The notes beneath the pieces were generated by a model. It had not been told where the DNA came from and made no database searches. It saw only the letters and a list, made by a program, of their open reading frames with translations. Positions 1 to 64,000 of a stretch of 64,000 nucleotides of DNA are shown here, piece by piece. Every line of letters begins with the position of its first letter. The stretch's first letter is position 1. The position numbers were made by a program, and so were the translations under genes. Source of the stretch: Clostridia bacterium (lineage in GTDB: Bacteria; Bacillota; Clostridia; Christensenellales; UBA1242); NCBI GenBank assembly GCA_045594425.1, contig JAZNYK010000003.1, positions 2,929 through 66,928 on the forward strand, read 5' to 3'.

Positions 1-1483
1 CAACTTCTGGCATTAAAACAACTTGTTTTTGATTAAAACAAGCAACGTTTATTGAAGCATCAACAATTTGTGAAGAAAGCATTGAAATAAGGTTCGTTGC
101 GTCAGCAGGAGCGATGTCTGAAAGATTTAAGGAATCAATAATCTTTTCTATATTTGGAATGTTTTCATTATAATATTTTAAACTTTCAGTTAAATATTTT
201 TTATTTGCGTCACAGTCAGGATTGATTCCACACGAATTTGATTGATGTTCGAGTTGTTCAGAAATGTTTTTCATGATAGCATCTATGGTTAAAGTTGATT
301 TTAAAAATTTAGAAATCTCTTCTTTTGTATATCCATAAGAAACAAGGGTGTGTGTTAAATATTCTAAAGCAGATTCAAATGATGTTTTGCTTTTCTTGTC
401 TATCAATGAAACAAACTTTGAAACATTAGCAAGTTTGCTGGCAAACAGCATTGTGTTTTCAGAAATCATTTCAGATGTTATTGAATTGATAGTATCATCT
501 ATTAATGTGTTTACATTTGAATTGTTAATAGTATTTGTTGCGTGTTCATAAATTAAAACATCTTGACTTTTCCCGGCTGTTTTTTCTGGAAATAAATATG
601 ATAAAACCTTAGGTGAATCATAACCATCAAACAAAAAGTCGGGGTTATAGTTGGCTTGCATAGACTTATCTATTTTTATTGGTGGTTTATCTTTGTAGTA
701 TTCGTGTTCTTTTATTTTATCATAAGGGATGAGGGCGTGGTCAAAGGTTAATATATTTACTTTTTTACCACCATATCCAGTAGTGTGTTTGGTGTAATCA
801 AATGTTGGATTTGAATAATATATGCCGTGTTTATTATATTTATCATCTTCGATTCTAACGCAGCAAGACAGGTGATTAGTATAAGTTTGCTTTTCAAAAT
901 CATACACACCCTCTGTTTGTAATGTGCAAGGAATTTCAAGTTTATTAAGTATTGTAAACAGTAATGTTGCAAAACCTGCGCAAACAATTTTATCTCCATT
1001 TAAAACACCGATAGGGTTTCTTGAAACTTGTGGGTTATCAGAATCTTTTTCTTCCATATAAACCCTGTTTACAACATAGGTGTATGCGTATAAAAACTTT
1101 TCTAAATTTGATAATTTTTGTCCCTCAACATTTGCAGATGAGATTTCGCTAACAATGTTGTTAATCTGTCTGCTTGCAGAAAGGGCTTCTTCAACCGAGA
1201 ATAGTTCGTCAAATGTTAATTCTTTTTTATACTTTTCTCTTGCTATTGTTACGTTTTCTAAAAGAATTTTTATTTCATCTTCATTATATAAATACTCAAA
1301 CGAAGAATAATTATTTCCTTTGTTGCTAAAACCAGATAAAATTGTTATGTTTGAGTTTGGAAAATTTTGAAGAATAAAAACAAGCAGGTCTTTATTTAAA
1401 ACAACTTCTTTTGTTAATTTCAAATCAACACCGTCTTGAATTTGTTTTAGGCTTTCTATGGTAGTTTCCTTTGTGATAAACAT
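1..1483 (-). CDS. Transglutaminase-like cysteine-protease-domain protein (3' end runs off the window; absent from ORF track for that reason)
   Basis: Reverse-strand ATG at 1483..1481 follows GAGGTG (6-nt spacer). The frame stays open to position 1 in my manual translation (MFITKETTIESLKQIQDGV...). It contains GDKIVCAGFATLL, then NHLSC and a downstream Asp, which resembles the transglutaminase-core Cys-His-Asp arrangement. No signal peptide seen. Confidence 0.6.
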   Translation of the reverse strand, partial: MFITKETTIESLKQIQDGVDLKLTKEVVLNKDLLVFILQNFPNSNITILSGFSNKGNNYSSFEYLYNEDEIKILLENVTIAREKYKKELTFDELFSVEEALSASRQINNIVSEISSANVEGQKLSNLEKFLYAYTYVVNRVYMEEKDSDNPQVSRNPIGVLNGDKIVCAGFATLLFTILNKLEIPCTLQTEGVYDFEKQTYTNHLSCCVRIEDDKYNKHGIYYSNPTFDYTKHTTGYGGKKVNILTFDHALIPYDKIKEHEYYKDKPPIKIDKSMQANYNPDFLFDGYDSPKVLSYLFPEKTAGKSQDVLIYEHATNTINNSNVNTLIDDTINSITSEMISENTMLFASKLANVSKFVSLIDKKSKTSFESALEYLTHTLVSYGYTKEEISKFLKSTLTIDAIMKNISEQLEHQSNSCGINPDCDANKKYLTESLKYYNENIPNIEKIIDSLNLSDIAPADATNLISMLSSQIVDASINVACFNQKQVVLMPEV

Positions 1484-1751
1484 AATGTACACCTCAATTA
1501 ACGTAATTGTATCATAATAAGAGCACACAAGGCAACATAAAAAAATAAAACAAGAATATGTCAAGTGTTTTTTACTGATTTTTTGGTATTTATTTTTTAA
1601 TTTTTGCATATTTTTAATTGACAAAATTTAATTTTTGTAAAATCGAAAATAAATCTCAAAAAATAATTAAAAATAAATAAAAAATGTTTTACATAATACC
1701 TAAATTAATGTAAAATAAAATAGTAAAATAATGGGTAAAAAGGAAGATTAT

Positions 1752-3194
1752 ATGGAAAGAGGTTGTGGAATTTTACTACCTATATCATCACTCCCAAACA
1801 AGCATGGGTTTGGATGTTTTTCTCATGAGGCTTATGATTTTATTGATTACCTAAATTCTTTGGGTATGAAATATTGGCAAATTCTTCCACTTGGCCCAGT
1901 TGATGGTGTGGGCTCACCATACAGCAGCGTGTCTGCATTTGCTGGTGAACCACTTTATATTGACATCGAAAGCATTTTGGATGAAAGTGAACTTGCGCTT
2001 TACAAACTTTCTTCAGACCTTTCATTCGAAGAGTATAGAACAAGAAAAATGGAAGCACTTAAATATGTTTTTAGCAAACTTTATTACATCACAAATATCG
2101 ACAAGTTTGTTGAAGAAAATGAAAGTTGGGTTTATGACTATGCTGTTTATATGACATTAACAGATAATTTAAAAACCACTTTTTCAGACTTTCCTCCTGA
2201 ATATAAAGACACTGAATCACCTGAAACAATTGAGTTTATAAAAACACATCAAGAAGAAATTGTTTATTACATTTTCTTACAATACTTGTTTTATGAACAA
2301 TGGCAAAACATAAAAGCCTATGCAAATTTCAAGGGCATAAAAATCATTGGAGATGTTCCAATTTATTGCCCAATGAACAGTGCTGATATGTATGCAAACA
2401 AAAAATGTTTCATGCTTAATGACGAAGGCGTGCCAACCTATATTTCTGGTGTGCCTGGTGACTATTTTAATCCAGATGGTCAAATTTGGAATAATCCACT
2501 TTATGACTATGATTATATGAAGCAAACCAAGTTTGATTGGTGGATTCGCCGTATGAAACACTGCTCAAAATTATATGACATTACAAGAATCGACCACTTC
2601 CGTGGTTTTGAATCTTTCTTTGCTATTCCTTATGGTGAAACCACTGTAAAAAATGGCGTTTATATGAAAGGTCCAGGCATGGATATATTTGATGAGTTTT
2701 ATAAAAACGGAATCAGAGATTTAATTTTGGAAGACCTTGGTCAAATTTCATTTGCTGTTCGTGCGCTTCGCAGAAGAACAGGTTTGGCAGGCATGAAGGT
2801 TATGCAGTTTGCGTTTGATGGTGACACTAAAAACACGCACCTCCCACATGATTACGAAAAGAATTCGGTTGCATATCTTGGCACACACGACAATGACACC
2901 TTTATTGGTTTCCTTGCAGACAGTGAACAAAAAAATTATTTCTGCAACTATTTCCACTTACCAAAAAATGTTGAAAACGATGTTGTAACAAAGGTTGCAA
3001 TTGACAATCTTTTATCAACCAATTCGGTTGTGTGCATCCTTACAATGCAAGACATTTTGTGTGAAGGAAGTGAAAGCAGAATCAACACTCCTGGAACAAA
3101 TGAGGGCAACTGGATATACAAACTTCGTCCAGATTACAAAGAAGCAAAAATCAATAGATATATTAAACAATTAATTAAAAATAAAAACAGATAA
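1752..3194 (+). CDS. malQ: 4-alpha-glucanotransferase (amylomaltase, GH77)
   Basis: N-terminus RGCGILLPISSLPNKHGFGCF is typical of MalQ and the length is about 480 aa. Start moved to ATG 1752, which follows AAGGAAG; the track start 1731 lacks an SD. Confidence 0.85.
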   Translation: MERGCGILLPISSLPNKHGFGCFSHEAYDFIDYLNSLGMKYWQILPLGPVDGVGSPYSSVSAFAGEPLYIDIESILDESELALYKLSSDLSFEEYRTRKMEALKYVFSKLYYITNIDKFVEENESWVYDYAVYMTLTDNLKTTFSDFPPEYKDTESPETIEFIKTHQEEIVYYIFLQYLFYEQWQNIKAYANFKGIKIIGDVPIYCPMNSADMYANKKCFMLNDEGVPTYISGVPGDYFNPDGQIWNNPLYDYDYMKQTKFDWWIRRMKHCSKLYDITRIDHFRGFESFFAIPYGETTVKNGVYMKGPGMDIFDEFYKNGIRDLILEDLGQISFAVRALRRRTGLAGMKVMQFAFDGDTKNTHLPHDYEKNSVAYLGTHDNDTFIGFLADSEQKNYFCNYFHLPKNVENDVVTKVAIDNLLSTNSVVCILTMQDILCEGSESRINTPGTNEGNWIYKLRPDYKEAKINRYIKQLIKNKNR

Positions 3195-3206
3195 AAGGAA
3201 AGATAT

Positions 3207-5561
3207 ATGGAAAAATCAAAAGAAATATATTTGTTTCAACAAGGCACATATTACCATGCTTACAACTTTATGGGGTGTCATCCAGAAAATGGTGGTGCAT
3301 GGTTCAGAGTTTGGGCTCCAAAAGCAAAAGAAATAAGTGTTGTTGGTGACTTTAATGGTTGGGACGCAAATGCTCACAAACTTTCAAGAATTGATGAAAG
3401 TGATGTTTGGGAAGTTTTCGTTTCAAGTGTTAATCAATTCGATAACTATAAATATCAAGTTCTTGGCGCAGATGGAATCACAAGATACAAAGCAGACCCA
3501 TATGCTTTCCATAGTGAAACAAATGGTGCAACTGCATCAAAAGTTTATGACCTTGCAGATTTTGATTGGTCAGATAAAAAATATTATGAAGAAAAAGCAA
3601 TTGAAAACCATTTTGAAAAACCTATGAACGTTTATGAAGTTAACCTTCTTTCATGGAAAAAACATGAAGACGGTTCAAACTACACATACCGTGAACTTGC
3701 AGAAGAACTTGTTCCATACGTTAAAGAAATGGGTTACACACATATTGAATGTATGCCACTTACTGAATATCCATTTGAAGGTTCTTGGGGCTACCAAGTA
3801 ACAGGCTACTTTTCAGTAACAAGCAGATTTGGAACTCCAGATGATTTTAGATATTTTGTTAACAAATGTCACGAAAACAAAATCGGCGTAATTCTTGACT
3901 GGGTTCCAGCACATTTCCCAAAAGACGAACATGGTTTGGTTGAATGGGATGGCAGTTATTGCTACGAAAATCAAGGTTGGGACAGAATGGAATTTGTCGG
4001 TTGGGGAACCAGAAGGTTTGACTACGGCAGAACTGAAGTTCAATCATTTTTAATAAGTTCCGCAACATTCTTCTTGGATAAATTCCATGTGGATGGCTTA
4101 AGAGTTGACGCTGTTGCTTCAATGCTTTATCTAGACTACGATAAAAAAGAAGGTGAATGGATTCCTAACGAATATGGTGAAAACAAAAACCTTGAAGCAA
4201 TTGCTTTCTTAAGAAAACTTAATTCCGTAATTTTAACAGAATATCCAAGTGCATTAATGATTGCTGAAGAATCAACCGCTTGGCCAATGGTTACAAAGCC
4301 AGGTTATATCGGTGGTTTAGGCTTCAATTATAAATGGAACATCGGTTGGATGAACGACACACTCTCATATGTTCAAACCGACCCATATTTCAGAAAAGAT
4401 TGTCACAACAAATTAACATTTTCGATGTTCTATGCATTTTCAGAAAACTTCATTCTTCCAATTTCACATGACGAAGTTGTTTATGAAAAGAAGTCACTTC
4501 TAAACAAAATGTATGGTGACTATAACCAAAAGTTCGATTTAATGAGAGCATTTATGATGTATATGTTTGCTCATCCAGGCAAAAAACTTTCTTTCATGGG
4601 AAATGAATTTGCACAGTTTGATGAATGGAATCACACAAAAGGCATTGATTTCTTGCTTCTTGAATTTGAAAAGCATAACAAAATGTTCTCATTCACAAAA
4701 GAACTTAATCACACATATTTAAACAATAGTGAACTTTATGAAATCGACTATTCATGGGAAGGTTTCAGATGGCTCACAGCAGACGATAATGAACACAACA
4801 TTGTTGCTTTTGAAAGAAAGAACAAAGCAGGTGAAACAATCGTTTGTATTGCAAACTTCTCACCTGTCAGAAGAGAGCATTACAGAGTTGGTCTTGATGC
4901 TGGCAGATATGAAGAAATCTTAAACTCAAACAATTCAGCGTTTGGTGGAAATGGCAGACACTATGGAACAATCGAAAGTTATGCTGTTCGTGTTAACGGT
5001 TGGGAAAATTCAATCGAACTAACACTTGAACCAAACTCTGCTGTATATTTCAAAAAGAAAGACTTGTCACTTACAATCAAAGCAAAATTTAGTGATATTA
5101 ATGAAAATAAACAAAGCACTCCAGCAATGGAAGCCAAAAACGTTGTTTCAAAAATAATTGAAGCAAAAACCGCAGGAAACGACATCTTTAACATGGAAAA
5201 TTTTGAAGAAAAATTTATTCCAGTTGAACTTGTTCATAACAATGATGATTTGCAATATGCAAACGTCAAACCAGAAGAAACACCAGTTCCTGCAAAAAGG
5301 CCAAAAGGTAGACCAAGAAAACCAGTTGACCCAAACGAAGCCTTAAAACCAAAAAGGCCAAAGGGCAGACCAAGAAAACCGGTTGATCCAAACGAAGCCT
5401 TAAAACCAAAAAGACCAAAAGGTAGGCCAAGAAAGCCAGTTGACCCAAACGAAGCATTGAAGCCAAAAAGACCAAAGGGCAGACCAAGAAAACCAATTGA
5501 CCCAAACGAAGCCTTAAAACCAAAAAGGCCAAGGGGCAGACCAAGAAAGGAAACAATTTAA
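3207..5561 (+). CDS. glgB: 1,4-alpha-glucan branching enzyme (GH13) with C-terminal AT-hook-like repeat tail
   Basis: GH13 catalytic regions HVDGLRVDAVASMLY, MIAEESTAWP and LPISHDEVV. N-terminal YLFQQGTYYHAYNFMGCH is typical of GlgB. SD AAAAGGAAAG lies upstream. Confidence 0.9.
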   Translation: MEKSKEIYLFQQGTYYHAYNFMGCHPENGGAWFRVWAPKAKEISVVGDFNGWDANAHKLSRIDESDVWEVFVSSVNQFDNYKYQVLGADGITRYKADPYAFHSETNGATASKVYDLADFDWSDKKYYEEKAIENHFEKPMNVYEVNLLSWKKHEDGSNYTYRELAEELVPYVKEMGYTHIECMPLTEYPFEGSWGYQVTGYFSVTSRFGTPDDFRYFVNKCHENKIGVILDWVPAHFPKDEHGLVEWDGSYCYENQGWDRMEFVGWGTRRFDYGRTEVQSFLISSATFFLDKFHVDGLRVDAVASMLYLDYDKKEGEWIPNEYGENKNLEAIAFLRKLNSVILTEYPSALMIAEESTAWPMVTKPGYIGGLGFNYKWNIGWMNDTLSYVQTDPYFRKDCHNKLTFSMFYAFSENFILPISHDEVVYEKKSLLNKMYGDYNQKFDLMRAFMMYMFAHPGKKLSFMGNEFAQFDEWNHTKGIDFLLLEFEKHNKMFSFTKELNHTYLNNSELYEIDYSWEGFRWLTADDNEHNIVAFERKNKAGETIVCIANFSPVRREHYRVGLDAGRYEEILNSNNSAFGGNGRHYGTIESYAVRVNGWENSIELTLEPNSAVYFKKKDLSLTIKAKFSDINENKQSTPAMEAKNVVSKIIEAKTAGNDIFNMENFEEKFIPVELVHNNDDLQYANVKPEETPVPAKRPKGRPRKPVDPNEALKPKRPKGRPRKPVDPNEALKPKRPKGRPRKPVDPNEALKPKRPKGRPRKPIDPNEALKPKRPRGRPRKETI
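5289..5558 (+). repeat. In-frame 57-bp (19-aa) tandem repeat, about 4.7 copies, encoding KPKRPKGRPRKPVDPNEAL
   Basis: Copies read directly from the sequence. They differ almost only at synonymous positions (aaaagg/aaaaga, ggtaga/ggcaga/ggtagg, ccagtt/ccggtt). The last copy reads KRPRGRPRKETI-stop. Confidence 0.95.
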
Positions 5562-5596
5562 ATTTTTATAAAAAATCATTATAACTAGGAGAAGTT

Positions 5597-7078
5597 ATGG
5601 AAAAAACAACAAAAACAACAAAAACAAAAAAGGCAACAATTGAAATTAAAAAGAAAGTTTTATTTGTTGCTTCTGAAGCCCAACCTTTTTGTGCTACAGG
5701 CGGACTCGCTGACGTTTGCGGAAGTCTTCCAAAAGAAATAAAAAGAGAAGACCCATCAGTGGATATCAGAACAATCATTCCACTTTACAGCAACATTCCA
5801 GCGTGCTTTAGAAAAGACTTCAAGTTCATTGGTCACACTTATGTTACACTCTCTTGGAGAAAAGAATATTGTGGTGTGTTTGAATATGACTATGAAGGCG
5901 TAAAATATTATTTTATTGATAACGAAAAATATTTCAAACGTGACGGTGGTGAATATGGTTACTTTGATGATTGTGAAAGATTTGCTTTCTTTGCAAGAGC
6001 AGTGTTAGACATTCTTCCAATCATTGATTTCTTCCCAAATATCTTGCACGTTAACGATTGGCAATCAGCAATGATTCCAGTATATCTTAAAACCATTGGT
6101 TGGTCAGATGAAAGATATGGTGCAATCAAAACAATCTTGCAAATCCACAACATTCAATATCAAGGCAGATATGGCACACAAGTTATCGGTGACGTTTTAG
6201 GTTTAAGCGAAAAAGACGCAAGCCTTGTAACATATGATAACGACTGTAATATTTTGAAAGGCGCTATTGTAACTGCTGACAAAATCATCACTGTTAGTCC
6301 AACATATGCTGAAGAAATCAAAACACCTGAACACAGCAACGGACTTCATGAAATCGTAAAACAAAATGCTTATAAACTTCGTGGTATTTTGAATGGCCTT
6401 GACTATTCATTCTATAATCCAGAAACTGATAAAGTTATTTACACAAATTATTCAGTTGGAAACATGGATAACAAAGCAAAAAATAAAGAATTATTACAAA
6501 AAGAAATGGGTCTTGAAGTTACCCCAGACAAACCAATCATTGCATTCTGCTCAAGAATGAATGTTACAAAAGGTTTTGACCTTGTAAAAAGTTGTATTGA
6601 AAACCTCATCAACGAACTTGATATTCAATTTGTTGGGGTTGGTTCTGGTGACAGAGAATACACAGACTTCTTTAACTATCTTAACAACAAATATCCAAGC
6701 AAAGTTCATGTAACTCTTGGATACAGCCTTGAAATTGGCAAAAAGATTTATTCAGGTTCAGATATTTACATCATGCCATCAATCACAGAGCCTTGTGGTC
6801 TTTCACAAATTGTAGCAAGCCGTTATGGTGTTGTTCCAATTGTTAGAGAAGTTGGTGGTTTGAAAGATACAATCAAAGACTTTGGTTGTGAAGGTGGCGG
6901 AAATGGCTACACTTTCACAAATGCTTTTGTTAGCGACCTTGAATATTCAATCAGAAGAGCAGTTGAAGACTTTAAAGATAAAGAAGGCTGGGCTAAAAAG
7001 ATTGAAACCGTTATGACAATTGACTTTAGTTGGAATAAAACAGCAAAAGAATACATTGAAACTTATAATGAATTATAG
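5597..7078 (+). CDS. glgA: Glycogen synthase (ADP-glucose type, GT5)
   Basis: VLFVASEAQPFCATGGLADVCGSLPKE (KTGGL-type motif) and a C-terminal GT-B region SITEPCGLSQIVASRYG. SD AGGAGAAG. Confidence 0.9.
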   Translation: MEKTTKTTKTKKATIEIKKKVLFVASEAQPFCATGGLADVCGSLPKEIKREDPSVDIRTIIPLYSNIPACFRKDFKFIGHTYVTLSWRKEYCGVFEYDYEGVKYYFIDNEKYFKRDGGEYGYFDDCERFAFFARAVLDILPIIDFFPNILHVNDWQSAMIPVYLKTIGWSDERYGAIKTILQIHNIQYQGRYGTQVIGDVLGLSEKDASLVTYDNDCNILKGAIVTADKIITVSPTYAEEIKTPEHSNGLHEIVKQNAYKLRGILNGLDYSFYNPETDKVIYTNYSVGNMDNKAKNKELLQKEMGLEVTPDKPIIAFCSRMNVTKGFDLVKSCIENLINELDIQFVGVGSGDREYTDFFNYLNNKYPSKVHVTLGYSLEIGKKIYSGSDIYIMPSITEPCGLSQIVASRYGVVPIVREVGGLKDTIKDFGCEGGGNGYTFTNAFVSDLEYSIRRAVEDFKDKEGWAKKIETVMTIDFSWNKTAKEYIETYNEL

Positions 7079-7086
7079 GAGTTATT

Positions 7087-9510
7087 ATGTTAACAAAAAC
7101 ACAAATGCTTTCAGCAGAAAAGCACTTAACTGAATATTTGTTAAAACATTATGGCAAAAATTTGGATACCGCCAGCGCAGAGCAACTTTATCTTGCTCTT
7201 GCTGGTGTTGCCAAAGAAACATTGTGGAACAAGCGTTTGAAAAGTTACAACAAAAACAACATTGACCACAAAACCGTTCACTATATGTCAATTGAGTTTT
7301 TAATTGGAAGAAACTTAAGAAACCACCTTTGGAATTTGGGGCTCGATAAGTTTTATACAGAACTATTAAAAGAGCATGGCAAAGACATTTCAGAGGTTTA
7401 TGACATCGAAAAAGATGCGGGGCTCGGAAATGGTGGTCTTGGCAGACTTGCAGCGTGTTTTATGGATTCTCTTGCAACTCTTGGCTACAAAGCATTTGGA
7501 CACTGCATAAAGTATGAATATGGTTTGTTTAACCAAAAAATCATTGACGGAAGACAAGTTGAAAAACCAGATGAATGGCTTTCAACTGGCGATGTTTGGC
7601 TTGAAAAACGCCGTGACCAAGCAGTTGACATTTTGATTGGTGGAACATTAAAACAAACCTATGAAAATGATAGACTTGGATATGAAAACATTAACCCAAC
7701 AGTTATCAGAGCCATTCCATATGACATGATGGTTAGTGGTTATGACACAACAAACACAGCAATTTTGCGTTTGTGGGAGGCTCGTGGAATCAACAAGTTC
7801 AACATCAAAAAATTTGATGGTGGTGAATATGTTGAAGCGTTAAGAGAAAAGGACGAACTTGAAGCACTTAACAAAGTTTTGTATCCTTCAGACAATACAG
7901 ACAAAGGCAAAAAATTAAGACTTATTCAAGAATATTTCTTGGTGTCTGCTGCAATGCAAGACATTTTGACAGATTATTTTGAAAGAGAAAAAAATCTTAA
8001 AAATATTGCAAAAAGAATTTCTATTCACATCAACGACACTCATCCAGCACTTTGCATTCCAGAACTTATGCGTCTTTTGATTGATAAGTATGGTTATGGT
8101 TGGGATGAATCTTGGGCGGCTGTTCAAAGCATCATGAGTTACACAAACCACACAATTTTGTCAGAAGCACTTGAAGTTGTTAATATGTCAACAATCGAAA
8201 ACATTGTTCCAAGAATTGCTATGATTATTCGTGAACTTGACAGACGTTTCAGAATTGAACTTAATGACTTTATCAAAAATGACCCACGCCGTGTTGAATC
8301 AATGTCAATCATTAGCGGTGGAAGGGTGTTTATGGCAAATATGTCAATCTATGCTTCACACACAGTTAATGGTGTTGCAAAAATTCACACACATATTTTA
8401 AAAACAAGATTGTTCCATCCATATGTTGAAATTTATCCAGATAAATTTAAAAACATCACAAATGGTGTAACACATCGTAGATGGATTTCTCAATCAAACC
8501 CAAAACTTGATGAACTTATCACATCGCTTATTGGCACTGGTTATTACACAAAGCCAAACGAACTTTCAAAACTAGACGAGTTTCTTGACGATAAAGAAGT
8601 GTTGAAAAAAGTTCATGATATCAAGTTTGAAAACAAAAAAAGATTTGCTGATTATCTTAAAAAGACACAAGGTATTGAAATCGACCCAACCTGGCGTTTT
8701 GATGTTCTTGTAAAACGTATTCACGAATACAAACGTCAACTTATGAACGTTTTGAGAATTATTTATCTTTGCAACAAAATTCGTGAAAATCCAAATGAAC
8801 CAGTAACCCCACAAGTGTTTATCTTTGCGGGCAAGGCTGCTTCTGGTTATACAATGGCAAAGCGTATCATTAAACTCATCAATCAACTCTCGGTTGAAAT
8901 TAATAATGACCCACTTCTTTCAAGCAAACTTAAAGTTGTGTTTGTTGAAAACTACAGTGTAACGGTTTCAGAACTTTTGATGCCAGCAACCGAAGTTACT
9001 CAACAAATTTCACTTGCAGGAAGAGAGGCTAGTGGAACAGGCAACATGAAAGCCGTTGCAAACGGTGCACTTATGATGTGCACAATCGATGGAGCAAACA
9101 TCGAAATTGCAGACCAAGTTGGTGTTGAAAACACATTTGAATTTGGTTTGGTTGCAGAAGACGTTGAAAAAATTAAAAATCGTGGCTATAACGCAACTGA
9201 TTATTATATTGCAAGTCAAAAAGTTAGAAGTGTTGTAGACAAACTTAATTCTGGTCTTGGTGGCGAAACATTCAGCGATATTGTTGAATATTTGCTTGGA
9301 CACGCAGATTATAAAGACTCTTATATGTGTCTTGCAGATTTCGAATCATTTATTGATGCTCATTACAAAATGGATAAGGCTTATGCTGACCAAGAATGGT
9401 GGAGCAAAAAATCATTGCATTGTATTGCATCAATGGGACACTTCTCATCAGATAGGTCTATTGAAGAATATGTTCAAAAGATTTGGAAACTCGAAAAAAA
9501 TAAATTCTAA
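7087..9510 (+). CDS. glgP: Glycogen/maltodextrin phosphorylase (GT35)
   Basis: PLP-lysine motif EASGTGNMKAVANGAL. GLGNGGLGRLAACFMDS. 807 aa. Confidence 0.92.
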   Translation: MLTKTQMLSAEKHLTEYLLKHYGKNLDTASAEQLYLALAGVAKETLWNKRLKSYNKNNIDHKTVHYMSIEFLIGRNLRNHLWNLGLDKFYTELLKEHGKDISEVYDIEKDAGLGNGGLGRLAACFMDSLATLGYKAFGHCIKYEYGLFNQKIIDGRQVEKPDEWLSTGDVWLEKRRDQAVDILIGGTLKQTYENDRLGYENINPTVIRAIPYDMMVSGYDTTNTAILRLWEARGINKFNIKKFDGGEYVEALREKDELEALNKVLYPSDNTDKGKKLRLIQEYFLVSAAMQDILTDYFEREKNLKNIAKRISIHINDTHPALCIPELMRLLIDKYGYGWDESWAAVQSIMSYTNHTILSEALEVVNMSTIENIVPRIAMIIRELDRRFRIELNDFIKNDPRRVESMSIISGGRVFMANMSIYASHTVNGVAKIHTHILKTRLFHPYVEIYPDKFKNITNGVTHRRWISQSNPKLDELITSLIGTGYYTKPNELSKLDEFLDDKEVLKKVHDIKFENKKRFADYLKKTQGIEIDPTWRFDVLVKRIHEYKRQLMNVLRIIYLCNKIRENPNEPVTPQVFIFAGKAASGYTMAKRIIKLINQLSVEINNDPLLSSKLKVVFVENYSVTVSELLMPATEVTQQISLAGREASGTGNMKAVANGALMMCTIDGANIEIADQVGVENTFEFGLVAEDVEKIKNRGYNATDYYIASQKVRSVVDKLNSGLGGETFSDIVEYLLGHADYKDSYMCLADFESFIDAHYKMDKAYADQEWWSKKSLHCIASMGHFSSDRSIEEYVQKIWKLEKNKF

Positions 9511-9533
9511 ACAAAAGCAAAGGGGCGCAGTTT

Positions 9534-11312
9534 ATGAATAATTTAGTAAAATATGACCCTTTGCTTTTTAAATGTCCAAAGGGAACAATAGCAAAGGGAA
9601 ACACTGTAAACTTTGAGATTTTTGTTGACCCAAGTGTAAAACCTAACATGGTTTTATTTATGTGCAAAGAAGATAAGGATGCTGATTATACATACACTGA
9701 AATGAAAAAATCGCAAAATGGTTATGAAATTTCAGTCAAATTTGATAATTTTGGGCATTTTTGGTATAATTTTAAATTAATTTTTGATAATTATCAGATG
9801 TTTTTAAGCAAAACATACGACAATTATTCATGTTGTTGTTACGATAACAAGGGTGAAGACTTTTTGCAACTTGTTTCAAGAAAGCCTTACACTTGCACAA
9901 ACTCAATGCAGGGCGGTCTTATTTATCAAATTTTTGTAGACAGGTTTTGCAAAGAAGGCAAGGTTGAGAACAGAGAACCCCTTATTCTTCGTGATGACTG
10001 GGGTGGTGGTATTCAAAAAAACACAACTGACCCGCTTATTATTAATCTTGAAGTGTTTGGTGGAAACTTTAATGGAATTACATCAAAACTTGATTATCTA
10101 GAAGAACTTGGTGTAACAACAATTTATCTCAATCCTATAGGAATGGCAAACAGTTCTCATAAATATGACACAGCCGACTATATGCACGTTGACTCAATGT
10201 TTGGAACCGAAGAAGACTTTGTGAATCTTGTAAACAAAGCCAAAGAAAAAGGTATGCAAATTGTTTTTGATGGTGTGTATAATCACACAGGTTCAGACTC
10301 TATTTATTTCAATAAATACGGCAGATTTGACACTTTGGGGGCATATAAAAGCAAAAAGTCAAAGTTCTATGAATGGTATGATTTTATCGACTATCCAGAC
10401 AAATATTATAGTTGGTGGGGCATTGATACCCTTCCAAGCATAAAAGACGACAACCAAGATTTTCAAAACTATATTGCTGGTGAAAATGGTGTGCTTGACA
10501 AGTTTATGAAACTTGGTGTGGCTGGCGTTAGACTTGATGTTGTTGATGAAATTTCTGATGAGTTCACCAAAAAGATTTCTGACAGAGTTCATAAATATGG
10601 TGATGACAGAGTTGTTATGGGTGAAGTTTGGGAAGATGCTTCAACAAAAATCAGTTATTCTTCAAGAAGGTCATACTTTACAAACAATGAACTTAACAGC
10701 GTTATGAACTATCCTGTTAAAGAAACCATTTTAAACTATATCAAAACAAAAAGCACATTTGAACTTTGTTCAACCTTAAGAATGCTACAAAACAATTATC
10801 CAAAAGTTGTTCTTGATAATTTGATGAACTTTTTAAGCACGCATGACACTGGAAGAATGTTCACTGATTTAATCAACATTGCAGATGGAAATAGAGAAAA
10901 AGCAACAAAATTAATGAAGATAGCGTCTTTGTTAACATTTACACTTCCAGGTGTTCCATCAATTTTCTATGGTGATGAATATGGTATGGAAAACAATGAT
11001 AATTCATCACGAGGTTGTTTTGATTGGAATAACTATAATAACGAAATTTTTGCTTGGTATAAAAAACTTTCTGGCATTAGAAAATATGCTGTAATGAAAG
11101 ATGGCGAAATGAATATTCTTTATGCCGACTATGGAAAGTTTGTTTTTGAACGTGTGTCAGACAACGAGCGAATCGTTGTTATGACAAACATGAGCAACTC
11201 TCCATTAGACATTAATTTAGAAGGCGAGTTTGTCTCGTTTGTTACAGGCAAAAAAATTAATTCATTTAAATTAAAAGAAAACGAACTTGAAATATTAATT
11301 GAGAAAAAATAA
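9534..11312 (+). CDS. GH13 alpha-amylase-family glycosidase (neopullulanase/cyclomaltodextrinase-like)
   Basis: GH13 regions FVDRF, GVRLDVVDE, GEVWED and FLSTHDT, with an N-terminal beta-domain. No signal peptide. Confidence 0.8.
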   Translation: MNNLVKYDPLLFKCPKGTIAKGNTVNFEIFVDPSVKPNMVLFMCKEDKDADYTYTEMKKSQNGYEISVKFDNFGHFWYNFKLIFDNYQMFLSKTYDNYSCCCYDNKGEDFLQLVSRKPYTCTNSMQGGLIYQIFVDRFCKEGKVENREPLILRDDWGGGIQKNTTDPLIINLEVFGGNFNGITSKLDYLEELGVTTIYLNPIGMANSSHKYDTADYMHVDSMFGTEEDFVNLVNKAKEKGMQIVFDGVYNHTGSDSIYFNKYGRFDTLGAYKSKKSKFYEWYDFIDYPDKYYSWWGIDTLPSIKDDNQDFQNYIAGENGVLDKFMKLGVAGVRLDVVDEISDEFTKKISDRVHKYGDDRVVMGEVWEDASTKISYSSRRSYFTNNELNSVMNYPVKETILNYIKTKSTFELCSTLRMLQNNYPKVVLDNLMNFLSTHDTGRMFTDLINIADGNREKATKLMKIASLLTFTLPGVPSIFYGDEYGMENNDNSSRGCFDWNNYNNEIFAWYKKLSGIRKYAVMKDGEMNILYADYGKFVFERVSDNERIVVMTNMSNSPLDINLEGEFVSFVTGKKINSFKLKENELEILIEKK

Positions 11313-11340
11313 AAACACAACAACTTGTTGTGTTTTTTAT
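11313..11340 (+). terminator. Rho-independent terminator after the GH13 gene
   Basis: ACACAAC...GTTGTGT hairpin followed by TTTTTTAT. Confidence 0.7.
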
Positions 11341-11370
11341 TTGTTAAAAATTTTAATTAAAAATGCAAAA

Positions 11371-11952
11371 TTATGCGTTTTTGTTATCATTTTTTACATC
11401 TTTATAGATATTTGAATTTTTTATAACATCATCAAAAAACGAACGTGCTTCAGGAATAATGTAGTCATAATATTTTTTCGGATTGTTTCTAATTTTTGTT
11501 CCGCTAATGTCAATTTCTGTGCGGTCAAAACAAACAAATTCACATTCAGGAAAATATGTTTCATTTAGTCCACGATATGTTTCATCGGCAAACTTAACAT
11601 TAACTTTGTGATGTGTGAGTTTTTTGAAGGCTTTGCTCCATTCTGCCTGACCCGCAGGGAATGCCTTGTGTTTGTTTTCATTCATAAAAATAACTTTGAT
11701 TTTTGGATTATTTTTATAATGCTCTTTCAACCAACCAATTCGCATTTCTGGTGAAAGGTATGGAATGTTTGAACGTTCACAAAGAGTTTTTACGTTGTGC
11801 TCGTTGTTAGTGACAACAACCAATAGTTCATCGCAATATTCCGCCGCTCTGTCAATTTGAGTCGTGTGTCCAAGATGTGGCGGAACAAATTTTCCAACAA
11901 GTGCACCTATCTTTTTTGTTTGATTGTTTTTCTTTTTGAATAATTTAAACAT
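11371..11952 (-). CDS. NadR-type nicotinamide-nucleotide adenylyltransferase domain protein (cytidylyltransferase-like fold)
   Basis: GALVGKFVPPHLGHTTQIDRAAEYCDELLVVV matches the HxGH nucleotidyltransferase motif in the GKF.P.H.GH context of NadR NMNAT domains. At 193 aa it has no ribosylnicotinamide-kinase domain. Confidence 0.6.
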   Translation of the reverse strand: MFKLFKKKNNQTKKIGALVGKFVPPHLGHTTQIDRAAEYCDELLVVVTNNEHNVKTLCERSNIPYLSPEMRIGWLKEHYKNNPKIKVIFMNENKHKAFPAGQAEWSKAFKKLTHHKVNVKFADETYRGLNETYFPECEFVCFDRTEIDISGTKIRNNPKKYYDYIIPEARSFFDDVIKNSNIYKDVKNDNKNA

Positions 11953-12036
11953 ATTTCATTTTCCTTTTTTATGGTGTTATTATATAATTAATGTATGTTA
12001 AAAATCAAATAAAAAGGTTTTTATTAAGGATTTTAT

Positions 12037-12774
12037 ATGGAAAATTTATCAAAACAAATTGTTGAGTTTATAAAAGATTATGTTAAAGACGCTCACGCAA
12101 AAGGTGTTGTGATTGGAATGAGTGGAGGCAAAGATAGTTTTGTTGCCTGCAAACTTTGTGTTCTTGCACTTGGAAAAGAAAATGTTTTTGGGGTTATCAT
12201 GCCAAATGCAAAAATGACAGACCTTGAAATTGCCAAAAGTGAATGTGAACTTCTTGGAATAAAGTATAAGGTGGCAGACATTTCTAATCTTTATAACGAA
12301 ACCATAAATTTAACCCAAAATATTTTAGAAACAAAAACACTATCAGATGTGTCAACAATCAACATTGCACCAAGGCTTCGCATGAATGTTTTATATTCTG
12401 TTGCGGGAACGCTTGGTTATTTGGTTGTAAACACATCAAACCTTTCCGAAACCATGATTGGTTATTCAACAAAATGGGGTGATGGTGTTGGTGATTTTGC
12501 TCCGCTTCAAGACTTAACAAAAACCGAAGTATGCGAACTTGGTTTAAGTTTGGGACTTCCTGAAAATTTGGTTAACAAAACGCCAGACGATGGTCTTTCA
12601 GGAAAAACAGATGAAGAAAAACTTGGGTTTTCTTATGCTGAACTTGACGGTTTTATTAGAACAGGACAAAAGGGAATAAACTTCGACAAAATTCAAAAAA
12701 TGCATACAGTTTCAAACCACAAAAGAGCACTTCCAACAAAATTCAAAACAAACAGAAAAAATTATTTCAAATAA
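12037..12774 (+). CDS. nadE: NH3-dependent NAD+ synthetase
   Basis: PP-loop GMSGGKDS. STKWGDGVGDFAPLQDLTKTEV is typical of NadE. Confidence 0.85.
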   Translation: MENLSKQIVEFIKDYVKDAHAKGVVIGMSGGKDSFVACKLCVLALGKENVFGVIMPNAKMTDLEIAKSECELLGIKYKVADISNLYNETINLTQNILETKTLSDVSTINIAPRLRMNVLYSVAGTLGYLVVNTSNLSETMIGYSTKWGDGVGDFAPLQDLTKTEVCELGLSLGLPENLVNKTPDDGLSGKTDEEKLGFSYAELDGFIRTGQKGINFDKIQKMHTVSNHKRALPTKFKTNRKNYFK

Positions 12775-12803
12775 AAAACGATAGAATTTCTATCGTTTTT
12801 ATT
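12772..12803. terminator. Bidirectional terminator between convergent nadE and the 12804..13868 gene
   Basis: Palindrome ACGATAGAA-T-TTCTATCGT flanked by an A-run and a T-run. Confidence 0.7.
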
Positions 12804-13868
12804 TTAAATTTTTTCTTGAGTTTTTGTGGATTTTTCAAATGGATTATCAAGCCCTAAACTTTTGAATAAGAATATCAAATATTGTTTTTCAAGGTCGTGA
12901 ATATATGTTGAATTAACTTTAATGTTGTTTTTTTCGTCTGCTATATTAATGCCAGAGGTTAAGTCATAAAAACTTTCGGCGAGTTTGGTTCCAAATGATT
13001 GGTCATAGTCACTTGACGCAGCGGTTAAGCGGTCTTTTAAAACAGACACAAACCCACAAGTTTCTTTTATTTTAGAACGCCTAATTTGAAGTTCTTTTAA
13101 TGTCATTGATGCTTGAAGGCTAGATTGGGCAAGGGTTCTGTCTAACGGATTTTTTCTTTGTTTTTTCTGAATTTCTGAAAGGAACTTGTTTTGTTCTGCA
13201 ACAAGAGATTCGTTCATTTCAATAACTGGTGCAAGTGTTATAGCAATATTTTCAATTTGTTCTTTTGAAAGAATTGATAGTTCTGTTCGAGGTTTTCCAT
13301 AAAACATTGTTGGATATCCACGGCTGTTTAGGTCGTCTTCCAATGCTCTAAAAATGGCAACAAACGCCTTTACGTTCATTGCATCTTGCAAGGCAGTTCT
13401 ATATGTGTAATATGTGTTTATCAAAAAGTTCATGCCAAGCCTGTTTTCTGCAATAATTGCATAGTTGTCAAAACGGTCAAACACGGCTTTAAAATCTGGG
13501 TCTAAAATTTCGTATTCATCAAAACATTCATTAAATTTCTTGTTTGTTTTATAATAATTATTAAATTGTTCCATTAGTGAGGCTTGCATTTTTGCCATTT
13601 CAACGTCAATATCAATATCAGAAAATGTGAGTTGTATTGCATTGTTCAAATTATCAAAAACACCTTTTCGTGTTTCAAGAGCCCCGCTCATTTTTTCATC
13701 AATCCAATAATCACGGATTGTTTTTCCTCCAAAAATATCATCACGTGAATAAACATTGCCACCTTGCAAATTAAGTTTTCCTTGATTTGCAATTCTAAAG
13801 CAAGTGTAGTTGCAAGAAATTGCATCACACAAAAGGTCATATAACGTAGGGTCTTTTCTTTTTTTCAT
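12804..13868 (-). CDS. Hypothetical protein (about 354 aa, predicted mostly helical)
   Basis: Long ORF. Start moved to ATG 13868, which follows GGTGG. No family recognised by eye. Confidence 0.6.
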   Translation of the reverse strand: MKKRKDPTLYDLLCDAISCNYTCFRIANQGKLNLQGGNVYSRDDIFGGKTIRDYWIDEKMSGALETRKGVFDNLNNAIQLTFSDIDIDVEMAKMQASLMEQFNNYYKTNKKFNECFDEYEILDPDFKAVFDRFDNYAIIAENRLGMNFLINTYYTYRTALQDAMNVKAFVAIFRALEDDLNSRGYPTMFYGKPRTELSILSKEQIENIAITLAPVIEMNESLVAEQNKFLSEIQKKQRKNPLDRTLAQSSLQASMTLKELQIRRSKIKETCGFVSVLKDRLTAASSDYDQSFGTKLAESFYDLTSGINIADEKNNIKVNSTYIHDLEKQYLIFLFKSLGLDNPFEKSTKTQEKI

Positions 13869-13988
13869 AAACAAAACCACCTTGTTTTTCTGAAAAAATT
13901 ATAGCACATAGAGGTTTATAATTCAATACCCAAAATTTTTGTAGATTTTTTAAAACAAAAATAAAAAAGAAGACTGTTTTAGTCTTCT

Positions 13989-14894
13989 TTATTTCCATAA
14001 GTTTTCCGGATAAATTCCTTCAATAACAAGATTTTTGATTGCAGAAATAACTTCTTGTAAATCTTCTTTATATGTCATGCCATACCATTTTGCTGTGGTG
14101 TCTAAAACCTCAACGCTTGCTTTGTTTGATTCAATAAGTTTTGAAACCACTGTTGGCAAGAAATATTCACAAGAATCAAGGTTGTTTTTATTTTCTTCCA
14201 AAAACTCCGCAAAATAACTTTCTAAATGGTCTGCAAATGTTTTTGAAAAACCAAACATATTCATTGAAACAATAGTGTTTGGTTCAATAATTTTTGGAGT
14301 AGGGTCTGAACCATCAATTGCAGATGCTGAAAGTGAACCATCTTCAAGTTTGTCAATTTTTGATTCAGTGATGGTTTTTAATATTTTTCCGTCACAAGCA
14401 CAAACGCCACGTTTAACGCTTCCGCTGTTTCCAAAAGTGTTGATTGCTCTAAATCCAACAATTGAATATTTATCTTCATCTTTATTGTTTTTTAAAAATT
14501 CCGAAACCACCTTAAATGCGTCATAACCATAAAAATCATCTGCGTTAATAACTGCAAATCCAGAAGTTATTAAAGGTTTTGCGCAAAGCACAGCGTGGCC
14601 AGTTCCAAATGGTTTTGTTCGAGTCTCTGGCACTGCGTATTTTGAAGGGATGTTTTTGTTGTTTTGAAAAACATATTCAGTTTTAATTAGTTTTTCAACT
14701 CTAGAGCCAACTGTTGAACGGAAAAGGTCAAAATTTTCTTCCTTAATAATAAAAACAACTTTGTCAAAACCGCATCTGATAGCGTCATAGATTGAATAGT
14801 CAATAATAAAATTTCCATTTGAGTCAACAGGTTCAATTTGTTTGAGTCCGCCAAAACGTGAACCCATGCCTGCTGCCATAATAACAAGTTCCAT
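13989..14894 (-). CDS. Sugar-phosphate nucleotidyltransferase
   Basis: N-terminal MELVIMAAGMGSRFGGLKQ is the G-rich NTP-transferase loop. 301 aa. Confidence 0.7.
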   Translation of the reverse strand: MELVIMAAGMGSRFGGLKQIEPVDSNGNFIIDYSIYDAIRCGFDKVVFIIKEENFDLFRSTVGSRVEKLIKTEYVFQNNKNIPSKYAVPETRTKPFGTGHAVLCAKPLITSGFAVINADDFYGYDAFKVVSEFLKNNKDEDKYSIVGFRAINTFGNSGSVKRGVCACDGKILKTITESKIDKLEDGSLSASAIDGSDPTPKIIEPNTIVSMNMFGFSKTFADHLESYFAEFLEENKNNLDSCEYFLPTVVSKLIESNKASVEVLDTTAKWYGMTYKEDLQEVISAIKNLVIEGIYPENLWK

Positions 14895-15079
14895 ATTTCA
14901 CCTATAATTTATTTTATGCTCGAAACAAAAATGTGATATTCAAGCAAGAAAATTATACAACATATACAAATAAAAGTAAAATGTTATAAAAATAAAAAAT
15001 TTTTTGTCAAAAAAACTTGATAGAATTTAAATTTGCATTTACAATAATAGTCGACAAATAAATTATTTAGGAGGAAATT

Positions 15080-16171
15080 ATGAATTGGGAAGGTATTTGG
15101 AATGATATCGTAAACTTTTTTTCGAGAAACATCTGGAACATTTTGTTGTTCATAGTTGTATTCTTTGTAGGTAGAGCAGTTGTTAAGTTGCTCATCAATT
15201 TTGTAAAAAAGATGTTTGCAAAATCAAAAATGGAAGGCATAACACAAAGTTTCTTGATTGCAATTGTTAGAGTTATTTTGTGGCTCATTTTAATTCTTAT
15301 TTTGTTAAGCATTATTGGAATTCAAGTAACGGGAATTGTTACAGCGCTTTCAGCAGTTGTTCTTGCTGTTGGTATGGCTTTGCAAAACATCATCGCAAAC
15401 GTTGCAAACGGAATTGTAATTGTTACATCAAAAATTTTCAAAAAGGGTGATTATGTTGAAGCAAATGGCGCAAGTGGTTCAGTTACACACATTAACTTCT
15501 TGTTTACAACAATCACAACAACAGATAATAAAAGAGTAACAATTCCAAACTCTGAAATTATTAATAATAACGTTACAAACTATGGTTCAAATGATTCTAG
15601 ACGTGTTGAATTTACATTCTCTGTTGCTTATGAAAGTGATGTTGAACAAGTTAAGAAAATCATCACCGATGTTATCAAAAGCAATGGTGCTGTTTATTTG
15701 GACCCAGCACCATTCTGCAGATTAAAAACATTAAATGCTAGCAGTTTGGACTTCTTCTGTCACTGCTGGTGTGATAGAGGCGATTATTGGGATGTTTATT
15801 ATTATGTTGTAGAAAATGTTTATAATGAATTCAAACGTAACGGAATTTCTGTTCCATACAATCAAATCGAAGTTAGAGAAAGAAAAGATGTTGTTAAAAT
15901 GCCAGTTATTGGTGATGGCATTCCAGAAAGAGTTGAAAAAATCAGAAACAAAAAGAACAGAAAAGTTGATTTAGAAAACATCAAATTCTCTGAAATTTTG
16001 CACATCAAAAAGAAAGGCTCTTCAAGTAGCAAAAAATCAAAGAAAAAGACAACAAAAGAAAATGTTGCGGAAACAAAACCGGCAACAGAGGCAAAGGCAG
16101 AAACAGTCATCAAAGATGAAAGCATAACAAAAAGTGACAAAAAGATGAAAAAGTATGACCCAGAAGACTAA
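15080..16171 (+). CDS. Small-conductance mechanosensitive channel (MscS family) with a Lys-rich C-terminal tail
   Basis: Three N-terminal TM segments. GSVTHINFLFTTITTTDNKRVTIPNSEIINNNVTNYG matches the MscS beta-domain signature. The tail reads KKKGSSSSKKSKKKTTKE... Confidence 0.8.
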   Translation: MNWEGIWNDIVNFFSRNIWNILLFIVVFFVGRAVVKLLINFVKKMFAKSKMEGITQSFLIAIVRVILWLILILILLSIIGIQVTGIVTALSAVVLAVGMALQNIIANVANGIVIVTSKIFKKGDYVEANGASGSVTHINFLFTTITTTDNKRVTIPNSEIINNNVTNYGSNDSRRVEFTFSVAYESDVEQVKKIITDVIKSNGAVYLDPAPFCRLKTLNASSLDFFCHCWCDRGDYWDVYYYVVENVYNEFKRNGISVPYNQIEVRERKDVVKMPVIGDGIPERVEKIRNKKNRKVDLENIKFSEILHIKKKGSSSSKKSKKKTTKENVAETKPATEAKAETVIKDESITKSDKKMKKYDPED

Positions 16172-16176
16172 ATAAA

Positions 16177-16205
16177 AAGACTTCATATTTGAAGTCTTTT
16201 TTTGT
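16177..16205. terminator. Terminator hairpin between convergent MscS and dxs genes
   Basis: AAGACTTCA-TATT-TGAAGTCTT followed by a T-run. Confidence 0.75.
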
Positions 16206-16220
16206 TGCAAAAATAACAAA

Positions 16221-17993
16221 TTAATCATTTAAAATATCTTCAAAAACTTCTGCAATATCTTGGCTTGCGAGTTCTGGGGTTAGGTGATATTTTTCTTTAA
16301 GTTCAGCAACAGGCACTTGTTCGGTAAACTCTTTGTTTGCACCAAAATTCAAAACACGCATTTTGGTAGGACCATAAAACCTTGCTATTTTTTCTCCAAA
16401 ACCGCCATCAAGAACAGCATTTTCAAAAGTTACAACCAATTTGTGGCTTTGTTTCAAATTGTTTAAAAATTCAATATCAAATCCGTTTGAATAAACAGGG
16501 TTTATCACACTTGCAGAAAGGTTATATTTTTCATTTAATATTTTCTGAACATCTTTTGCAATATCTAAAAATTTTCCAAGTCCAACAAGAGCAATATCTT
16601 TTTGCTCGTCAATCATTTTAAATTTGTTGATTTGCCCGTCAAAATCTTCAAAAACAATGTCTTCAGAAACTTCTTCTGTTGGGACTCTTATGATTACAGG
16701 GTGTTCATTTTGTTCAATTGCCCAATCCAAAATTGAAAGAGTTTCGTTTGTGTTTGATGGTGACAAGCAAACAAGGTTAGGAATATTGTTTGTAAGTTGC
16801 AAATCAAATATGCCAAGGTGTGTTGCACTTGCTTTTGAAAGTTCACCCCTATAAACCAAAATAACAGCGGGACTTTTGTTTAAAGCAAGGTCTTGTGAAA
16901 GTTGGTCATAAGTTCGTTGAATAAATGAACTGTTAAATGCAAGAACAGGTTTTGCCCCATTTTTTGCAAGAGCACTTGCAAGGGCAACTGCGTGTTCTTC
17001 AGCAATACCAACATCTATATATTGCTTTTTTAAACTGTTCCTAAATTCTTCATTAAAACCAAAAATGCCAGGGGTTGCAGCAGTTATAACTGCAAGGTTT
17101 TTTGTGAGTTTTGCCTTGTTCTTAAGATAATTTCTTATAGCAAAAGCGCAGGTGTTTGTGTCGGCTGGTTTAACAAGTTCACCTGTTTCTGTGTAAAATG
17201 GCGCCGAGAAATGCCAGCGTTCTTTTTTTGTTTCGGCAAAAGAAAATCCCTTTCCTTTTGTTGTGTGTATATGAACAACAATTGGTTTTTTTGTATTTTT
17301 CACACTTTCAAAAACAGTGATAAGTTTTTGAATGTTATTGCCTTCTTCAAGGTAAATATAATCAAATCCAAATGCTTTAAAAAAATTGTTTTTGCTAGCA
17401 CCAGCGGTGTCACGAAGTTCTTTTAAGTTTTTATAAAGTCCACCTTGGTTGTTTGAAATACTCATTTCATTATCATTAACAACAATAATCATGTTTGAGT
17501 TAAGTGTGCTTGCGTTGTTTAATCCTTCAAAGGCTTCACCGCCAGAAAGCGAGCCATCTCCAATAACTGCAACAACAGCATATTTTTCGCCATTCAAATC
17601 TCTAGCCTTTGCCACGCCTGTTGCAAGACTGATTGATGTTGAGGTGTGTCCAATTTTAAAAGTATCATAAGGGCTTTCTTCAGGTGAAAGATAAGGTGAA
17701 ACTGTGTCAAATTTGTCATCTTCAACAAAACCATGCTTTCTGCCGGTTAGTATCTTGTGCGGATAGCATTGATGTGATACATCAAGAATAAGTTTGTCTT
17801 TCAAAAAATCAAAGACATAATGAAGAGCAATGGTTGTTTCAACAATCCCCAGATTTGGTCCAACGTGTCCGCCAATCTTGCTAACTCTGTTTAAAACCGC
17901 ATCTCGAACATCTTGAGCAAGAAGGTCAAGTTCGGCTAATTCTAGTTTTTTTAAATCTTTGGGACTATTTATTTTATTTAAAATTTCAAACAT
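16221..17993 (-). CDS. dxs: 1-deoxy-D-xylulose-5-phosphate synthase
   Basis: MFEILNKINSPKDLKKL start, GGHVGPNLG, and ThDP motif GDGSLSGGEAFEGLNN. Start moved from 18059 to ATG 17993. Confidence 0.9.
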   Translation of the reverse strand: MFEILNKINSPKDLKKLELAELDLLAQDVRDAVLNRVSKIGGHVGPNLGIVETTIALHYVFDFLKDKLILDVSHQCYPHKILTGRKHGFVEDDKFDTVSPYLSPEESPYDTFKIGHTSTSISLATGVAKARDLNGEKYAVVAVIGDGSLSGGEAFEGLNNASTLNSNMIIVVNDNEMSISNNQGGLYKNLKELRDTAGASKNNFFKAFGFDYIYLEEGNNIQKLITVFESVKNTKKPIVVHIHTTKGKGFSFAETKKERWHFSAPFYTETGELVKPADTNTCAFAIRNYLKNKAKLTKNLAVITAATPGIFGFNEEFRNSLKKQYIDVGIAEEHAVALASALAKNGAKPVLAFNSSFIQRTYDQLSQDLALNKSPAVILVYRGELSKASATHLGIFDLQLTNNIPNLVCLSPSNTNETLSILDWAIEQNEHPVIIRVPTEEVSEDIVFEDFDGQINKFKMIDEQKDIALVGLGKFLDIAKDVQKILNEKYNLSASVINPVYSNGFDIEFLNNLKQSHKLVVTFENAVLDGGFGEKIARFYGPTKMRVLNFGANKEFTEQVPVAELKEKYHLTPELASQDIAEVFEDILND

Positions 17994-18132
17994 AAAAACC
18001 ATCCTTTTAATTGCTAGAAAAAGTTTAACACAAACTTGTTCTTTTGGCAACCTAAACAAAAGTGTGCACGTGTCAAAAATACCAAAATTTAAAAAGTTGA
18101 TTTTTTGTTAGTGTTGGTGCTAAAATAAAATC

Positions 18133-18738
18133 ATGGAAAAAGATACTAGCAAAGTTGTAAGTTCAAATTTAACAAAACTTCGAAAGCAAAAAAAACTTAC
18201 TCAATTAGAACTTGCAAACAAATTTAATTTTAGCGACAAAACAATTTCAAAATGGGAAAGTGGTGAATCCCTTCCAAATATTGATGTCCTTTGCAAACTA
18301 GCCGAATTTTATGATGTTACATTAAACGATTTAGTTAATCCTGATTTTGAAGTTGAACAAAAAAATAAAAAAGATGAGGGTTTCAGCAATAAAATTGCAA
18401 TTGCCAGTTTAGCGGTTTCAATTATTTGGTTTGTTGTGACCATAATTTTTGTTTACGTCAAAATTTTGACCGGCTATTCAATCTGGACATTGTTTGTTTG
18501 GGCAGTTCCTTTTTCTGCAATATTAAGTTTGATTTTCAATGCAATTTGGGGAACGCGAAAAGCAAAGTTTATTCTGCTTTCAGTTTTTTTGTGGACGCTT
18601 CTTGTTGCACTTTATTTGCAAACAATTGTTTACAACATTTGGCCTATTTTCATTTTGGGGGTTCCTTCACAAATCACAATTGTTTTGTGGTCAAGATTAA
18701 AACCTAAAAACAAAAAGAAAATACATTGGTTAAATTGA
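18133..18738 (+). CDS. XRE-family HTH regulator fused to a 4-TM membrane domain
   Basis: LTKLRKQKKLTQLELANKFNFSDKTISKWESGESLPNIDVLCKLAEFYDVTLNDL is a Cro/C1-type HTH. Hydrophobic segments follow. Confidence 0.75.
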   Translation: MEKDTSKVVSSNLTKLRKQKKLTQLELANKFNFSDKTISKWESGESLPNIDVLCKLAEFYDVTLNDLVNPDFEVEQKNKKDEGFSNKIAIASLAVSIIWFVVTIIFVYVKILTGYSIWTLFVWAVPFSAILSLIFNAIWGTRKAKFILLSVFLWTLLVALYLQTIVYNIWPIFILGVPSQITIVLWSRLKPKNKKKIHWLN

Positions 18739-18770
18739 ACAAATTTAAGTTATTATTATTAAAATTTTAA

Positions 18771-18806
18771 AAGGTCTATCATTTTTAAAGTGATAGACCT
18801 TTTTCG
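18771..18806 (+). terminator. Rho-independent terminator
   Basis: AGGTCTATCA...TGATAGACCT followed by TTTT. Confidence 0.8.
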
Positions 18807-19054
18807 ATTTTTGATTATTTTTTGGAAAATTAACATTTTTTTTAAACTTCAATAAAATAACATAAAGAGCAATTAAATTTGATAAATTTGCACAAAAAAA
18901 CAGCAAAAAGTGGTCACAATTTTTTGATTTTTTGCAGGGGTGATTTTTTATATAAAAATTTTCACAAAATTTTGTAAATGCTGATATTTTCGAAATTTGT
19001 ATTGCAAAATGTCATATTATGTTATAAACTATCTGTGGAAAAAGGAGTAAATTT

Positions 19055-19699
19055 ATGAAAAAATCAGGTGTAAAAAATCAAAAAACAACGACCACTTTTT
19101 TAGGAGTTATTGATGATGAGGCAGAAGTTGCTGATGATGTTTTAATTTATCCAAACGTTTACATATTGGGTAAGTGCAAAATTGGAAGCGGAACAGTGAT
19201 TTATCCAAACACAACTATCGAAAACTCTGAAATTGGTGAAAACTGCGTTATTAAAAGCAGTTATATTGAAGATTCAGTTATTAAAAACAATGTTAGCATT
19301 GGACCATTTGCACACATCAGGCCTCATTCGCTTATCGAAAACGACTGCAAAATAGGTAATTTTGTCGAAATAAAAGCAAGCACATTGGGTGAGGGGACAA
19401 AAGCCTCGCATCTTGCATATGTTGGTGATGCTGATGTTGGCAAAAAATGCAACATTGGATGTGGGGCAATATTTGTAAATTATAATGGCAAAAGCAAAAA
19501 TAGAACATCTGTTGGTGACAATTGTTTTGTTGGAAGCAATTGTAATATTGTTGCTCCTATAAATATCGCAAACAATTCTTATATTTGTGCAGGGACAACG
19601 TTAACTGTCGACACAGAAAATGCTGATTTTGTTATTGGTAGATGCAGAGAAACTATAAAGAAAAACAGAGCAAACAATTATTTAAAGGAGATTTTATAA
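19055..19699 (+). CDS. GlmU-like left-handed beta-helix acetyltransferase domain only (glucosamine-1-phosphate N-acetyltransferase-like)
   Basis: GPFAHIRPHSLIENDCKIGNFVEIKASTLGEGTKASHLAYVGDADVGKKCNIGCGAIFVNYNGKSKNRTSVGDNCFVGSNCNIVAP matches the C-terminal half of GlmU. The protein is only 214 aa and has no uridyltransferase domain. TAATG overlap with glmM. Confidence 0.75.
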   Translation: MKKSGVKNQKTTTTFLGVIDDEAEVADDVLIYPNVYILGKCKIGSGTVIYPNTTIENSEIGENCVIKSSYIEDSVIKNNVSIGPFAHIRPHSLIENDCKIGNFVEIKASTLGEGTKASHLAYVGDADVGKKCNIGCGAIFVNYNGKSKNRTSVGDNCFVGSNCNIVAPINIANNSYICAGTTLTVDTENADFVIGRCRETIKKNRANNYLKEIL

Positions 19700-21033
19700 T
19701 GGGATTATTTTTTGGAACAGACGGGCTCCGTGGAAAAGTTAATGATGATTTATCTTGGAATATTGCATACAAGTGCGGCAATGCTCTTGGAACAAGGTAT
19801 CCAAAATCAAAAGTATTAATTGGTCGTGACACACGTGGCACTGGTGCACTTATGACTCTTGCTTTTGCAAGTGGTGTTTTAAATGCTGGTGGTGATGTTG
19901 TTGATGTTGGCATTTGTCCAACAGCGGGTATAAGTTATCTCACAAAGTCACAAGGGTTTGATTTTGGTGTTGTAATTTCTGCTTCACACAATTCGGCAGA
20001 TTTTAATGGTATAAAAATTGTTGACAGCCAAGGTAAAAAACTTGGAGACAGAAGAGAAAATGAACTTGAAAAATTGTTTTTAAAGGAAACAGTTATGCCA
20101 TACAACAAAGTCGGTTCTTATTCTCACGAACCAAGACTTGTTGTTAAATATGAAGAATTTTTGGCAAAAAGCATTGATAATTCTTTAAAAGGAAAAACAA
20201 TTATTCTTGACTGTGCAAATGGTGCAAGTTATAAACTCGCCCCAGCAGTGTTCAGAGATAATGGTGCAAAAATTGTTGCTACATTCTGCAAACCAGACGG
20301 TGTAAATATAAACAAAGATTGTGGTTCACTTCATATCAACAAACTTCAAAAATATGTCTTAAAATATAAGGCAGACATGGGTTTTGCTTTTGATGGTGAC
20401 AGTGACCGTCTTATTGCTGTGGATGAAAAAGGAAATGTTATTGATGGTGATAGTATTATTTATATGTTTGCAAGACATTATCAATCACAAGGCAAGTTAA
20501 AACCTGCAATTGTTGTTGGAACAAGACACACAAACATGGGTGTTGAAAAGGCATTAAACAATCATGGCATTGAACTTATCAGAACAGATATTGGTGATAA
20601 GTATGTTGGTGAAAAACTTGCAGAAAAAGACCTTTTAATTGGTGGTGAACAATCTGGACATATTTTTGTTAAAGACAAACTTATGACTGGTGATGGAATT
20701 TTAAATGCTCTTTTGGTTGCATCAATTTGTGCAAAAGAAAACAAGCCACTTTCAGAATTTTTTGATTTTGAACCATTTAAACAAGTTAACATAAATGTTA
20801 ATGTATGTGACAAAATGCGTGTTATGAATAGTGAAAAATTGTCGCAAGCACAAGATGTAGAATTAAAAAATTTGGAAGGCAAAGGCAGAACTATGATTCG
20901 TATGTCTGGCACAGAGCCTTATATTCGTGTTATGGTTGAAACTGAAAATGAAGAACTTTCAAAAACAACAGCAGAACGCCTTGCAGGTGTTATTCGTGAA
21001 ATAAACAAGGAGATTGAATCATGTGTGGAATAG
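19699..21033 (+). CDS. glmM: Phosphoglucosamine mutase
   Basis: MGLFFGTDGLRG start and phosphoserine loop SASHNSADFNGIK. Start moved to ATG 19699, which follows AAAGGAG. Confidence 0.9.
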   Translation: MGLFFGTDGLRGKVNDDLSWNIAYKCGNALGTRYPKSKVLIGRDTRGTGALMTLAFASGVLNAGGDVVDVGICPTAGISYLTKSQGFDFGVVISASHNSADFNGIKIVDSQGKKLGDRRENELEKLFLKETVMPYNKVGSYSHEPRLVVKYEEFLAKSIDNSLKGKTIILDCANGASYKLAPAVFRDNGAKIVATFCKPDGVNINKDCGSLHINKLQKYVLKYKADMGFAFDGDSDRLIAVDEKGNVIDGDSIIYMFARHYQSQGKLKPAIVVGTRHTNMGVEKALNNHGIELIRTDIGDKYVGEKLAEKDLLIGGEQSGHIFVKDKLMTGDGILNALLVASICAKENKPLSEFFDFEPFKQVNINVNVCDKMRVMNSEKLSQAQDVELKNLEGKGRTMIRMSGTEPYIRVMVETENEELSKTTAERLAGVIREINKEIESCVE

Positions 21034-22793
21034 TTGGATATTTAGGAAAATCTACAAAAGCAAAAACACTTATAAATATTTTAAAAAAACTTGAATATCG
21101 TGGATATGATTCGTCTGGGATTGCCAGTCTTGAAGATGGAAAAATAACAACATTTAAACAAGTTGGAAATATTCAAAAATTAGATAGCAGCGTCCCTGAA
21201 GAATTTGAAACATCTTGTCTTGTTGCTCACACCAGATGGGCAACACATGGCAAACCAACTGAAGTTAATGCACACCCACATTCTTCATGTGATGGTGTTT
21301 GGACACTCGTTCATAATGGTATTATCGAAAATTTTGATAAATTGAAAAACAAATTAAAAAACAAACCACAAAGTCAAACGGACACAGTTGTTGTTTCTTG
21401 TTTGCTTGAAGAACAAGGCGTTGAAGATATTTTTGGGTTTATTAATGCGTTTAAACAAGTTAAAGGAAGTTATGCTATTGTTGCCGAAAATAAAAATAAA
21501 CCAAATGAATTGTTTTTGGCAAAACACAAAAGTCCACTTTATTTATCTGTAAATAATGATGGTGATATTCTTGTTGCGTCTGACCCAATTTGTTTTGTTG
21601 GTTTTTCAAAAAAATATTACACATTTGCCGATGGTGAATTTGCTCATATTACAAAAGATGAATTAAAGTTTTTTGATGAAAATGGAAACGACATAAAAAA
21701 ACAAACAAAAGAATTGGATGACACATTTGAAGAATCTGATAAAAAAGAATATAAGCACTTTATGTTAAAAGAAATATTTGAACAACCAAAAGCACTTGAA
21801 AGACAAATAAAAACGTTTAAAGACAACAATGTTTTAAATAAATTTGACAAAGATTTTATTTCAAGATTTTCAAACATCAAACTTATTGGTTGTGGAACAG
21901 CCTATCATGCAGGACTGGTTGGTGCAAAATACCTTTCTAGGATGACGGGTCTTCCAGCATACGCAGAAATGGCAAGCGAGTTTATTTATAATCAGCCTGT
22001 TTTTGCTGATGAAAAAACATTGTTTATTTTTGTTAGTCAAAGTGGTGAAACTGCAGACACGCTTTGTGCACAAGAACTTGCAAAAGGTAAAGGTGCAACG
22101 ACAATTGCGCTTACAAATGTTTTGTATTCAACTCTTGCTTCAAAGTGTGACTATGTGATTCCTGTTTGTGCAGGTCCAGAAATTGCAGTTGCTTCAACAA
22201 AGGCTTATGTTTGTCAACTTTCAGCGCTTTATATGTTTGCTTTAAACTTAAAGTGCCAAGTTGAAAATGTTGAGTTTGACGGGTTTGAAAAAATTGAAAC
22301 CGTAGCAAATAAAATCTTAAACTTTGATATGGCAAAAGTTGAAGAACTTGCCAGTGAATTAAAAACCAAAGACGAAGCCATTTTTATTGGCAAAGATTTT
22401 GATTATATCACAGCAAATGAAGCGTCACTTAAACTCAAAGAAGTTGCATATATAAATTCAGCAAGTTATCCATCTGGTGAATTAAAACATGGTTTTCTAG
22501 CACTTGTTGAAAATGGCACTCCAATCATTGTGTTTGCGGGTGGCAGTGCAACCAATTCAAAAACATTCAATGCTGCGCATGAAGCCGCAAGCAGGGGAGC
22601 AAATGCTTTTGTTGTAACAAATCAAAGCACTGACATTTTTGAAAATGTTTTGCTTATTGATGAGCCTGATGATTTATTGTTCCCAATGCTTTCAATAGCG
22701 CCACTTCAATATTTGGCATATATTGTCAGCACATCAAAAGGAATCAATCCAGACCAACCTCGCAACCTTGCAAAAAGCGTTACTGTTGAATAA
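21021..22793 (+). CDS. glmS: Glutamine--fructose-6-phosphate aminotransferase
   Basis: N-terminal nucleophile MCGIVGY, two SIS domains, C-terminal LAKSVTVE. Confidence 0.93.
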   Translation: MCGIVGYLGKSTKAKTLINILKKLEYRGYDSSGIASLEDGKITTFKQVGNIQKLDSSVPEEFETSCLVAHTRWATHGKPTEVNAHPHSSCDGVWTLVHNGIIENFDKLKNKLKNKPQSQTDTVVVSCLLEEQGVEDIFGFINAFKQVKGSYAIVAENKNKPNELFLAKHKSPLYLSVNNDGDILVASDPICFVGFSKKYYTFADGEFAHITKDELKFFDENGNDIKKQTKELDDTFEESDKKEYKHFMLKEIFEQPKALERQIKTFKDNNVLNKFDKDFISRFSNIKLIGCGTAYHAGLVGAKYLSRMTGLPAYAEMASEFIYNQPVFADEKTLFIFVSQSGETADTLCAQELAKGKGATTIALTNVLYSTLASKCDYVIPVCAGPEIAVASTKAYVCQLSALYMFALNLKCQVENVEFDGFEKIETVANKILNFDMAKVEELASELKTKDEAIFIGKDFDYITANEASLKLKEVAYINSASYPSGELKHGFLALVENGTPIIVFAGGSATNSKTFNAAHEAASRGANAFVVTNQSTDIFENVLLIDEPDDLLFPMLSIAPLQYLAYIVSTSKGINPDQPRNLAKSVTVE

Positions 22794-22992
22794 TTAGTTA
22801 TTCAAAATGCATAAATGTAAAAAACTGCAATTTGAGTGTAAAATTTTACAATATAAATCAAATTAAATTAATTTGGCACGGCTTAAATTATTATGTTGAA
22901 AATTGAACAAATTGTTTCAAAAACAACATTTTAGTTGATATGCAGTGCCTTTTTTTGTTATACTTTTCTTGTTTAATAAAGGAGATACAATT

Positions 22993-23532
22993 ATGGTAAA
23001 AACAGTTGCTGATAACGAAATTTATTTTGCAAAGATTAGAGAGTCTGCAAAAATTCCAACCAAAAAACTAGAAGATGCTGGTTATGATGTTTATGCAGAT
23101 TTTGAAGGTGATTATTTTGTGGTTGAACCTGGAAAAACTCGTCCAGTTCCAACAGGTATTGCAATCGCATTTTCACCAAAATATTATATTCAAGTTGAAG
23201 AACGTGGTTCAATGGCAAAACTTGGAATCAAAAAGTCTGGTGGTGTGTTTGACTCTGGTTATCGTGGTGAATATTTAATCATGACATACAACACCAACGA
23301 CAAACCATTTGTTATTTCAAATCGTCCACTTGATGAAGTTCCAACAACATTTGATATTGCTGGTCAAACATATTACAGGGATGATGTTATTTTGTATCCA
23401 AGTGCAAAAGCAATTTGCCAACTTGTTTTGCAAGAAGTTCCTGTTTTAGAAGAAAGAGAAATTTCTTATGAAGAACTTGTGTCAATTTCTTCTGAACGTG
23501 GTGCAGGCAGATTTGGAAGTTCAGGAAAATAG
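22993..23532 (+). CDS. dut: dUTP diphosphatase (trimeric dUTPase family)
   Basis: EDAGYDVYA and GGVFDSGYRGEYLIM motifs. Start moved to ATG 22993, which follows AAAGGAGA. Confidence 0.85.
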   Translation: MVKTVADNEIYFAKIRESAKIPTKKLEDAGYDVYADFEGDYFVVEPGKTRPVPTGIAIAFSPKYYIQVEERGSMAKLGIKKSGGVFDSGYRGEYLIMTYNTNDKPFVISNRPLDEVPTTFDIAGQTYYRDDVILYPSAKAICQLVLQEVPVLEEREISYEELVSISSERGAGRFGSSGK

Positions 23533-23550
23533 GTTTTAAATCTCATAAAA

Positions 23551-23586
23551 AAAGAGTGCTCAAAATTGTTTGACACTCTTTTTTTG
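23551..23586 (+). terminator. Rho-independent terminator after dut
   Basis: AAAGAGTG...CACTCTTT followed by a T-run. Confidence 0.75.
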
Positions 23587-23632
23587 TTATAATATACTAA
23601 GTTTATAGTTATACTAAAATAAAGGTGAAAAT

Positions 23633-24334
23633 ATGTCAAAAATATTTATTGAAAAAAAGGAAATAAAATTCAAAGTTCAAGAAACCGTTGAAAGTTCTTC
23701 GTTTGATATTGTTGATGGCAAGTATGTTGAAAACACAACATTAACCAGAAAATATGTATCAGACATCTATGCTTATCTTGATTTTAATGCGCTTTTTGCA
23801 ATGGAAAACTTGTTCGATGAATTTTATATTAAAATCATTTTGTTTAATGATGAAAAAAAAGTTGGATACAATCTTATAAGTTTGTCAAATAACCTAGACA
23901 TTTCAGTTAAGCGTGTTTCTCCAAAGAACTTTTTGGTGCTTGGCATAAACAAAGACCAAGAAACACAAGGTCAAGCAAGTTTCTGCTCGCTTCAAACAGA
24001 TGGTTCGGTTAACGAAATTACAATCAATTTCAACTATATCAACCAATACAAAGTTATTGAACAAAAATATTTCCTTCTTAACTTTGTTGAAGTTATGGCA
24101 GCCTCTGCTCAAGAAGACCGTTTTGGAAACACAAACGCAAAAAAATACATCAACACAATTGCAATTTATCGTGAAGATGGAACCATTTTAAAAATGGTTT
24201 ATGAAGAAACTTTAAACATCAAGCGTGATTTAATTTGTGATATTGATGGTGACACCCTTTTAATTTACTATAAAGACGATGGCTCTGTTGTTAAAAAAGA
24301 ATCAATTTCAGGTATTTTAATTTCGCAAGACTAA
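23633..24334 (+). CDS. Hypothetical protein (233 aa)
   Basis: Clean ORF with SD AAAGGTGAAA. No recognisable motif. Confidence 0.6.
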   Translation: MSKIFIEKKEIKFKVQETVESSSFDIVDGKYVENTTLTRKYVSDIYAYLDFNALFAMENLFDEFYIKIILFNDEKKVGYNLISLSNNLDISVKRVSPKNFLVLGINKDQETQGQASFCSLQTDGSVNEITINFNYINQYKVIEQKYFLLNFVEVMAASAQEDRFGNTNAKKYINTIAIYREDGTILKMVYEETLNIKRDLICDIDGDTLLIYYKDDGSVVKKESISGILISQD

Positions 24335-24420
24335 ATATTTTAAAAAATTAATTTTATTTTATTTTTTAATTATTTTTATTTGATTTATTTTTAATAGTAT
24401 ATTAAAATATTAATTAGAAA

Positions 24421-24443
24421 AGTGCTATAATCTCACTAGCACT
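24421..24443. promoter_or_regulatory. Perfect 7-bp inverted repeat AGTGCTA-N9-TAGCACT overlapping a TATAAT box upstream of the actin-like gene
   Basis: Read directly from the sequence. TATAAT at 24426..24431 lies inside the left arm and spacer. An A/T-rich stretch with reiterated TTATTTT units spans about 24340..24400. Confidence 0.5.
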
Positions 24444-24475
24444 ATTTAGGAAGAAAATTTAAAGGAAGTAGAATT

Positions 24476-25564
24476 ATGTCAGAATTTGAACAATTAGAAA
24501 CAGAACCAGTTGCTGTTGAAAGTGAACCAGTGGCTGCTCCTGTTCAACAACCACAAGGTGAATACACAAGAATTATTGGTCTTGATGTTGCAAACTCAAC
24601 CCTTAAAATCTGGACTGATGAGTTAAACCTCAAATATGTTAACACAATCAGACAAATCAATGATGCTGGTCTTGTATACTCATTTAAAACAGACTATCAA
24701 ATGTATGTTTATGACAAGGCGGTTTATGAAGTTGGTGTTGTTTCTGCTGCAGGTTCTGGTGGCCGTGGAATTTCAAGATACGGTTCAGAACAATACAAAA
24801 TTGAAGCACTCATCGGCATCACATCTTGTCTTAAAGAAATTCCAAATCTTTCAGACCACGAAGTTTTGAGAGTTGTTACTGGTGTTCCAAGTTCACTTGC
24901 TAAAAACCAAAAAATCATCACTCAAATCAAACAAATGTTAACTGGTGTTCACGAAATCAAATCAGTTACATGGGAAACTGTTAGACCAATCACATTTGAA
25001 ATCAGAGAAGTTATTGTTGTTCCACAACCACTCGGAACAATGTATGACTATGTTTACGATCCAGAAGCAGATGCTCTCAACGAAAAACTTCTTGACCAAA
25101 GAGCAATCGTTATCGACATCGGTTGGGGAACAACTGATATCGCTATTTTGGAAACTGCAAGAGTTCGTTCAACATTCAGTTTTGACATCGGAACTTCTGA
25201 CTACATCTCTGACCTTCAAGAAGATGTTAACAGCAACGTTCCAGAAGCAAGCATATTCTCACTTTCTCCACATGAAATGGACTTGAGTTTGCTTGAATCT
25301 CCAGTTGTTGAAACTCCATTCGGTCAATACGACCTTTCTGCATATGTTGAAAAACATAGCAAAAACCAAGCAAAACGTGTTTACCAAGAAGTTATGGGTC
25401 TTGGTTTAGAATTCAACAAGTTCTACAAAATCATCTTAACCGGTGGTGGCGCATTGCTTTATGAAAAATACTTAAGAGAATTCTTCAACGACCCAAGACT
25501 TGTTATTCAAAACAATGCTGTTATGGCTAACTGCCGTGGATTCTGGTTGCTCGGAAACTATTAA
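24476..25564 (+). CDS. Actin-like ATPase of the ParM/StbA/Alp type
   Basis: Actin-fold motifs IIGLDVANSTLKIW (phosphate 1), RVVTGVPSS, AIVIDIGWGTTDIAIL (phosphate 2) and KIILTGGGALL (adenosine). It carries a roughly 30-aa acidic N-terminal extension. Confidence 0.75.
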   Translation: MSEFEQLETEPVAVESEPVAAPVQQPQGEYTRIIGLDVANSTLKIWTDELNLKYVNTIRQINDAGLVYSFKTDYQMYVYDKAVYEVGVVSAAGSGGRGISRYGSEQYKIEALIGITSCLKEIPNLSDHEVLRVVTGVPSSLAKNQKIITQIKQMLTGVHEIKSVTWETVRPITFEIREVIVVPQPLGTMYDYVYDPEADALNEKLLDQRAIVIDIGWGTTDIAILETARVRSTFSFDIGTSDYISDLQEDVNSNVPEASIFSLSPHEMDLSLLESPVVETPFGQYDLSAYVEKHSKNQAKRVYQEVMGLGLEFNKFYKIILTGGGALLYEKYLREFFNDPRLVIQNNAVMANCRGFWLLGNY

Positions 25565-25583
25565 TACAAAGAGGGGCGCATAA

Positions 25584-26420
25584 ATGACAATTAACGAATT
25601 AGAACAAGGTATCAGAAACTTAATTGCAACGCAACCAATGCTCACAACAGGTTCAAATGGCGAGGTTATTAACGGTGTTAATGCAATCATTGACGCTTAC
25701 AGAAATCTTAACTTTAGAATTCAATCATATCCATGCCAAGATGTTATGAAGTTTGGTCTTACAAATGAGTCTGCAAAATTAGAAAGCACTTTGTCTAATT
25801 TGGCGCTTCAAGTATTGCAAGAGCGTGGAATCAATCTTATGCTATACATTCCAAGAATGAACACTGGATTTGGTCCAGCGGTAAATCAATTTGGAATGGT
25901 AAACCCTAGCATTGATGCAAATATGATGATGGGTCAAATGATGTATAACGCTGGTTCAATGCCTTCAAGCACAGCGATGATGCAGATGCCAAACAACATG
26001 ATGGGCGCGGCTCGTCCTGTAATGCCTGCACCTGCATATAATCAAATGCAACCACAAATGGTTGGTGTTGCACAAGCACCATACGGAAGACCAAGCAGAG
26101 GAACTGCTCCAACCTTCCCTGGATATCAAAACCCAGACAGACCAATTCCACTTGAGCCAAAAAATGCAACGGCTGAAAGTTTAAAAACAAGGTCTGCACC
26201 ACAATCAAAAATTAAACAAGTTCCAAAGGCAACAACGGCTCAACCACAACAAGTTGTTAAACAAACAATTCCAGTGGCTGAAGAACCTGAAGATGCTGGA
26301 GAAATTCCTTCTGCACCAAGCGCGGCTGAAATGTTGATAGCAGGCGCAACTGGTGGTGCTGGTGGCGGCGGTGGCAAAGCACAGGGCCGTGACTATTTGA
26401 TGGAACTTTTAAAGAAATAA
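25584..26420 (+). CDS. Hypothetical protein: about 95-aa folded N-domain, long Met/Gln/Pro-rich low-complexity region, short C-terminal peptide GRDYLMELLKK
   Basis: Sits 19 nt downstream of the actin-like gene with SD AGAGGGG, and is followed by a terminator. Composition read from the translation. Confidence 0.65.
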   Translation: MTINELEQGIRNLIATQPMLTTGSNGEVINGVNAIIDAYRNLNFRIQSYPCQDVMKFGLTNESAKLESTLSNLALQVLQERGINLMLYIPRMNTGFGPAVNQFGMVNPSIDANMMMGQMMYNAGSMPSSTAMMQMPNNMMGAARPVMPAPAYNQMQPQMVGVAQAPYGRPSRGTAPTFPGYQNPDRPIPLEPKNATAESLKTRSAPQSKIKQVPKATTAQPQQVVKQTIPVAEEPEDAGEIPSAPSAAEMLIAGATGGAGGGGGKAQGRDYLMELLKK

Positions 26421-26428
26421 ATAAACAA

Positions 26429-26455
26429 AAGAGTGGTTAAACCACTCTTTTTTGT
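26429..26455 (+). terminator. Rho-independent terminator
   Basis: AGAGTGGT-TAA-ACCACTCT followed by TTTTTT. Confidence 0.8.
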
Positions 26456-26468
26456 TGGAGAAAATATC

Positions 26469-26960
26469 ATGAAACAAATAAAATTTTATTTGCACAAGGT
26501 GACAGTTGATGATAAAGATGTTTTGTTTAGACTGCTACAATATTCACTTTTTGAAGAAAGTGCAACCGATGGCAACCAAATGGGTCAGAATGGTTTGTTT
26601 GAATATAGGTGGTTCGATGCCTATTTTACGGAACCCGCAAGAGAGGCCTTCTTAATCAGAGAAAAAGAAACAAACAATCTTTTGGGGTTTGCCATGGTTT
26701 GCAATCACGTTCGAACTTTAAATGTGGGTCACAGCATTGCCGAGTTTATGGTTTTACCACCATATCGTAGAAATGGAATAGGGAAAAGAGTTGCACATCA
26801 ACTGTTTGAAATGCACACTGGTGATTGGGAAGTTAAACCATCTGTCGGCAGTAAGTCCGCAAAAAACTTTTGGAAAAACACAATTCAAGAATACACAAAT
26901 AGTGATTTTATTTTTCAAAGTGGAGTGTTTGTTTTTGAAAATAAAAAACCGCAAAAATAA
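26469..26960 (+). CDS. GNAT-family N-acetyltransferase
   Basis: FMVLPPYRRNGIGKRVAHQLFE is the R/Q-x-x-G-x-G/A acetyl-CoA motif. Start moved to ATG 26469, which follows GGAG. Confidence 0.7.
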   Translation: MKQIKFYLHKVTVDDKDVLFRLLQYSLFEESATDGNQMGQNGLFEYRWFDAYFTEPAREAFLIREKETNNLLGFAMVCNHVRTLNVGHSIAEFMVLPPYRRNGIGKRVAHQLFEMHTGDWEVKPSVGSKSAKNFWKNTIQEYTNSDFIFQSGVFVFENKKPQK

Positions 26961-27109
26961 CGAAATAATGATTACAAAATATAAAAAAATTAAAAATTTT
27001 CAAAATTCAGGGTCACACAAAATTTAAATTTTGTGTTATAATATGCCTGTAAATACAGCAAAGTGCGATGGTTTTAGCGCCGAGCGTAAGTTACTTTTTG
27101 GGTGTAATT

Positions 27110-27616
27110 ATGGTAAAAATTGGAGATATTGTTTTTGTTCAAACAAAAGGCATTTGTGAGGTTTTAAATATTGCCAAAAATGCTTTTGTCGGTTGCGATA
27201 AAAACAAAGAATATTTTGTGCTCAAGCCTGTTGGTTCGCCAAACAATATGATGGTATATTTTCCAACAGACACAAAAGTGAATATTCGCAAACTAACATC
27301 AAAAACCAAAGCAAACAGCATTTTTCAAAACTTTGCTTCGCTTGAAGATGTTGATGTTAAAAATGAAGATGAAAGGTTTAAAGTTTACACAGACCTTTCA
27401 CAAAGCGGTGAACTTGAAGAGTGGTCAAAACTGCTTAAAACCCTGCTTTTAAGAAAAAGCAAAACAAACAAAAAACAATTTGCTTATCAAGAGCAAAAAT
27501 ATATAACAACAATGCTAAATTGTGTTGTTTCAGAGTTATCTTATGTTTTGTCTAAACCACAAGATGAAATAAAAAAGACACTTTTTGAAAGTTTGGGAAT
27601 TGAAGAAGAAAGATAA
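27110..27616 (+). CDS. CarD/CdnL-family RNA-polymerase-binding regulator-like protein
   Basis: MVKIGDIVFVQTKGICEVLNI...EYFVLKPV...MVYFPTD matches the CarD_TRCF N-terminal domain pattern. Start moved to ATG 27110. Confidence 0.65.
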   Translation: MVKIGDIVFVQTKGICEVLNIAKNAFVGCDKNKEYFVLKPVGSPNNMMVYFPTDTKVNIRKLTSKTKANSIFQNFASLEDVDVKNEDERFKVYTDLSQSGELEEWSKLLKTLLLRKSKTNKKQFAYQEQKYITTMLNCVVSELSYVLSKPQDEIKKTLFESLGIEEER

Positions 27617-27735
27617 AGGGCAGATAAGCCTTTTTCTTTTGCAAAAAACATGACCAAATTATTGTCTATAAGTGCAAATTTGGTGACAAAACCAGCAAAT
27701 TATTATAATATATAAGTGTAAATTGGAGAAATTTT

Positions 27736-29010
27736 GTGAGTAAATATTGGTATAGATTAGACAATGCGGCTATGATTTTTCCGCCGGTTAGTGGAAAGCA
27801 AAGTCCTAACACTTTTTGTTTTTCTGCCACGTTAGATGAAAATATCGATAAAGATATTTTAAAAAAAAGCGTGAGTCAGGTTGTGAAAAGTGAGGACACT
27901 TTTCGTGTGCGTTTAAAAAAAGGTGTGTTTTGGTATTATTTAGAAGAAAACACAAAAGAGCCTGTTGTTTTAGAAGAAACCCCTTCATTTATGGAATATA
28001 TAGATTATCGTTATGACGATAACTATCTGTTTAAGGTTTATTATCATGCAAACAAAGTCAGTGTTGTGTTTTTTCATGCACTTACAGATGGCACTGGTGG
28101 ATTATATTTTTTAAAACAAATCATTTATAGATATTTGATAAATAAAGGCTATAATATCGAAACCGAAGGGCTTGTAAAACCAATTGAAGTGCCAACATTA
28201 AACGCAGAAGCAATTGACGACTTTATGCAAGTTAAAAGCAAAACCAAAGAGAAAAAAATTGCTGAACAAACAGCGTTCAAGTTGACAGGCACACCATTTA
28301 AAACCTTTGGAACGGGCATTATTGTTGGTGAGTGTGACACTCAAAAAGTTAAAACCATTGCAAAAAAATATGGTGCAACAATAACAGGCTTTTTGTGTGG
28401 CGTTTATATGTATTCACTTTATAAAGCATACATTGAAAACAAAAACAAAAAGAACAAAACCATCGCTATTTCAATTCCTGTAAACATCAGAAAGTTGCGT
28501 CCAAGCGTGACGAAACGCAACTTTAGTTTGGTTGTTAGAATTGCTTATGATTTTTCAAAACCAGCAACTTTTGAAGACGTTGTAAAATCTTGTGTTGAAC
28601 AGTTCAAAGAAAAAATCACAACGGAACAACTTGATGCTCAAATCAAGTTTAACACAGGTGCAGAAAAAAATATTTTAATGAAAATCACTCCAAGAGTTAT
28701 CAAAAACCTTGCGCTAAAAATTGCATATAGCATTAGAGGTGCAAAACAAGAAAGCACCAACTTAAGCAATATTGGTATTGTTGAACTTCCTGAAGATATT
28801 TCAAAACACGTGAAAAAAATTCACTTTATTTTGCAGGCATCAAAAACAACCCAAAAGAACTTTTCGGTTGCTGGGTTCAATGGCAAACTTTATATGTCTT
28901 TTTCTAGAAGACATATCGAGTCTTCTGCTGAAAAACATTTCTTTCAAATTTTGGAAGATAATGGCATTGATGTGATTATTTCAAGCAATTATCAGGAGGT
29001 GAAAAGATGA
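27736..29010 (+). CDS. Condensation-domain-like (HxxxD) acyltransferase
   Basis: FFHALTDGTGGLYF contains the HxxxDG catalytic motif of the condensation/WS-DGAT/alcohol-acetyltransferase superfamily. GTG start follows GGAG. Confidence 0.55.
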   Translation: MSKYWYRLDNAAMIFPPVSGKQSPNTFCFSATLDENIDKDILKKSVSQVVKSEDTFRVRLKKGVFWYYLEENTKEPVVLEETPSFMEYIDYRYDDNYLFKVYYHANKVSVVFFHALTDGTGGLYFLKQIIYRYLINKGYNIETEGLVKPIEVPTLNAEAIDDFMQVKSKTKEKKIAEQTAFKLTGTPFKTFGTGIIVGECDTQKVKTIAKKYGATITGFLCGVYMYSLYKAYIENKNKKNKTIAISIPVNIRKLRPSVTKRNFSLVVRIAYDFSKPATFEDVVKSCVEQFKEKITTEQLDAQIKFNTGAEKNILMKITPRVIKNLALKIAYSIRGAKQESTNLSNIGIVELPEDISKHVKKIHFILQASKTTQKNFSVAGFNGKLYMSFSRRHIESSAEKHFFQILEDNGIDVIISSNYQEVKR

Positions 29011-29678
29011 AGCACTGTTCACTTTGCAGATTAGAAGTTGACACTAATCAAGAATATTGTCCGCTTTGCTATAATCATCTAACTGAAATTTCAAAAAAAG
29101 AAACTCCTGAAATGTTCAATCTTGAAAAACCATCAGCAAGACAAAAGAAACGTTCAATTGTTGCAAAAGTGTTTTTGCTTATAACTTTAACTCTTTTGGC
29201 GGCGTGTGTGTTTATTAACATAGAAACAAAAACAACACCATGGTCGGTTGTTGTTGTGCTTTCAGTTTTATATTTATGGGTGCTTGTTGCTCACACAATC
29301 ATGAGCCGAAGCACACCATTTAAAAAAGTGTTGTTTCAACTTGTTTCAATCATTGCACTCTTGGTTGCAACAAACAAAATATTTTCAAATAACGATTGGC
29401 TCACGCATTATGTTTATCCAGCGCTTGCAATGTTTGCAACCTGCGTTTTGAGCATGATTATTTGTTGTTCAAAACACCGCAAAAAACTATATTTTTCATT
29501 CTTTAGCATTTTTGCACTATTGCTAGCAGCATCATTAATTTTTGTTTGTTTTAAAATTGATACTTTTAGAATTTTGAATCTAATAAACATTTTGTTCCAA
29601 GCAGTTATTATGGTTGCATTAATGCTATTTGCAGGCAGGTCACTTTTAACTGAAGCCAGCAGGAAATTTCACATTTAA
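29007..29678 (+). CDS. Membrane protein with an N-terminal CxxC...CxxC zinc ribbon and about 5 TM segments
   Basis: MKHCSLCRLEVDTNQEYCPLCYN followed by hydrophobic segments. ATGA start/stop overlap with the upstream acyltransferase gene. Confidence 0.6.
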   Translation: MKHCSLCRLEVDTNQEYCPLCYNHLTEISKKETPEMFNLEKPSARQKKRSIVAKVFLLITLTLLAACVFINIETKTTPWSVVVVLSVLYLWVLVAHTIMSRSTPFKKVLFQLVSIIALLVATNKIFSNNDWLTHYVYPALAMFATCVLSMIICCSKHRKKLYFSFFSIFALLLAASLIFVCFKIDTFRILNLINILFQAVIMVALMLFAGRSLLTEASRKFHI

Positions 29679-29690
29679 AGGGGAAATCTT

Positions 29691-30707
29691 ATGAAATACG
29701 CAATTTATGGCGCGGGGTCACTGGGCATTGTTCTTAGTGCATACCTTGCAAAATCAGGTGAACAATTTGATATTGTTGACCGTAATGAAAAAAGTGTTAA
29801 GGCACTTAATGAAAAAGGTGCAAGGGTTGTTGGAACTACTCAGTTTTCCGAAAAAGTTAACGCCGTTTTAGACACAGAAACAAAAGAAAAATATGACATT
29901 ATTTTCATGTTAACAAAACAAATAAATAACAAAAAAACCGTAGAAAAACTTGCAAAAATGCTTAAAAAAGACGGCGTTATTTGCACCATGCAAAATGGCT
30001 TGCCAGAAAAAGATGTTGCTGAGGTTATTGGTGAAAACAGAACTTATGGTTGTGCTGTTGGCTGGGGTGCCACAAGAAAAGATTATGGCTTGTCTGAACT
30101 TACATCAGAACCACAAAAAGAATGTTTAACATTTAGTTTTGGGAGCATGGATGGCCATAAAGATGAAAAGTTTGACGAAATTGTTAGAATATTAAGCATC
30201 ATGGGGACTGTTGAAATTGAAGAAAACTTTATTGGTGCAAGATGGGTTAAACTTTTGATTAATAGTGCTTTTTCTGGAATGAGCGCTGTTTGTGGTGACA
30301 CTTTTGGTGCTGTTGCAAAAAACAAAGCAAGCAGAAAGATTATTCAAAACATTATCAAAGAATGCATAGATGTTGCTTTTGCATCAAATATTAAAATTGA
30401 GCCAATTCAAGGCAAAGATGTTGTGAAACTTTTAAACTATAAGTCAGGCTTTAAAAAATGGTTTAGTTTTCAAATTATTCCGCTTGCTATCAAAAAGCAC
30501 AGACTTTTAAAAGCAAGTATGCTTCAAGACCTTGAAAAAGGCATCCCTTGTGAAATTGATTCAATCAATGGGATTGTTTGTGAATTTGGTGACAAGGTCA
30601 ATGTTAACACTCCATATAACGATAAAGTTGTTGAAATTATCCATGATATGGAAGCAAAAAAATTATCACCAAGTTTTGAAAATGTTAAACTTTTTGAAAA
30701 TTTATAA
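29691..30707 (+). CDS. 2-dehydropantoate 2-reductase (ApbA/PanE family)
   Basis: MKYAIYGAGSLGIVLSAYL Rossmann start. KLLINSAFSGMSAV and SMLQDLEKGIPCEIDSINGIV are typical of the family. Confidence 0.7.
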   Translation: MKYAIYGAGSLGIVLSAYLAKSGEQFDIVDRNEKSVKALNEKGARVVGTTQFSEKVNAVLDTETKEKYDIIFMLTKQINNKKTVEKLAKMLKKDGVICTMQNGLPEKDVAEVIGENRTYGCAVGWGATRKDYGLSELTSEPQKECLTFSFGSMDGHKDEKFDEIVRILSIMGTVEIEENFIGARWVKLLINSAFSGMSAVCGDTFGAVAKNKASRKIIQNIIKECIDVAFASNIKIEPIQGKDVVKLLNYKSGFKKWFSFQIIPLAIKKHRLLKASMLQDLEKGIPCEIDSINGIVCEFGDKVNVNTPYNDKVVEIIHDMEAKKLSPSFENVKLFENL

Positions 30708-30791
30708 AATTAACACCAATTTGTAAATATTTTTATCAGAAGTTAAATTTTTTACAATTTTAAGAAAATTTATTAAAAATATGAGGTTTGT

Positions 30792-31112
30792 ATGAAAGAA
30801 GCATTCAAGGTTGAAACCTTTGTTCCTGTTGAGGCATTAGAAGAAATTAAAAATGCGCTTTATGAAAAGGGTTTTGGAAAGATTGGAAATTATGAAGACT
30901 GTTTAACTTGGTATGAAATCAATTCTTCTTGGAAACCAGTTGCTGGTGCACATCCATATCAAGGAACAATTGGTGAGGTCGAGTTTGCAAAAGAGTATAA
31001 ACTTGAATTTAGGTGTGATAAAAAAGATATAAAAACAGCAGTTGAAACAATCGAAAAACATCACCCTTATGAAGAAGTTTGCATAAACGTTATTCCAGTC
31101 ATTGTTAAATAA
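30792..31112 (+). CDS. Stand-alone PII-like domain protein resembling the YqfO/NIF3 insert domain
   Basis: FKVETFVPVEALEEIKNALYEKGFGKIGNYEDC...AHPYQGTIGEV...HHPYEEV resembles the NIF3/YqfO cap domain. The call is from memory only. Confidence 0.45.
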   Translation: MKEAFKVETFVPVEALEEIKNALYEKGFGKIGNYEDCLTWYEINSSWKPVAGAHPYQGTIGEVEFAKEYKLEFRCDKKDIKTAVETIEKHHPYEEVCINVIPVIVK

Positions 31113-31116
31113 TTTC

Positions 31117-31146
31117 AAGCAGAGCAAAAAGGCTCTGCTTTTTTTA
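31117..31146 (+). terminator. Rho-independent terminator
   Basis: AGCAGAGC-AAAAAG-GCTCTGCT followed by a T-run. Confidence 0.8.
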
Positions 31147-31220
31147 TGAAAAATATAAAAATGCTTAAATAATAAATAAAAATTTGCTTCAAGCGAAAAA
31201 CTAGTTACAAAGGAGTTTTT

Positions 31221-32909
31221 ATGAGCAAATTAAACACAGGGTCTTTGATATCTCAAATAAAAGGATGTTTTGACAAAGAGTCACAAATTGTTGAAACGCC
31301 ACTTTGTGTTGATGGTGAAGATGTTGTGTTGTTTTATATTGAACCACTAATAGATAAAAAACTGTTTTCAGAAGGGGTTCTTGCACCAATTGAAAAGTTG
31401 GTTCAAAAATCAGAACAAAAATCTGCAAAACCTGAAGAAAATTATGAAAAAAATCAGCAAAAATCGCAAGATATAATAGATATTATCAAAAAACAAATAA
31501 TTTCAGTTTCTGCTGTTGAGGAAATTGGTGATGTTACCGAAGCAATTGACAAATTGTTTTCTGGAAATGTTTTGGTTGTGAGCCAAAAGAAAATGTTGGT
31601 TTGTCCAGTTTATGGATTGCAAGCAAGGGGGGTTGAGGAACCTCCAACTTCAAGGGTGGTCAAGGGACCAAGAGAGGGTTTTGTTGAAGACCTGCCGAGA
31701 AATATTGGTCTTATAAGAAAGCGTTTAAAAACTCCAAACTTAAAAATAAAAGAACTTTGTGTTGGAAAACAAACCAACACTCAAATTGCTATTGTTTATC
31801 TTGATGGAATCGCAAAACCTGACATTGTTAAAAAAGTTGAAGATAAAATTTCACAAATAAATATCGATGGAATTATTGATTCATATTATATTGAGTCTTT
31901 TTTAGAAGAAGGAAAAATTAAATTTTTTAGGCGTGTGGGCAACACCGAAAAACCAGACGTTTTGTGCTCCAAAATTTTAGAAGGCAGGGTTGCGGTTTTG
32001 GTTGATGGTTCACCAATAGCGTTAACGGTTCCGTTTGTTTTAATTGAAGATTTGCAAAGCCCTGAAGATTATTACACCATTCCAGCGCAAGCATCTTTTG
32101 TTAGGTTTATGCGTTTTATAGGACTAATTTTTGCAATATTAATCCCCGGTGTTTATGTGGCACTTCAAAGTTTTAACTATCGCATTTTGCCAATAAATTT
32201 TTTAATCACGCTTTTAAGCAGCATAGAAGGGCTTTCAGTTCCGCCACTGGTTGAACTTTTGCTGGTTTTGTTTTTGTTTGAAATTATCACTGAAGCCAGT
32301 CTGCAAATGCCAAGCTCACTGGGCATGGCTCTTTCAATTATCGGTGCACTAGCGCTCGGAAACACCGCTGTTGATGCGGGGATAATTTCACCACCATCAA
32401 TTGTTATTGTTGCAATTTCAAGTGTTGCGCTTTACATAATACCGAACCAAATTTCTGAAACACGAATGCTCAGAGTGCTGTTTACTGTGATTGGTGGAAT
32501 TGTTGGGCTTTATGGAATTGTTACCTCGTTTATCATTCTCACAACATACCTTTGTTCTGTTACAAGTTTTGGTGTTCCTTATCTTTCTCCAATTGCGCCA
32601 TCTATAAAAAGTGACAAAAAAGATTTATTTATAAAACAGCCTGTTGAACACATGGACACCCGCCCAACTTTGATTGTTGGTGAAAATAAAGTTAGACAAC
32701 GTGAAACGCCACAAAACAAAAACACACAACAAGATTCAAAACAAAACAACAAAAACACAAACGCAAACAAAACTCAAGAAAATAAACACAAAGAAAACCT
32801 TATTAAAAAAACTGCAAAAAATACATACGAAAATCAAAAAAATAATAAAAATTTAAACAAAAACCAACAAGATTTTCTCGAGGTTAGGGGTGTGAATAAT
32901 GACAAGTAG
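31221..32909 (+). CDS. Spore germination protein, GerA/GerKA (A-subunit) family, with a Lys/Asn/Gln-rich C-terminal tail
   Basis: PPTSRVVKGPREGFVEDLPRNIGLIRKRLKTPNLKI and the C-terminal TM bundle are typical of GerAA. First gene of an overlapping A-B-C operon. Confidence 0.85.
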   Translation: MSKLNTGSLISQIKGCFDKESQIVETPLCVDGEDVVLFYIEPLIDKKLFSEGVLAPIEKLVQKSEQKSAKPEENYEKNQQKSQDIIDIIKKQIISVSAVEEIGDVTEAIDKLFSGNVLVVSQKKMLVCPVYGLQARGVEEPPTSRVVKGPREGFVEDLPRNIGLIRKRLKTPNLKIKELCVGKQTNTQIAIVYLDGIAKPDIVKKVEDKISQINIDGIIDSYYIESFLEEGKIKFFRRVGNTEKPDVLCSKILEGRVAVLVDGSPIALTVPFVLIEDLQSPEDYYTIPAQASFVRFMRFIGLIFAILIPGVYVALQSFNYRILPINFLITLLSSIEGLSVPPLVELLLVLFLFEIITEASLQMPSSLGMALSIIGALALGNTAVDAGIISPPSIVIVAISSVALYIIPNQISETRMLRVLFTVIGGIVGLYGIVTSFIILTTYLCSVTSFGVPYLSPIAPSIKSDKKDLFIKQPVEHMDTRPTLIVGENKVRQRETPQNKNTQQDSKQNNKNTNANKTQENKHKENLIKKTAKNTYENQKNNKNLNKNQQDFLEVRGVNNDK

Positions 32910-34029
32910 GCAATTTTATATAATGCTTTTCATAACAACCATTTCATTAAAAGTTCAAAAACTGCCCAGCATAATTTATGATGCACTTGGAAAAGATGGG
33001 TATCTTTTGCTTGCGTTTTATTTTGTTGTTGATATGGTTGGGATTGCTCTTGCATTTTATATTTTAAAACGCAAACAACAATTAACAGACGGCAAAAACT
33101 CCAAATTAAGCACTCTTTTTAAAAAGGGTTTAGTGTTTGTTATGGTTGTTTATTTTTTGGCTCAAGGGCTGCTTTTATTTGAGTCAATACAAAATTTGTT
33201 TGAGCATATTTTGTTTGATAATCTTTCATGGGTGGTGTTTGGATTGCTTTTGTTGTTTGCAGTTTTTTACATTGCACACTCTGGCATAAAAAATATTGCT
33301 CGAAATTTTGAATTATATTTTTGGGTGATTTTAGTATCTTATGTAATCATCTCAATTTTCGGTGCAAGCAAAGCCGACTTTTCTGCGGTGCTTCCGTTTG
33401 AAACAATTGATGTTGGCAAAATCTTGAGTTATTTTGTAGATTTCAATTTATGGTTCGGTGATTTCTTTTTAATATTATTTATGGGCAATCGTGCAAAAGA
33501 TATCAAATTAAAATGGACCATGCTTGTTTACACTTTTTCAATTGCGTTTGTTATGCTTTTATTTGTTGAACTTAATGGAATCTATGGCGTTTACACATCC
33601 ATGAAACCAGCACTTATCACAACAATAACGGAACAATCAATGCTTGGTGTAAACATTGGCAGGGTTGACTGGTTTTTGATTTTAATCACGGAAGTAGGAA
33701 CTATTTTAAGTTGTGGAGTTTGTTTGTTTTTTGCAAAACAGTGTTTAAGATTTGTTTTTCCAAAAGCAAAAGACACTTGGTTGTTAGCCGCATTAATGAT
33801 TGCGCTTTATCTATTAGATGTGTTTTATCTTATCGACACTCACACAAGAATCGAAGTTCTTTCAGGCTATATGAGTTATGTTTCAGCAGCCACCAAATGG
33901 GGAAGTTTTCTTTTGATGTTTGCAGTATGTTTGTTTTCAAAACAAAAAAATAAAAAGACAAAAAGTGATGATGGTTTAAAATCTCAAAAAACAACAAAAA
34001 GGCAGGCGGTGTATGAAGAAAAAGTTTAA
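32899..34029 (+). CDS. Spore germination protein, GerAB (B-subunit, APC-type permease) family
   Basis: About 10 TM segments. Overlaps both the A and C subunit genes, as in gerA operons. Confidence 0.75.
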   Translation: MTSRQFYIMLFITTISLKVQKLPSIIYDALGKDGYLLLAFYFVVDMVGIALAFYILKRKQQLTDGKNSKLSTLFKKGLVFVMVVYFLAQGLLLFESIQNLFEHILFDNLSWVVFGLLLLFAVFYIAHSGIKNIARNFELYFWVILVSYVIISIFGASKADFSAVLPFETIDVGKILSYFVDFNLWFGDFFLILFMGNRAKDIKLKWTMLVYTFSIAFVMLLFVELNGIYGVYTSMKPALITTITEQSMLGVNIGRVDWFLILITEVGTILSCGVCLFFAKQCLRFVFPKAKDTWLLAALMIALYLLDVFYLIDTHTRIEVLSGYMSYVSAATKWGSFLLMFAVCLFSKQKNKKTKSDDGLKSQKTTKRQAVYEEKV

Positions 34030-35320
34030 AAAAAATTTAGGTCTGATTATTCTGCTTATTATTGCTTTGGTTTTTCCAACGAGTTTAAACTATCAAGCAA
34101 GGCTTAATATGAGAATCATTGTGACAGGTCTTGCAATTGATAAGTCAGGTGAAGATTATCAAGTTACCGCGCAGATTGTGAAAACATCTCCGGGGAATGA
34201 ATCTCCAGGAACCAGCGCCCAAATAGACTTTATAACCGACAAAGCCCAAACTCTTTCAGAAGCGGTGTCAAAACTTGCATATAAAGCCGGTAAGGTTTCT
34301 GCATTTTCACACACCAACTTTGTTGTTTTGGGAAAATCTATGTTTGAAGAAGATGTGACCAAGTGTTTAGATTATTTTATTAGAGATAAAATCATTAAAA
34401 ATTCCGCTCTTTTGTTGTTTGCTGGTGACAAGGCGGAGGATGAATTAAAAAAGACTAAAAACGTTGAATTATCGGTGGGTTTAGGGCTTCAAAAAGTGTT
34501 TTTATTCAAAGAAAATGAAGGCGATGGTTTAATGATTACACTTATTGATTTTTTAAACCAAAACAAACTTTATTCAAGGTCTGGCGTTGCAAGTGAGTTA
34601 AAATTTCACACCAATGAAGAAGCAAAGCAAAGCGAAGGTTCATCACAATCTGATGGTCAAAGTTCAACTTCGTCAAGCAGTTCAAGCGGGGAAGGTTCAA
34701 GTGAGCAGACAGGTTCGAAATCTTCGGCTGGTTCAAGTGACTCGTCTTCTGGGGGCTCTGGAAGTTCTGGTCAGAGCGAACAACAATATTTTGACCCAGA
34801 ACCAGCAGTAGTTTGTTTTGTTGGCGGAAGGTTTGTTGGCAAACTAGAAGACACTGATAGCATAAAAGGTTATATGCTTGGCAACCCAGCAACAAAAAAG
34901 AACGAAGTTATGCTTGAAAATGTGGTTAGTGGAAGGCTTAATGGTGATAAAATTGAAGTTATTATAAAGAAGAAAAAAAATAAGTTTGCGGTGCGTTATG
35001 AAAATGGCTCTCCGGTTCTAGACTTAAAAGTTATCATTGAAAAAGGTGAGATAAATGAAATTATGTCAGACCAAGTTATTGCAAATCTGAAGACGGAAGA
35101 ATTTAATGCAATAAAAAAGGGCGTCAGTGACGCCGTGTCAAAACAAATTTCTGCTTGTTTTGAAAAATCAAAAGATTTTGGTTGTGATATTTTTAACGCA
35201 TATGAAAAGGCATACAAATGGCATTATAACAAAACCCTTGAACTTTTTGATTCGCCAGAGGACTTTTTGAAAAGTCTAAAACTTAATGTGCTAGTTGAAA
35301 TTAAACAACTTGATTATTAA
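34013..35320 (+). CDS. Spore germination Ger(x)C-family protein with a Ser/Gly-rich insertion
   Basis: N-terminal hydrophobic segment LGLIILLIIALVFPT. Position and size match the C subunit. The insert reads SEGSSQSDGQSSTSSSSSSGEGSSEQTGSKSSAGSSDSSSGGSGSSGQSEQQ. Confidence 0.75.
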   Translation: MKKKFKKNLGLIILLIIALVFPTSLNYQARLNMRIIVTGLAIDKSGEDYQVTAQIVKTSPGNESPGTSAQIDFITDKAQTLSEAVSKLAYKAGKVSAFSHTNFVVLGKSMFEEDVTKCLDYFIRDKIIKNSALLLFAGDKAEDELKKTKNVELSVGLGLQKVFLFKENEGDGLMITLIDFLNQNKLYSRSGVASELKFHTNEEAKQSEGSSQSDGQSSTSSSSSSGEGSSEQTGSKSSAGSSDSSSGGSGSSGQSEQQYFDPEPAVVCFVGGRFVGKLEDTDSIKGYMLGNPATKKNEVMLENVVSGRLNGDKIEVIIKKKKNKFAVRYENGSPVLDLKVIIEKGEINEIMSDQVIANLKTEEFNAIKKGVSDAVSKQISACFEKSKDFGCDIFNAYEKAYKWHYNKTLELFDSPEDFLKSLKLNVLVEIKQLDY

Positions 35321-35321
35321 A

Positions 35322-35358
35322 CAAAAAAACACTCCTGTTTTTTAGGAGTGTTTTTATT
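35322..35358. terminator. Bidirectional terminator between the ger operon and the ATPase gene
   Basis: AACACTCCT-GTTTTTT-AGGAGTGTT flanked by A- and T-runs. Confidence 0.8.
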
Positions 35359-35360
35359 TA

Positions 35361-38081
35361 TTAAAATTTAACTTTATCCATCAACTTGTAAATAACTGTA
35401 ATTATTGTTGGTGATGCAAATGCCAAAACAAGAACAAATAGCACATCTTCAACCACGAGTTGTGAGAATGGGATAATGCCGAATGTTGTTGGCCAAGCAA
35501 AGATGCAGGTCACGCAAAGAATGAGCATTGCAGAGAACAAGAACACAGTGATTGGATTAAATGGTTTGCAAAGTCTGTAAAGCATTGCAAGACCTGTGAG
35601 TGTTAAAACAAGTGTAGACATTGTTTCAACAACTGAAATGTTGTCAGCAATTGATTCGTGAACGAAATAGTTAAATAGGTATACAGCGGCAACATTCAAA
35701 ACAAGTGTGAGTGCACCGGGAAGTGCATTTTTGATAAGGTTGTAAATAAACTTACCTTCAATAGGCTTGTCGTTTGGCAGGAATGCCAATATAAACGAAG
35801 GAATACCAATTACAAACCATTCAAACAAAAGCATATTAGATGTTGTGAATGGGTAAGGTTGACGAATCACAATAACAAGTATAGAGAAGATAATTGAGAA
35901 CAACGTTTTCATAAAGAATAATGATGATGCTTTTTGAACGTTGTTAATAACTTTTCTTCCTTCAATAACTGTGTCAGGCATACTAGAAAAGTCTGAATTC
36001 ATCAAAACCATGTGGCTCACACTTCTAACAGATTCACTTCCGCTTGCCATGGCAATAGAACAATCTGCTTCTTTAAGTGCCAAAATATCGTTAACGCCGT
36101 CACCGGTCATTGCCACAGTGTTGCCTTCGGTTTTCATGGTTTTAATTAAAAGCGCTTTTTGTTCTGGAGTAACTCTGCCAAACACAGTGTATTTGTTAGC
36201 GGCTGCAATAACTTGTTTTTCTGAAAGCCCGTCAAGACTAATAAATGCATCTGTGCCTTCAACGCCAACACGTTTTGCAATTTCAGAAACTGTGAGTGGG
36301 TTGTCACCAGAAATGATTTTTACTTTAACGCCATTGTCTTTAAACCAAGCAATGGTTTTAGCGGCGTCTTCTCTGATGTGGTCTTCAAGAACAATAAGAG
36401 CAATTGCTTCTCTTTCTTCTGGAAGAGTGTCTTTTGAAATAGATTTTTTAGAATGTGCTAGAAGGAATGTTCTGTAACCATCTTTAGCATATTGCTCAAC
36501 CATGGTTTGAAGTTTTTCATCCTTCATGTTAGGAATAACAAATTCAGGAGCACCCATAATATAGGTTCCTGCTTCATCAAAAGTAACTGCAGAAAGTTTT
36601 CTTGATGAAGAGAAAGGAATTGTTATTGTTGGGGTTAATTCTTTGTTATAGCCAAAGTAATTAATAAGTGCTTGGCTTGTTTGGTTGTTATCACCAAGTG
36701 CTGAAAGCATTGAACCCATAATTCTTTTAATGGTGTGTTGTGTGTTTGTAAGTTGAACACAGTTAAACACTTTCATAGTGCCATCGGTGATTGTTCCGGT
36801 TTTATCCAAACACAAAACATTTACACGAGCAAGCATTTCAACGCAATAAAGGTCTTGAACCAAGGCTTTCTTTCTTGCGAGTTTAATAACAGATACAGTA
36901 AGTGAAACAGAGCATAGAAGGAACATTCCCGCAGGAATCATGCCTATTGCAGAGCCTGCTGTTGTTGTGATTGCCGAAACAATATCACCATGGGCTTGGT
37001 TGCTGCTGTTTAAGAACATTAACACTGTAATTGGAACAATCAAGATACCAATAAGTTTAATGATGATTTTTAGTGAATTGAAAAGTTCTGATTTTGGTTT
37101 ACGATATTTCTTTGCTGTTTGAGCAAGTTGTTGAATGTAGTTATTCAAACCAACTTTTTCAACTCTTGCGTGGCAGTGTCCAGAAACGACAAAACTTCCT
37201 GCAAGAAGTGTGTCACCAACTTTCTTTTTTATAGGAAGGCTTTCACCGGTAAGAACACTTTCGTTAACTTCAATGTTGCCTTCAACAATAATGCAGTCAG
37301 CAACAATTTGTTTTCCGGTTGAAAGAACAACAATGTCGTCAATAACAACTTCTTCCATTGCAATGTTTTCTTCTTCACCATCTCTAACAACTTTTACAAC
37401 AGGAGCAGTTAAAAGTGATAACTTTTCAATGGTTTTCTTTGCTCTGATTTCTTGAACAATTCCAATAATAATATTAATAAGAATTGTTGCCATGAACAAA
37501 ATGTTGCTCCAAGGCTGTTTGTATATAATGTTAACAACAACAAGTGCAATAGCAATCAAGAAACACAAAATGTTAAAGAAGGTGAAAAGGTTTTCGCAAA
37601 TAATGCTTCCAACAGTTTTAACGTTTGTGTTTGGGCTTTCATTTGTTTGACCTTTCAAAACTCTTTCTTGAACCTGTTCACTTGTAAGACCATTTTGATA
37701 GTCTGTTTTAACACGCTTAACACGTTTTTGAACAATTGGTTCAGGTTTTTTCTTTTTTGTGTTTTCAAAAACCATTTTAAAAACATCACGAAGTTTTGGT
37801 TCGCCATCGTCTTCAACTTCTTTTTCTTTCTTTTTCTTGTTTTTATCAATCTTTTTTGCTGACTTTAAGTCTGCTTTAGAAGTTTTTTCAGACGCTTTTT
37901 TTACAACGGTCTTTTTTTCTTGTTGAGGTTTTTGAGCATCTAACTCATTTTGGTCTGAATCAGATTCAAATTCTGTTGCTTTAGTTGGTTCGGAAATTTC
38001 AGAGGTTTCTTCAACTTCAGTTTCAACAACTTCAAGTTCTTCTGATTCTTGTTCAGATTGTAACTTATTTTTATTCGACAT
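35361..38081 (-). CDS. Cation-transporting P-type ATPase (P2/HAD-IC type) with a roughly 125-aa charged N-terminal extension
   Basis: TGESLP, CLDKTGTITDG and MTGDGVNDILALKEAD motifs. 906 aa. Confidence 0.9.
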   Translation of the reverse strand: MSNKNKLQSEQESEELEVVETEVEETSEISEPTKATEFESDSDQNELDAQKPQQEKKTVVKKASEKTSKADLKSAKKIDKNKKKKEKEVEDDGEPKLRDVFKMVFENTKKKKPEPIVQKRVKRVKTDYQNGLTSEQVQERVLKGQTNESPNTNVKTVGSIICENLFTFFNILCFLIAIALVVVNIIYKQPWSNILFMATILINIIIGIVQEIRAKKTIEKLSLLTAPVVKVVRDGEEENIAMEEVVIDDIVVLSTGKQIVADCIIVEGNIEVNESVLTGESLPIKKKVGDTLLAGSFVVSGHCHARVEKVGLNNYIQQLAQTAKKYRKPKSELFNSLKIIIKLIGILIVPITVLMFLNSSNQAHGDIVSAITTTAGSAIGMIPAGMFLLCSVSLTVSVIKLARKKALVQDLYCVEMLARVNVLCLDKTGTITDGTMKVFNCVQLTNTQHTIKRIMGSMLSALGDNNQTSQALINYFGYNKELTPTITIPFSSSRKLSAVTFDEAGTYIMGAPEFVIPNMKDEKLQTMVEQYAKDGYRTFLLAHSKKSISKDTLPEEREAIALIVLEDHIREDAAKTIAWFKDNGVKVKIISGDNPLTVSEIAKRVGVEGTDAFISLDGLSEKQVIAAANKYTVFGRVTPEQKALLIKTMKTEGNTVAMTGDGVNDILALKEADCSIAMASGSESVRSVSHMVLMNSDFSSMPDTVIEGRKVINNVQKASSLFFMKTLFSIIFSILVIVIRQPYPFTTSNMLLFEWFVIGIPSFILAFLPNDKPIEGKFIYNLIKNALPGALTLVLNVAAVYLFNYFVHESIADNISVVETMSTLVLTLTGLAMLYRLCKPFNPITVFLFSAMLILCVTCIFAWPTTFGIIPFSQLVVEDVLFVLVLAFASPTIITVIYKLMDKVKF

Positions 38082-38308
38082 AGCACCCTCATTTTACGTA
38101 AGATTATAGTTAATATTATAAAATTTTTAACTTAAAAGTCAATTGCACGATACTAAATAATATTATTTAGTTGAAAAAATATTCTTTATGTTACAAAAAT
38201 TACTTAAAGTGTTTTAAAACAAAGCAATAAGTTTTTTTAAATAAAGTAAATTATGCCCCAAACCAAGCAAAAGTTTTATGGCTTTATATATAAAAATAAA
38301 ATAATACT

Positions 38309-38337
38309 TGCAAAATCTAAAAAAGGGTGTTATAATT
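38309..38337 (+). promoter_or_regulatory. Sigma-70-type promoter of rpsF-ssb-rpsR
   Basis: TTGCAA-17 nt-TATAAT, about 75 nt upstream of the rpsF ATG. The leader contains small hairpins (CAAT..ATTG). Confidence 0.6.
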
Positions 38338-38413
38338 CGATTACAATTCCTTGTATTGTGGCTATTTTTTTATGCCCGCAATACCGAATGAGTCCAAAAG
38401 GAGGCTGATTAAC

Positions 38414-38695
38414 ATGAGAAATTACGAAGTTTTATACATCATCGATGGAACTCTTTCTGATGAAGATAAAGAAAAAGTTGTTCTTACTGTTAAAGAAGTT
38501 GTTGAAAAAGCAGGTGGCAAATGTGAAGAACCTGACAGATGGGGAATGAAAAAATACTCTTACCCAATCAACTACAAAACAGAAGGCTACTACGTGTTGA
38601 TGAATTTCACTGCTGAAGATTCTGCACCAGCAACAATCACAGGCAAACTCAACATCAACAGAAATGTTGTTAGACACATGATTGTCGCAAAATAG
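38414..38695 (+). CDS. rpsF: 30S ribosomal protein S6
   Basis: MRNYEVLYIIDGTLSDE start follows AAAGGAGG. The track start 38351 was rejected. Confidence 0.9.
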   Translation: MRNYEVLYIIDGTLSDEDKEKVVLTVKEVVEKAGGKCEEPDRWGMKKYSYPINYKTEGYYVLMNFTAEDSAPATITGKLNINRNVVRHMIVAK

Positions 38696-38725
38696 TTTTA
38701 AAAGATTAAACTTTAGGAGAAAACT

Positions 38726-39157
38726 ATGAATAAAGTAATTTTAGTTGGCAACTTAACAAGAGACCCTGAACTTATCACAACAAACAACGGCATCTCACTT
38801 TGCAGATTTAGTCTTGCAGTTCAAAGAAGATTTGCTGGTGAAAACGGCGAAAGAGAAGCAGATTTCATCAACATTGTTGTATGGCGTGGTCAAGCAGACA
38901 ACTGCTATAAATACCTCAAAAAAGGCAGCAAAGCAGGCGTTGTTGGCTCAATCCAAACACGTTCTTATGACGGCACTGACGGAACAAAGAAATATTCAAC
39001 CGAAGTTGTTGCTGAAGAAGTAGAATTTTTGTCAAGCAAGGGCGCAACAAATACTGACGATTTTGTTCAAGAAGCGCCAGCAGGTTCAAAATCTACAGGC
39101 AAGAGTGATATTGTTAACAAGTTCGAACCAATCGACGACGACAATTTACCATTTTAA
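38726..39157 (+). CDS. ssb: Single-stranded DNA-binding protein
   Basis: MNKVILVGNLTRDPEL OB-fold start and acidic tail DDDNLPF. Confidence 0.92.
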   Translation: MNKVILVGNLTRDPELITTNNGISLCRFSLAVQRRFAGENGEREADFINIVVWRGQADNCYKYLKKGSKAGVVGSIQTRSYDGTDGTKKYSTEVVAEEVEFLSSKGATNTDDFVQEAPAGSKSTGKSDIVNKFEPIDDDNLPF

Positions 39158-39170
39158 AAGGAGATAAAAC

Positions 39171-39440
39171 ATGGAAAGAAAATTTAAGAAAGAATCTTCT
39201 TATGATGATAAAAATCCTAACAAATTCCGTAAAGAATCAAAGAAAGTTTGTGCTTTCTGTGCAGAAAAGAGTGAAGGTATTGACTACAAAAACACTGCAA
39301 AACTCAGAAAGTATATGACAGAAAAAGGTAAAATCATTCCAAGAAGAACAACTGGTGTTTGTGCAAGACATCAAAGAGAACTTACTTCTGCTATTAAAAG
39401 AGCAAGAGTTATGGCTCTTTTACCATACAGAACTTTATAA
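39171..39440 (+). CDS. rpsR: 30S ribosomal protein S18
   Basis: [50 protein letters not shown]. Confidence 0.92.
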
Positions 39441-39490
39441 TTGATTTAAAATCACGCACATTGCTGCGTTACTTCAAAAAATCTAGACAC
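39441..39490 (+). repeat. Intergenic element, copy 1 (31 nt identical to copy 2, similarity extends to about 50 nt)
   Basis: TTGATTTAAAATCACGCACATTGCTGCGTTA, then CTTCAAAAAATCTAGACAC. Contains an ACGCA-CATTGC-TGCGT hairpin. A long-loop hairpin and a T8 run follow (to about 39530). Confidence 0.85.
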
Positions 39491-39616
39491 TCATTTACGC
39501 CAAGTAAAATCGAGCCTAGATTTTTTTTGTGCCTTGCTCTGCACGCAATTTGTAAACCAATTATTTTTTATTTTACTCAATTTATTTGTCGATTATTTGG
39601 TGCGGAGCATATTAAA

Positions 39617-39667
39617 TTGATTTAAAATCACGCACATTGCTGCGTTATATTAAAAATTTCCAGACAC
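39617..39667 (+). repeat. Intergenic element, copy 2
   Basis: The same 31-mer, then TATTAAAAATTTCCAGACAC, followed by a T8 run (to about 39690). Confidence 0.85.
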
Positions 39668-39729
39668 AATTATGCCTGTTTTTTTTGTTGTGAATAATGT
39701 ATAATATAGTATGATTTTTAGATTGTTTA

Positions 39730-39758
39730 TTGACAATAAATCGGCTTGTGGGTATACT
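39730..39758 (+). promoter_or_regulatory. Sigma-70-type promoter of dnaB
   Basis: TTGACA-17 nt-TATACT. Confidence 0.6.
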
Positions 39759-39799
39759 AATGGCTATAAACAAAACTTGTTTTTTATGTGGAGAGACAA

Positions 39800-41422
39800 A
39801 TGGCAGAAAGAAGAAAAACCAAAGAAGAACAAAGAGTTGAAGAAATTAAAAAAGCGCTTGAGAGCGGTGGCAGAATTTTGCCAAACAATTTTGATGCAGA
39901 ACAAGCGGTTTTGGGTTGTGCACTCATTGATTCAGAAGCAGCCCTTACAATTGTTGGAAAACTCGAAGAAATTGATTTTTACAATGACACTCACAGAAAG
40001 ATTTTTGCTGCAATAAAAAGTCTTTATGCTATTTCTGCTCCAATTGATTTTGTAACAGTTTCTGATGAACTTGAAAAGAAGGGTTATATTAATGATGTTG
40101 GTGGAATGGCATATATTTCTTCGCTTTCAAACATTGTTCCTTCTGCCGCAAGTTGCAATCACTATATAAACATTTTAAAACGTGATTCTGTTTTAAGACA
40201 AGTTATCACAGTGTGTGGTGACACCATTGCAAAAGCCTATGAAGATGATTCAAATGAATCAATTTTGGGTTCAGCCGAAAAAGCAATTTTTGAAATTGCT
40301 GAAAAAGGTCAAACAGGTTCGCTCGTAAAAATTGCTGACCCACTCGAATCTGTTGTTAATCGTATTGAAGAAATCCACAAAGACAGTTCTGTTCTCCGTG
40401 GTTTAAAAACTGGATTCTATGCCATAGACAAAGCGACAAACGGTCTTCAAAAAACCGACCTTATTATTTTGGCGGCTCGTCCGGGTGTTGGTAAAACCTC
40501 GCTTGCTATGAACATTGTTTCAAATGCTGCAATCAAACATGGTGCAAAATGTGCAGTATTTTCTCTTGAAATGGGCAAAGAACAACTTGCTCAAAGAATG
40601 TTGTTTTCTGTTGCTAATGTTTCAATGGCAAAAGCACTACGTGGTGAACTCAAAGAATCTGATTGGGTAAAAGTTATGCGTGCGCAAAACACTTTAAAAG
40701 AAGCAGATATCTATATCGATGACAACGCAATGAACACCCCATCACAAGTTCTTTCTAAATGTAGAAAACTTAAAAGAGAAAAAGGTCTTGACCTTATTGT
40801 TATTGACTATCTTGGTTTGATGAAAGCCGATGGCAAAGCCGACAACCGTCAAAACGAAGTTGCAGATATTTCAAGAAACTTAAAACTTCTTGCAAAAGAA
40901 ATTGAAGTTCCAGTTCTTTCGCTTTGTCAGTTAAACCGTTCAGTTGAAACCCGTGATGAAGGCGGAAAGCCAGCAAAACCAGTTCTTTCAGACCTTCGTG
41001 ACTCTGGTTCTATCGAACAAGACGCCGATATGGTTTGGTTTATTCATAGAGATATGACTGCAAAAGAAATTTCTGAACAACAAAACGGAAACTATCGTGC
41101 AGAACTTATTATTGCAAAATTCAGAAACGGTCAGCCAGGAAGTGTGTTCCTTGGTTGGGATGGTTCAAGAACAAGTTTTGTAAACCTTGAATCAGACGCC
41201 AATGAACAAAGCATTGTTGCACAGTTTGAAAAAAATGAAGATGCAAAACGCATGAAAAAAGGTTCAACCGTTGAAGATATAAAAAATGCAGTTGCAAACA
41301 TTGTGAACGAAATTGAAACAACCGATTATTCAAATCTTGTTCCACCTCCAGAAATGGAATCAGAAATGCCACCAATCGATTTTAGTGACGTTTCAATTCC
41401 ATCAGATGACGAACTATTTTAA
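39800..41422 (+). CDS. dnaB: Replicative DNA helicase
   Basis: PNNFDAEQAVLGCAL N-domain, Walker A AARPGVGKTS, Walker B LIVIDYLGLM. Start moved to ATG 39800, which follows GGAGAG. Confidence 0.92.
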   Translation: MAERRKTKEEQRVEEIKKALESGGRILPNNFDAEQAVLGCALIDSEAALTIVGKLEEIDFYNDTHRKIFAAIKSLYAISAPIDFVTVSDELEKKGYINDVGGMAYISSLSNIVPSAASCNHYINILKRDSVLRQVITVCGDTIAKAYEDDSNESILGSAEKAIFEIAEKGQTGSLVKIADPLESVVNRIEEIHKDSSVLRGLKTGFYAIDKATNGLQKTDLIILAARPGVGKTSLAMNIVSNAAIKHGAKCAVFSLEMGKEQLAQRMLFSVANVSMAKALRGELKESDWVKVMRAQNTLKEADIYIDDNAMNTPSQVLSKCRKLKREKGLDLIVIDYLGLMKADGKADNRQNEVADISRNLKLLAKEIEVPVLSLCQLNRSVETRDEGGKPAKPVLSDLRDSGSIEQDADMVWFIHRDMTAKEISEQQNGNYRAELIIAKFRNGQPGSVFLGWDGSRTSFVNLESDANEQSIVAQFEKNEDAKRMKKGSTVEDIKNAVANIVNEIETTDYSNLVPPPEMESEMPPIDFSDVSIPSDDELF

Positions 41423-41440
41423 TATAAAGGAAAAACCATT

Positions 41441-42550
41441 ATGAAATATTATTCAAAGTCAAGTCACAAAGGTTTTACACCAGAAGGCACCGATAGCGTG
41501 GGTGAAGCACACACCATTGTTGCAAAAAAAGTTGGTGGCAAAAACTATGAAGTTGAGCCAACTGAAAATGGTTTTGTTGTGGTTAACAAAAAACTAAAAA
41601 AACAACTTGGCATTTTTGAATGTATTGATTATGAAAAAAACAAACAGTCATTTATTGCGAGAAATGGAAAAACATCTTTGGTTTGTGAAATTGCAACAGG
41701 CAGAGTGTTTGCGACAAAAAACACAACAACTTTTGGTGTGATTATTTTAGATAATGGTCAAATGTATCAACTAAAAGGCACTGGTGCAGTTGGTGAAAGT
41801 CCGCTTTCTGAAACTGCATATCTTGATGATGACGGCTATGCAATCTTTTCCGGCGGAAATCTTTTCACTCGTGGAACTCAAGGTGAACTTAACATGATGG
41901 ACCCTATCACCAATGAATATTTAATCAAGTGCATTTCAGATGACCCTAATGCAAAAGTTGAAAAACTTTCAGTAAATGGTCAAGACTCAGATTTCTTTTT
42001 GATTTCTGACAAAGATGAAAAAGCAATTTTTATTCCACCACAACAACAATCAATTGAAGAAAGTGTTGGTGAAATCTACAAAGTTGGCGCAGGTCAAGAA
42101 ATTTCAGTTGCGTCTAGCGGAAAAAACAAGTTTGACATTGTGTGTTATGATCCAAATGTTGATGCCACAAAGGTTATGCTTAACCGCAAAGGTAAAACCA
42201 AAATTGTTGAAATTGACGGCAAACTTGTAAGAATTGAAGATGACGGCTATGGAAACATCAAAATTTATAGCACTGGTGTTCAAAACATGGGTTCAGTGAT
42301 GGATGTGTTAATGCCAGTTGATGAACCTGCCGCTGTTGTTGAAGAAACAGTTTCCGTTGAAGAACCTGAAACTAGAAAAGAATATGACGATGAACGTTTG
42401 GCACTCGCCGAAGCACTTATTCAAGAAGAGCGTGCAAAACAAGAAGCCGAACAACGTGTTAGAGAAGAAATTCAAAGGGCGAGGGAAGCAGAACTTGAAA
42501 AACAACAAGCCCAAAGGCAAAAATCTCAACAATCACAAAGAACATTTTAA
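41441..42550 (+). CDS. Hypothetical protein: beta-rich body with a charged C-terminal coiled-coil tail
   Basis: Sits 18 nt after dnaB with SD AAAGGAAAAA. Tail reads EERAKQEAEQRVREEIQRAREAELEKQQAQRQKSQQSQ. Confidence 0.6.
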   Translation: MKYYSKSSHKGFTPEGTDSVGEAHTIVAKKVGGKNYEVEPTENGFVVVNKKLKKQLGIFECIDYEKNKQSFIARNGKTSLVCEIATGRVFATKNTTTFGVIILDNGQMYQLKGTGAVGESPLSETAYLDDDGYAIFSGGNLFTRGTQGELNMMDPITNEYLIKCISDDPNAKVEKLSVNGQDSDFFLISDKDEKAIFIPPQQQSIEESVGEIYKVGAGQEISVASSGKNKFDIVCYDPNVDATKVMLNRKGKTKIVEIDGKLVRIEDDGYGNIKIYSTGVQNMGSVMDVLMPVDEPAAVVEETVSVEEPETRKEYDDERLALAEALIQEERAKQEAEQRVREEIQRAREAELEKQQAQRQKSQQSQRTF

Positions 42551-42555
42551 AAATA

Positions 42556-42587
42556 AGGACAAGTTAAAAATAACTTGTCTTTTTTAT
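42556..42587 (+). terminator. Rho-independent terminator
   Basis: GACAAGTTA-AAAA-TAACTTGTC followed by TTTTTT. Confidence 0.8.
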
Positions 42588-42661
42588 TGCACTCATGCAA
42601 ACAAAGTTGTTTGACAATGAAAAGTGGATTGTTTATACTTAAAATGTATAGGTGGTGAAAA

Positions 42662-44290
42662 ATGGCAAAAAGATTTGTAACAATATTTTTCATTGTGCTT
42701 GGTATATCAATGTTTTTGGTTACCGGTTATTTTTTGGTGCTTTTGTTGGCGCCAGGATTTGAAGCGTTCGGATTAAAATACATCCACAAAGGCGCAAGAA
42801 AATATGATAGTGGAAAAGTCTTAATATTAGATGAAATGACGGACCTTGGCTACACTTCTTTTTCTGGTTCAATAATTTTGAATGTTGAAGAAGTGCCTGT
42901 TTATGTTGAGTTCACTGAAGGCTATGGCTATTATGTTCGTTATCATGAAGATTATAGTGGATTCACTAGAACTGATATAGATTTTCCTTCAATCAATTTT
43001 GAAAGAGATAATCTTGGCAATGCAGTAATTAGTGTTCAAGGCTTTGAAAAGTGGCTTTGGAAAAATGACAACACAGAAAGATACATTAAATTATACATTC
43101 CTTTGATGGCAGTTTCTGGTTCAAATGCAAACACAACAGACCTCAAAATTATAAGTGAAACATCAGACATTAGTTTCAGCAACGGTTTTGAACATGAAGA
43201 TTTAAGAGTTCCAACTTTTGACGAAGTTGAGTTTGAAACAAATGGTGAAATTGTTTATAACACACTTGTTCGTGCAAAAACTTTAAAACACACAACAAAC
43301 AGTTCTATTATTGTTGATAAAGATTTCAAAAAATCTTTAAATGCAACAAACTATATCTTAAACAGCAAAAACGGCAGAATCAACATCGAAGTTCCTGTGG
43401 CAGGAGATGTTACTGCAACAACAAAAATTTACGATATCAAACTTATTTCTTGCAGAAATTTAAATGTAACCACCGAAGACGGTGATATTAAGTGTTTTGA
43501 TAAAGATTCAACAATCCAAGTTTCTGGCACGGTTAACATCAATTCAAAAACAGGAAGTGTTGAACTTGGAAAAGTTTTAGGAACTGCCGAAAATAACATT
43601 TCAACAACTTCAGGAAACGTAACAATTGAAAAAATTAATAATGGAAGCGTAACAACAAAACGTGGTTCTGTTAGAATTACATCAGTTAACAATTTAAAAA
43701 TTGACACCAACATGGGCAAAGTTTATGTTGAAGAAGCACTTTCAAAAGTAAACATTTCAACAAAACGCGGAAACGTTGTTTTGGGTGGTAACAACATGAC
43801 TGTTAACAATCCAACAGTTTTCACAAGGCTTGGCAAAGTTACAATTGATTCTGCATCACAAAAAGTTAATGTTGAAACAATTTATAGTGACGTTACATTC
43901 ACAAATAAAGATAGTGCAGATGTAACCATTATTTCAGGTGGTGAACTTGTTGCAAAAGGTTTAACAGGAAAGGTTAATCTCAAATCAAATGGTGACACAA
44001 ATCTAGAGTTCACAAAAATCACTCACGAATCTGTTTTGGAAGTTGGTAACGATGCTAAAACTGTTGTTATTAAAGCAGTTGAAAATGCTAAAGGTGACAC
44101 ACGTTATATCTTGCAAGGCAAAATGGTAACTAGATTCGAAGATAACGACAACGGCACTGGCACATTCAGCAAGGTTGAGTCAAGCACAAACATCACAAAC
44201 AAACTCAACGGAACTGAACCACTTTTAAAAGTTACAGCATCAAGTGCGGATGTTTCTCTTTACATGAAGGCTGAATTCACAGAAGATTAA
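42662..44290 (+). CDS. N-terminally membrane-anchored beta-helix repeat protein (DUF4097 / putative-adhesin-like)
   Basis: N-terminal TM segment FVTIFFIVLGISMFLVTGYFLVLLLA. Reiterated 17-20-aa units of the form xTxxGxVxI (TTSGNVTIEKI, TKRGSVRITSV, NMGKVYVEE, TKRGNVVLG, RLGKVTIDS). Confidence 0.65.
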   Translation: MAKRFVTIFFIVLGISMFLVTGYFLVLLLAPGFEAFGLKYIHKGARKYDSGKVLILDEMTDLGYTSFSGSIILNVEEVPVYVEFTEGYGYYVRYHEDYSGFTRTDIDFPSINFERDNLGNAVISVQGFEKWLWKNDNTERYIKLYIPLMAVSGSNANTTDLKIISETSDISFSNGFEHEDLRVPTFDEVEFETNGEIVYNTLVRAKTLKHTTNSSIIVDKDFKKSLNATNYILNSKNGRINIEVPVAGDVTATTKIYDIKLISCRNLNVTTEDGDIKCFDKDSTIQVSGTVNINSKTGSVELGKVLGTAENNISTTSGNVTIEKINNGSVTTKRGSVRITSVNNLKIDTNMGKVYVEEALSKVNISTKRGNVVLGGNNMTVNNPTVFTRLGKVTIDSASQKVNVETIYSDVTFTNKDSADVTIISGGELVAKGLTGKVNLKSNGDTNLEFTKITHESVLEVGNDAKTVVIKAVENAKGDTRYILQGKMVTRFEDNDNGTGTFSKVESSTNITNKLNGTEPLLKVTASSADVSLYMKAEFTED

Positions 44291-44308
44291 TTTAAAATAA
44301 AAAACAAA

Positions 44309-44340
44309 AACACCAAGAAAAACCTCTTGGTGTTTTTTTA
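44309..44340 (+). terminator. Rho-independent terminator
   Basis: CACCAAGA...TCTTGGTG followed by TTTTTTT. Confidence 0.8.
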
Positions 44341-44590
44341 ACCTTTTCTATTTTACATGAAAGCAATAAAAATAAAAGGCTTTATAAAAAAGAGTTATAA
44401 TTAATCGTATTTTTTAAGTATTTTTTAGGTATTTATTTTGGCAAGAGGTATTTACAAAACCCTAAAAAAATGCTATCATAAATTAACAATAAATTTCTGG
44501 TATAAAAATATTGCTCAATTTATTGGACTTTTGAGTTTATTGGTGATAAAATCATGATAGGTTATTATAATTTTAGTGTGAGGTAACACA

Positions 44591-44929
44591 ATGAAAAGAT
44601 ACATTTATCCAATGGTTTTATTTACAGATGAAAACGACTTGTATACCGCGCTTTATCCAGACTTGAACTTACTTGCTTCTGGTTTTTCAATTGAAGACGT
44701 TTATTCAAGAGCAAATGACTATTTGGGTTTCTATTTAACATCAGCATTAAAATATGATGCAAAAATTGCACAAATGTCAACTTACTCAGAAATTCAAGCA
44801 CTCAACCCACAAAAGATTGTTCTTTTAGGTTGTGCCGAAGTTGATGATGATTCAATTGTTTTAACTGAACAAGAACAAGCAGAAAGAAATTTCTTGAGAG
44901 AATTTGTATTCACAGAGGAGGATAACTAA
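44591..44929 (+). CDS. HicB-like (UPF0150-type) domain protein
   Basis: YIYPMVLFTDENDLYTALYPDLNLLASGFSIEDVYSRANDYLGFYL matches the HicB N-domain pattern (Y.a....e.g.y.a..Pdl.g....G.t.eEa...a.eal). Confidence 0.5.
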   Translation: MKRYIYPMVLFTDENDLYTALYPDLNLLASGFSIEDVYSRANDYLGFYLTSALKYDAKIAQMSTYSEIQALNPQKIVLLGCAEVDDDSIVLTEQEQAERNFLREFVFTEEDN

Positions 44930-44931
44930 TC

Positions 44932-45096
44932 ATGAGCGATTCAATTTTAAATAAGGGATTTTTTAATGACGAAGCAGTTCCTGCTTCAGTTAAGTTGGGC
45001 TTGGTTGCGTTGCTTTTAAATGGAACTTATGATACATATAAACGTGGAAACGGAAATATTACCAACTATGTGATTAACGTTAAGGGAGGTAAGTAA
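44932..45096 (+). CDS. Small protein (54 aa), below the ORF-track cutoff
   Basis: ATG lies 2 nt after the upstream stop and follows GAGGAGG. Its stop overlaps the next ATG (TAATG). MSDSILNKGFFNDEAVPASVKLGLVALLLNGTYDTYKRGNGNITNYVINVKGGK. Confidence 0.5.
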   Translation: MSDSILNKGFFNDEAVPASVKLGLVALLLNGTYDTYKRGNGNITNYVINVKGGK

Positions 45097-45482
45097 TGGC
45101 AAATAATATCGTTACTATCGTTGGCGAGCCAGGAAACTCTAGTGCAGCCGGCAACAATCTTATTTCTGCGCTTGCAAATATGCTTTCAAGCAGTGGCTTT
45201 GCCGTGCAACCAATTCTTGATGGTGCTGTAAATGACTCAACTGTTGCAGAGGCTTCAAGAAAAGAAATTTTGTCAAGATATAATGTTAATCAAACAGCAT
45301 TGGCAGGTCTTGCTGATGGTATTCGCAACAAATGTTCACTTTTTATTGAAAATGAGTTTCATGCGGGTTCAATTACTGTTGAACAAAAGAAAGCAGCAGA
45401 AGAATTTATTGAAAACTATTTTCAATCTTTGAAAGAAGCGGATAAAAAAAAACAAATAACGGAGCAAGTAGCGAAAGCGTAG
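45096..45482 (+). CDS. Hypothetical protein (128 aa)
   Basis: Translationally coupled (TAATG), SD AAGGGAGG upstream. Confidence 0.6.
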   Translation: MANNIVTIVGEPGNSSAAGNNLISALANMLSSSGFAVQPILDGAVNDSTVAEASRKEILSRYNVNQTALAGLADGIRNKCSLFIENEFHAGSITVEQKKAAEEFIENYFQSLKEADKKKQITEQVAKA

Positions 45483-45523
45483 ACTCTGAAAACAAATAAA
45501 ATTCTTAAAGTAAGGAGTGTTTT

Positions 45524-46051
45524 GTGGCTAAAATTGATTTGCATAAACTTGCTTTAACAGTTGGTTTTGAGGTTGTTTGTGTTGACGATGACTACACAAA
45601 CTATGAATATATGATTAGACTTCGTGATATCGAAAGTATGTCTTATATTTTGAAAATTAAAAACGAAATTGCATACTCAGATGTTGATAACATCTTGCAA
45701 TCAATTGTTATTGTTTTGCCAAGAGGCTTAAGAAGCAAGGTTAAAAAATTGGCACGCAAAAAAGATGAAAAAAATATAGAAAACATCATCGATTTGCTTT
45801 GCTACACAATTTCAGAATATAAAAGCAAAACAAAATATAGTCTTCTCAAAGAATACGCCGACCATGTTGGTGTTGACATTGAAAAACATGGCTATTATTT
45901 TGTTTATAATATGTCAAAAAGCACTTATACAAAAATTTTGTCGTTAATCGAAAGTAAACTTCCGGTTGACCAAGCACCAGTTATTGGAAAAATGCGCAAA
46001 ATTGAATATAAAATCGGTTACGTTAAACAAAACAAAAAGGTGGAGATTTAG
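45524..46051 (+). CDS. Hypothetical protein (175 aa), possible HicB-like N-domain plus ribbon-helix-helix-like segment
   Basis: GTG start follows TAAGGAG. IVLPRGLRSKVKKLARKKDEKNIENIIDLL resembles a strand-helix-helix (RHH) unit. Weak call. Confidence 0.5.
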   Translation: MAKIDLHKLALTVGFEVVCVDDDYTNYEYMIRLRDIESMSYILKIKNEIAYSDVDNILQSIVIVLPRGLRSKVKKLARKKDEKNIENIIDLLCYTISEYKSKTKYSLLKEYADHVGVDIEKHGYYFVYNMSKSTYTKILSLIESKLPVDQAPVIGKMRKIEYKIGYVKQNKKVEI

Positions 46052-46076
46052 TTCTCCGCTTTTTATTTTGCAAATT
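46052..46076 (+). terminator. Weak terminator hairpin ending the four-gene operon
   Basis: GGAGA-TTTAGT-TCTCC followed by GCTTTTTATTTT. Confidence 0.45.
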
Positions 46077-46143
46077 AAAATAGTTTATCTATTGTTTTGA
46101 CATTATTTTAAAATTATTTTATAATTTTGTTAGGAGTGATAGT

Positions 46144-46761
46144 ATGAAAACAGTTACTGATTTTTATAACAAAACAGCCACAGGCTGGTCTGACGAATGG
46201 TTTAAAGAAAAAAAACAAAGCATGGTTTTAGAAAAATTCTATGGTTGCTTTGCGGGTGGTGGAACAAATCATCCAAAAATTTTGGACCTTGGTTGTGGTG
46301 CTGGATATGATGCAAAAGTTATGTCTAGAAAAGGTGCAAGAGTTGTTGGTGTTGATATTAGTGAAAAACTAGTTGGCATTGCAAAAAAAGAAGTCCCTGC
46401 TTGCAAATTTTTTGTTGGCGACATAACCGAACCTCTTGACAGACTTGGCAGGTTTGATGGTGTTGCTTGTCTTGCCACAATCATGCACGTAGATATTCAA
46501 AAAATGAGAAAAACCTTTGAAAATATGTCAAATGTTTTAAGAAAAGGTGGTCTTTTGCTTGTGTCTTCTTATGACGGCGTTGGTAAAAACTATGAAAAAA
46601 GTTATGTGTCTATTGACGGCGTAACTTATGACAAGTCAATCAGCAACTACAGTGCGTCAGAACTTTGCGCATTTGCATATCCTTCACTCAAACTTGTTGA
46701 CACATGGCGTTTTGATGACTTTTTAGAAGGTTGGCGCTATTATGTGTTCATGAAACAATAA
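46144..46761 (+). CDS. Class I SAM-dependent methyltransferase (small-molecule type)
   Basis: Motif I ILDLGCGAGYD, then VVGVDISEKLV. No DPPY/NPPY DNA-methyltransferase motif. Confidence 0.8.
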   Translation: MKTVTDFYNKTATGWSDEWFKEKKQSMVLEKFYGCFAGGGTNHPKILDLGCGAGYDAKVMSRKGARVVGVDISEKLVGIAKKEVPACKFFVGDITEPLDRLGRFDGVACLATIMHVDIQKMRKTFENMSNVLRKGGLLLVSSYDGVGKNYEKSYVSIDGVTYDKSISNYSASELCAFAYPSLKLVDTWRFDDFLEGWRYYVFMKQ

Positions 46762-46767
46762 ATTATC

Positions 46768-46800
46768 ATAAACCATACGCAAAGTATGGTTTATTTATTA
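46768..46800 (+). terminator. Rho-independent terminator
   Basis: AAACCATAC-GCAAA-GTATGGTTT followed by a T-rich tract. Confidence 0.75.
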
Positions 46801-46822
46801 ATCACAAAACAACAGGATTTTT

Positions 46823-47458
46823 ATGGAACATTTTAATGAATTTGAAAACTATGGCTTTAGTTCCATAGTGGCATATACGGGCAAAGACATAACAGAAGCA
46901 ATGATTAAAAAATGCTTTGAAATCGACAGAGATTTTTATGAAAAAGAATTTTCAATTGAAGATTCTGAAATTAAAGAAATTATTGCAAAATTTGGTCAAA
47001 TGTGTTTGGTTTTGGTCGACAAAGAAGATAATCAGGTTATTGGTTATAGTTACTGGATTCCAATAAAACCAGAAATATTTATAGATTTTATGAAAAATAG
47101 TGAACTTTTATTAAATTTAAAAGTTGATTATTGTGCTAGTTTTGAAGAACCTGAAGTTAACTTGTTTCAAGAAGGCGAGGCTTTTGTTATGGGCTATGAT
47201 GTAAGGAGTCTTCATAGAGCAATAAGAGATATTGTTCAACTTAAAATTTTAAAACTTGCACAGCGTGGAACAAAAATTAATTGTATTGCGCTTGAATCAG
47301 TGTGTCAGTATGATGAAGAGTTTTTTGTGCCTAGCATTGGGCTTAAAAAGAAATTTAAGAAAAATAATTCAATTTTTTATTGTGACAAATATTCGCCAAA
47401 AACAATGTTTTTAGGTTCAAAATATTCAAAGTCCCTTTTAGAATATTACAAAGATTAA
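46823..47458 (+). CDS. Hypothetical protein (211 aa), possibly a degenerate GNAT-like fold
   Basis: CLVLVDKEDNQVIGYSYWIPI resembles GNAT beta-4, but the canonical acetyl-CoA loop is absent. The functional call is weak. Confidence 0.55.
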   Translation: MEHFNEFENYGFSSIVAYTGKDITEAMIKKCFEIDRDFYEKEFSIEDSEIKEIIAKFGQMCLVLVDKEDNQVIGYSYWIPIKPEIFIDFMKNSELLLNLKVDYCASFEEPEVNLFQEGEAFVMGYDVRSLHRAIRDIVQLKILKLAQRGTKINCIALESVCQYDEEFFVPSIGLKKKFKKNNSIFYCDKYSPKTMFLGSKYSKSLLEYYKD

Positions 47459-47470
47459 GGAGAAGATAAT

Positions 47471-48706
47471 ATGTATAATAGAAATTTAATTGAAAGATTA
47501 AAACAAGGAGCAACTGAAATAACTATGCCAGGGGCTACACCTGAACAAATTGCACAAAGACTTGATTCGGAGGCTAGACTTGGACATAATGTGTATACAG
47601 TTGTTAGAACAACAAGTAATAATAGAGAACATTCATATTCATTATATTCATTAAATTCACCAGAAGAAAATTTGGCTAAATTAAAAGTAATGCAAAAAAT
47701 GGCAAGTGCAAAAAAATCGTTTGCTATTGCGGTTGCTTCTCCGGTTATGGAAACAATGGCATCAGATATTATTAATGGCGATGATTTTGATAAAATTAAA
47801 GAGTTGGATAATCTTTTTTCATTTGCAGAACTGATAGAAAAAAATCCTGAAGAAGCAAAAATGAGGTATGCTGCATTGCCTGGCACGCAAGAAGAAAAAT
47901 TGAAAAAATATGGCAGAGTATTAATTGGTGCCAAAAATGGCAGAGCACTTTTTGATACTATAGTTGCTGGTTTAGATGATAAAACAAAAGCATCAATACA
48001 ATTAAAATGCAAACAAGCAGAAGGGTATTTTTCACTCGCAGCAAAACATGCTAATGACAGCGAAAAATGTGCAGAATTAAAAGAAACAATGCTTCCAATT
48101 TGGGAAGATAAAGTAAAAAAACATTATTTATGTGATAGACATGCTCAGGGTATGATAGAGTCACTTAAAAGAGGATTGGACAAAGGTTCTCTTGACTATG
48201 TTATGGAAATAGTTGGTTCATTAGAAATTATGGACCTTGCTGACACTGCAAGCCCTGAACAATTAGGAGAAAAACTTAGAGAAACATTTAAAGAAAGAGA
48301 GCCTGCAAGTATGGTATTTTTGCAATCAGACAAGGCTTATGTAATGATAGATGTTTTGGCTGAAAACTTTAAAAAAGAAAGAAGTGCACGTTATAGTGAT
48401 ATTTTATCTCCTGAACAAATAGAACAAGATGTTGCAAGATATAAAGAATCATTGATTTCTGATTTTGAGAGTGTTGAGTTTGAGTTTATATGCCAAGAAT
48501 CTAAAAAAGATGGTAATGAATATAACAATGAAATGATTTCGGAAAAAACAGCAGCCAGGTTAAACGCAATGAGAAACAGACCAAAAGAAAAGGCTGTGGT
48601 TTCAAACTTTAAAAAGAAGCCTGTTGGAAGTAATGATTTAGAATCTATACTTAATGGCAATGATTCAAGTAAAGGTAAATCTACAGCATTAAAAATGGGT
48701 AATTAA
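47471..48706 (+). CDS. Hypothetical protein (411 aa, predicted helical)
   Basis: SD AAGGAGAAG overlaps the upstream stop, so the two genes look like an operon. No recognisable motif. Confidence 0.6.
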   Translation: MYNRNLIERLKQGATEITMPGATPEQIAQRLDSEARLGHNVYTVVRTTSNNREHSYSLYSLNSPEENLAKLKVMQKMASAKKSFAIAVASPVMETMASDIINGDDFDKIKELDNLFSFAELIEKNPEEAKMRYAALPGTQEEKLKKYGRVLIGAKNGRALFDTIVAGLDDKTKASIQLKCKQAEGYFSLAAKHANDSEKCAELKETMLPIWEDKVKKHYLCDRHAQGMIESLKRGLDKGSLDYVMEIVGSLEIMDLADTASPEQLGEKLRETFKEREPASMVFLQSDKAYVMIDVLAENFKKERSARYSDILSPEQIEQDVARYKESLISDFESVEFEFICQESKKDGNEYNNEMISEKTAARLNAMRNRPKEKAVVSNFKKKPVGSNDLESILNGNDSSKGKSTALKMGN

Positions 48707-48736
48707 AAACACTCCATCTGGAGTGTTTTTATTTTG
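48706..48736 (+). terminator. Rho-independent terminator
   Basis: AACACTCCA-TCT-GGAGTGTT followed by a T-run. Confidence 0.8.
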
Positions 48737-48802
48737 TGTATTTTATGAAAAATTTGGTTTTTAGAGTCTTTATCGTAAGAAATATAAAATTTTTAAAAAA
48801 TA

Positions 48803-48831
48803 TTGACTTTTTTGTTAAAAATAGTTATAAT
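48803..48831 (+). promoter_or_regulatory. Consensus-like sigma-70 promoter of paralog C1
   Basis: TTGACT-17 nt-TATAAT. The flanks TATTGACTTTTTTG and GTTATAATATTAT are identical to those at 49715..49748. Confidence 0.7.
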
Positions 48832-48878
48832 ATTATCACTATAAACTCGTGACCCGAAGTAAATATGGGGAGGTGCTT

Positions 48879-49619
48879 ATGGCTGAAGTAACACAAGTTC
48901 AAAGCAAAGAATTGCAAGAACTTTATGCAAAAGCATATGCTTTCAAAGAAGCAGTTGGTCAGTTTAAGGATGAACAAATCCAATCTGGTTATCTTCGCTA
49001 TTTAAGTGGAACTCCAGAAGGTTTAATTAAATTAAAAGTAGCCTACGACCAAATGTATCCAGATTTGAAAGAGGGCAGTGAACTTTTAGACAAAGAGATT
49101 GAAAAATCGTTAAGATTTGACCCAGCAATGGTGGCGGTTTATCTCAAGAATATTGTTAAAGACCTTGCAGATTTGTATGGAAAAGCATTCAAGTTGTTTT
49201 TGGAAAATATGCAATCTGGTGCAAGTGAGAATACCAAAAAAGTTCAAGAGGAAAGAGTGGTCGCTTCGTCACTTAAATCAGAAGCGAGTTCTCCAACAAG
49301 ACTTGTTGCTAGAACATACGACATTCCAGTTCTTGAGCAATCAGAGCGTCCAAAACAAAAGATTTCGCTATGGCAAAAACTCCGCGGTAACAGAAAATCT
49401 GTGGAACGTGTGAACAAGGCAGATGTAAGCAAAGAACGAGAAGCAGTGGCTCCTTGGCAGGCAAAAACAGCAAAGTCTGGTGCAATGAGTGAACTTGAAA
49501 TTCAAAAAAGACTCGAAAGATATAACGCAAATGTTAGGGCTAGGGCGCAAGCAAACCAAATGCAACAAAGTTTCACTTCTGAAATGGCTCGTGAAAGCGT
49601 GATGCAACGCGGTGCATAA
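48879..49619 (+). CDS. Hypothetical protein, paralog C1 (about 246 aa)
   Basis: ATG follows GGGGAGGTG. Shares FDPxxAxxYLxxIxxxxxDLxxxAFxLxLEN with the 49796 gene. An in-frame GTG at 48849 is a possible alternative start. Confidence 0.65.
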   Translation: MAEVTQVQSKELQELYAKAYAFKEAVGQFKDEQIQSGYLRYLSGTPEGLIKLKVAYDQMYPDLKEGSELLDKEIEKSLRFDPAMVAVYLKNIVKDLADLYGKAFKLFLENMQSGASENTKKVQEERVVASSLKSEASSPTRLVARTYDIPVLEQSERPKQKISLWQKLRGNRKSVERVNKADVSKEREAVAPWQAKTAKSGAMSELEIQKRLERYNANVRARAQANQMQQSFTSEMARESVMQRGA

Positions 49620-49629
49620 AGAAAATATC

Positions 49630-49661
49630 CAAGGTGTGGTTTTTGCCACACCTTTTTTGTT
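49630..49661 (+). terminator. Rho-independent terminator
   Basis: AAGGTGTGG-TTTTTG-CCACACCTT followed by TTTTT. Confidence 0.85.
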
Positions 49662-49716
49662 GAAAATGCAAAATTAAATACAAAAAGTTGGTGCAAAACA
49701 AATTTTAAAAGGGGTA

Positions 49717-49745
49717 TTGACTTTTTTGGTGAATTTGGTTATAAT
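49717..49745 (+). promoter_or_regulatory. Consensus-like sigma-70 promoter of paralog C2
   Basis: TTGACT-17 nt-TATAAT, near-identical to the C1 promoter. Confidence 0.7.
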
Positions 49746-49795
49746 ATTATTACTAGATTGATGTGGCTCGAAGTAAAAATAAGGTGGTGGTGCAT

Positions 49796-50509
49796 ATGAT
49801 GTCAAACACGCCAGCATTTGCTGAAGCAACCAGCAAATTCAAAACATTTAAATCAGAAAGAAGAAAGACTGCCAGCCGTGGTGTTCAGTCTAACTATTTC
49901 AATTATATAAACCCATCTATGCCAGAAAAAATCTTGGCATATCAATGTGCGCTTTATGATGAAGACGAAGACACTTACGGATTCATTTCAGAAGAACTTG
50001 CCGAAGCGTGCAAGTTTGACCCTTGGAGAGCGCTTTTATATCTTCAACAAATTGCAGTTGAGATGACCGACCTTGCAATCAGAGCATTTAGATTGATGCT
50101 TGAAAATTTAAAGCCAAAGCCAAAAGAAGTTTATGACTACAAAATGGCTGAAGCGGTTGATAAAAAAGAATACGATTTCTCATTTACTGGTGAATTTGAT
50201 GGAAAAAAATTTCCAAAAGGTTCAAAGAAGTATAAAAAGTGGGAGTTCGGAAAAGACAAAAAGGGTCAATCAGACTTTGAAAGAAACAGTTTTGAACGTG
50301 AATTTGCTCAAAAGAAAGACACGACTAGAATAGATTATCAAAAGAAATCAGAACAAAACCAAAGCAATATTGCAACAGGTGTTGCACAAGCCGAAATGGC
50401 AACCCGTGGTGGTGGAATGTCTTATGCCACTTGGGGCGATGGTGGATGCGGAAACTTTGGTCCGTGCGGTCCATCAATTGACTATGGCATTTATGCTATG
50501 GAATTATAA
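49796..50509 (+). CDS. Hypothetical protein, paralog C2 (about 237 aa) with a Gly/Cys-rich C-terminus
   Basis: ATG follows AAGGTGGTGGTG. The tail reads GGGMSYATWGDGGCGNFGPCGPSIDYGIYAMEL. An in-frame GTG at 49763 is a possible alternative start. Confidence 0.65.
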   Translation: MMSNTPAFAEATSKFKTFKSERRKTASRGVQSNYFNYINPSMPEKILAYQCALYDEDEDTYGFISEELAEACKFDPWRALLYLQQIAVEMTDLAIRAFRLMLENLKPKPKEVYDYKMAEAVDKKEYDFSFTGEFDGKKFPKGSKKYKKWEFGKDKKGQSDFERNSFEREFAQKKDTTRIDYQKKSEQNQSNIATGVAQAEMATRGGGMSYATWGDGGCGNFGPCGPSIDYGIYAMEL

Positions 50510-50523
50510 TTTAATAGTTTTGT

Positions 50524-50556
50524 GGGTGCGAATCATCAGGTTCGCACCTTTTTTGT
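50524..50556 (+). terminator. Rho-independent terminator
   Basis: GGTGCGAA-TCATCAGG-TTCGCACC followed by TTTTTT. Confidence 0.85.
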
Positions 50557-50619
50557 TGATATAGTGGCGTAAAACGTAGTTTTAATTAAAATTTCTCAAA
50601 AGAATTTATTGAAAACTTA

Positions 50620-50648
50620 TTGACTTATAACAAAAATTAATATAGAAT
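50620..50648 (+). promoter_or_regulatory. Sigma-70-type promoter of the str operon
   Basis: TTGACT-17 nt-TAGAAT, leaving a leader of about 140 nt before rpsL. Confidence 0.6.
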
Positions 50649-50791
50649 GATAGGGCATAAATTATGTTATGTTTGACATTATGTCTTTTTTTATTGCAAC
50701 GGTGTGCGACAAAAAAGGAAACTGATGCTCAAGAATTTCCTCGATTGGGTTTTTAGAGAAAATTCACCAAATTTACACAGGAGGTAATACT

Positions 50792-51169
50792 ATGCCAACC
50801 ATTAACCAAATTATCCGTCATGGTAAAGGTAGAGAAAAACAAGCAGTTAAAGCGAAATGTCCAGCACTTGAACAATGCCCACAAAAAAGAGGCGTTTGCT
50901 TAAACGTTACAACCACTTCTCCAAAGAAGCCAAACTCTGCTATGCGTAAAATTGCCAGAGTTAGACTTTCAAACAGAATGGAAGGAACTGTTTACATTCC
51001 AGGCGAAGGACACAACTTGCAAGAACACTCTGTTGTTCTCATTCGTGGTGGCCGTGTTAAAGACTTGCCAGGTGTTCGTTATCACATCATCCGTGGCGTT
51101 CTTGACACAGCAGGTGTACAAAACCGTAAACAAGCAAGAAGTAAATACGGTGCTAAAAAATCTAAATAA
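50792..51169 (+). CDS. rpsL: 30S ribosomal protein S12
   Basis: MPTINQIIR start and [10 protein letters not shown]. Confidence 0.95.
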
Positions 51170-51210
51170 TTAAAGATTTTAACTTAAAGTAATATAGGAG
51201 GAAATTTTTT

Positions 51211-51681
51211 ATGTCAAGAAGAAACAGAGCAGAAGTGCGTGAAGTTGTTGCTGATCCAGTTTATGGCTCAAAAGTTGTAACTAAAGTTATCAACCAAGTT
51301 ATGCTTGATGGTAAAAGATCAATTGCTCAAAAAGTTGTTTACGGCGCTATGCAAACTGCTGCTAAAAAACTTAATGCAGAACCAATTGATGTTTTCAACA
51401 AAGCACTTGAAAATTTGAAACCAGTTCTTGAAGTTAAGGCTCGTCGTGTAGGCGGCTCAACATACCAAGTTCCAATGGAAATCAGACCAGAAAGACGTCA
51501 AACACTTGCAATTAGATGGCTTGTTCTTTACGCTAGACAAAGAAGTGAAAGAACAATGGCTGCTAAACTTGCTGGCGAACTTATGGATGCATACAACAAT
51601 TCAGGTAGTGCATTCAAAAAGAAAGAAGATGTTCACAGAATGGCAGAAGCAAACAAAGCGTTTGCATCTTATCGTTGGTAG
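51211..51681 (+). CDS. rpsG: 30S ribosomal protein S7
   Basis: [20 protein letters not shown] start and a C-terminal ...[10 protein letters not shown]. Confidence 0.95.
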
Positions 51682-51894
51682 TCTTTTATTGGCTAAATTT
51701 GTTGCTGAAAATAATGTTTTTAACTCGTTGTTTTCAGCAAAATTTATATAGCGGAAAATATTTGACTTTTCCGCAAAAAAACCGCGAAAAACACATTAAA
51801 ATATTTGTGATTTTTTGCAAAATCTAGTATACTTAAAATTGTAATTGTTAAAATAAATTTTAGCAGTTTGAAACTAAATAGGAGATTGAATTTT

Positions 51895-53967
51895 ATGCCT
51901 AGAGATTATTCATTAGACAAGATTCGTAACATTGGTATCATGGCTCACATTGACGCCGGTAAAACAACAACCAGTGAAAGAATTTTGTTCTATACAGGAA
52001 AAACTCATAAAATCGGTGAAGTTCATGATGGCGGCGCTACCATGGACTGGATGGCACAAGAACAAGAAAGAGGTATCACAATCACTTCTGCTGCAACAAC
52101 TTGTATCTGGAAAGACTATAAGATTAACCTTATCGACACCCCAGGACACGTTGACTTCACAATGGAAGTTGAACGTTCACTTCGTGTTCTTGACGGTGCT
52201 GTTGAAGTTTTCACCGCAAAAGAAGGCGTTCAAGCACAATCAATCAAAGTTTGGAACCAAGCAAACAAATATGGCGTTCCAAGAATCGCTTATGTAAATA
52301 AGATGGACACTCTTGGCGCAGATTTCTTCTATGCTGTTGACCAAATGAGAGAAATGCTCGGTGCTAACGCTGTTCCAGTTGAACTTCCTATCGGAAAGGA
52401 AGACACTTTTGAAGGTGTTATTGACCTTGTTCAAATGCACGCTATCTATTATAGAGATGATGAAGGTAAAGTTTTTGATATCCTTCCAATCCCTGATGAT
52501 ATGAAAGATATTGCAGATGAATACAGACAAAAACTCATTGAAGCAGTTGCTGAAACTGATGACACTCTTCTTGAAAAATTCTTCGGTGGTGAAGAAATCA
52601 CTGTTGATGAAATCAGAAAAGCAATCAGAACATCAACTTGCGAACTTAAGATGCTCCCAGTTCTTTGCGGTTCATCTTATAAAAATAAAGGTATCCAAGA
52701 ACTTTTGGATGCAGTTATTCACTATTTGCCAAGCCCAATCGATATCCCAGCAATGGCAGGTACCGATATGCAAGGCAACCCAATCACTTGTCCAACAGAA
52801 GACAAGGCTCCACTTGCTGGTCTTGCATTCAAAATTGCAACAGACCAATTTGGTAGACTTACATTCTTCAGAATTTATTCTGGTTGTATTAAGTCAGGTT
52901 CTTATGTTCTTAACACAACAACAGGTGATAAGGAAAGAATTTCAAGACTTGTTAGAATGCACTCTAACTCAAGACAAGAAATCACAGAAGCGTATGCTGG
53001 TGACATCGTTGCTATCATCGGTTTGAAAGATACTTCAACTGGTGACACACTTTGTGACGAATCAAGACCAGTTATGCTTGAAAATATGGATTATCCAGAC
53101 CCAGTTATTTCTATGGCTGTTGAACCAAAAACAAAGGGCGACCAAGAAAAAATGACAAACGCTCTTTTGAAACTCGCTGGTGAAGACCCAAGTTTCAGAT
53201 TCTCAACAAACAGAGAAACAGGTCAAACAATCATCGCAGGTATGGGTGAACTTCACCTTAACATCATGGTTGACCGTATGAAACGTGAATACAACGTTGA
53301 AGCAAACGTTGGTGCACCTCAAGTTGCATACAAAGAAACACTTCGTGGTTCTATTGAAGCAACTGGTAAATACATCAAACAATCTGGTGGTAAAGGTCAA
53401 TATGGCCACTGCGTTGTTAAATTCGAAGGTCTTGAACCAGGCGAAGGATACAAATTTGTTGACGCTACAGTTGGTGGCTCTATTCCAAAAGAATATATCC
53501 CTGCAGTTGACAAAGGTATCAGAGAAGCCGCAGCATCTGGTGTTCTTGCTGGATATCCAACTGTTGACTTTAAAGCAACTGTTGTTGACGGTTCATACCA
53601 CGATGTAGACTCATCTGAAGCAGCGTTCATGGTTGCTGGTTCTATGGCATTCAAAGACGCATTCAAGAGAGGTAATTCAGTAATACTTGAACCTATCATG
53701 AAGGTAGAAATTCAAGTTCCAGATAAATATCTTGGTGACGTTCTTGGTGACCTTTCACGTAGACGTGGAAACGTTATCGGAACAACACTTAAAAATGGAA
53801 ACCAAACTGTTGATGCAGAGGTTCCACTTGCAGAAATGTCTGGATACGTTACTGATTTGAGATCACTCACACAAGGTCGTGGTGACTCAAGCATGGAACC
53901 ATGCAAATATGCTGAAGTTCCAAGAAACATCGCTGATAAAATCATCGGTGATAGAGCAAAAGACTAA
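51895..53967 (+). CDS. fusA: Elongation factor G
   Basis: [28 protein letters not shown]. Start moved to ATG 51895, which follows TAGGAGA; the track TTG at 51868 was rejected. Confidence 0.95.
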
Positions 53968-54029
53968 TTTTAGTTAGTCAAACAAAATCATAAAAAATAA
54001 AAAAATAAAAATAAAAAGGAGATATTCAA

Positions 54030-55238
54030 ATGGCAAAAGCAAAATTTGAATCTAAAAAACCTCACGTTAACATTGGTACAATCGGCCACGTTGACCACGG
54101 TAAAACAACTTTAACTGCTGCAATCACAATGAATCAAACACACAAATATGGTGGTGATGCTAAAGATTACAGCCAAATCGACTCTGCTCCAGAAGAAAGA
54201 GCAAGAGGTATCACAATCAACACAGCACACGTTGAATATGAAACAGACAACAGACACTATGCACACGTTGACTGCCCAGGACACGCTGACTACGTTAAGA
54301 ACATGATTACTGGTGCTGCTCAAATGGACGGTGCTATCCTTGTTTGTGCTGCAACTGATGGTGTTATGCCTCAAACTCGTGAACACATCCTTCTTGCTCG
54401 TCAAGTAGGCGTTCCAAAAATTGTTGTATTCATGAACAAAATTGACCAACTTGGTGGCGACACAGAACTTGCTGACCTTGTTGAAATGGAAATCAGAGAA
54501 CTCCTTTCAAAATACGAATATGATGGAGACAACACTCCAATCGTTCGTGGTTCTGCATTCCTTGCTCTTGAAGCAGCTAAAGCAGGCAACTATGATTCAG
54601 AAGATACAAAATGCATCGCTGAACTTATGGATGCAGTTGACTCTTGGATTCCAACTCCAGACCGTGCTACAGACCAACCATTCCTTATGCCAGTTGAAGA
54701 CGTATTCACAATCACTGGTCGTGGTACTGTTGTTACTGGTAGAGTTGAAAGAGGTGTTCTTAAAACTGGTGAAACAGTTGAAATCGTAGGTCTTGAAGAT
54801 AAGCCAAAGACTTCAGTTGTTACTGGTATCGAAATGTTCAGAAAAACTCTTGATGAAGCCGTTGCAGGTTACAACGTAGGTGTTCTTCTTAGAGGTATCG
54901 ACAGAACTGAAGTTCAAAGAGGTCAAATCCTTTCTAAACCAGGAACTGTTCATCCACACACAAACTTTGAAGCACAAGTTTACGTATTGACAAAAGAAGA
55001 AGGTGGTCGTCACACTGCATTCTTCAACAACTATCGTCCACAATTCTACTTCAGAACAACTGACGTTACAGGTTCAATCGCTCTTCCAGAAGGAACAGAA
55101 ATGGTTATGCCTGGTGACCACACAAAGATGACTGTAGAACTCATCTCTCCAGTTGCTATTGAAGAAGGACTTCGTTTCGCTATCCGTGAAGGTGGCAGAA
55201 CTGTAGGTTCTGGTGTTGTTTCTAAAATTATTAAATAA
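54030..55238 (+). CDS. tuf: Elongation factor Tu
   Basis: [10 protein letters not shown] and DCPGHADY. 402 aa. Confidence 0.96.
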
Positions 55239-55266
55239 TTTTAAACAAAACTAAATCTTTAAATTA

Positions 55267-55300
55267 AAACACTTTGCTATTTAGCAGGGTGTTTTTTTGT
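55267..55300 (+). terminator. Rho-independent terminator after tuf
   Basis: AACACTTTGCTA-TT-TAGCAGGGTGTT (with G-U pairs) followed by TTTTTTT. Confidence 0.8.
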
Positions 55301-55340
55301 GTGTAAAAATTATAAATTTTCATATTAACTCATTTTTTCT

Positions 55341-55368
55341 TTGATAAATTGTTTTTTATTGTTACAAT
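55341..55368 (+). promoter_or_regulatory. Putative promoter of cassette 1
   Basis: TTGATA-16 nt-TACAAT. Confidence 0.5.
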
Positions 55369-55397
55369 AAAATTAATAAAATATTAAGGTGATAATT

Positions 55398-56306
55398 ATG
55401 ACAGCAAAAGTAGAAGTTCCAAAAAAGAGAAGAGTTGAAGGTTTAATAGGATTTGGAAAAGCCAAAGATGTTGTTAGTAGTTTGATAGTTTCTGCAGGCG
55501 CGATAATGACCCATTCGGCTTATGATGATGCAATGGCACAATTTGATGTGGCTAAAGTTTATGCAAAAGGCGCGGCTGCTCATGTTCAAACAAGAGCAAA
55601 AACTATAATTGGTTCTGAAGAAGAAAGACAAATCGCAAAAGAACAAATTACTGAAATGGATGTTCGAAAAGCGGTTTTTCAAAAAACATTAAACATTCTT
55701 GGTTGGTCTGAAGACCAGTATAAGACTTTGATGGATGACAGAAATTATATCAGAGCACAAAAACAGCAAAAACCTCAAAAACCTGAATCTGAAGCAGAAG
55801 AAATGAAAAACCTTATGGATGATTTTCATAGGTCAAACGAAAGAACAAAAGACAACATGAAGGAAGCAGGAAAAGAGTTATTGGGTCTTGTGGAATATAT
55901 TCCTGCGGTTGCCGCACTTGCAATAAATCCAGCTATTGGTATTTCTATAGCGGTTGTTGTTACTGGGATTAAAATGATTGGCCATTATCGAGAAGGTAAA
56001 AAATTGGAAGCAGAAGCAACTAGGCGTGGTGGCAACTATGCGGATAAAATTATGAATTTTGCTGATAAACTTGTAAAACTTGAAGAACTTTTAGATACGA
56101 AAATGAATGGAATAATTGAAAAATATAAAGGCAGAGAGAATGATGCTGAATTTACAGCAGAACTCGACACAATTATTCGTAGTGCGGCTGCAGAAGTTGG
56201 ATTAGGTGTGAGTGATGCCAAGACTGTATCTAAAATAATTCCTAAAAAGGAAACAGTGCAAGATAAACTTGCAAGCAAGGTTGAAGTTGGTTCAATTAAG
56301 GATTAA
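55398..56306 (+). CDS. Hypothetical helical protein A1 (302 aa) with a central hydrophobic hairpin
   Basis: Start moved to ATG 55398. Residues about 161-196 read LLGLVEYIPAVAALAINPAIGISIAVVVTGIKMIGH, two short hydrophobic helices split by NP. Charged helical regions flank them. No signal peptide. Confidence 0.65.
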   Translation: MTAKVEVPKKRRVEGLIGFGKAKDVVSSLIVSAGAIMTHSAYDDAMAQFDVAKVYAKGAAAHVQTRAKTIIGSEEERQIAKEQITEMDVRKAVFQKTLNILGWSEDQYKTLMDDRNYIRAQKQQKPQKPESEAEEMKNLMDDFHRSNERTKDNMKEAGKELLGLVEYIPAVAALAINPAIGISIAVVVTGIKMIGHYREGKKLEAEATRRGGNYADKIMNFADKLVKLEELLDTKMNGIIEKYKGRENDAEFTAELDTIIRSAAAEVGLGVSDAKTVSKIIPKKETVQDKLASKVEVGSIKD

Positions 56307-56317
56307 TGGGGTGAAAT

Positions 56318-56593
56318 ATGAGTATTGGTTTTGTAGCGAAAAAGGGTGAAATGATGCTCTTGGAAGGCGGTGAAGCATACATCGTGATTGACCAAATTGC
56401 TTTTGAGGGTGAAAATTATTTGTTGATAAAAAAGGTTACTGATAGTTTGACGGATTACATGGACTTAAAAAAAGAGGTTTCTTTTGTTCGTGAAGTCATT
56501 GAAAATGAAACAGATTATTCAGTTGAAACCGTTACAAGCAAAACTCTTTTAAAGAGTTTATTTGATGAAGCAAAGAAAAAAGTGCAAAAGTAA
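56318..56593 (+). CDS. Small DUF1292-like protein B1 (91 aa)
   Basis: Sits 11 nt after A1 with SD GGGGTGAAA. YIVIDQIAFEGENYLLIKKV...SFVREVIENETDYSVETV fits the DUF1292 pattern (y.v...fe.eg..Y.ll.p...v.i.r...e.e..le.i.d). Confidence 0.6.
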   Translation: MSIGFVAKKGEMMLLEGGEAYIVIDQIAFEGENYLLIKKVTDSLTDYMDLKKEVSFVREVIENETDYSVETVTSKTLLKSLFDEAKKKVQK

Positions 56594-56596
56594 TGC

Positions 56597-56627
56597 AAAA
56601 CAGCGCCATTTGGTGCTGTTTTTTGTT
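56597..56627 (+). terminator. Rho-independent terminator
   Basis: AACAGCGCC-ATTT-GGTGCTGTT followed by TTTTT. Confidence 0.8.
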
Positions 56628-56697
56628 GGAAAACATATCAAATTATGTGTATAATTGAAAATGTAAACTAAAATTTATTAATCAAAAGAGGTTGATT

Positions 56698-57663
56698 ATG
56701 GCTAAACATAAAGTGGAAAGCATTGTTTCAGTTGATGAATTATTAGAGCAACTTGGAAGTGGGCTTTCAAAAGAGGAATATTCAAAATTTGCGGTTCAAG
56801 TGAAAAAGATGCTAGAGGAAAATAAAAGTGAAACAAACACAAACACTGTTGTTGCTCAAGCAAAAACACTTAAGACTGAAAGCAAATTAAGTGCAAAAGA
56901 ACAAGCAAAAGAAGATGACAGATTTAATCGTATCAGACAAAGATTGATTGAAGAAGTTTTTGGTGTGTCTGCAAAAGACCAAGAGAAACTTATGGAACAA
57001 GGCGAGCAAGCATCTAAACTTTTGGCTGATGGTGCAAGGTCTGATTATCAAACTGTTAAGGATAAAGAAAATGTTTTGGGTGCTGCTGAAACAGCCGACA
57101 AAAAGGCTAGAAGAGAACTTCTTGCGGGTTCACTTGACGTGGCTCTTGCAATTGGTGGTCTTGCTTCTGAACAAATTGCTGGATTGGTTGCTACAATCAC
57201 AGGTGTGTCGGTTGCTTTTCCAGTGATTGGTGCGGCTTTAACAACTTTTGTATTTGGTGTTAAACTTGCAAAATATATCAAAGCATCAAAACAAAGCAAA
57301 AGTGACATTGCTTCAAAAAAAGAAGATTTTTTGAAAGATGTTGCAGAATTAACACAAAGAATCAAAGTGTTTAGTGATATGCTTGAGTCTAAAAAAGCAG
57401 AGATTCTTGCAGAGTCTAAAAAATGCAAAAGCAAAGAAGAGTTTAATAATTTCATTAAAGGTAAGGCACAAGAAATTTCTGAACTTATTCAAGCAAAGGG
57501 CAGTGAACTTGGAATTGATAATGTAGAAGAAATGGACTTAAAGAAACTTACTGAAGAGTATGATATGCAAAAACAAAATGAAATCACCAAGCGTGCGTCT
57601 ATTGAATCAAGACACAAAGAAGAACATAAAAGTAGCATTGGGGAAGAAGAAAGAAGTCTATAG
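56698..57663 (+). CDS. Hypothetical helical protein A2 (321 aa), distant paralog of A1
   Basis: Start moved to ATG 56698, which follows AAGAGG. Residues about 141-192 read LLAGSLDVALAIGGLASEQIAGLVATITGVSVAFPVIGAALTTFVFGVKLAK. Architecture matches A1, and both hairpins are preceded by (K/R)ELL. Confidence 0.65.
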   Translation: MAKHKVESIVSVDELLEQLGSGLSKEEYSKFAVQVKKMLEENKSETNTNTVVAQAKTLKTESKLSAKEQAKEDDRFNRIRQRLIEEVFGVSAKDQEKLMEQGEQASKLLADGARSDYQTVKDKENVLGAAETADKKARRELLAGSLDVALAIGGLASEQIAGLVATITGVSVAFPVIGAALTTFVFGVKLAKYIKASKQSKSDIASKKEDFLKDVAELTQRIKVFSDMLESKKAEILAESKKCKSKEEFNNFIKGKAQEISELIQAKGSELGIDNVEEMDLKKLTEEYDMQKQNEITKRASIESRHKEEHKSSIGEEERSL

Positions 57664-57705
57664 ATAAAATTGAATTATTAAAAAATTAAAACAGGGGAAT
57701 AAATT

Positions 57706-57972
57706 ATGAATTTTGTTAGTAAAGTTGGAGATGTTTTGCATCTTGCTGATATTGAAACTGTTTATCAAGTTGCAAAGTGTTTTGAATTTGAAGGTGAAAA
57801 CTATATTTTGGCAGTTTCTGTTCCAGAAAAATTTGAAGAATTGTTTGATGATTCAAAGAAAACTATAGAAATTTTCAGAGAAGTTGTTGAAGATAATGAC
57901 GAGTTTTTTGTTGAATCAATTGAAGATAGTGTGCTTCTTTCAAAACTTAAAGACTATGTAAAAACATTATAA
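57706..57972 (+). CDS. Small DUF1292-like protein B2 (88 aa), paralog of B1
   Basis: Shares FEGENY(L/I)L, FREV(I/V)E(N/D), VE(T/S) and LL(K/S)(S/K)L with B1. SD AGGGGAATAAA. Confidence 0.6.
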   Translation: MNFVSKVGDVLHLADIETVYQVAKCFEFEGENYILAVSVPEKFEELFDDSKKTIEIFREVVEDNDEFFVESIEDSVLLSKLKDYVKTL

Positions 57973-58000
57973 AAAAGGGCGAGAGCCCTTTCTTTTTGTT
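57973..58000 (+). terminator. Rho-independent terminator
   Basis: AAGGGC-GAGA-GCCCTT followed by TCTTTTTGTTT. Confidence 0.8.
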
Positions 58001-58010
58001 TGCTATGGTA

Positions 58011-58039
58011 TTTACAAATAATGCAAATTAGGTTAAAAT
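58011..58039 (+). promoter_or_regulatory. Putative promoter placed so that transcription would start at or next to the ATG of the kinase-like gene (possibly leaderless mRNA)
   Basis: TTTACA-17 nt-TAAAAT ends 6 nt before ATG 58046. No SD precedes that ATG. Confidence 0.45.
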
Positions 58040-58045
58040 ATAGGT

Positions 58046-59467
58046 ATGAACATTAAATATAGAGAAAGTTTAAACGAACAAATTAGAAAATTTATAGCAA
58101 TTGGCGAGTGGGATGAAAAACCTCGTTTTACTGACATCAAAAGAACAATAACAGTTGGTGCCAGTATGTTTTATACTGCAATTGCAAAAACTGATGGAAG
58201 ATATGGTGTTAAAGCGGGTGATTTGGTTTATTTTAAGAAAAACCCAACACGTGGCGTAAACCCAAATAATGCTAGAACTGATGAAGCCAGAGGAAGTTGT
58301 GAAGATATTGGTGAAGTTTTAACACACTTTACAGTTAAAGCCATGAATGAAAAACTTGGTGATGATGCTGTTTTTGAAGTTACACCTTATGACTTTGCCG
58401 AATATGAAGACGATATTTTTTGGTCGGCTATTGCAAAAGAAACATCGGCTCTTGTAAAAAGTAAAAGAATTTATGGTTGTATGTCACCAAACTGTATTGA
58501 CCCTAATGGTGAAATTATTCACGGAAACACTTTAATAAGGTGTTTAATGCCAAATGTAAAATCAATCAGAAGTGATGATAACACTTTATACAACTATCAA
58601 ATGGCAAGTCTTGCATATGCAGAGCAAGCAAAAGAAAAAGGTCAAGAAGTATTAATCCATCCAAAGAATGCTAGGGCAGACTTCGTTGAACTTATGGTTG
58701 ACTTTATGGGTGGCAATAGCGACAGACACTGCAAGAACAGAACAAAACAAATTATAAAACTTCCTGATGGAAGGGCTGTTTTGGTTAATACTACTGGTCT
58801 TGATAACGGTGGTGTTTTGGGTCTTCAGAGCACAAATTGTTATAATTTGTTTATGAATCAATATCAAAAATTAATGGAAAAAGGGAAACTTCTTCCTTTT
58901 GAAGAACATTCAGGATTTATTGACCGCTCACCATTCAATCAATATTTTGACTTTACTATTGGTGCTGAATGTTTCAAAGATAAACGAATTGCAAATGCTT
59001 ATCAAAATTTGTCTTATGAAGAACAAATTGTTGCACTTGTCAGTCAAAACAAAATTTTGTTTAATGATTTAAAAAATGTGTATCAACATTTTGATTATGA
59101 TGCTGGTGCAAGGTTAATGAAAAAACACGTTAAGTTTAATTATTTAACATCTGATGAAATCGAACGTCTTGAAGGTTTGGGAAGAACAGTTGACCATGTC
59201 AATGGTTCACATCTCCCAGGTATGCATTTAGTTGCAGCGGCTCAACTTGAAATGAAGCGTGAAATGTTAAGCAGAGCAATGGCAAATGTTATGGGTGTTG
59301 CGTTTGATGAAGAATTATTCAAGCAAAACAAGATGTATTATGTTGATATGTTTGAACCTTATGTTAAAGAAAATGAACTAACTATTCACATTGCTTCAAA
59401 TGCAGAAATCAAAACCTTCGACAAGCAAATTGAAGAAATAAAACAAAGTGCAAAACAAAAACAATAA
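58046..59467 (+). CDS. HipA-like (HipT-like) Ser/Thr kinase-fold protein lacking the HipA N-subdomain, with a roughly 170-aa C-terminal helical extension
   Basis: ADFVELMVDFMGGNSDRHCKNRTKQIIKLPDGRAVLVNTTGLDNGG aligns with E. coli HipA FQWLIGATDGHAKNFSVFIQAGGSYRLTPFYDIIS (catalytic D-x-H-x-K-N plus a distal Asp). ITVGASMFYTAI aligns with the HipA P-loop ISVAGAQEKTAL but lacks QEK. Confidence 0.5.
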   Translation: MNIKYRESLNEQIRKFIAIGEWDEKPRFTDIKRTITVGASMFYTAIAKTDGRYGVKAGDLVYFKKNPTRGVNPNNARTDEARGSCEDIGEVLTHFTVKAMNEKLGDDAVFEVTPYDFAEYEDDIFWSAIAKETSALVKSKRIYGCMSPNCIDPNGEIIHGNTLIRCLMPNVKSIRSDDNTLYNYQMASLAYAEQAKEKGQEVLIHPKNARADFVELMVDFMGGNSDRHCKNRTKQIIKLPDGRAVLVNTTGLDNGGVLGLQSTNCYNLFMNQYQKLMEKGKLLPFEEHSGFIDRSPFNQYFDFTIGAECFKDKRIANAYQNLSYEEQIVALVSQNKILFNDLKNVYQHFDYDAGARLMKKHVKFNYLTSDEIERLEGLGRTVDHVNGSHLPGMHLVAAAQLEMKREMLSRAMANVMGVAFDEELFKQNKMYYVDMFEPYVKENELTIHIASNAEIKTFDKQIEEIKQSAKQKQ

Positions 59468-59479
59468 TTGGAGTTTATT

Positions 59480-59797
59480 ATGAAAGTTATTAAAGTTTGT
59501 TACAAAGATATTGTGCTTGGAAAACTCACCTTTCAAGAGGGTGTTTATTGCTATGAGGCGTCAAAAATAGGCGTTGACAAGGCATACAAAAAAGGTTACA
59601 CAACATTTGTTTATGATTGCGACCAAAGTTTTGTTAGTGACACATTGCCGGCTGCATTCCAAGATTTGATTTCCGAAGAAATAGTTGCAAATATTTCTTC
59701 GTTAACAGAGATTTTGGAAACCGACACAGAGTTTGATGTGCTTTATAAATTTGCGGCTTTAGATGTTGGCAAACCAGATTTCCATGTTGAAATTTAA
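59480..59797 (+). CDS. HipS-like protein (stand-alone HipA N-terminal subdomain, about 105 aa)
   Basis: IKVCYKDIVLGKLTFQEGVYCYE, TLPAAFQDLISEE and EFDVLYKFAALDVGKPDF align with HipA LVTWMNNQRVGELTKLANGAHTFKY, FNFFDNLLPDS and PFDLLSEIGRDSVGAV. Start moved to ATG 59480, which follows TTGGAG. Confidence 0.55.
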   Translation: MKVIKVCYKDIVLGKLTFQEGVYCYEASKIGVDKAYKKGYTTFVYDCDQSFVSDTLPAAFQDLISEEIVANISSLTEILETDTEFDVLYKFAALDVGKPDFHVEI

Positions 59798-59804
59798 AAA
59801 ATTT

Positions 59805-59835
59805 ACCCCGCCTCACAAAAAGGCGGGTTTTTTGT
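59805..59835 (+). terminator. Rho-independent terminator
   Basis: CCCGCCT-CACAAAA-AGGCGGG followed by TTTTTT. Confidence 0.85.
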
Positions 59836-59900
59836 TTGCTAAATTTTAAAAACATAATATAATGTATATGGACAAAATTAAAATATCTGCAGGTGAATAA

Positions 59901-60155
59901 ATGAATCTTAAGAAGGCAGTTGCCGAAAGACTTTCACAAATTTTAAGAGAAAGAAGTTTAACTCAATATGCACTATATAAAATTTCCGGCGTGCCACAAA
60001 GCACAATAAGCACAATTTTAAACGGTGACATAAAAACAATCAAGTTAAGCACACTTCACGATATATGCGTGGGGCTGGGCATAAATCTTTCAGATTTCTT
60101 TGCCACAGATTCACTAAAAAATCATAGTTTAAAAAACCAACACGAAACCGATTAG
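59901..60155 (+). CDS. Small XRE-family HTH protein (84 aa)
   Basis: RLSQILRERSLTQYALYKISGVPQSTISTILNGDIKTIKLSTLHDICVGLGINLSDFF is a Cro/C1 HTH. SD AGGTGAATAA. Confidence 0.75.
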   Translation: MNLKKAVAERLSQILRERSLTQYALYKISGVPQSTISTILNGDIKTIKLSTLHDICVGLGINLSDFFATDSLKNHSLKNQHETD

Positions 60156-60168
60156 TGTTGGTTTTTTG
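60135..60168 (+). terminator. Rho-independent terminator overlapping the HTH gene stop codon
   Basis: AACCAACAC...GTGTTGGTT followed by TTTT. Confidence 0.8.
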
Positions 60169-60464
60169 TTTGCTTTAAAATTTAAACCAAAAACGTCAAA
60201 AAGTTTAAATGTTTTGCATGAAAATTTTTGAAAATTATTGACACTATTTGACATTCATGTTATCATAATATAGCATACCATAATTATCATCATAAGTATG
60301 CCCTTTTGGGCGATAGTTATGGTTTTATAAGTCAATTGTGTAGATATTAACATAATTTTGTCCTTTTTATTTGTTTAATATGGAATCGACTATCTTTTGG
60401 CTTCGCTAGAAATTTGTGCTTATTATCAAAAATGACTCTTTTTAATATTTTTTGGGAGGACTAC

Positions 60465-63400
60465 ATGAGTAGTAATAACTTAAACATCAAAAAAGTCAAG
60501 TTCGGTAACACGGAGAGATACAAGTTTGGTAAAATTGATGAAGTTATGGAAATTCCATACCTTGTTGAAGTTCAAAAAGATAGTTATCAAAACTTCATAA
60601 CAAAAGGCATTCGCGATGTTCTTCGCGATTTTTCTCCAATCACTGACACTGACAACTTGAATCGTTCAGATGCAAGGGAAGACAACACAGATGCACGTGT
60701 TGAACTTTATTTTCTTGACCATATGCTCGACGGCAAGCCAAAGTATACTGAAGCAGAGTGTAAGGCAAGAGATGCAACTTATGCCATGCCTTTAAAGGTA
60801 AAAGTTCGTTTGGTTTACAAAGAAACAGGCGAAGTTGTTGACCAAGATGTCTATATGGGTGACATTCCTATCATGACAGACAATGGTTCATTTATTATCA
60901 ATGGTGCAGAACGTGCCATCGTTAGCCAACTTGTTAAGAGCCCTAGCGTTTATTGCAGCCAAGGCGTTAATAAACTTGGAAACTTTGTAACTGAAACAGA
61001 CATCATTCCTGCACGTGGTGCATGGATTGAATTTGAAGAAGATAACAATGGTGTTATCTGGGTTCACGTTGACCGTTCAAGAAAAATGGTGGGAACAATT
61101 TTCCTTAGAGCATTAGGTCTTTCTTCAGATGAAGAACTTCTTAATATGTTCGACAATGACCCATCTGTTCAAAAAACAATCGAAAAAGACCCAACCAAAT
61201 CTATGGAAGAAGCACTTATTGAAATCTCAAAAAGACTTCGTCCTGGTGAAGTATTTAACTTGAAAGCAATCAAGAAAGATTTGGAAAAGAGATTCTATTC
61301 AACACGTAGATATGACATCACAGGTGTTGGACGTTACAAATTCAACCAAAAACTCAGTTTGGCAACAAGAATCGAAGGCAAAACACTTGCTGAAGATATT
61401 GTTATTAATGGCAAAGTTTATGCAGCCGCTGGCGAAGTTTTGGATGAAGAAAGAGCAAAATTTGTTCAAAATTCAGGTGTAAACAAAGTTGCTGTTGAAG
61501 GCAAACTTTCAAAATTCTATGTTTTGGGCAACAACCGTGTTGACCTTGAAGCATACACTGGAATCAAAAATGCAGACGTTGAAATTGATGAACTTGTTCA
61601 CCTTCCAACACTTCTTGAAGTTTTGAAAGGTTGCAAAAACAAAGAAGAAAAAATCAACGCAATCAAAGAAAACAAAGATGAACTTGTTGGCAGACACGTT
61701 ATGTTTGACGACATTTTGTCAGCATTTAACTATCACCTTTGCATTAAGCAAGGTCTTGGAAATTTGGATGATGTTGACCACCTTGGAAACAGAAGAATCA
61801 AAACAGTTGGTGAACTTCTCCAAGCACAATTCTTCATTGGCATGGCAAGACTTGAAAGAGTTATCTCTGAAAGAATGCAAGTTCAACAAGTTGAAGATAT
61901 CACTCCAAGCACACTTATTAATGTGCGTCCAGTTTCTGCTGCTATCCGTGAATTCTTTGGTTCAAGCCAAATGTCACAATTCATGGAACAAACAAACCCA
62001 ATTGCATCGCTCACACACAAAAGAAAGGTTTCTTCTATCGGACCTGGTGCGCTTACTCGTGAAAGAGCAGGCTTTGACGTGCGTGACGTTCACTACACAC
62101 ACTACGGACGTTTGTGTCCAAACGAAACTCCTGAAGGTCAAAACATCGGTCTTATCAACTCTCTTGCAACTTATGCAAAACTTGATAAGTATGGCTTTGT
62201 TGAAGCACCTTACAAGAGAATCGACAAAGAAACCGGAAAGGTTACTAAAGAAGTTGTCTATATGACAGCAGACGTTGAAGAAAAATACGTTATTGCCCAA
62301 GCAAACGAACCATTAACAGAAGATGGCAAACTTGCACACGAAAGAGTTACTTGTCGTAAAAAAGGTGAAATTGTGGAACTTCCAAGAGAACAAATCGACT
62401 TTATTGACGTTTCTCCAAAGGAACTTGTATCTATTGCTACAACCCTTGTTCCATTCATTGAAAATGACGACACCACTCGTGCGATGATGGCGTCAAACAT
62501 GCAACGTCAAGCCGTTCCACTTTTGAAAACTGAAGCGCCTATTATTGGCACAGGCACAGAACACAGAATCGCTGTTGACTCTGGTGTTATGGTTGTTGCT
62601 AAATCTGATGGTGTTGTTAAATATGTTTCAAGCGAAAAAATCGTTCTTGAAACTGCAAACGGTGATGAAACTTATGAACTTGTTAAGTTTGTTCGTTCAA
62701 ACTCTGGCACTTGTATGTGTCAAAAAGCAATTGTATCACATGGTCAAAAGATTAAGAAAGGTGACGTTCTTGCTGATGGTCCATCAACAAGCAATGGTGA
62801 ACTTTCAATCGGTAAAAACATTCTCATCGCATTCATGCCTTGGGAAGGCTACAACTTCGATGACGCTATCTTGATTTCAGATGAACTTGTTGAAGATGAC
62901 GTTTTAACTTCAATTCACATTGAAGAATATGAACAAGATGCTCGTGACACAAAACTCGGACCTGAAGAAATCACAAGAGATATTCCAAACATTGGTGAAG
63001 ATGCTCTTGTTAACCTTGACGAAAATGGTATTGTTCGTATTGGTGCAGAAGTTACCACAGGTGACATTTTGGTCGGAAAAGTTACACCAAAAGGTGAAAC
63101 TGAACTCACACCTGAAGAAAGACTTCTTCGTGCTATTTTCGGTGAAAAAGCAAGAGAAGTTCGTGACACATCACTTCGTGTTGGTCATGGTGAAGGTGGT
63201 ATTGTTGTAGACGTTAAAGTCTTCACAAGAGAAAACAAAGACGAACTCCCAACTGGCGTATCAAAACTTGTTAGAGTATACATCGCTCAAAAGAGAAAAA
63301 TGAGCGTTGGTGACAAGATGTCTGGTCGTCACGGAAACAAGGGTGTTGTTTCAAGAATTTTGCCAAAGGCAGATATGCCATTCCTTCCTGATGGAACCCC

Positions 63401-64000
63401 TGTTCAAATCTTATTGAACCCACTTGGCGTTCCTTCTCGTATGAACATCGGACAACTTCTTGAAGTTCACCTCGGATTTGTTGCTAAAGCCCTTGGTTGG
63501 AAGATTGCAACACCTGTATTCGATGGTGCTCATGAAGACGACATCCAACAAATTTTAAGAGATAATAACTTCCCTGAAGATGGAAAAATCCAACTTTATG
63601 ACGGAAGAACTGGTGAACCATTTGAAAACAGAACAACCGTTGGTATCATGTATATGCTTAAACTTCACCACTTGGTTGTTGATAAAATGCACGCACGTTC
63701 AACTGGTCCATACTCACTTGTAACCCAACAACCTCTTGGCGGTAAAGCACAACTTGGTGGTCAAAGATTCGGTGAAATGGAAGTTTGGGCACTCGAAGCA
63801 TATGGCGCTGCAAACATTCTACAAGAAATGCTTACCGTTAAGTCAGACGACGTTATGGGTAGACAAAAGGTATTTGATTCTATTATCAAGCCCAATGCAA
63901 CTATGGCAGCTCCCGGACTACCCGAAGCATTCAAGGTTCTCAAGAAAGAAATGCAATCACTCTGTATGGACGTTAAACTTCTTACCGATACCAATGCAGA
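60465..64000 (+). CDS. rpoB: DNA-directed RNA polymerase beta subunit (3' end runs off the window; absent from ORF track)
   Basis: ATG 60465 follows [51 protein letters not shown] start. [19 protein letters not shown] near 63310..63365. The frame stays open to the window end. Confidence 0.93.

Follow-up and report, generated by a model that had tools for sequence, protein, structure and literature searches.

Proteins that combine a helical body with a hydrophobic hairpin are known from several systems. In the ClyA family (ClyA/HlyE, XaxAB/YaxAB, AhlABC/SmhABC and Hbl/Nhe), the tripartite toxins are encoded by tandem, barely similar paralogues, and the Gram-positive Hbl and Nhe components carry Sec signals. 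The 'inside-out' pore domains of colicins, Bcl-2 and diphtheria toxin T contain a Gly/Ala-rich, uncharged hairpin of ~35-45 aa between amphipathic charged helices, and colicin immunity proteins are integral-membrane. Chlamydial Inc proteins and the 2TM defence effectors of the CBASS and RexB types carry a bilobed hydrophobic hairpin whose flanks both lie on one side of the membrane. Type III secretion is not known from Clostridia. Among small cytosolic proteins, the DUF1292/UPF0473 family (PF06949; B. subtilis YrzB-type) is found across the Bacillota, where canonical genes come after ruvX in a housekeeping operon. No function for DUF1292 was found in the literature searched.

Here, a gene pair is described that joins these two kinds of protein. 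A is a helical protein whose single hydrophobic hairpin is central, and no curated library or solved structure contains a relative of it. B, its obligate partner, is tentatively assigned to DUF1292 on the basis of a borderline match. The A-B module is previously undescribed and restricted to a narrow clade. At present it constitutes a well-defined family rather than a demonstrated new mechanism.

Two A-B units between tuf and rpoB

The cassette was found in the genome of an uncultured gut Clostridia, within a window of 64,000 nucleotides, which is the whole stretch of DNA that was analysed. A1-B1 is followed by A2-B2, all on the forward strand between tuf and rpoB (Table 1), with gene starts placed at ATGs preceded by Shine-Dalgarno sequences. 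An earlier note on this DNA had described a tandemly duplicated two-gene cassette 3' of tuf, and all four ORFs are in place. The tuf terminator is the boundary between the str operon and the cassette. That the pairs form two transcription units, each with a promoter-like element and a terminator, had also been proposed and is borne out by conserved promoter-like sites and terminator hairpins.

Table 1. Features of the cassette and its surroundings, numbered from the first nucleotide of the window.
Feature	Position	Strand	Description
tuf	54030-55238		Cassette begins directly 3' of this gene
tuf intrinsic terminator	55266-55295	+	13-bp stem then T run; -14.7 kcal/mol, z -4.3
Unit 1 promoter-like site	55341-55368	+	TTGATA, 16 nt, TG-n-TACAAT; 10/12 matches, TG extension
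A1	55398-56306	+	302-aa ORF; strongly diverged A paralogue; RBS AAGGTGA 5 nt before ATG
A1 hairpin	55878-55988	+	aa 161-197, LLGLVEYIPAVAALAINPAIGISIAVVVTGIKMIGHY; two ~16-residue arms around an Asn-Pro turn
B1	56318-56593	+	91-aa ORF, 11 nt after A1; acidic, pI 4.85; DUF1292-like partner of A1
B1 terminator hairpin	56597-56622	+	-17 kcal/mol, z -4.0; equalled by no shuffle
Unit 2 promoter-like site	56626-56655	+	TTGGAA, 18 nt, TG-n-TATAAT; 10/12 matches
A2	56698-57663	+	321-aa ORF; family-typical paralogue; RBS AGAGG before ATG
A2 hairpin core	57172-57279	+	aa 159-194, QIAGLVATITGVSVAFPVIGAALTTFVFGVKLAKYI; preceded by Gly/Ala-rich LLAGSLDVALAIGGLASE
B2	57706-57972	+	88 aa, 42 nt after A2; pI 4.27, charge -12; DUF1292-like partner of A2
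Unit 2 closing terminator	57974-57991	both	Bidirectional, detected on both strands; -10.8 kcal/mol, z -2.8
Context genes	58046-60155	+	473-aa HipA-like protein (GGNSDRHCKN), 109-aa protein, 84-aa XRE-type HTH protein
rpoB	start ~60265		3' of the cassette and context genes

Promoter-like sites as such are not in excess in this region, with 20 observed vs 18.1 expected from shuffles. Nevertheless, the sites of both units are invariant in relatives with coding dS of 0.2-0.7. A 37-nt stretch of the unit 1 promoter region is identical in the related loci L001, L003 and L004, whose coding dS to the window is 0.4-0.6. The -10 element of this unit is enclosed by a perfect 8-3-8 palindrome, TTTTATTGTTACAATAAAA at 55354-55372, which could be an operator. 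In unit 2, the -35 and TGTGTATAAT elements are unchanged in L001 and L003. The same two loci keep the B1 terminator hairpin, which the terminator pattern scan missed.

All four ORFs are real genes under purifying selection, with dN/dS values of 0.06-0.31 (A1 0.13-0.31; A2 0.11-0.15 over its first 275 codons; B1 0.06-0.11; B2 0.06-0.16). This is ordinary purifying selection, and no sign of an arms race was found in the A and B genes. The duplication is older than the split of the related lineages, whose contigs carry from one to at least three pairs per locus. An old, maintained duplication had been suggested from the sequence, and B1-type and B2-type proteins are each closer to relatives on other contigs than to each other. 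B1 and B2 share 35% identity (E=3e-12), whereas B1 is 45% identical to its closest relative, L009_B0, and B2 shares 52-56% identity with the final B of the L007 and L009 arrays. A1 and A2 have diverged further, to 19% identity over 120 aa (E=8e-6). Their homology is not due to chance, since an A-family profile built without A1-type and window-lineage sequences still recovers both, at 55.5 bits (E=4e-16) for A1 and 162 bits for A2.

The A family and its central hairpin

Searching 1.84 billion (1.84e9) representative proteins at E<=1e-3 identified 41 clusters of A proteins of 240-390 aa, which have motifs in common on both sides of the hairpin. A1 homologues with 85-100% identity have a length of 302 aa. 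A motif scan of GTDB species representatives gave matches in only 2 of 185,579. Curated-profile and structure searches agree with the initial impression that A1 and A2 belong to no described family, as no relative was found in Pfam, NCBIfam, PHROG, PADLOC, PDB sequences or with Foldseek. A1 is all-helical, with 32% charged residues and a pI of 8.4. An AlphaFold2 model of A2, made with a 49-sequence alignment, is also all-helical with a mean pLDDT of 66, rising to 81-94 at residues 70-100 and 210-270.

The central hydrophobic segments first noticed by eye are present in both proteins. The Kyte-Doolittle 19-residue maximum is 2.27 for A1, which has no other hydrophobic region, and 2.04 for the A2 hairpin core. 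One central hydrophobic region is found in 49 of 49 aligned A members, with a length of 23-57 aa in 48 of them, a Kyte-Doolittle maximum of 1.6-2.6, a central Pro/Gly turn and a net positive charge immediately after it. It lies at aa 110-200 of proteins 250-390 aa long and is flanked by conserved polar motifs, D.L.D..NV..GQ.GSNK before and K..KGN.AD..EK.R.Y after. The absence of a signal peptide reported in the earlier note holds, as the N-termini are charged (e.g. MAKHKVESIV and MTAKVEVPKKRR) and the hydrophobic region is central. No signal-like N-terminal segment was called in any of the 49 members, although in one of them a further hydrophobic stretch lies at the N-terminus.

The best reading of this topology is a membrane-anchored hairpin with both flanks in the cytoplasm. 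The basic motifs conserved beside the membrane suggest that A resides in the inner membrane. As the arms of A1 and A2 contain only ~15-18 strictly hydrophobic residues, a monotopic, re-entrant or shielded hairpin is no less possible than one that fully crosses the membrane twice. In the A2 model residues 134-191 have a pLDDT <50, so that AlphaFold2 leaves the hairpin unplaced and not confidently buried.

The architecture had been likened to ClyA/HBL-type pore formers, colicin pore domains and Inc proteins, and none of the three comparisons gained support. With the ClyA family, A shares an all-helical design of ~300-370 aa with one central hairpin and the arrangement of tandem paralogues of very low identity. 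It differs in lacking profile or profile-profile similarity, an export signal and, as far as a model of medium quality can show, fold similarity, in the small cytosolic partner interleaved after each A, and in its basic juxtamembrane motifs. A1 and A2 match none of HlyE, Bacillus_HBL, Colicin and IncA in Pfam at E<=1. For 44 A members, HlyE, Bacillus_HBL, Colicin and IncA are absent at E<=0.1 from the 25 of 66 families listed, as are PspA_IM30 and Snf7, and among these families Diphtheria_T is a sub-threshold match in one member only (1.1e-3). Aligning the A-family profile to E. coli ClyA with hhalign gave a probability of 0.65%. XaxB, AhlC, SmhB and Tc-toxin chains do rank near the top of the Foldseek and hmmsearch results, but none of these matches is significant. 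Foldseek searches of the PDB with the A2 model, itself of low confidence at the hairpin, returned XaxB (E=1.6), AhlC (8.3) and SmhB (8.7) at TM ~0.1, and a PDB profile search with the A family returned SmhB only at E=2.5. The top 50 Foldseek matches in PDB and BFVD include no PspA/IM30/ESCRT-III protein.

A resembles the colicin, Bcl-2 and diphtheria-T domains in its hairpin and flanking helices, but it has no Colicin match, its model does not confidently bury the hairpin, and it is not accompanied by a membrane immunity protein. The hairpin is likewise bilobed as in Inc proteins and 2TM defence effectors, with both flanks predicted on the same side. However, it is central rather than N-terminal as in Inc proteins. 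The A-B pairs resemble 2TM effectors further in lying in an accessory island beside a candidate defence module, but A has no PADLOC match and no nucleotide-sensing or known sensor domain.

B proteins and their pairing with A

B1 and B2 are soluble and acidic and have no hydrophobic segment. The FEGENYLL/FEGENYIL motif by which they had been judged similar is present in both; the second motif was misread in B1, which has FVREVIEN, not FREVIEN. The proposed fit to DUF1292 stands in part. B2 aligns to positions 5-72 of the 75 in PF06949 (E=8.5e-5) with 23.8 bits, just below the cut-off of 24, while B1 has no match in Pfam. Across 14 diverse B proteins, 10 match DUF1292 at E<1 (best E 1.4e-5), and the L018 B has a weak precomputed DUF1292 match. 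With the B profile as query, PDB sequences yielded no match at E<0.1. Like DUF1292 proteins, B is acidic, cytosolic and ~85-96 aa long, and it aligns over nearly the full length; it differs in scoring at or below the gathering cut-off and in adjoining a hairpin-protein gene rather than ruvX. Together, these similarities are consistent with B being a diverged DUF1292 subfamily.

The A-B pair is strictly conserved and translationally coupled. Adjacency, which the note had taken as a feature of the cassette, is kept in every related locus examined: in 14 independent loci a B homologue lies 3' of every A wherever downstream sequence exists, with a gap of 1-42 nt in 13 pairs. Of the three B genes in L007, two are preceded by a complete A, and L009 has two B genes and one complete A. 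The pair also occurs in L010-L014, L017-L020 and L015/16, in which B is interrupted by an in-frame stop, seen in two samples. In a crude mirror-tree test, the divergence of A and that of B were not correlated across 13 pairs (Mantel r=0.07).

Pairs lie upstream of rpoB in L013 (one), L019 (one) and the window (two), while in other lineages a pair follows pnp, precedes pflB or lies near dtd. With its variable copy number, fast-diverging paralogues and changing location, the A-B pair behaves as an accessory island module. Searches of PHROGs, IMG/VR and, by tblastn, 50,697 phage and 72,556 plasmid records gave no match to A or B, and none of the four proteins matches PADLOC-DB 2.0 at E<=0.1. These searches found no tie to mobile elements or known defence systems. 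A constitutive role in cell biology would likewise be compatible with the location between tuf and rpoB and with the housekeeping operons in which canonical DUF1292 genes occur.

The context genes downstream of B2 include an HTH_26 match in Pfam (9.5e-13), and the 473-aa and 109-aa proteins weakly match PDC-M03A (2.4e-6) and PDC-M03B (2.8e-3) in PADLOC. This kinase-like pair adjoins A-B in three lineages, namely that of the window, L007 (46% identity) and the distant L018 (42% identity), whose A is ~21% identical to that of the window. An XRE-type HTH gene adjoins the module in the window, L007, L009, L019 and L020. Linkage to the kinase pair, seen at 3 of the 14 independent loci, may reflect inherited synteny.

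Possible roles of the A-B pair

We tentatively favour a model in which A is a hairpin-anchored membrane protein and B its cytosolic partner, the two forming a regulated effector that acts on the membrane, with B as inhibitor or sensor. The genes, their homology and pairing, the hairpin, the selection and the neighbourhoods are observed, while the functional class, the A-B contact and the membrane topology are what we infer from them. The proline-kinked, Gly/Ala/Ser-rich hairpin of A would insert in the cytoplasmic membrane. Its charged helical N- and C-terminal halves would stay in the cytoplasm and pack together, and therefore the two conserved polar motifs would meet at the membrane surface. 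B, a small acidic protein with a predicted DUF1292 fold made from the same mRNA, would bind A as a regulator or adaptor. The accessory island behaviour makes a regulated membrane-acting effector, with a defence, abortive-infection or toxin-antitoxin-like role, the most likely of the functions considered; it is the leading but unproven reading. A more specific version, in which A forms oligomers through its small-residue hairpin, depolarising or remodelling the membrane of the producing cell, and is restrained or triggered by its DUF1292-fold partner, is speculative and, as formulated, unlikely. The broader suggestion of the earlier note, a membrane-insertion, toxin/immunity or membrane-remodelling system, may still apply.

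The pairing itself offers the testable hypothesis that the task of a DUF1292-fold protein is to bind and control a helical membrane protein anchored by a hairpin. If the membrane-effector reading is true, DUF1292, a widespread fold, would gain its first functional role, in regulating helical membrane proteins. If A is a self-directed effector, the module would represent a new defence, abortive-infection or toxin-antitoxin family in uncultured gut Clostridia.

The strongest competitor, possible though on balance doubtful, is that A is a constitutive coiled-coil scaffold of the envelope, division or sporulation machinery, anchored by its hairpin, with B as an adaptor and paralogues that have sub-functionalised. 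In that case the module would point to an envelope structure peculiar to this clade. A membrane anchor with long charged helices suits such a role, as do the steady selection on all four genes, the position upstream of rpoB kept in several related contigs, the strong-looking and conserved promoter, the ruvX-linked operons of canonical DUF1292 genes, and the lack of a phage or plasmid link in the searches made. However, housekeeping scaffolds are usually single-copy and syntenic, whereas A-B is present in one, two or at least three copies at apparently the same locus, its A paralogues are only 19% identical, its locations vary, its distribution is very narrow and patchy, and one B copy carries a stop.

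It is also conceivable, if improbable, that the A-B pairs form one system with the kinase-like, 109-aa and HTH genes, serving a HipA-type kinase module as its effectors or sensors. The kinase-like pair does accompany A-B even in the distant L018, and the HTH gene recurs beside A-B without the kinase in L009 and L019. Against this, B2 is set off from the kinase gene by a terminator and a distinct promoter-like site, a 226-aa gene intervenes in L018, and the kinase pair is missing from most A-B loci (L009-L015, L017, L019 and L020).

A is unlikely to be a secreted pore-forming toxin, and a ClyA/Hbl/XaxAB-like multi-component or colicin-like pore former, with its hairpin hidden until a target membrane is met and B as chaperone or immunity factor, is very improbable: the size, helical design and tandem paralogues of A follow the general plan, but the toxin matches are noise (E 0.8-8.7), A has no signal peptide and no secretion or lysis genes were found near the cassette, B is a cytosolic acidic protein unlike colicin immunity proteins, and the hairpin is flanked by basic residues, as in resident membrane proteins.

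Two transcription units encoding paralogous A-B pairs

The cassette between tuf and rpoB is made up of two genuine transcription units, each encoding one of two paralogous A-B pairs, A1 and A2 being the larger helical proteins with a central hydrophobic hairpin and B1 and B2 their small partners. The gene layout, terminators and promoter-like sites described in the earlier note were found as claimed and all four ORFs were confirmed, each with a Shine-Dalgarno sequence upstream of its ATG. The protein motifs quoted there are correct apart from one wrong letter in B1. Promoter-like sites are no rarer than chance in the AT-rich DNA of this region (20 found vs. 18.1 expected). A perfect 19-nt palindrome, TTTTATTGTTACAATAAAA, overlaps the A1 -10 element. 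Both promoter-like sites, the B1 terminator and this palindrome are invariant in related contigs and, because this invariance holds despite a synonymous divergence of 0.2–0.7 in adjoining genes, they are read here as a probable functional footprint.

Comparison of the island's promoter regions for a shared operator turned up nothing beyond AT-rich palindromes and the repeated terminator tail TTTTGTTTGCT. Copies of the 11–12-mer TTTTGTTTGCT(A/T) lie directly 3' of three successive module terminators, those of B2, the 109-aa gene and the HTH gene, and the similar TTTTTTGTTGG comes after B1. These may be mere terminator tails or the trace of module joining.

B1 and B2 share 35% identity (E = 3e-12), while A1 and A2 share only 19%, over the hairpin and C-terminal half (E = 8e-6). 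A family profile built without any A1-type or window-lineage sequences scores 55.5 bits for A1 (E = 4e-16) and 162 bits for A2; A1 is the fast-diverging copy. The nearest relatives of B2 are the B genes that end the arrays of two related contigs, L007 (56%) and L009 (52%), and that of B1 is the L009 gene L009_B0 (45%), which itself groups with L007_B0 (52%). A2 groups with L009_A1 and L007_A2. As the B1, B2 and A2 types group across contigs, the pair must have been duplicated as a unit before the window, L007 and L009 lineages split. The dN/dS values of A1, B1, A2 and B2, measured against two related contigs, are 0.06–0.31 and indicate purifying selection, which together with the conserved homologues rules out chance ORFs. 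On these comparisons the old, maintained duplication proposed in the earlier note is real.

Coordinates of the cassette, its neighbours and additional genes in related loci
Feature	Contig	Position	Strand	Remarks
tuf	window	54030–55238	+	last of rpsL, rpsG, fusA, tuf; precedes cassette
tuf terminator, strong	window	55266–55295		between tuf and A1
Promoter-like site, first unit	window	55341–55368		
A1	window	55398–56306	+	302 aa
B1	window	56318–56593	+	91 aa
Hairpin terminator after B1	window	56597–56622		-17 kcal/mol, z -4.0
Promoter-like site, second unit	window	56626–56655		
A2	window	56698–57663	+	321 aa
B2	window	57706–57972	+	88 aa
Hairpin terminator after B2	window	57974–57991		
TTTTGTTTGCT(A/T) copies	window	57993–58004, 59829–59840, 60163–60174		
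473-aa, 109-aa and 84-aa XRE-type HTH genes	window	58046–60155		
rpoB	window	~60265–64000		starts ~110 nt after HTH gene, runs past window end
420-aa protein in A position	L007	399–1658		between two B genes
Interrupted B	L015	2774–3031		
Interrupted B	L016	2772–3029		
Convergent small ORF	L010	1331–1552	-	
Convergent small ORF	L013	3405–3620	-	
RFNARMxKHK-like coiled-coil gene	L018	1517–2197		one copy
RFNARMxKHK-like coiled-coil genes	L020	1315–2010, 2038–2736		two copies in L020/21
157-aa hairpin protein	L012	6506–6979	-	3 kb upstream of A-B

The A family and its invariable DUF1292-like partner

The A proteins form a small, clade-restricted family with a universal central hairpin. A word-indexed search with A returned no relative below 84% identity. 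The family came within reach once 1.84 billion representative proteins were searched exhaustively by HMMER with an A1 and A2 profile, giving 41 clusters at E ≤ 1e-3, 12 of them at E ≤ 1e-10. Members are 240–390 aa long and contain, from N- to C-terminus, a V.GIIP.E motif, a helix bearing F.KIR..L....FG.S, the motif D.L.D..NV..GQ.GSNK, the hydrophobic hairpin, K..KGN.AD..EK.R.Y and finally KKK.MSKKEF. A single central uncharged hydrophobic region is found in 49/49 aligned members and spans 23–57 aa in 48 of the 49; in the protein P0086 a second, N-terminal hydrophobic stretch skewed the automated measurement. The region has a Kyte-Doolittle 19-residue maximum of 1.6–2.6, is rich in Gly/Ala/Ser with a Pro/Gly turn in the middle, and is followed directly by net positive charge. 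Scans of A against Pfam, NCBIfam, PHROGs and PADLOC gave no significant match, and in searches of the PDB with single A and B sequences and with profiles of the families no match fell below E = 0.07.

The B proteins are acidic (pI 4.3–4.9) and lack a hydrophobic segment. A word-indexed search with B returned mostly near-identical copies and one protein, P0052, at 55% identity. Their match to Pfam DUF1292 is borderline: B2 falls just below the cut-off (23.8 vs. 24 bits), and 10 of 14 diverse B proteins match at E < 1 (best E 1.4e-5). The sole information on DUF1292 in the searchable literature is that the canonical gene adjoins ruvX, and no functional study was found for DUF1292, UPF0473, yrzB or the PADLOC candidate defence system PDC-M03.

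Fourteen independent loci with an A-family member were examined. Gene order is as in the window in the close relatives L001–L006. Of the three B genes in L007, two come with a complete gene in the A position, and the A ahead of the first is truncated by the contig end; L009 has two B genes with one complete and one cut A. One pair each is present in L010, in L011 and L012 (two Clostridia MAGs from GTDB), in L013, L014 and L017, in L015/16, where B is interrupted, and in L018–L020. A B-profile search placed a B homologue directly 3' of A in every locus having downstream sequence. The A-B pair is hence a conserved unit with an invariable, tightly coupled DUF1292-like partner. The gap from A to B is 1–42 nt (13 pairs), so translational coupling and equimolar synthesis of the two proteins are likely. 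Co-divergence of A and B was not seen in a crude mirror-tree test (r = 0.07).

Two loci contain unusual genes within the pair. The B gene of L015/16 is interrupted by an in-frame TAA in place of the conserved FEGENY Tyr (FETQE*VILM); the stop is identical in two samples, and the gene may be a recent pseudogene or carry a recoded stop. In L007 the A position is taken by a 420-aa protein that contains a run of His residues (HHHHESH) and a hydrophobic segment. It is not detected by the A-family profile and homology to A could not be shown; A may have been replaced here or have diverged to an extreme degree.

Genomic setting

Copy number and location of the A-B pair are variable. The window, with two pairs, has the order rpsL-rpsG-fusA-tuf-[7-gene island]-rpoB, which is unusual among bacterial gene orders. 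Its EF-Tu belongs to a protein cluster whose only named entries are MAG-derived elongation factor Tu from a Clostridiales bacterium, and the genome is that of an uncultured member of the Clostridia/Clostridiales. One pair lies just upstream of rpoB in L013 and likewise in L019, there with an HTH gene. Other single pairs are found after pnp (L014), before pflB (L015), after an rdgB-like gene (L017), near dtd (L011), and near yvcK and ndk (L012).

Beyond the B2 terminator, the window encodes 473-aa, 109-aa and XRE-type HTH proteins ahead of rpoB. The 473-aa protein has a GGNSDRHCKN motif, recognised by eye as a HipA-type catalytic loop, and a weak PADLOC match to PDC-M03A (2.4e-6); the 109-aa protein weakly matches PDC-M03B (2.8e-3). 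The two proteins had no match in Pfam or the PDB, and look like a split HipA-like kinase module. This kinase-like pair also adjoins A-B in L007 (46% identity to that of the window) and in the distant L018, where the kinase is 42% identical and A only ~21%. An XRE gene adjoins the A-B module in five lineages.

Carriage as phage or plasmid cargo finds no support, with no relatives in phage, plasmid or IMG/VR collections. A tblastn search with A2 and B2 gave no match in 50,697 phage and 72,556 plasmid records. Scans with a single degenerate pattern from an A sub-alignment, an insensitive method, matched only 2 Clostridia MAGs among GTDB species representatives and no relative in IMG/VR and JGI metagenomes.

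Further genes accompany the pair in individual loci. The two distant lineages L018 and L020/21 encode an uncharacterised coiled-coil family of 226–232 aa with a C-terminal RFNARMxKHK-like motif adjoining A-B, of which the window has none. In L010 and L013 a conserved convergent small ORF of 71–79 aa (YFNYHAK...ISPALVL.FD...MPIR.H), with no Pfam match, directly follows B. The five contigs L001–L005, close relatives from different samples, all start on the tuf side of A1, 130–200 nt before it. Assembly apparently breaks off at tuf, which may be duplicated or shared between strains.

Predicted topology and possible function

The AlphaFold2 model of A1 (9-sequence alignment) reached a pLDDT of only 43.7, too low for use. 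The A2 model (49-sequence alignment) is all-helical and of medium quality, with pLDDT of 81–94 at residues 70–100 and 210–270 and below 50 in the hairpin and preceding helix; the N-side and C-side helices are confidently one unit. Foldseek searches of PDB and BFVD with this medium-quality model gave nothing below E = 0.25. This helix unit, the lack of a signal peptide, the basic residues flanking the hairpin and the polar motifs on both sides suggest that both A termini are cytoplasmic and that the hairpin lies in, or partly in, the membrane. Two conserved motifs would then meet at the inner membrane surface. That B binds A is inferred from gene arrangement only.

A-B is a real, uncharacterised family pair. 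It is rated as belonging to an already known general kind, in which a helical membrane protein anchored by a hairpin has a small partner in the cytosol. The reading tentatively favoured is a regulated membrane effector package (defence, abortive-infection or toxin-antitoxin-like), in which A would be the membrane-acting effector and B its inhibitor or sensor. It is preferred because the pair shows accessory behaviour, its promoters are autonomous and apparently repressible, the hairpin of A has the small residues that are typical of oligomerising membrane helices, and XRE regulators and a HipA-like candidate defence pair lie nearby. Nearly as likely, and doubtful in its own right, is that A is a constitutive scaffold with B as adaptor. 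The secreted ClyA-like or colicin-like toxin suggested by the analogies of the earlier note is very improbable, as Pfam, Foldseek and hhalign (the A family vs. E. coli ClyA) gave no significant match, a signal peptide is lacking, and every testable defining feature is absent or inconclusive. The pair is of value chiefly as a way to test what DUF1292-fold proteins do, and under the effector reading it may represent a new family of effectors in gut Clostridia.

A separate hairpin protein is encoded in L012 (Clostridiales MAG SVHI01), where a 157-aa coiled-coil protein, unrelated to A in sequence, has its own Gly/Ala-rich hydrophobic hairpin.

Follow-up and report, generated by a model that had tools for sequence, protein, structure and literature searches.

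The tuf–rpoB interval of a small-genome gut Clostridia bacterium contains a gene for a kinase, then one for a HipS-like protein and, further downstream, one for an XRE-family HTH protein, which raises the question of whether these genes form a split HipA system, which of them belong to it, and how such a system would be kept in check when the kinase is encoded first. Split HipA kinases serve as a model of how a domain can come to inhibit, in trans, the enzyme it belonged to. The stretch of DNA analysed here (the window) comprises 64,000 nucleotides of contig JAZNYK010000003.1, and the original prediction, made on its letters alone, had described the locus as a tripartite HipBST-like system in reversed order. 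All three open reading frames were found where that prediction had placed them (Table 1), the kinase and HipS-like genes being separated by 12 nt. In our reading, these two genes probably constitute a bicistronic, chromosomally anchored pair of toxin-antitoxin or defence type with the hipJS layout.

Table 1. Features of the locus in window coordinates (kinase motifs are given by residue number)
Feature	Position	Strand	Evidence
Intrinsic terminator, ends the upstream DUF1292-like gene unit and isolates the kinase operon	57974..57999	+	terminator scan: stem AAAGGGCGAGAGCCCTTT + T-run
Sigma-70-type promoter TTTACA-17 nt-TAAAAT, end 6 nt before kinase ATG	58011..58039	+	promoter scan, 10/12 matches
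HipA-superfamily Ser/Thr kinase without N-subdomain 1, 473 aa	58046..59467	+	alignment A1, AF2, Foldseek, hhalign, dN/dS
Kinase motifs: Gly-loop equivalent; beta3 Lys; alphaC Glu	T36-V-G38-A-S40; K64; E86/E90		alignment A1
Kinase motifs: catalytic loop; Mg loop	D226-R-H-C-K-N231; D253-N-G		alignment A1
GGAG Shine-Dalgarno of HipS-like gene, 3 nt past kinase stop codon	59470..59473	+	sequence reading
HipS-like protein of 105 aa, counterpart of HipA N-subdomain 1; putative partner that neutralises the kinase	59480..59797	+	AF2, Foldseek, Couple_hipA, dN/dS
Strong intrinsic terminator CCCGCC-loop-GGCGGG + T6, ends the kinase-HipS operon	59807..59837	+	terminator scan
Separate HTH promoter TTGCTA-16-TATAAT, then ~37-nt leader with GGTGA SD	59836..59863	+	promoter scan, 10/12
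HTH protein of the XRE family (84 aa), possibly a regulator like HipB	59901..60155	+	HTH_26 E 9.5e-13, HTH_3 E 1.3e-7
Terminator-like hairpin AACCAACAC / GTGTTGGTT, 11-nt loop with HTH stop codon, + T-run	60135..60168	+	inspection

A divergent HipA-type kinase and its detached N-subdomain

The product of the first gene is a very divergent member of the HipA kinase superfamily. Neither Pfam HipA_C (PF07804) nor any NCBIfam model matched it at E ≤ 1, and the same holds for the HipS-like protein with Couple_hipA, Pfam and NCBIfam; taken literally, this lack of a significant HipA_C or HipA_N match in the window proteins is an outcome that the original prediction had listed as speaking against itself. 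The homology is rescued only at the level of the families, because HipA_C is matched below threshold by 4 of the 15 kinase family members (best E 0.0082) and Couple_hipA by 5 of the 9 HipS family members (best E 0.0018), and because the profile of the kinase family (alignment A1) finds, at a library-wide E of about 1e-5, three proteins (P0052, P0054 and P0057) which score 34.8–43.9 bits on HipA_C, above the Pfam gathering cut-off of 30.5 bits. In addition, hhalign aligned the kinase family with HipA_C kinases over residues 60–264 (99.6%, E 8e-25), the catalytic and Mg motifs of both lining up. With the single E. coli HipA sequence as the counterpart, the kinase family profile gave no significant hhalign alignment (the catalytic loop alone aligned, E 0.054), and the HipS family profile aligned with nothing relevant. 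Aldehyde dehydrogenase, nigerythrin, cyanoglobin and Baculo_19, which came up among the top matches of the Pfam, NCBIfam and PDB searches with the window proteins, were discarded as noise.

The motifs quoted in the original prediction are real, both in the window (ITVGASMFYT at kinase residues 35–44, GGNSDRHCKN at 222–231, GLDNG at 251–255, and FDVLYKFAALDVG in the small protein) and in E. coli HipA NP_416024 (GATDGHAKN, FYD and FDLLSEIGRDSVG). FK64, GSCED, N-x-DRHCKN (224–231) and DNG (253–255) are invariant in the 15 homologues of alignment A1, and the window kinase carries the D-x-H-x-x-N catalytic motif of HipA_C kinases together with their Mg-binding Asp, for which a distance of about 20–25 residues is expected; the proposed alignment of the catalytic Asp and Asn also came out as expected, D226 and N231 corresponding to D309 and N314 of HipA. 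As had been noticed from the window protein, the Gly-rich loop does not have the S-x-x-G-x-Q-E-K form, the consensus of the family being [ST]-V-G-x-S-x-[IF]-[YF]-T-A. Since the QEK of HipA and HipT is absent, ATP handling may differ; nevertheless, G38 is located in a beta-hairpin turn of the AF2 model, which indicates that an equivalent loop is present though divergent.

The fold is that of HipA. For the AF2 model of the kinase (pTM 0.80), the nearest PDB entries in Foldseek were HipA 4pu5 (E 1e-4, probability 1.00) and CtkA 3akk (probability 1.00), and the best matches as a whole were HipA (4pu5, 3tpd, 3dnu) and CtkA at probabilities of 0.9–1.0, with modest TM scores of 0.32–0.39 on the query and at most 0.60 on the target (0.56–0.60 for CtkA). 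The small ORF opens at 59468, and its ATG at 59480, which has the GGAG motif 6 nt upstream, gives the 105-aa protein. Its model (pLDDT 90.6) had HipS or the HipA N-domain as its top five PDB matches; Legionella HipS (7vkb_B, 8ezr_A), E. coli O127 HipS (7ab3_E) and the HipA N-domain 7czo were aligned at TM 0.56–0.68 (0.62–0.68 for the top matches) and probabilities of 0.82–1.00 (0.97–1.00 for HipS). In fold, therefore, the small protein is equivalent to HipA N-subdomain 1, as HipS is in HipBST. The alignment with HipA residues 1–110 in three blocks, which had been proposed from the letters, stands for the fold but not for the sequence. In both proteins the similarity goes beyond chance, and the central claim of the prediction, a HipA-like kinase without N-subdomain 1 whose missing subdomain is encoded downstream, is borne out by fold, profile-profile and motif evidence.

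The helical C-terminal extension of the kinase is also present, although it amounts to about 100–110 aa beyond the post-Mg-loop length of HipA or of the short Hip kinases, and not to the approximately 170 aa first estimated. The kinase family as a whole ranges from 445 to 542 aa. Both proteins are under purifying selection (dN/dS 0.07 for the kinase and 0.13 for the HipS-like protein). What is new is that this kinase branch is long, rare (44 matches among 1.84 billion representatives) and previously unannotated; a whole branch of Hip kinases from uncultured gut Clostridia, whose proteins stand there without annotation, escapes the profile libraries now in use.

Relation to known Hip systems

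The reversed gene order, presented as a novelty in the original prediction, is a published one, a possibility that the prediction itself had named as lowering its novelty. By gene layout, the locus belongs to the hipJS organisation of Gerdes et al. 2021, in which a kinase without N-subdomain 1 is followed by a HipS gene and to which hipIN is the HIRAN-bearing relative (PMC8262856). As in hipJS, the window kinase lacks the subdomain and is followed by a free gene of about 100 aa for HipS, there is no HTH antitoxin upstream, Ser/Thr residues adjoin the Gly-rich loop, and neither the catalytic nor the Mg motif is missing. On the other hand, HipJ kinases have a short core of 279–321 aa (PMC8262856), while the window kinase has 473 aa, about 100 of them additional helical residues at the C-terminus, its Gly-rich loop is devoid of QEK, its sequence has diverged too far to be recognised by Pfam HipA_C, and in one sub-clade an XRE gene with a transcript of its own lies downstream. 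Clade XI, of which HipJ is a subclade, is listed as untested and no toxicity experiment is on record for any hipJS-type module (PMC8262856).

With HipBST of E. coli O127:H6 and Legionella pneumophila (7AB3, 8EZR, 7VKB) the locus shares the splitting of HipA, a small protein with the HipS fold, a HipA-core kinase, a neighbouring HTH gene and two conserved Ser/Thr in the region of the Gly-rich loop. It differs in its order, which is kinase-HipS-(HTH) instead of a single HTH-first B-S-T operon, in the HTH gene being on its own transcript and dispensable in most relatives, in a kinase about 130 aa longer than HipT, and in the lack of detectable sequence identity (9–19% in structural alignments). 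Reportedly, HipBST is the only type of split Hip system studied experimentally, hipJS and hipIN not having been. The PADLOC candidate PDC-M03 corresponds to hipIN, since its example locus consists of a HipA_C kinase and a partner of 233 aa that joins a HipS-like part to a HIRAN domain (E 1e-11). Both window proteins match its two models, PDC-M03A and PDC-M03B, weakly (E 2e-6 and 3e-3), hhalign aligns the kinases in their catalytic core as well as the N-terminal part of the partner, so that the affinity to hipIN-type kinases is an indirect one, and the order, kinase and then HipS-like partner, is the same; nevertheless, the window partner has 105 aa and no HIRAN domain was found in it by profile search, and the window kinase is much longer than HipI.

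HipA of E. coli K-12 HipBA (NP_416024) has the superfamily fold in common with the window kinase, and the D-x-H-x-K-N loop and Mg-binding Asp align, but HipA has a fused N-subdomain 1, a QEK Gly-rich loop and an upstream HipB antitoxin. CtkA of Helicobacter pylori (3AKJ/3AKK), the best match by target TM, is likewise a HipA-fold kinase without N-subdomain 1, although its identity to the window kinase is 10–11%. It is a secreted pro-inflammatory kinase of the plasticity zone, and we know of no HipS-like partner for it. A CtkA-like role as secreted effector was set aside, since the fold was the one point in its favour.

Distribution and competing explanations

The module was found in 2 of 5 congeners and in 12 of the 151 genomes of the family, the host genomes being reduced (1.0–1.3 Mb). 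A gene of about 105 aa lies 3' of the kinase not only in 8 close loci but also in 5 very distant ones (L001, L004–L007, L009, L010, L029, L013–L015, L017 and L019). The tuf–rpoB position is fixed in many genomes, some copies are outside the site, with one of them adjoining an integrase, and the same interval of one congener holds a different, unrelated cargo. The placement of the module in a variable tuf–rpoB island, with a patchy distribution, is new; the patchiness, the variable cargo and the integrase give the accessory pattern with evidence of mobility that is typical of type II toxin-antitoxin systems. Divergence is fast: kinase identity is 38–51% where that of RpoB is 90–95.5% and that of EF-Tu 92–97%. 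The phage, plasmid, IMG/VR and BFVD searches gave no mobile or viral copies of the module. The single fixed chromosomal site beside essential operons, together with the lack of copies on phages, plasmids and viral contigs, counts against a toxin-antitoxin nature. The host of the module is uncultured.

Two kinases, also newly described, have no HipS (L003 and L028). Both have lost the G38 of the Gly-rich loop, both have the longest branches and both keep their catalytic residues intact, and one of the genomes has no HipS anywhere; the existence of such orphans means that the kinase may not be lethal alone. In HipBST, HipS acts on the Gly-rich loop of the kinase (PMC10627512). The apparent coupling between HipS and the loop was counted in favour of the kinase-HipS pair, a reading which, taken as a whole, we consider probable. 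HipS-linked and orphan kinases differing at the Gly loop, as well as modules with and without the downstream HTH gene, are natural contrasts within the kinase family. The base of a tree of 12 kinases did not resolve, and gains or losses of HipS or HTH cannot be counted on it.

The HTH gene bears on whether the system is tripartite. The original prediction saw a mirror of HipBST, that is, a permuted T-S-B arrangement in which the XRE protein would be an integral HipB equivalent, repressing the kinase promoter and joining the complex. The XRE fold of the 84-aa protein is certain from its sequence; its gene follows HipS in four loci (the window, L009, L010 and L029, the kinases of the last three being 49–51% identical to the window kinase, or closer), always with a terminator, its own promoter and an SD; purifying selection on it is very strong (dN/dS 0.03); and it matches HipB (E 3e-4) and the Y4mF antitoxin model (E 8e-4) weakly. 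However, L001, L004, L006 and L007 keep kinase and HipS and lack it, it is transcribed separately, and its scores are far below the cut-offs for the HipB equivalog (20.7 against 79 bits) and couple_hipB (19.4 against 71.65 bits). Moreover, paralogues occur in 72 of the 151 genomes, kinase-less genomes have homologues 52–59% identical as stand-alone genes or tandem XRE arrays, and no operator-like palindrome specific to or shared by the HTH-bearing promoters was seen by eye. Because the gene is kept in one sub-clade only and belongs to a widespread family of XRE paralogues, it is uncertain whether it is part of the system, the mirror image is shaky, and an obligatory third component appears rather unlikely.

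It might also be that the pair is not toxic at all, the 105-aa protein being a required structural subunit: it would make a HipA-like fold complete and would activate, or direct to its targets, a regulatory kinase that modulates the translation or transcription factors encoded beside it (EF-Tu, RNA polymerase). The position fixed in many genomes would fit this, as would the strong purifying selection on both proteins, the small genomes, where selfish modules are usually scarce, the tolerated orphans with intact catalytic residues, and the fact that in HipA itself the enzyme includes N-subdomain 1. Nevertheless, the module is patchy even within the genus, copies occur elsewhere, one of them next to an integrase, it diverges far faster than the flanking core genes, and HipS is an inhibitor in both experimentally studied split systems (PMC10627512, PMC9325769). 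A housekeeping role, which the tuf/rpoB neighbourhood suggests, was set aside in view of the patchiness and of the cargo that varies at this site, and we regard the regulatory explanation as improbable. An anti-phage abortive infection function, in which the pair would be a defence module that a phage cue releases, like the predicted hipIN candidates, refines the kinase-HipS pair more than it competes with it. The PDC-M03 matches, the prediction of HIRAN/HipA clusters as defence genes (PMC11706625), the fast divergence, the patchiness and the island location all point that way; but those matches are weak, PDC-M03 is itself only a candidate, the window partner has no HIRAN domain, and the padloc scan of the flanks gave no recognisable defence genes, which leaves this refinement doubtful.

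Expression signals and a proposed mechanism

The kinase promoter, which stops 6 nt short of the ATG and is followed by no SD, was recovered by the scan, in agreement with the leaderless-type configuration first described. In 8 of 9 related loci, TTTAC[A/T]-17-TA[A/T]AAT is followed by 6–7 nt and the ATG, the spacers being otherwise divergent, and in L029 the 73 nt from the upstream terminator to the ATG are 100% identical at a coding dS of about 0.59. About 24 other leaderless-type promoters exist in the genome, in which respect the kinase gene is not special. Every related locus, in turn, has an SD-like GGAG, GTGGAG, AGGGG or AAGGA 6–9 nt before the HipS ATG. This conserved asymmetry between a leaderless-type kinase and a normally SD-led HipS is new, and it would explain an excess of inhibitor in a toxin-first operon: as the kinase comes first, the excess of partner is probably reached at translation, with the kinase mRNA predicted to start at or next to the ATG and the HipS-like cistron using its canonical SD.

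By analogy with HipBST of E. coli O127 and Legionella, the HipS-like protein most likely docks where HipA carries N-subdomain 1 and would keep the Gly-rich loop of the kinase in an inactive, ejected state, the conserved Ser/Thr around the loop glycine (T/S36 and S40) being candidate autophosphorylation sites. Once free, the kinase would phosphorylate an essential translation component and arrest growth, acting as a toxin-antitoxin or abortive-defence switch; in known relatives the target is an aminoacyl-tRNA synthetase. In the HTH-bearing sub-clade the separately transcribed XRE protein may repress the operon, without being an obligatory part of it. A wider conjecture, to be held tentatively, is that the kinases form a distinct, unclassified 'long HipJ-like' family confined to reduced-genome gut Clostridia, with the module in a hot spot flanked by the str operon and rpoBC; toxin:antitoxin stoichiometry would be set by the leaderless toxin and the SD-led HipS, HipS and the Gly loop would be co-dependent, the loss of HipS being tolerated only with that of the loop glycine, and one sub-clade would have taken on an XRE regulator that otherwise stands alone, giving a permuted T-S-B order.

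The predicted terminator between HipS and HTH and the separate HTH promoter were both found by scan, and L009 and L010 have an equivalent TATAAT/TAAAAT and SD before the HTH gene. L009, L010 and L029 have an operon-end hairpin in the same position, with stems that differ in sequence, which points to compensatory changes. In total, the terminator scan gave 9 terminator-like sites where 1.3 were expected; the hairpin at the end of the HTH gene was missed by it, since its loop exceeds the 8-nt limit of the scan.

Assignment of the kinase and the small protein

All three ORFs of the original prediction were found in place by an ORF check of the sequence, flanked by tuf and rpoB. Curated models failed on the window proteins themselves, since neither the kinase nor the small protein gave a HipA_C, HipA_N or Couple_hipA match in Pfam or NCBIfam at E<=1, and PDB sequence searches returned only noise. 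The family-level profile checks, however, were positive. When each family member was compared with Pfam, HipA_C was matched by 4 of the 15 kinases, with E 0.0082 at best, and Couple_hipA by 5 of the 9 small proteins, with E 0.0018 at best, while three distant proteins reached by the kinase profile (P0052, P0054, P0057) passed the Pfam HipA_C cut-off. Moreover, when the kinase family was compared by hhalign with an alignment of HipA_C-passing proteins, residues 60-264 were matched at 99.6% probability (E 8e-25) and every motif fell in register. With E. coli HipA as the sole target, the alignment covered just the catalytic loop (D226=D309, N231=N314) and was not significant. In the 15-sequence kinase alignment, S40 is invariant and G38 nearly so within an [ST]-V-G-x-S loop, and F63-K64, G83-S-C-E-D87 with E90, N224-x-D-R-H-C-(K)-N231 and D253-N-G255 are invariant, a pattern which would be expected of a kinase (in turn the Gly loop, the beta3 Lys, the alphaC Glu, the catalytic loop and the Mg loop). 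The family is rare, since its profile found 44 matches in 1.84 billion representatives; homologous clusters numbered only 19 among 5.8 billion proteins.

The AF2 model of the kinase (pLDDT 78.6, pTM 0.80) had Shewanella HipA as best PDB neighbour (4pu5, E 1e-4, prob 1.00), followed by H. pylori CtkA, at a TM on target of 0.56-0.60, and by entries for E. coli HipA. For the confidently modelled small protein (pLDDT 90.6), the top five neighbours were all Legionella HipS (7vkb_B, 8ezr_A), E. coli O127 HipS (7ab3) or an isolated HipA N-domain (7czo), with TM 0.56-0.68 and prob 0.82-1.00. Since the small protein thus resembles HipS and the HipA N-domain, and the kinase HipA, the central idea of a HipA core kinase whose N-subdomain 1 comes from a separate downstream gene was right, and it is close to certain that the two proteins belong to the HipA superfamily and have a HipS fold, respectively.

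Features of the window and of related loci
Feature	Position	Details
tuf	54030-55238	flanks locus on one side
Variable tuf-rpoB interval	55239-60464	
Hairpin-protein/DUF1292-like tandem pairs	55389-57972	two copies
Terminator	57974-57991	pattern scan
Terminator tails	57994-58008, 59828-59841, 60163-60176	TTTTTGTTTGCT
Kinase promoter	58011-58039	TTTACA-17-TAAAAT, pattern scan; ends 6 nt from kinase ATG
Kinase ORF	58046-59467	473 aa
HipS-like ORF	59480-59797	105 aa; likely start ATG 59480, GGAG 6 nt 5' of it
Strong terminator with T-run	59807-59827	pattern scan
Second promoter	59836-59863	TTGCTA-16-TATAAT, pattern scan; 5' of HTH gene
HTH ORF	59901-60155	84 aa
rpoB upstream region	60190-60300	overlapping promoters
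rpoB	60465 (start)	flanks locus on other side
Orphan kinase	L003:5001-6341	
Orphan kinase	L028:4981-6339	minus strand
Tandem XRE HTH genes	L032:568-1740	related genome

Gene order and known Hip systems

A gene for a 104-108-aa HipS-like protein lies 3' of the kinase in nine related loci (L001, L002, L004, L005, L006, L007, L009, L010 and L029). The same order is found in very distant kinase paralogues of the bacterial family (L013, L014, L015, L017 and L019, in genomes G054, G103, G055, G032 and G130), whose kinases match the profile at E 1e-9 to 1e-31 and whose HipS-like proteins have 107-108 aa, with two such genes each in G103 and G054. Together these pairs represent a wider radiation of split Hip kinases that lacks annotation.

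The order had been presented as reversed, but it already carries a name. Ten Hip gene organisations were defined by Gerdes, Baerentsen and Brodersen in 2021. Their clade XI, with no experimentally tested member, includes hipJS, in which HipS comes after a short HipJ kinase, and hipIN, in which HipI precedes HipN, a protein that joins HIRAN to a HipS-like domain; hipJS was proposed to derive from hipIN through HIRAN loss (PMC8262856). The window module therefore has the hipJS layout, as judged by gene arrangement. In PADLOC, the kinase and the small protein weakly matched the paired components PDC-M03A (E 2.4e-6) and PDC-M03B (E 2.6e-3) of a candidate system. A PDC-M03 locus (L023) encodes a 291-aa HipA_C kinase and then a 233-aa protein whose N-terminus is HipS-like and which carries a HIRAN domain; this locus is therefore hipIN, in agreement with PMC11706625. 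Compared with hipJS, the window kinase is longer (473 aa against 279-321 aa for HipJ), with some 100 extra C-terminal helical residues, its Gly loop lacks QEK, its divergence exceeds the reach of Pfam, and the module has a conserved leaderless-type promoter and a tuf-rpoB island location. One sub-clade adds a separately transcribed XRE gene, an arrangement that the ten defined organisations do not include.

The locus is best explained as a hipJS-type split-HipA kinase/HipS module, which probably works as a toxin-antitoxin or defence switch. The original observation holds, and its interpretation holds in part: the split HipA core/HipS reading stands, the novelty of the order does not, and membership of the HTH gene is only possible.

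Translation signals and orphan kinases

In 8 of 9 loci, TTTAC[A/T]-17 nt-TA[A/T]AAT is followed after 6-7 nt by the kinase ATG without SD, with differing spacers, the only exception being the integrase-linked L006 copy, which has a GAGG leader. The 73 nt 5' of the ATG are identical in L029 despite a dS of about 0.59. HipS-like genes have a canonical SD 6-9 nt upstream in every locus and start at most 50 nt past the kinase stop codon, the frames overlapping in L005. From this layout, a leaderless kinase cistron would be followed by an SD-driven inhibitor cistron, an asymmetry by which a toxin-first operon could plausibly keep its inhibitor in surplus. Other genes share the feature, since in the whole source genome about 24 of some 1250 long ORFs have a -35/-10 pair that stops 5-8 nt short of the ATG (e.g. 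C4:40030, C11:70433 and C7:27976; truA-, mnmE- and murC-like genes are included), which suggests that leaderless mRNAs form a small but regular class in this organism.

In two genomes the kinase directly follows tuf without a HipS-like gene (L003, and L028 of genome G049). No HipS-like gene occurs anywhere in the G049 genome, where ybaK-like, cobW-like and clpB genes come after the kinase. Both orphans retain FK, DRHC[KR]N and DNG; the G38 equivalent is gone, the loop reading SDSVS and RLFMS instead of [ST]VGxS. They form the longest branches of the kinase tree, which does not distinguish one event from two. In HipBST, the ejected Gly-rich loop forms a pocket, and HipS exerts its inhibition by wedging into it (PMC10627512). 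That HipS loss and Gly-loop decay coincide here fits a kinase which is tolerated only with HipS.

The HTH gene and the tuf-rpoB island

The third ORF, an XRE HTH (HTH_26, E 9.5e-13), is the only one of the three recognised by curated profiles. It lies 3' of HipS in L009, L010 and L029 (the L009 and L010 copies are 62-68% identical to that of the window), preceded by a terminator hairpin of differing stem sequence, its own promoter and an SD, so that the arrangement is conserved within that sub-clade. A role as a non-obligatory regulator of the module is possible, if rather doubtful, because the gene is absent after HipS in L001, L004, L006 and L007, it scores far under the HipB model cut-offs, and genomes without the kinase carry copies of 52-59% identity, standing alone or in tandem arrays. 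Of 151 genomes of the bacterial family, 72 have members of its small-XRE family. One related genome has four small XRE HTH paralogues in tandem (L032).

The majority of close homologues lie directly upstream of rpoB, usually with tuf before; the L006 copy adjoins a tyrosine integrase and the L007 copy lies near recR/dnaX. Distribution is patchy, the kinase being found in 2 of 5 genomes of the genus and in 12 of 151 of the family, mostly as weak matches. In the kinase-less congener G122 (L027), unrelated ORFs of 593, 99, 224, 170 and 146 aa lie between tuf and rpoB, which makes this interval a variable island. Across related genomes, identity to the window is 92-97% for EF-Tu and 90-95.5% for RpoB, 38-51% for the kinase and 35-65% for the HipS-like protein. 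Against the 91%-identical relative L029 (dS 0.54-0.69), dN/dS was 0.07 (kinase), 0.13 (HipS-like gene) and 0.03 (HTH gene), which indicates purifying selection on all three. No copies on phages, plasmids or IMG/VR contigs and no viral structural neighbours were found.

Between tuf and the three ORFs, tandem gene pairs encode a helical protein of 300-420 aa, which has a hydrophobic hairpin at its centre, and a DUF1292-like protein of about 90 aa. Such pairs lie just 5' of the kinase in most tuf-rpoB loci (L001, L004, L009, L010, L029) and are absent from L003, L006 and L007; they are island companions, outside the Hip module. Terminator-like sites were enriched in the pattern scan (9 against 1.3 expected). 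Three successive window terminators share one tail, and similar T-run-G-T tails occur in related loci, which may be a lineage-typical terminator signature. Upstream of rpoB, two overlapping TTGACA-17-TAnCAT promoters lie in a region nearly identical among the window, L029 and L009, far above the conservation of neighbouring intergenic DNA.
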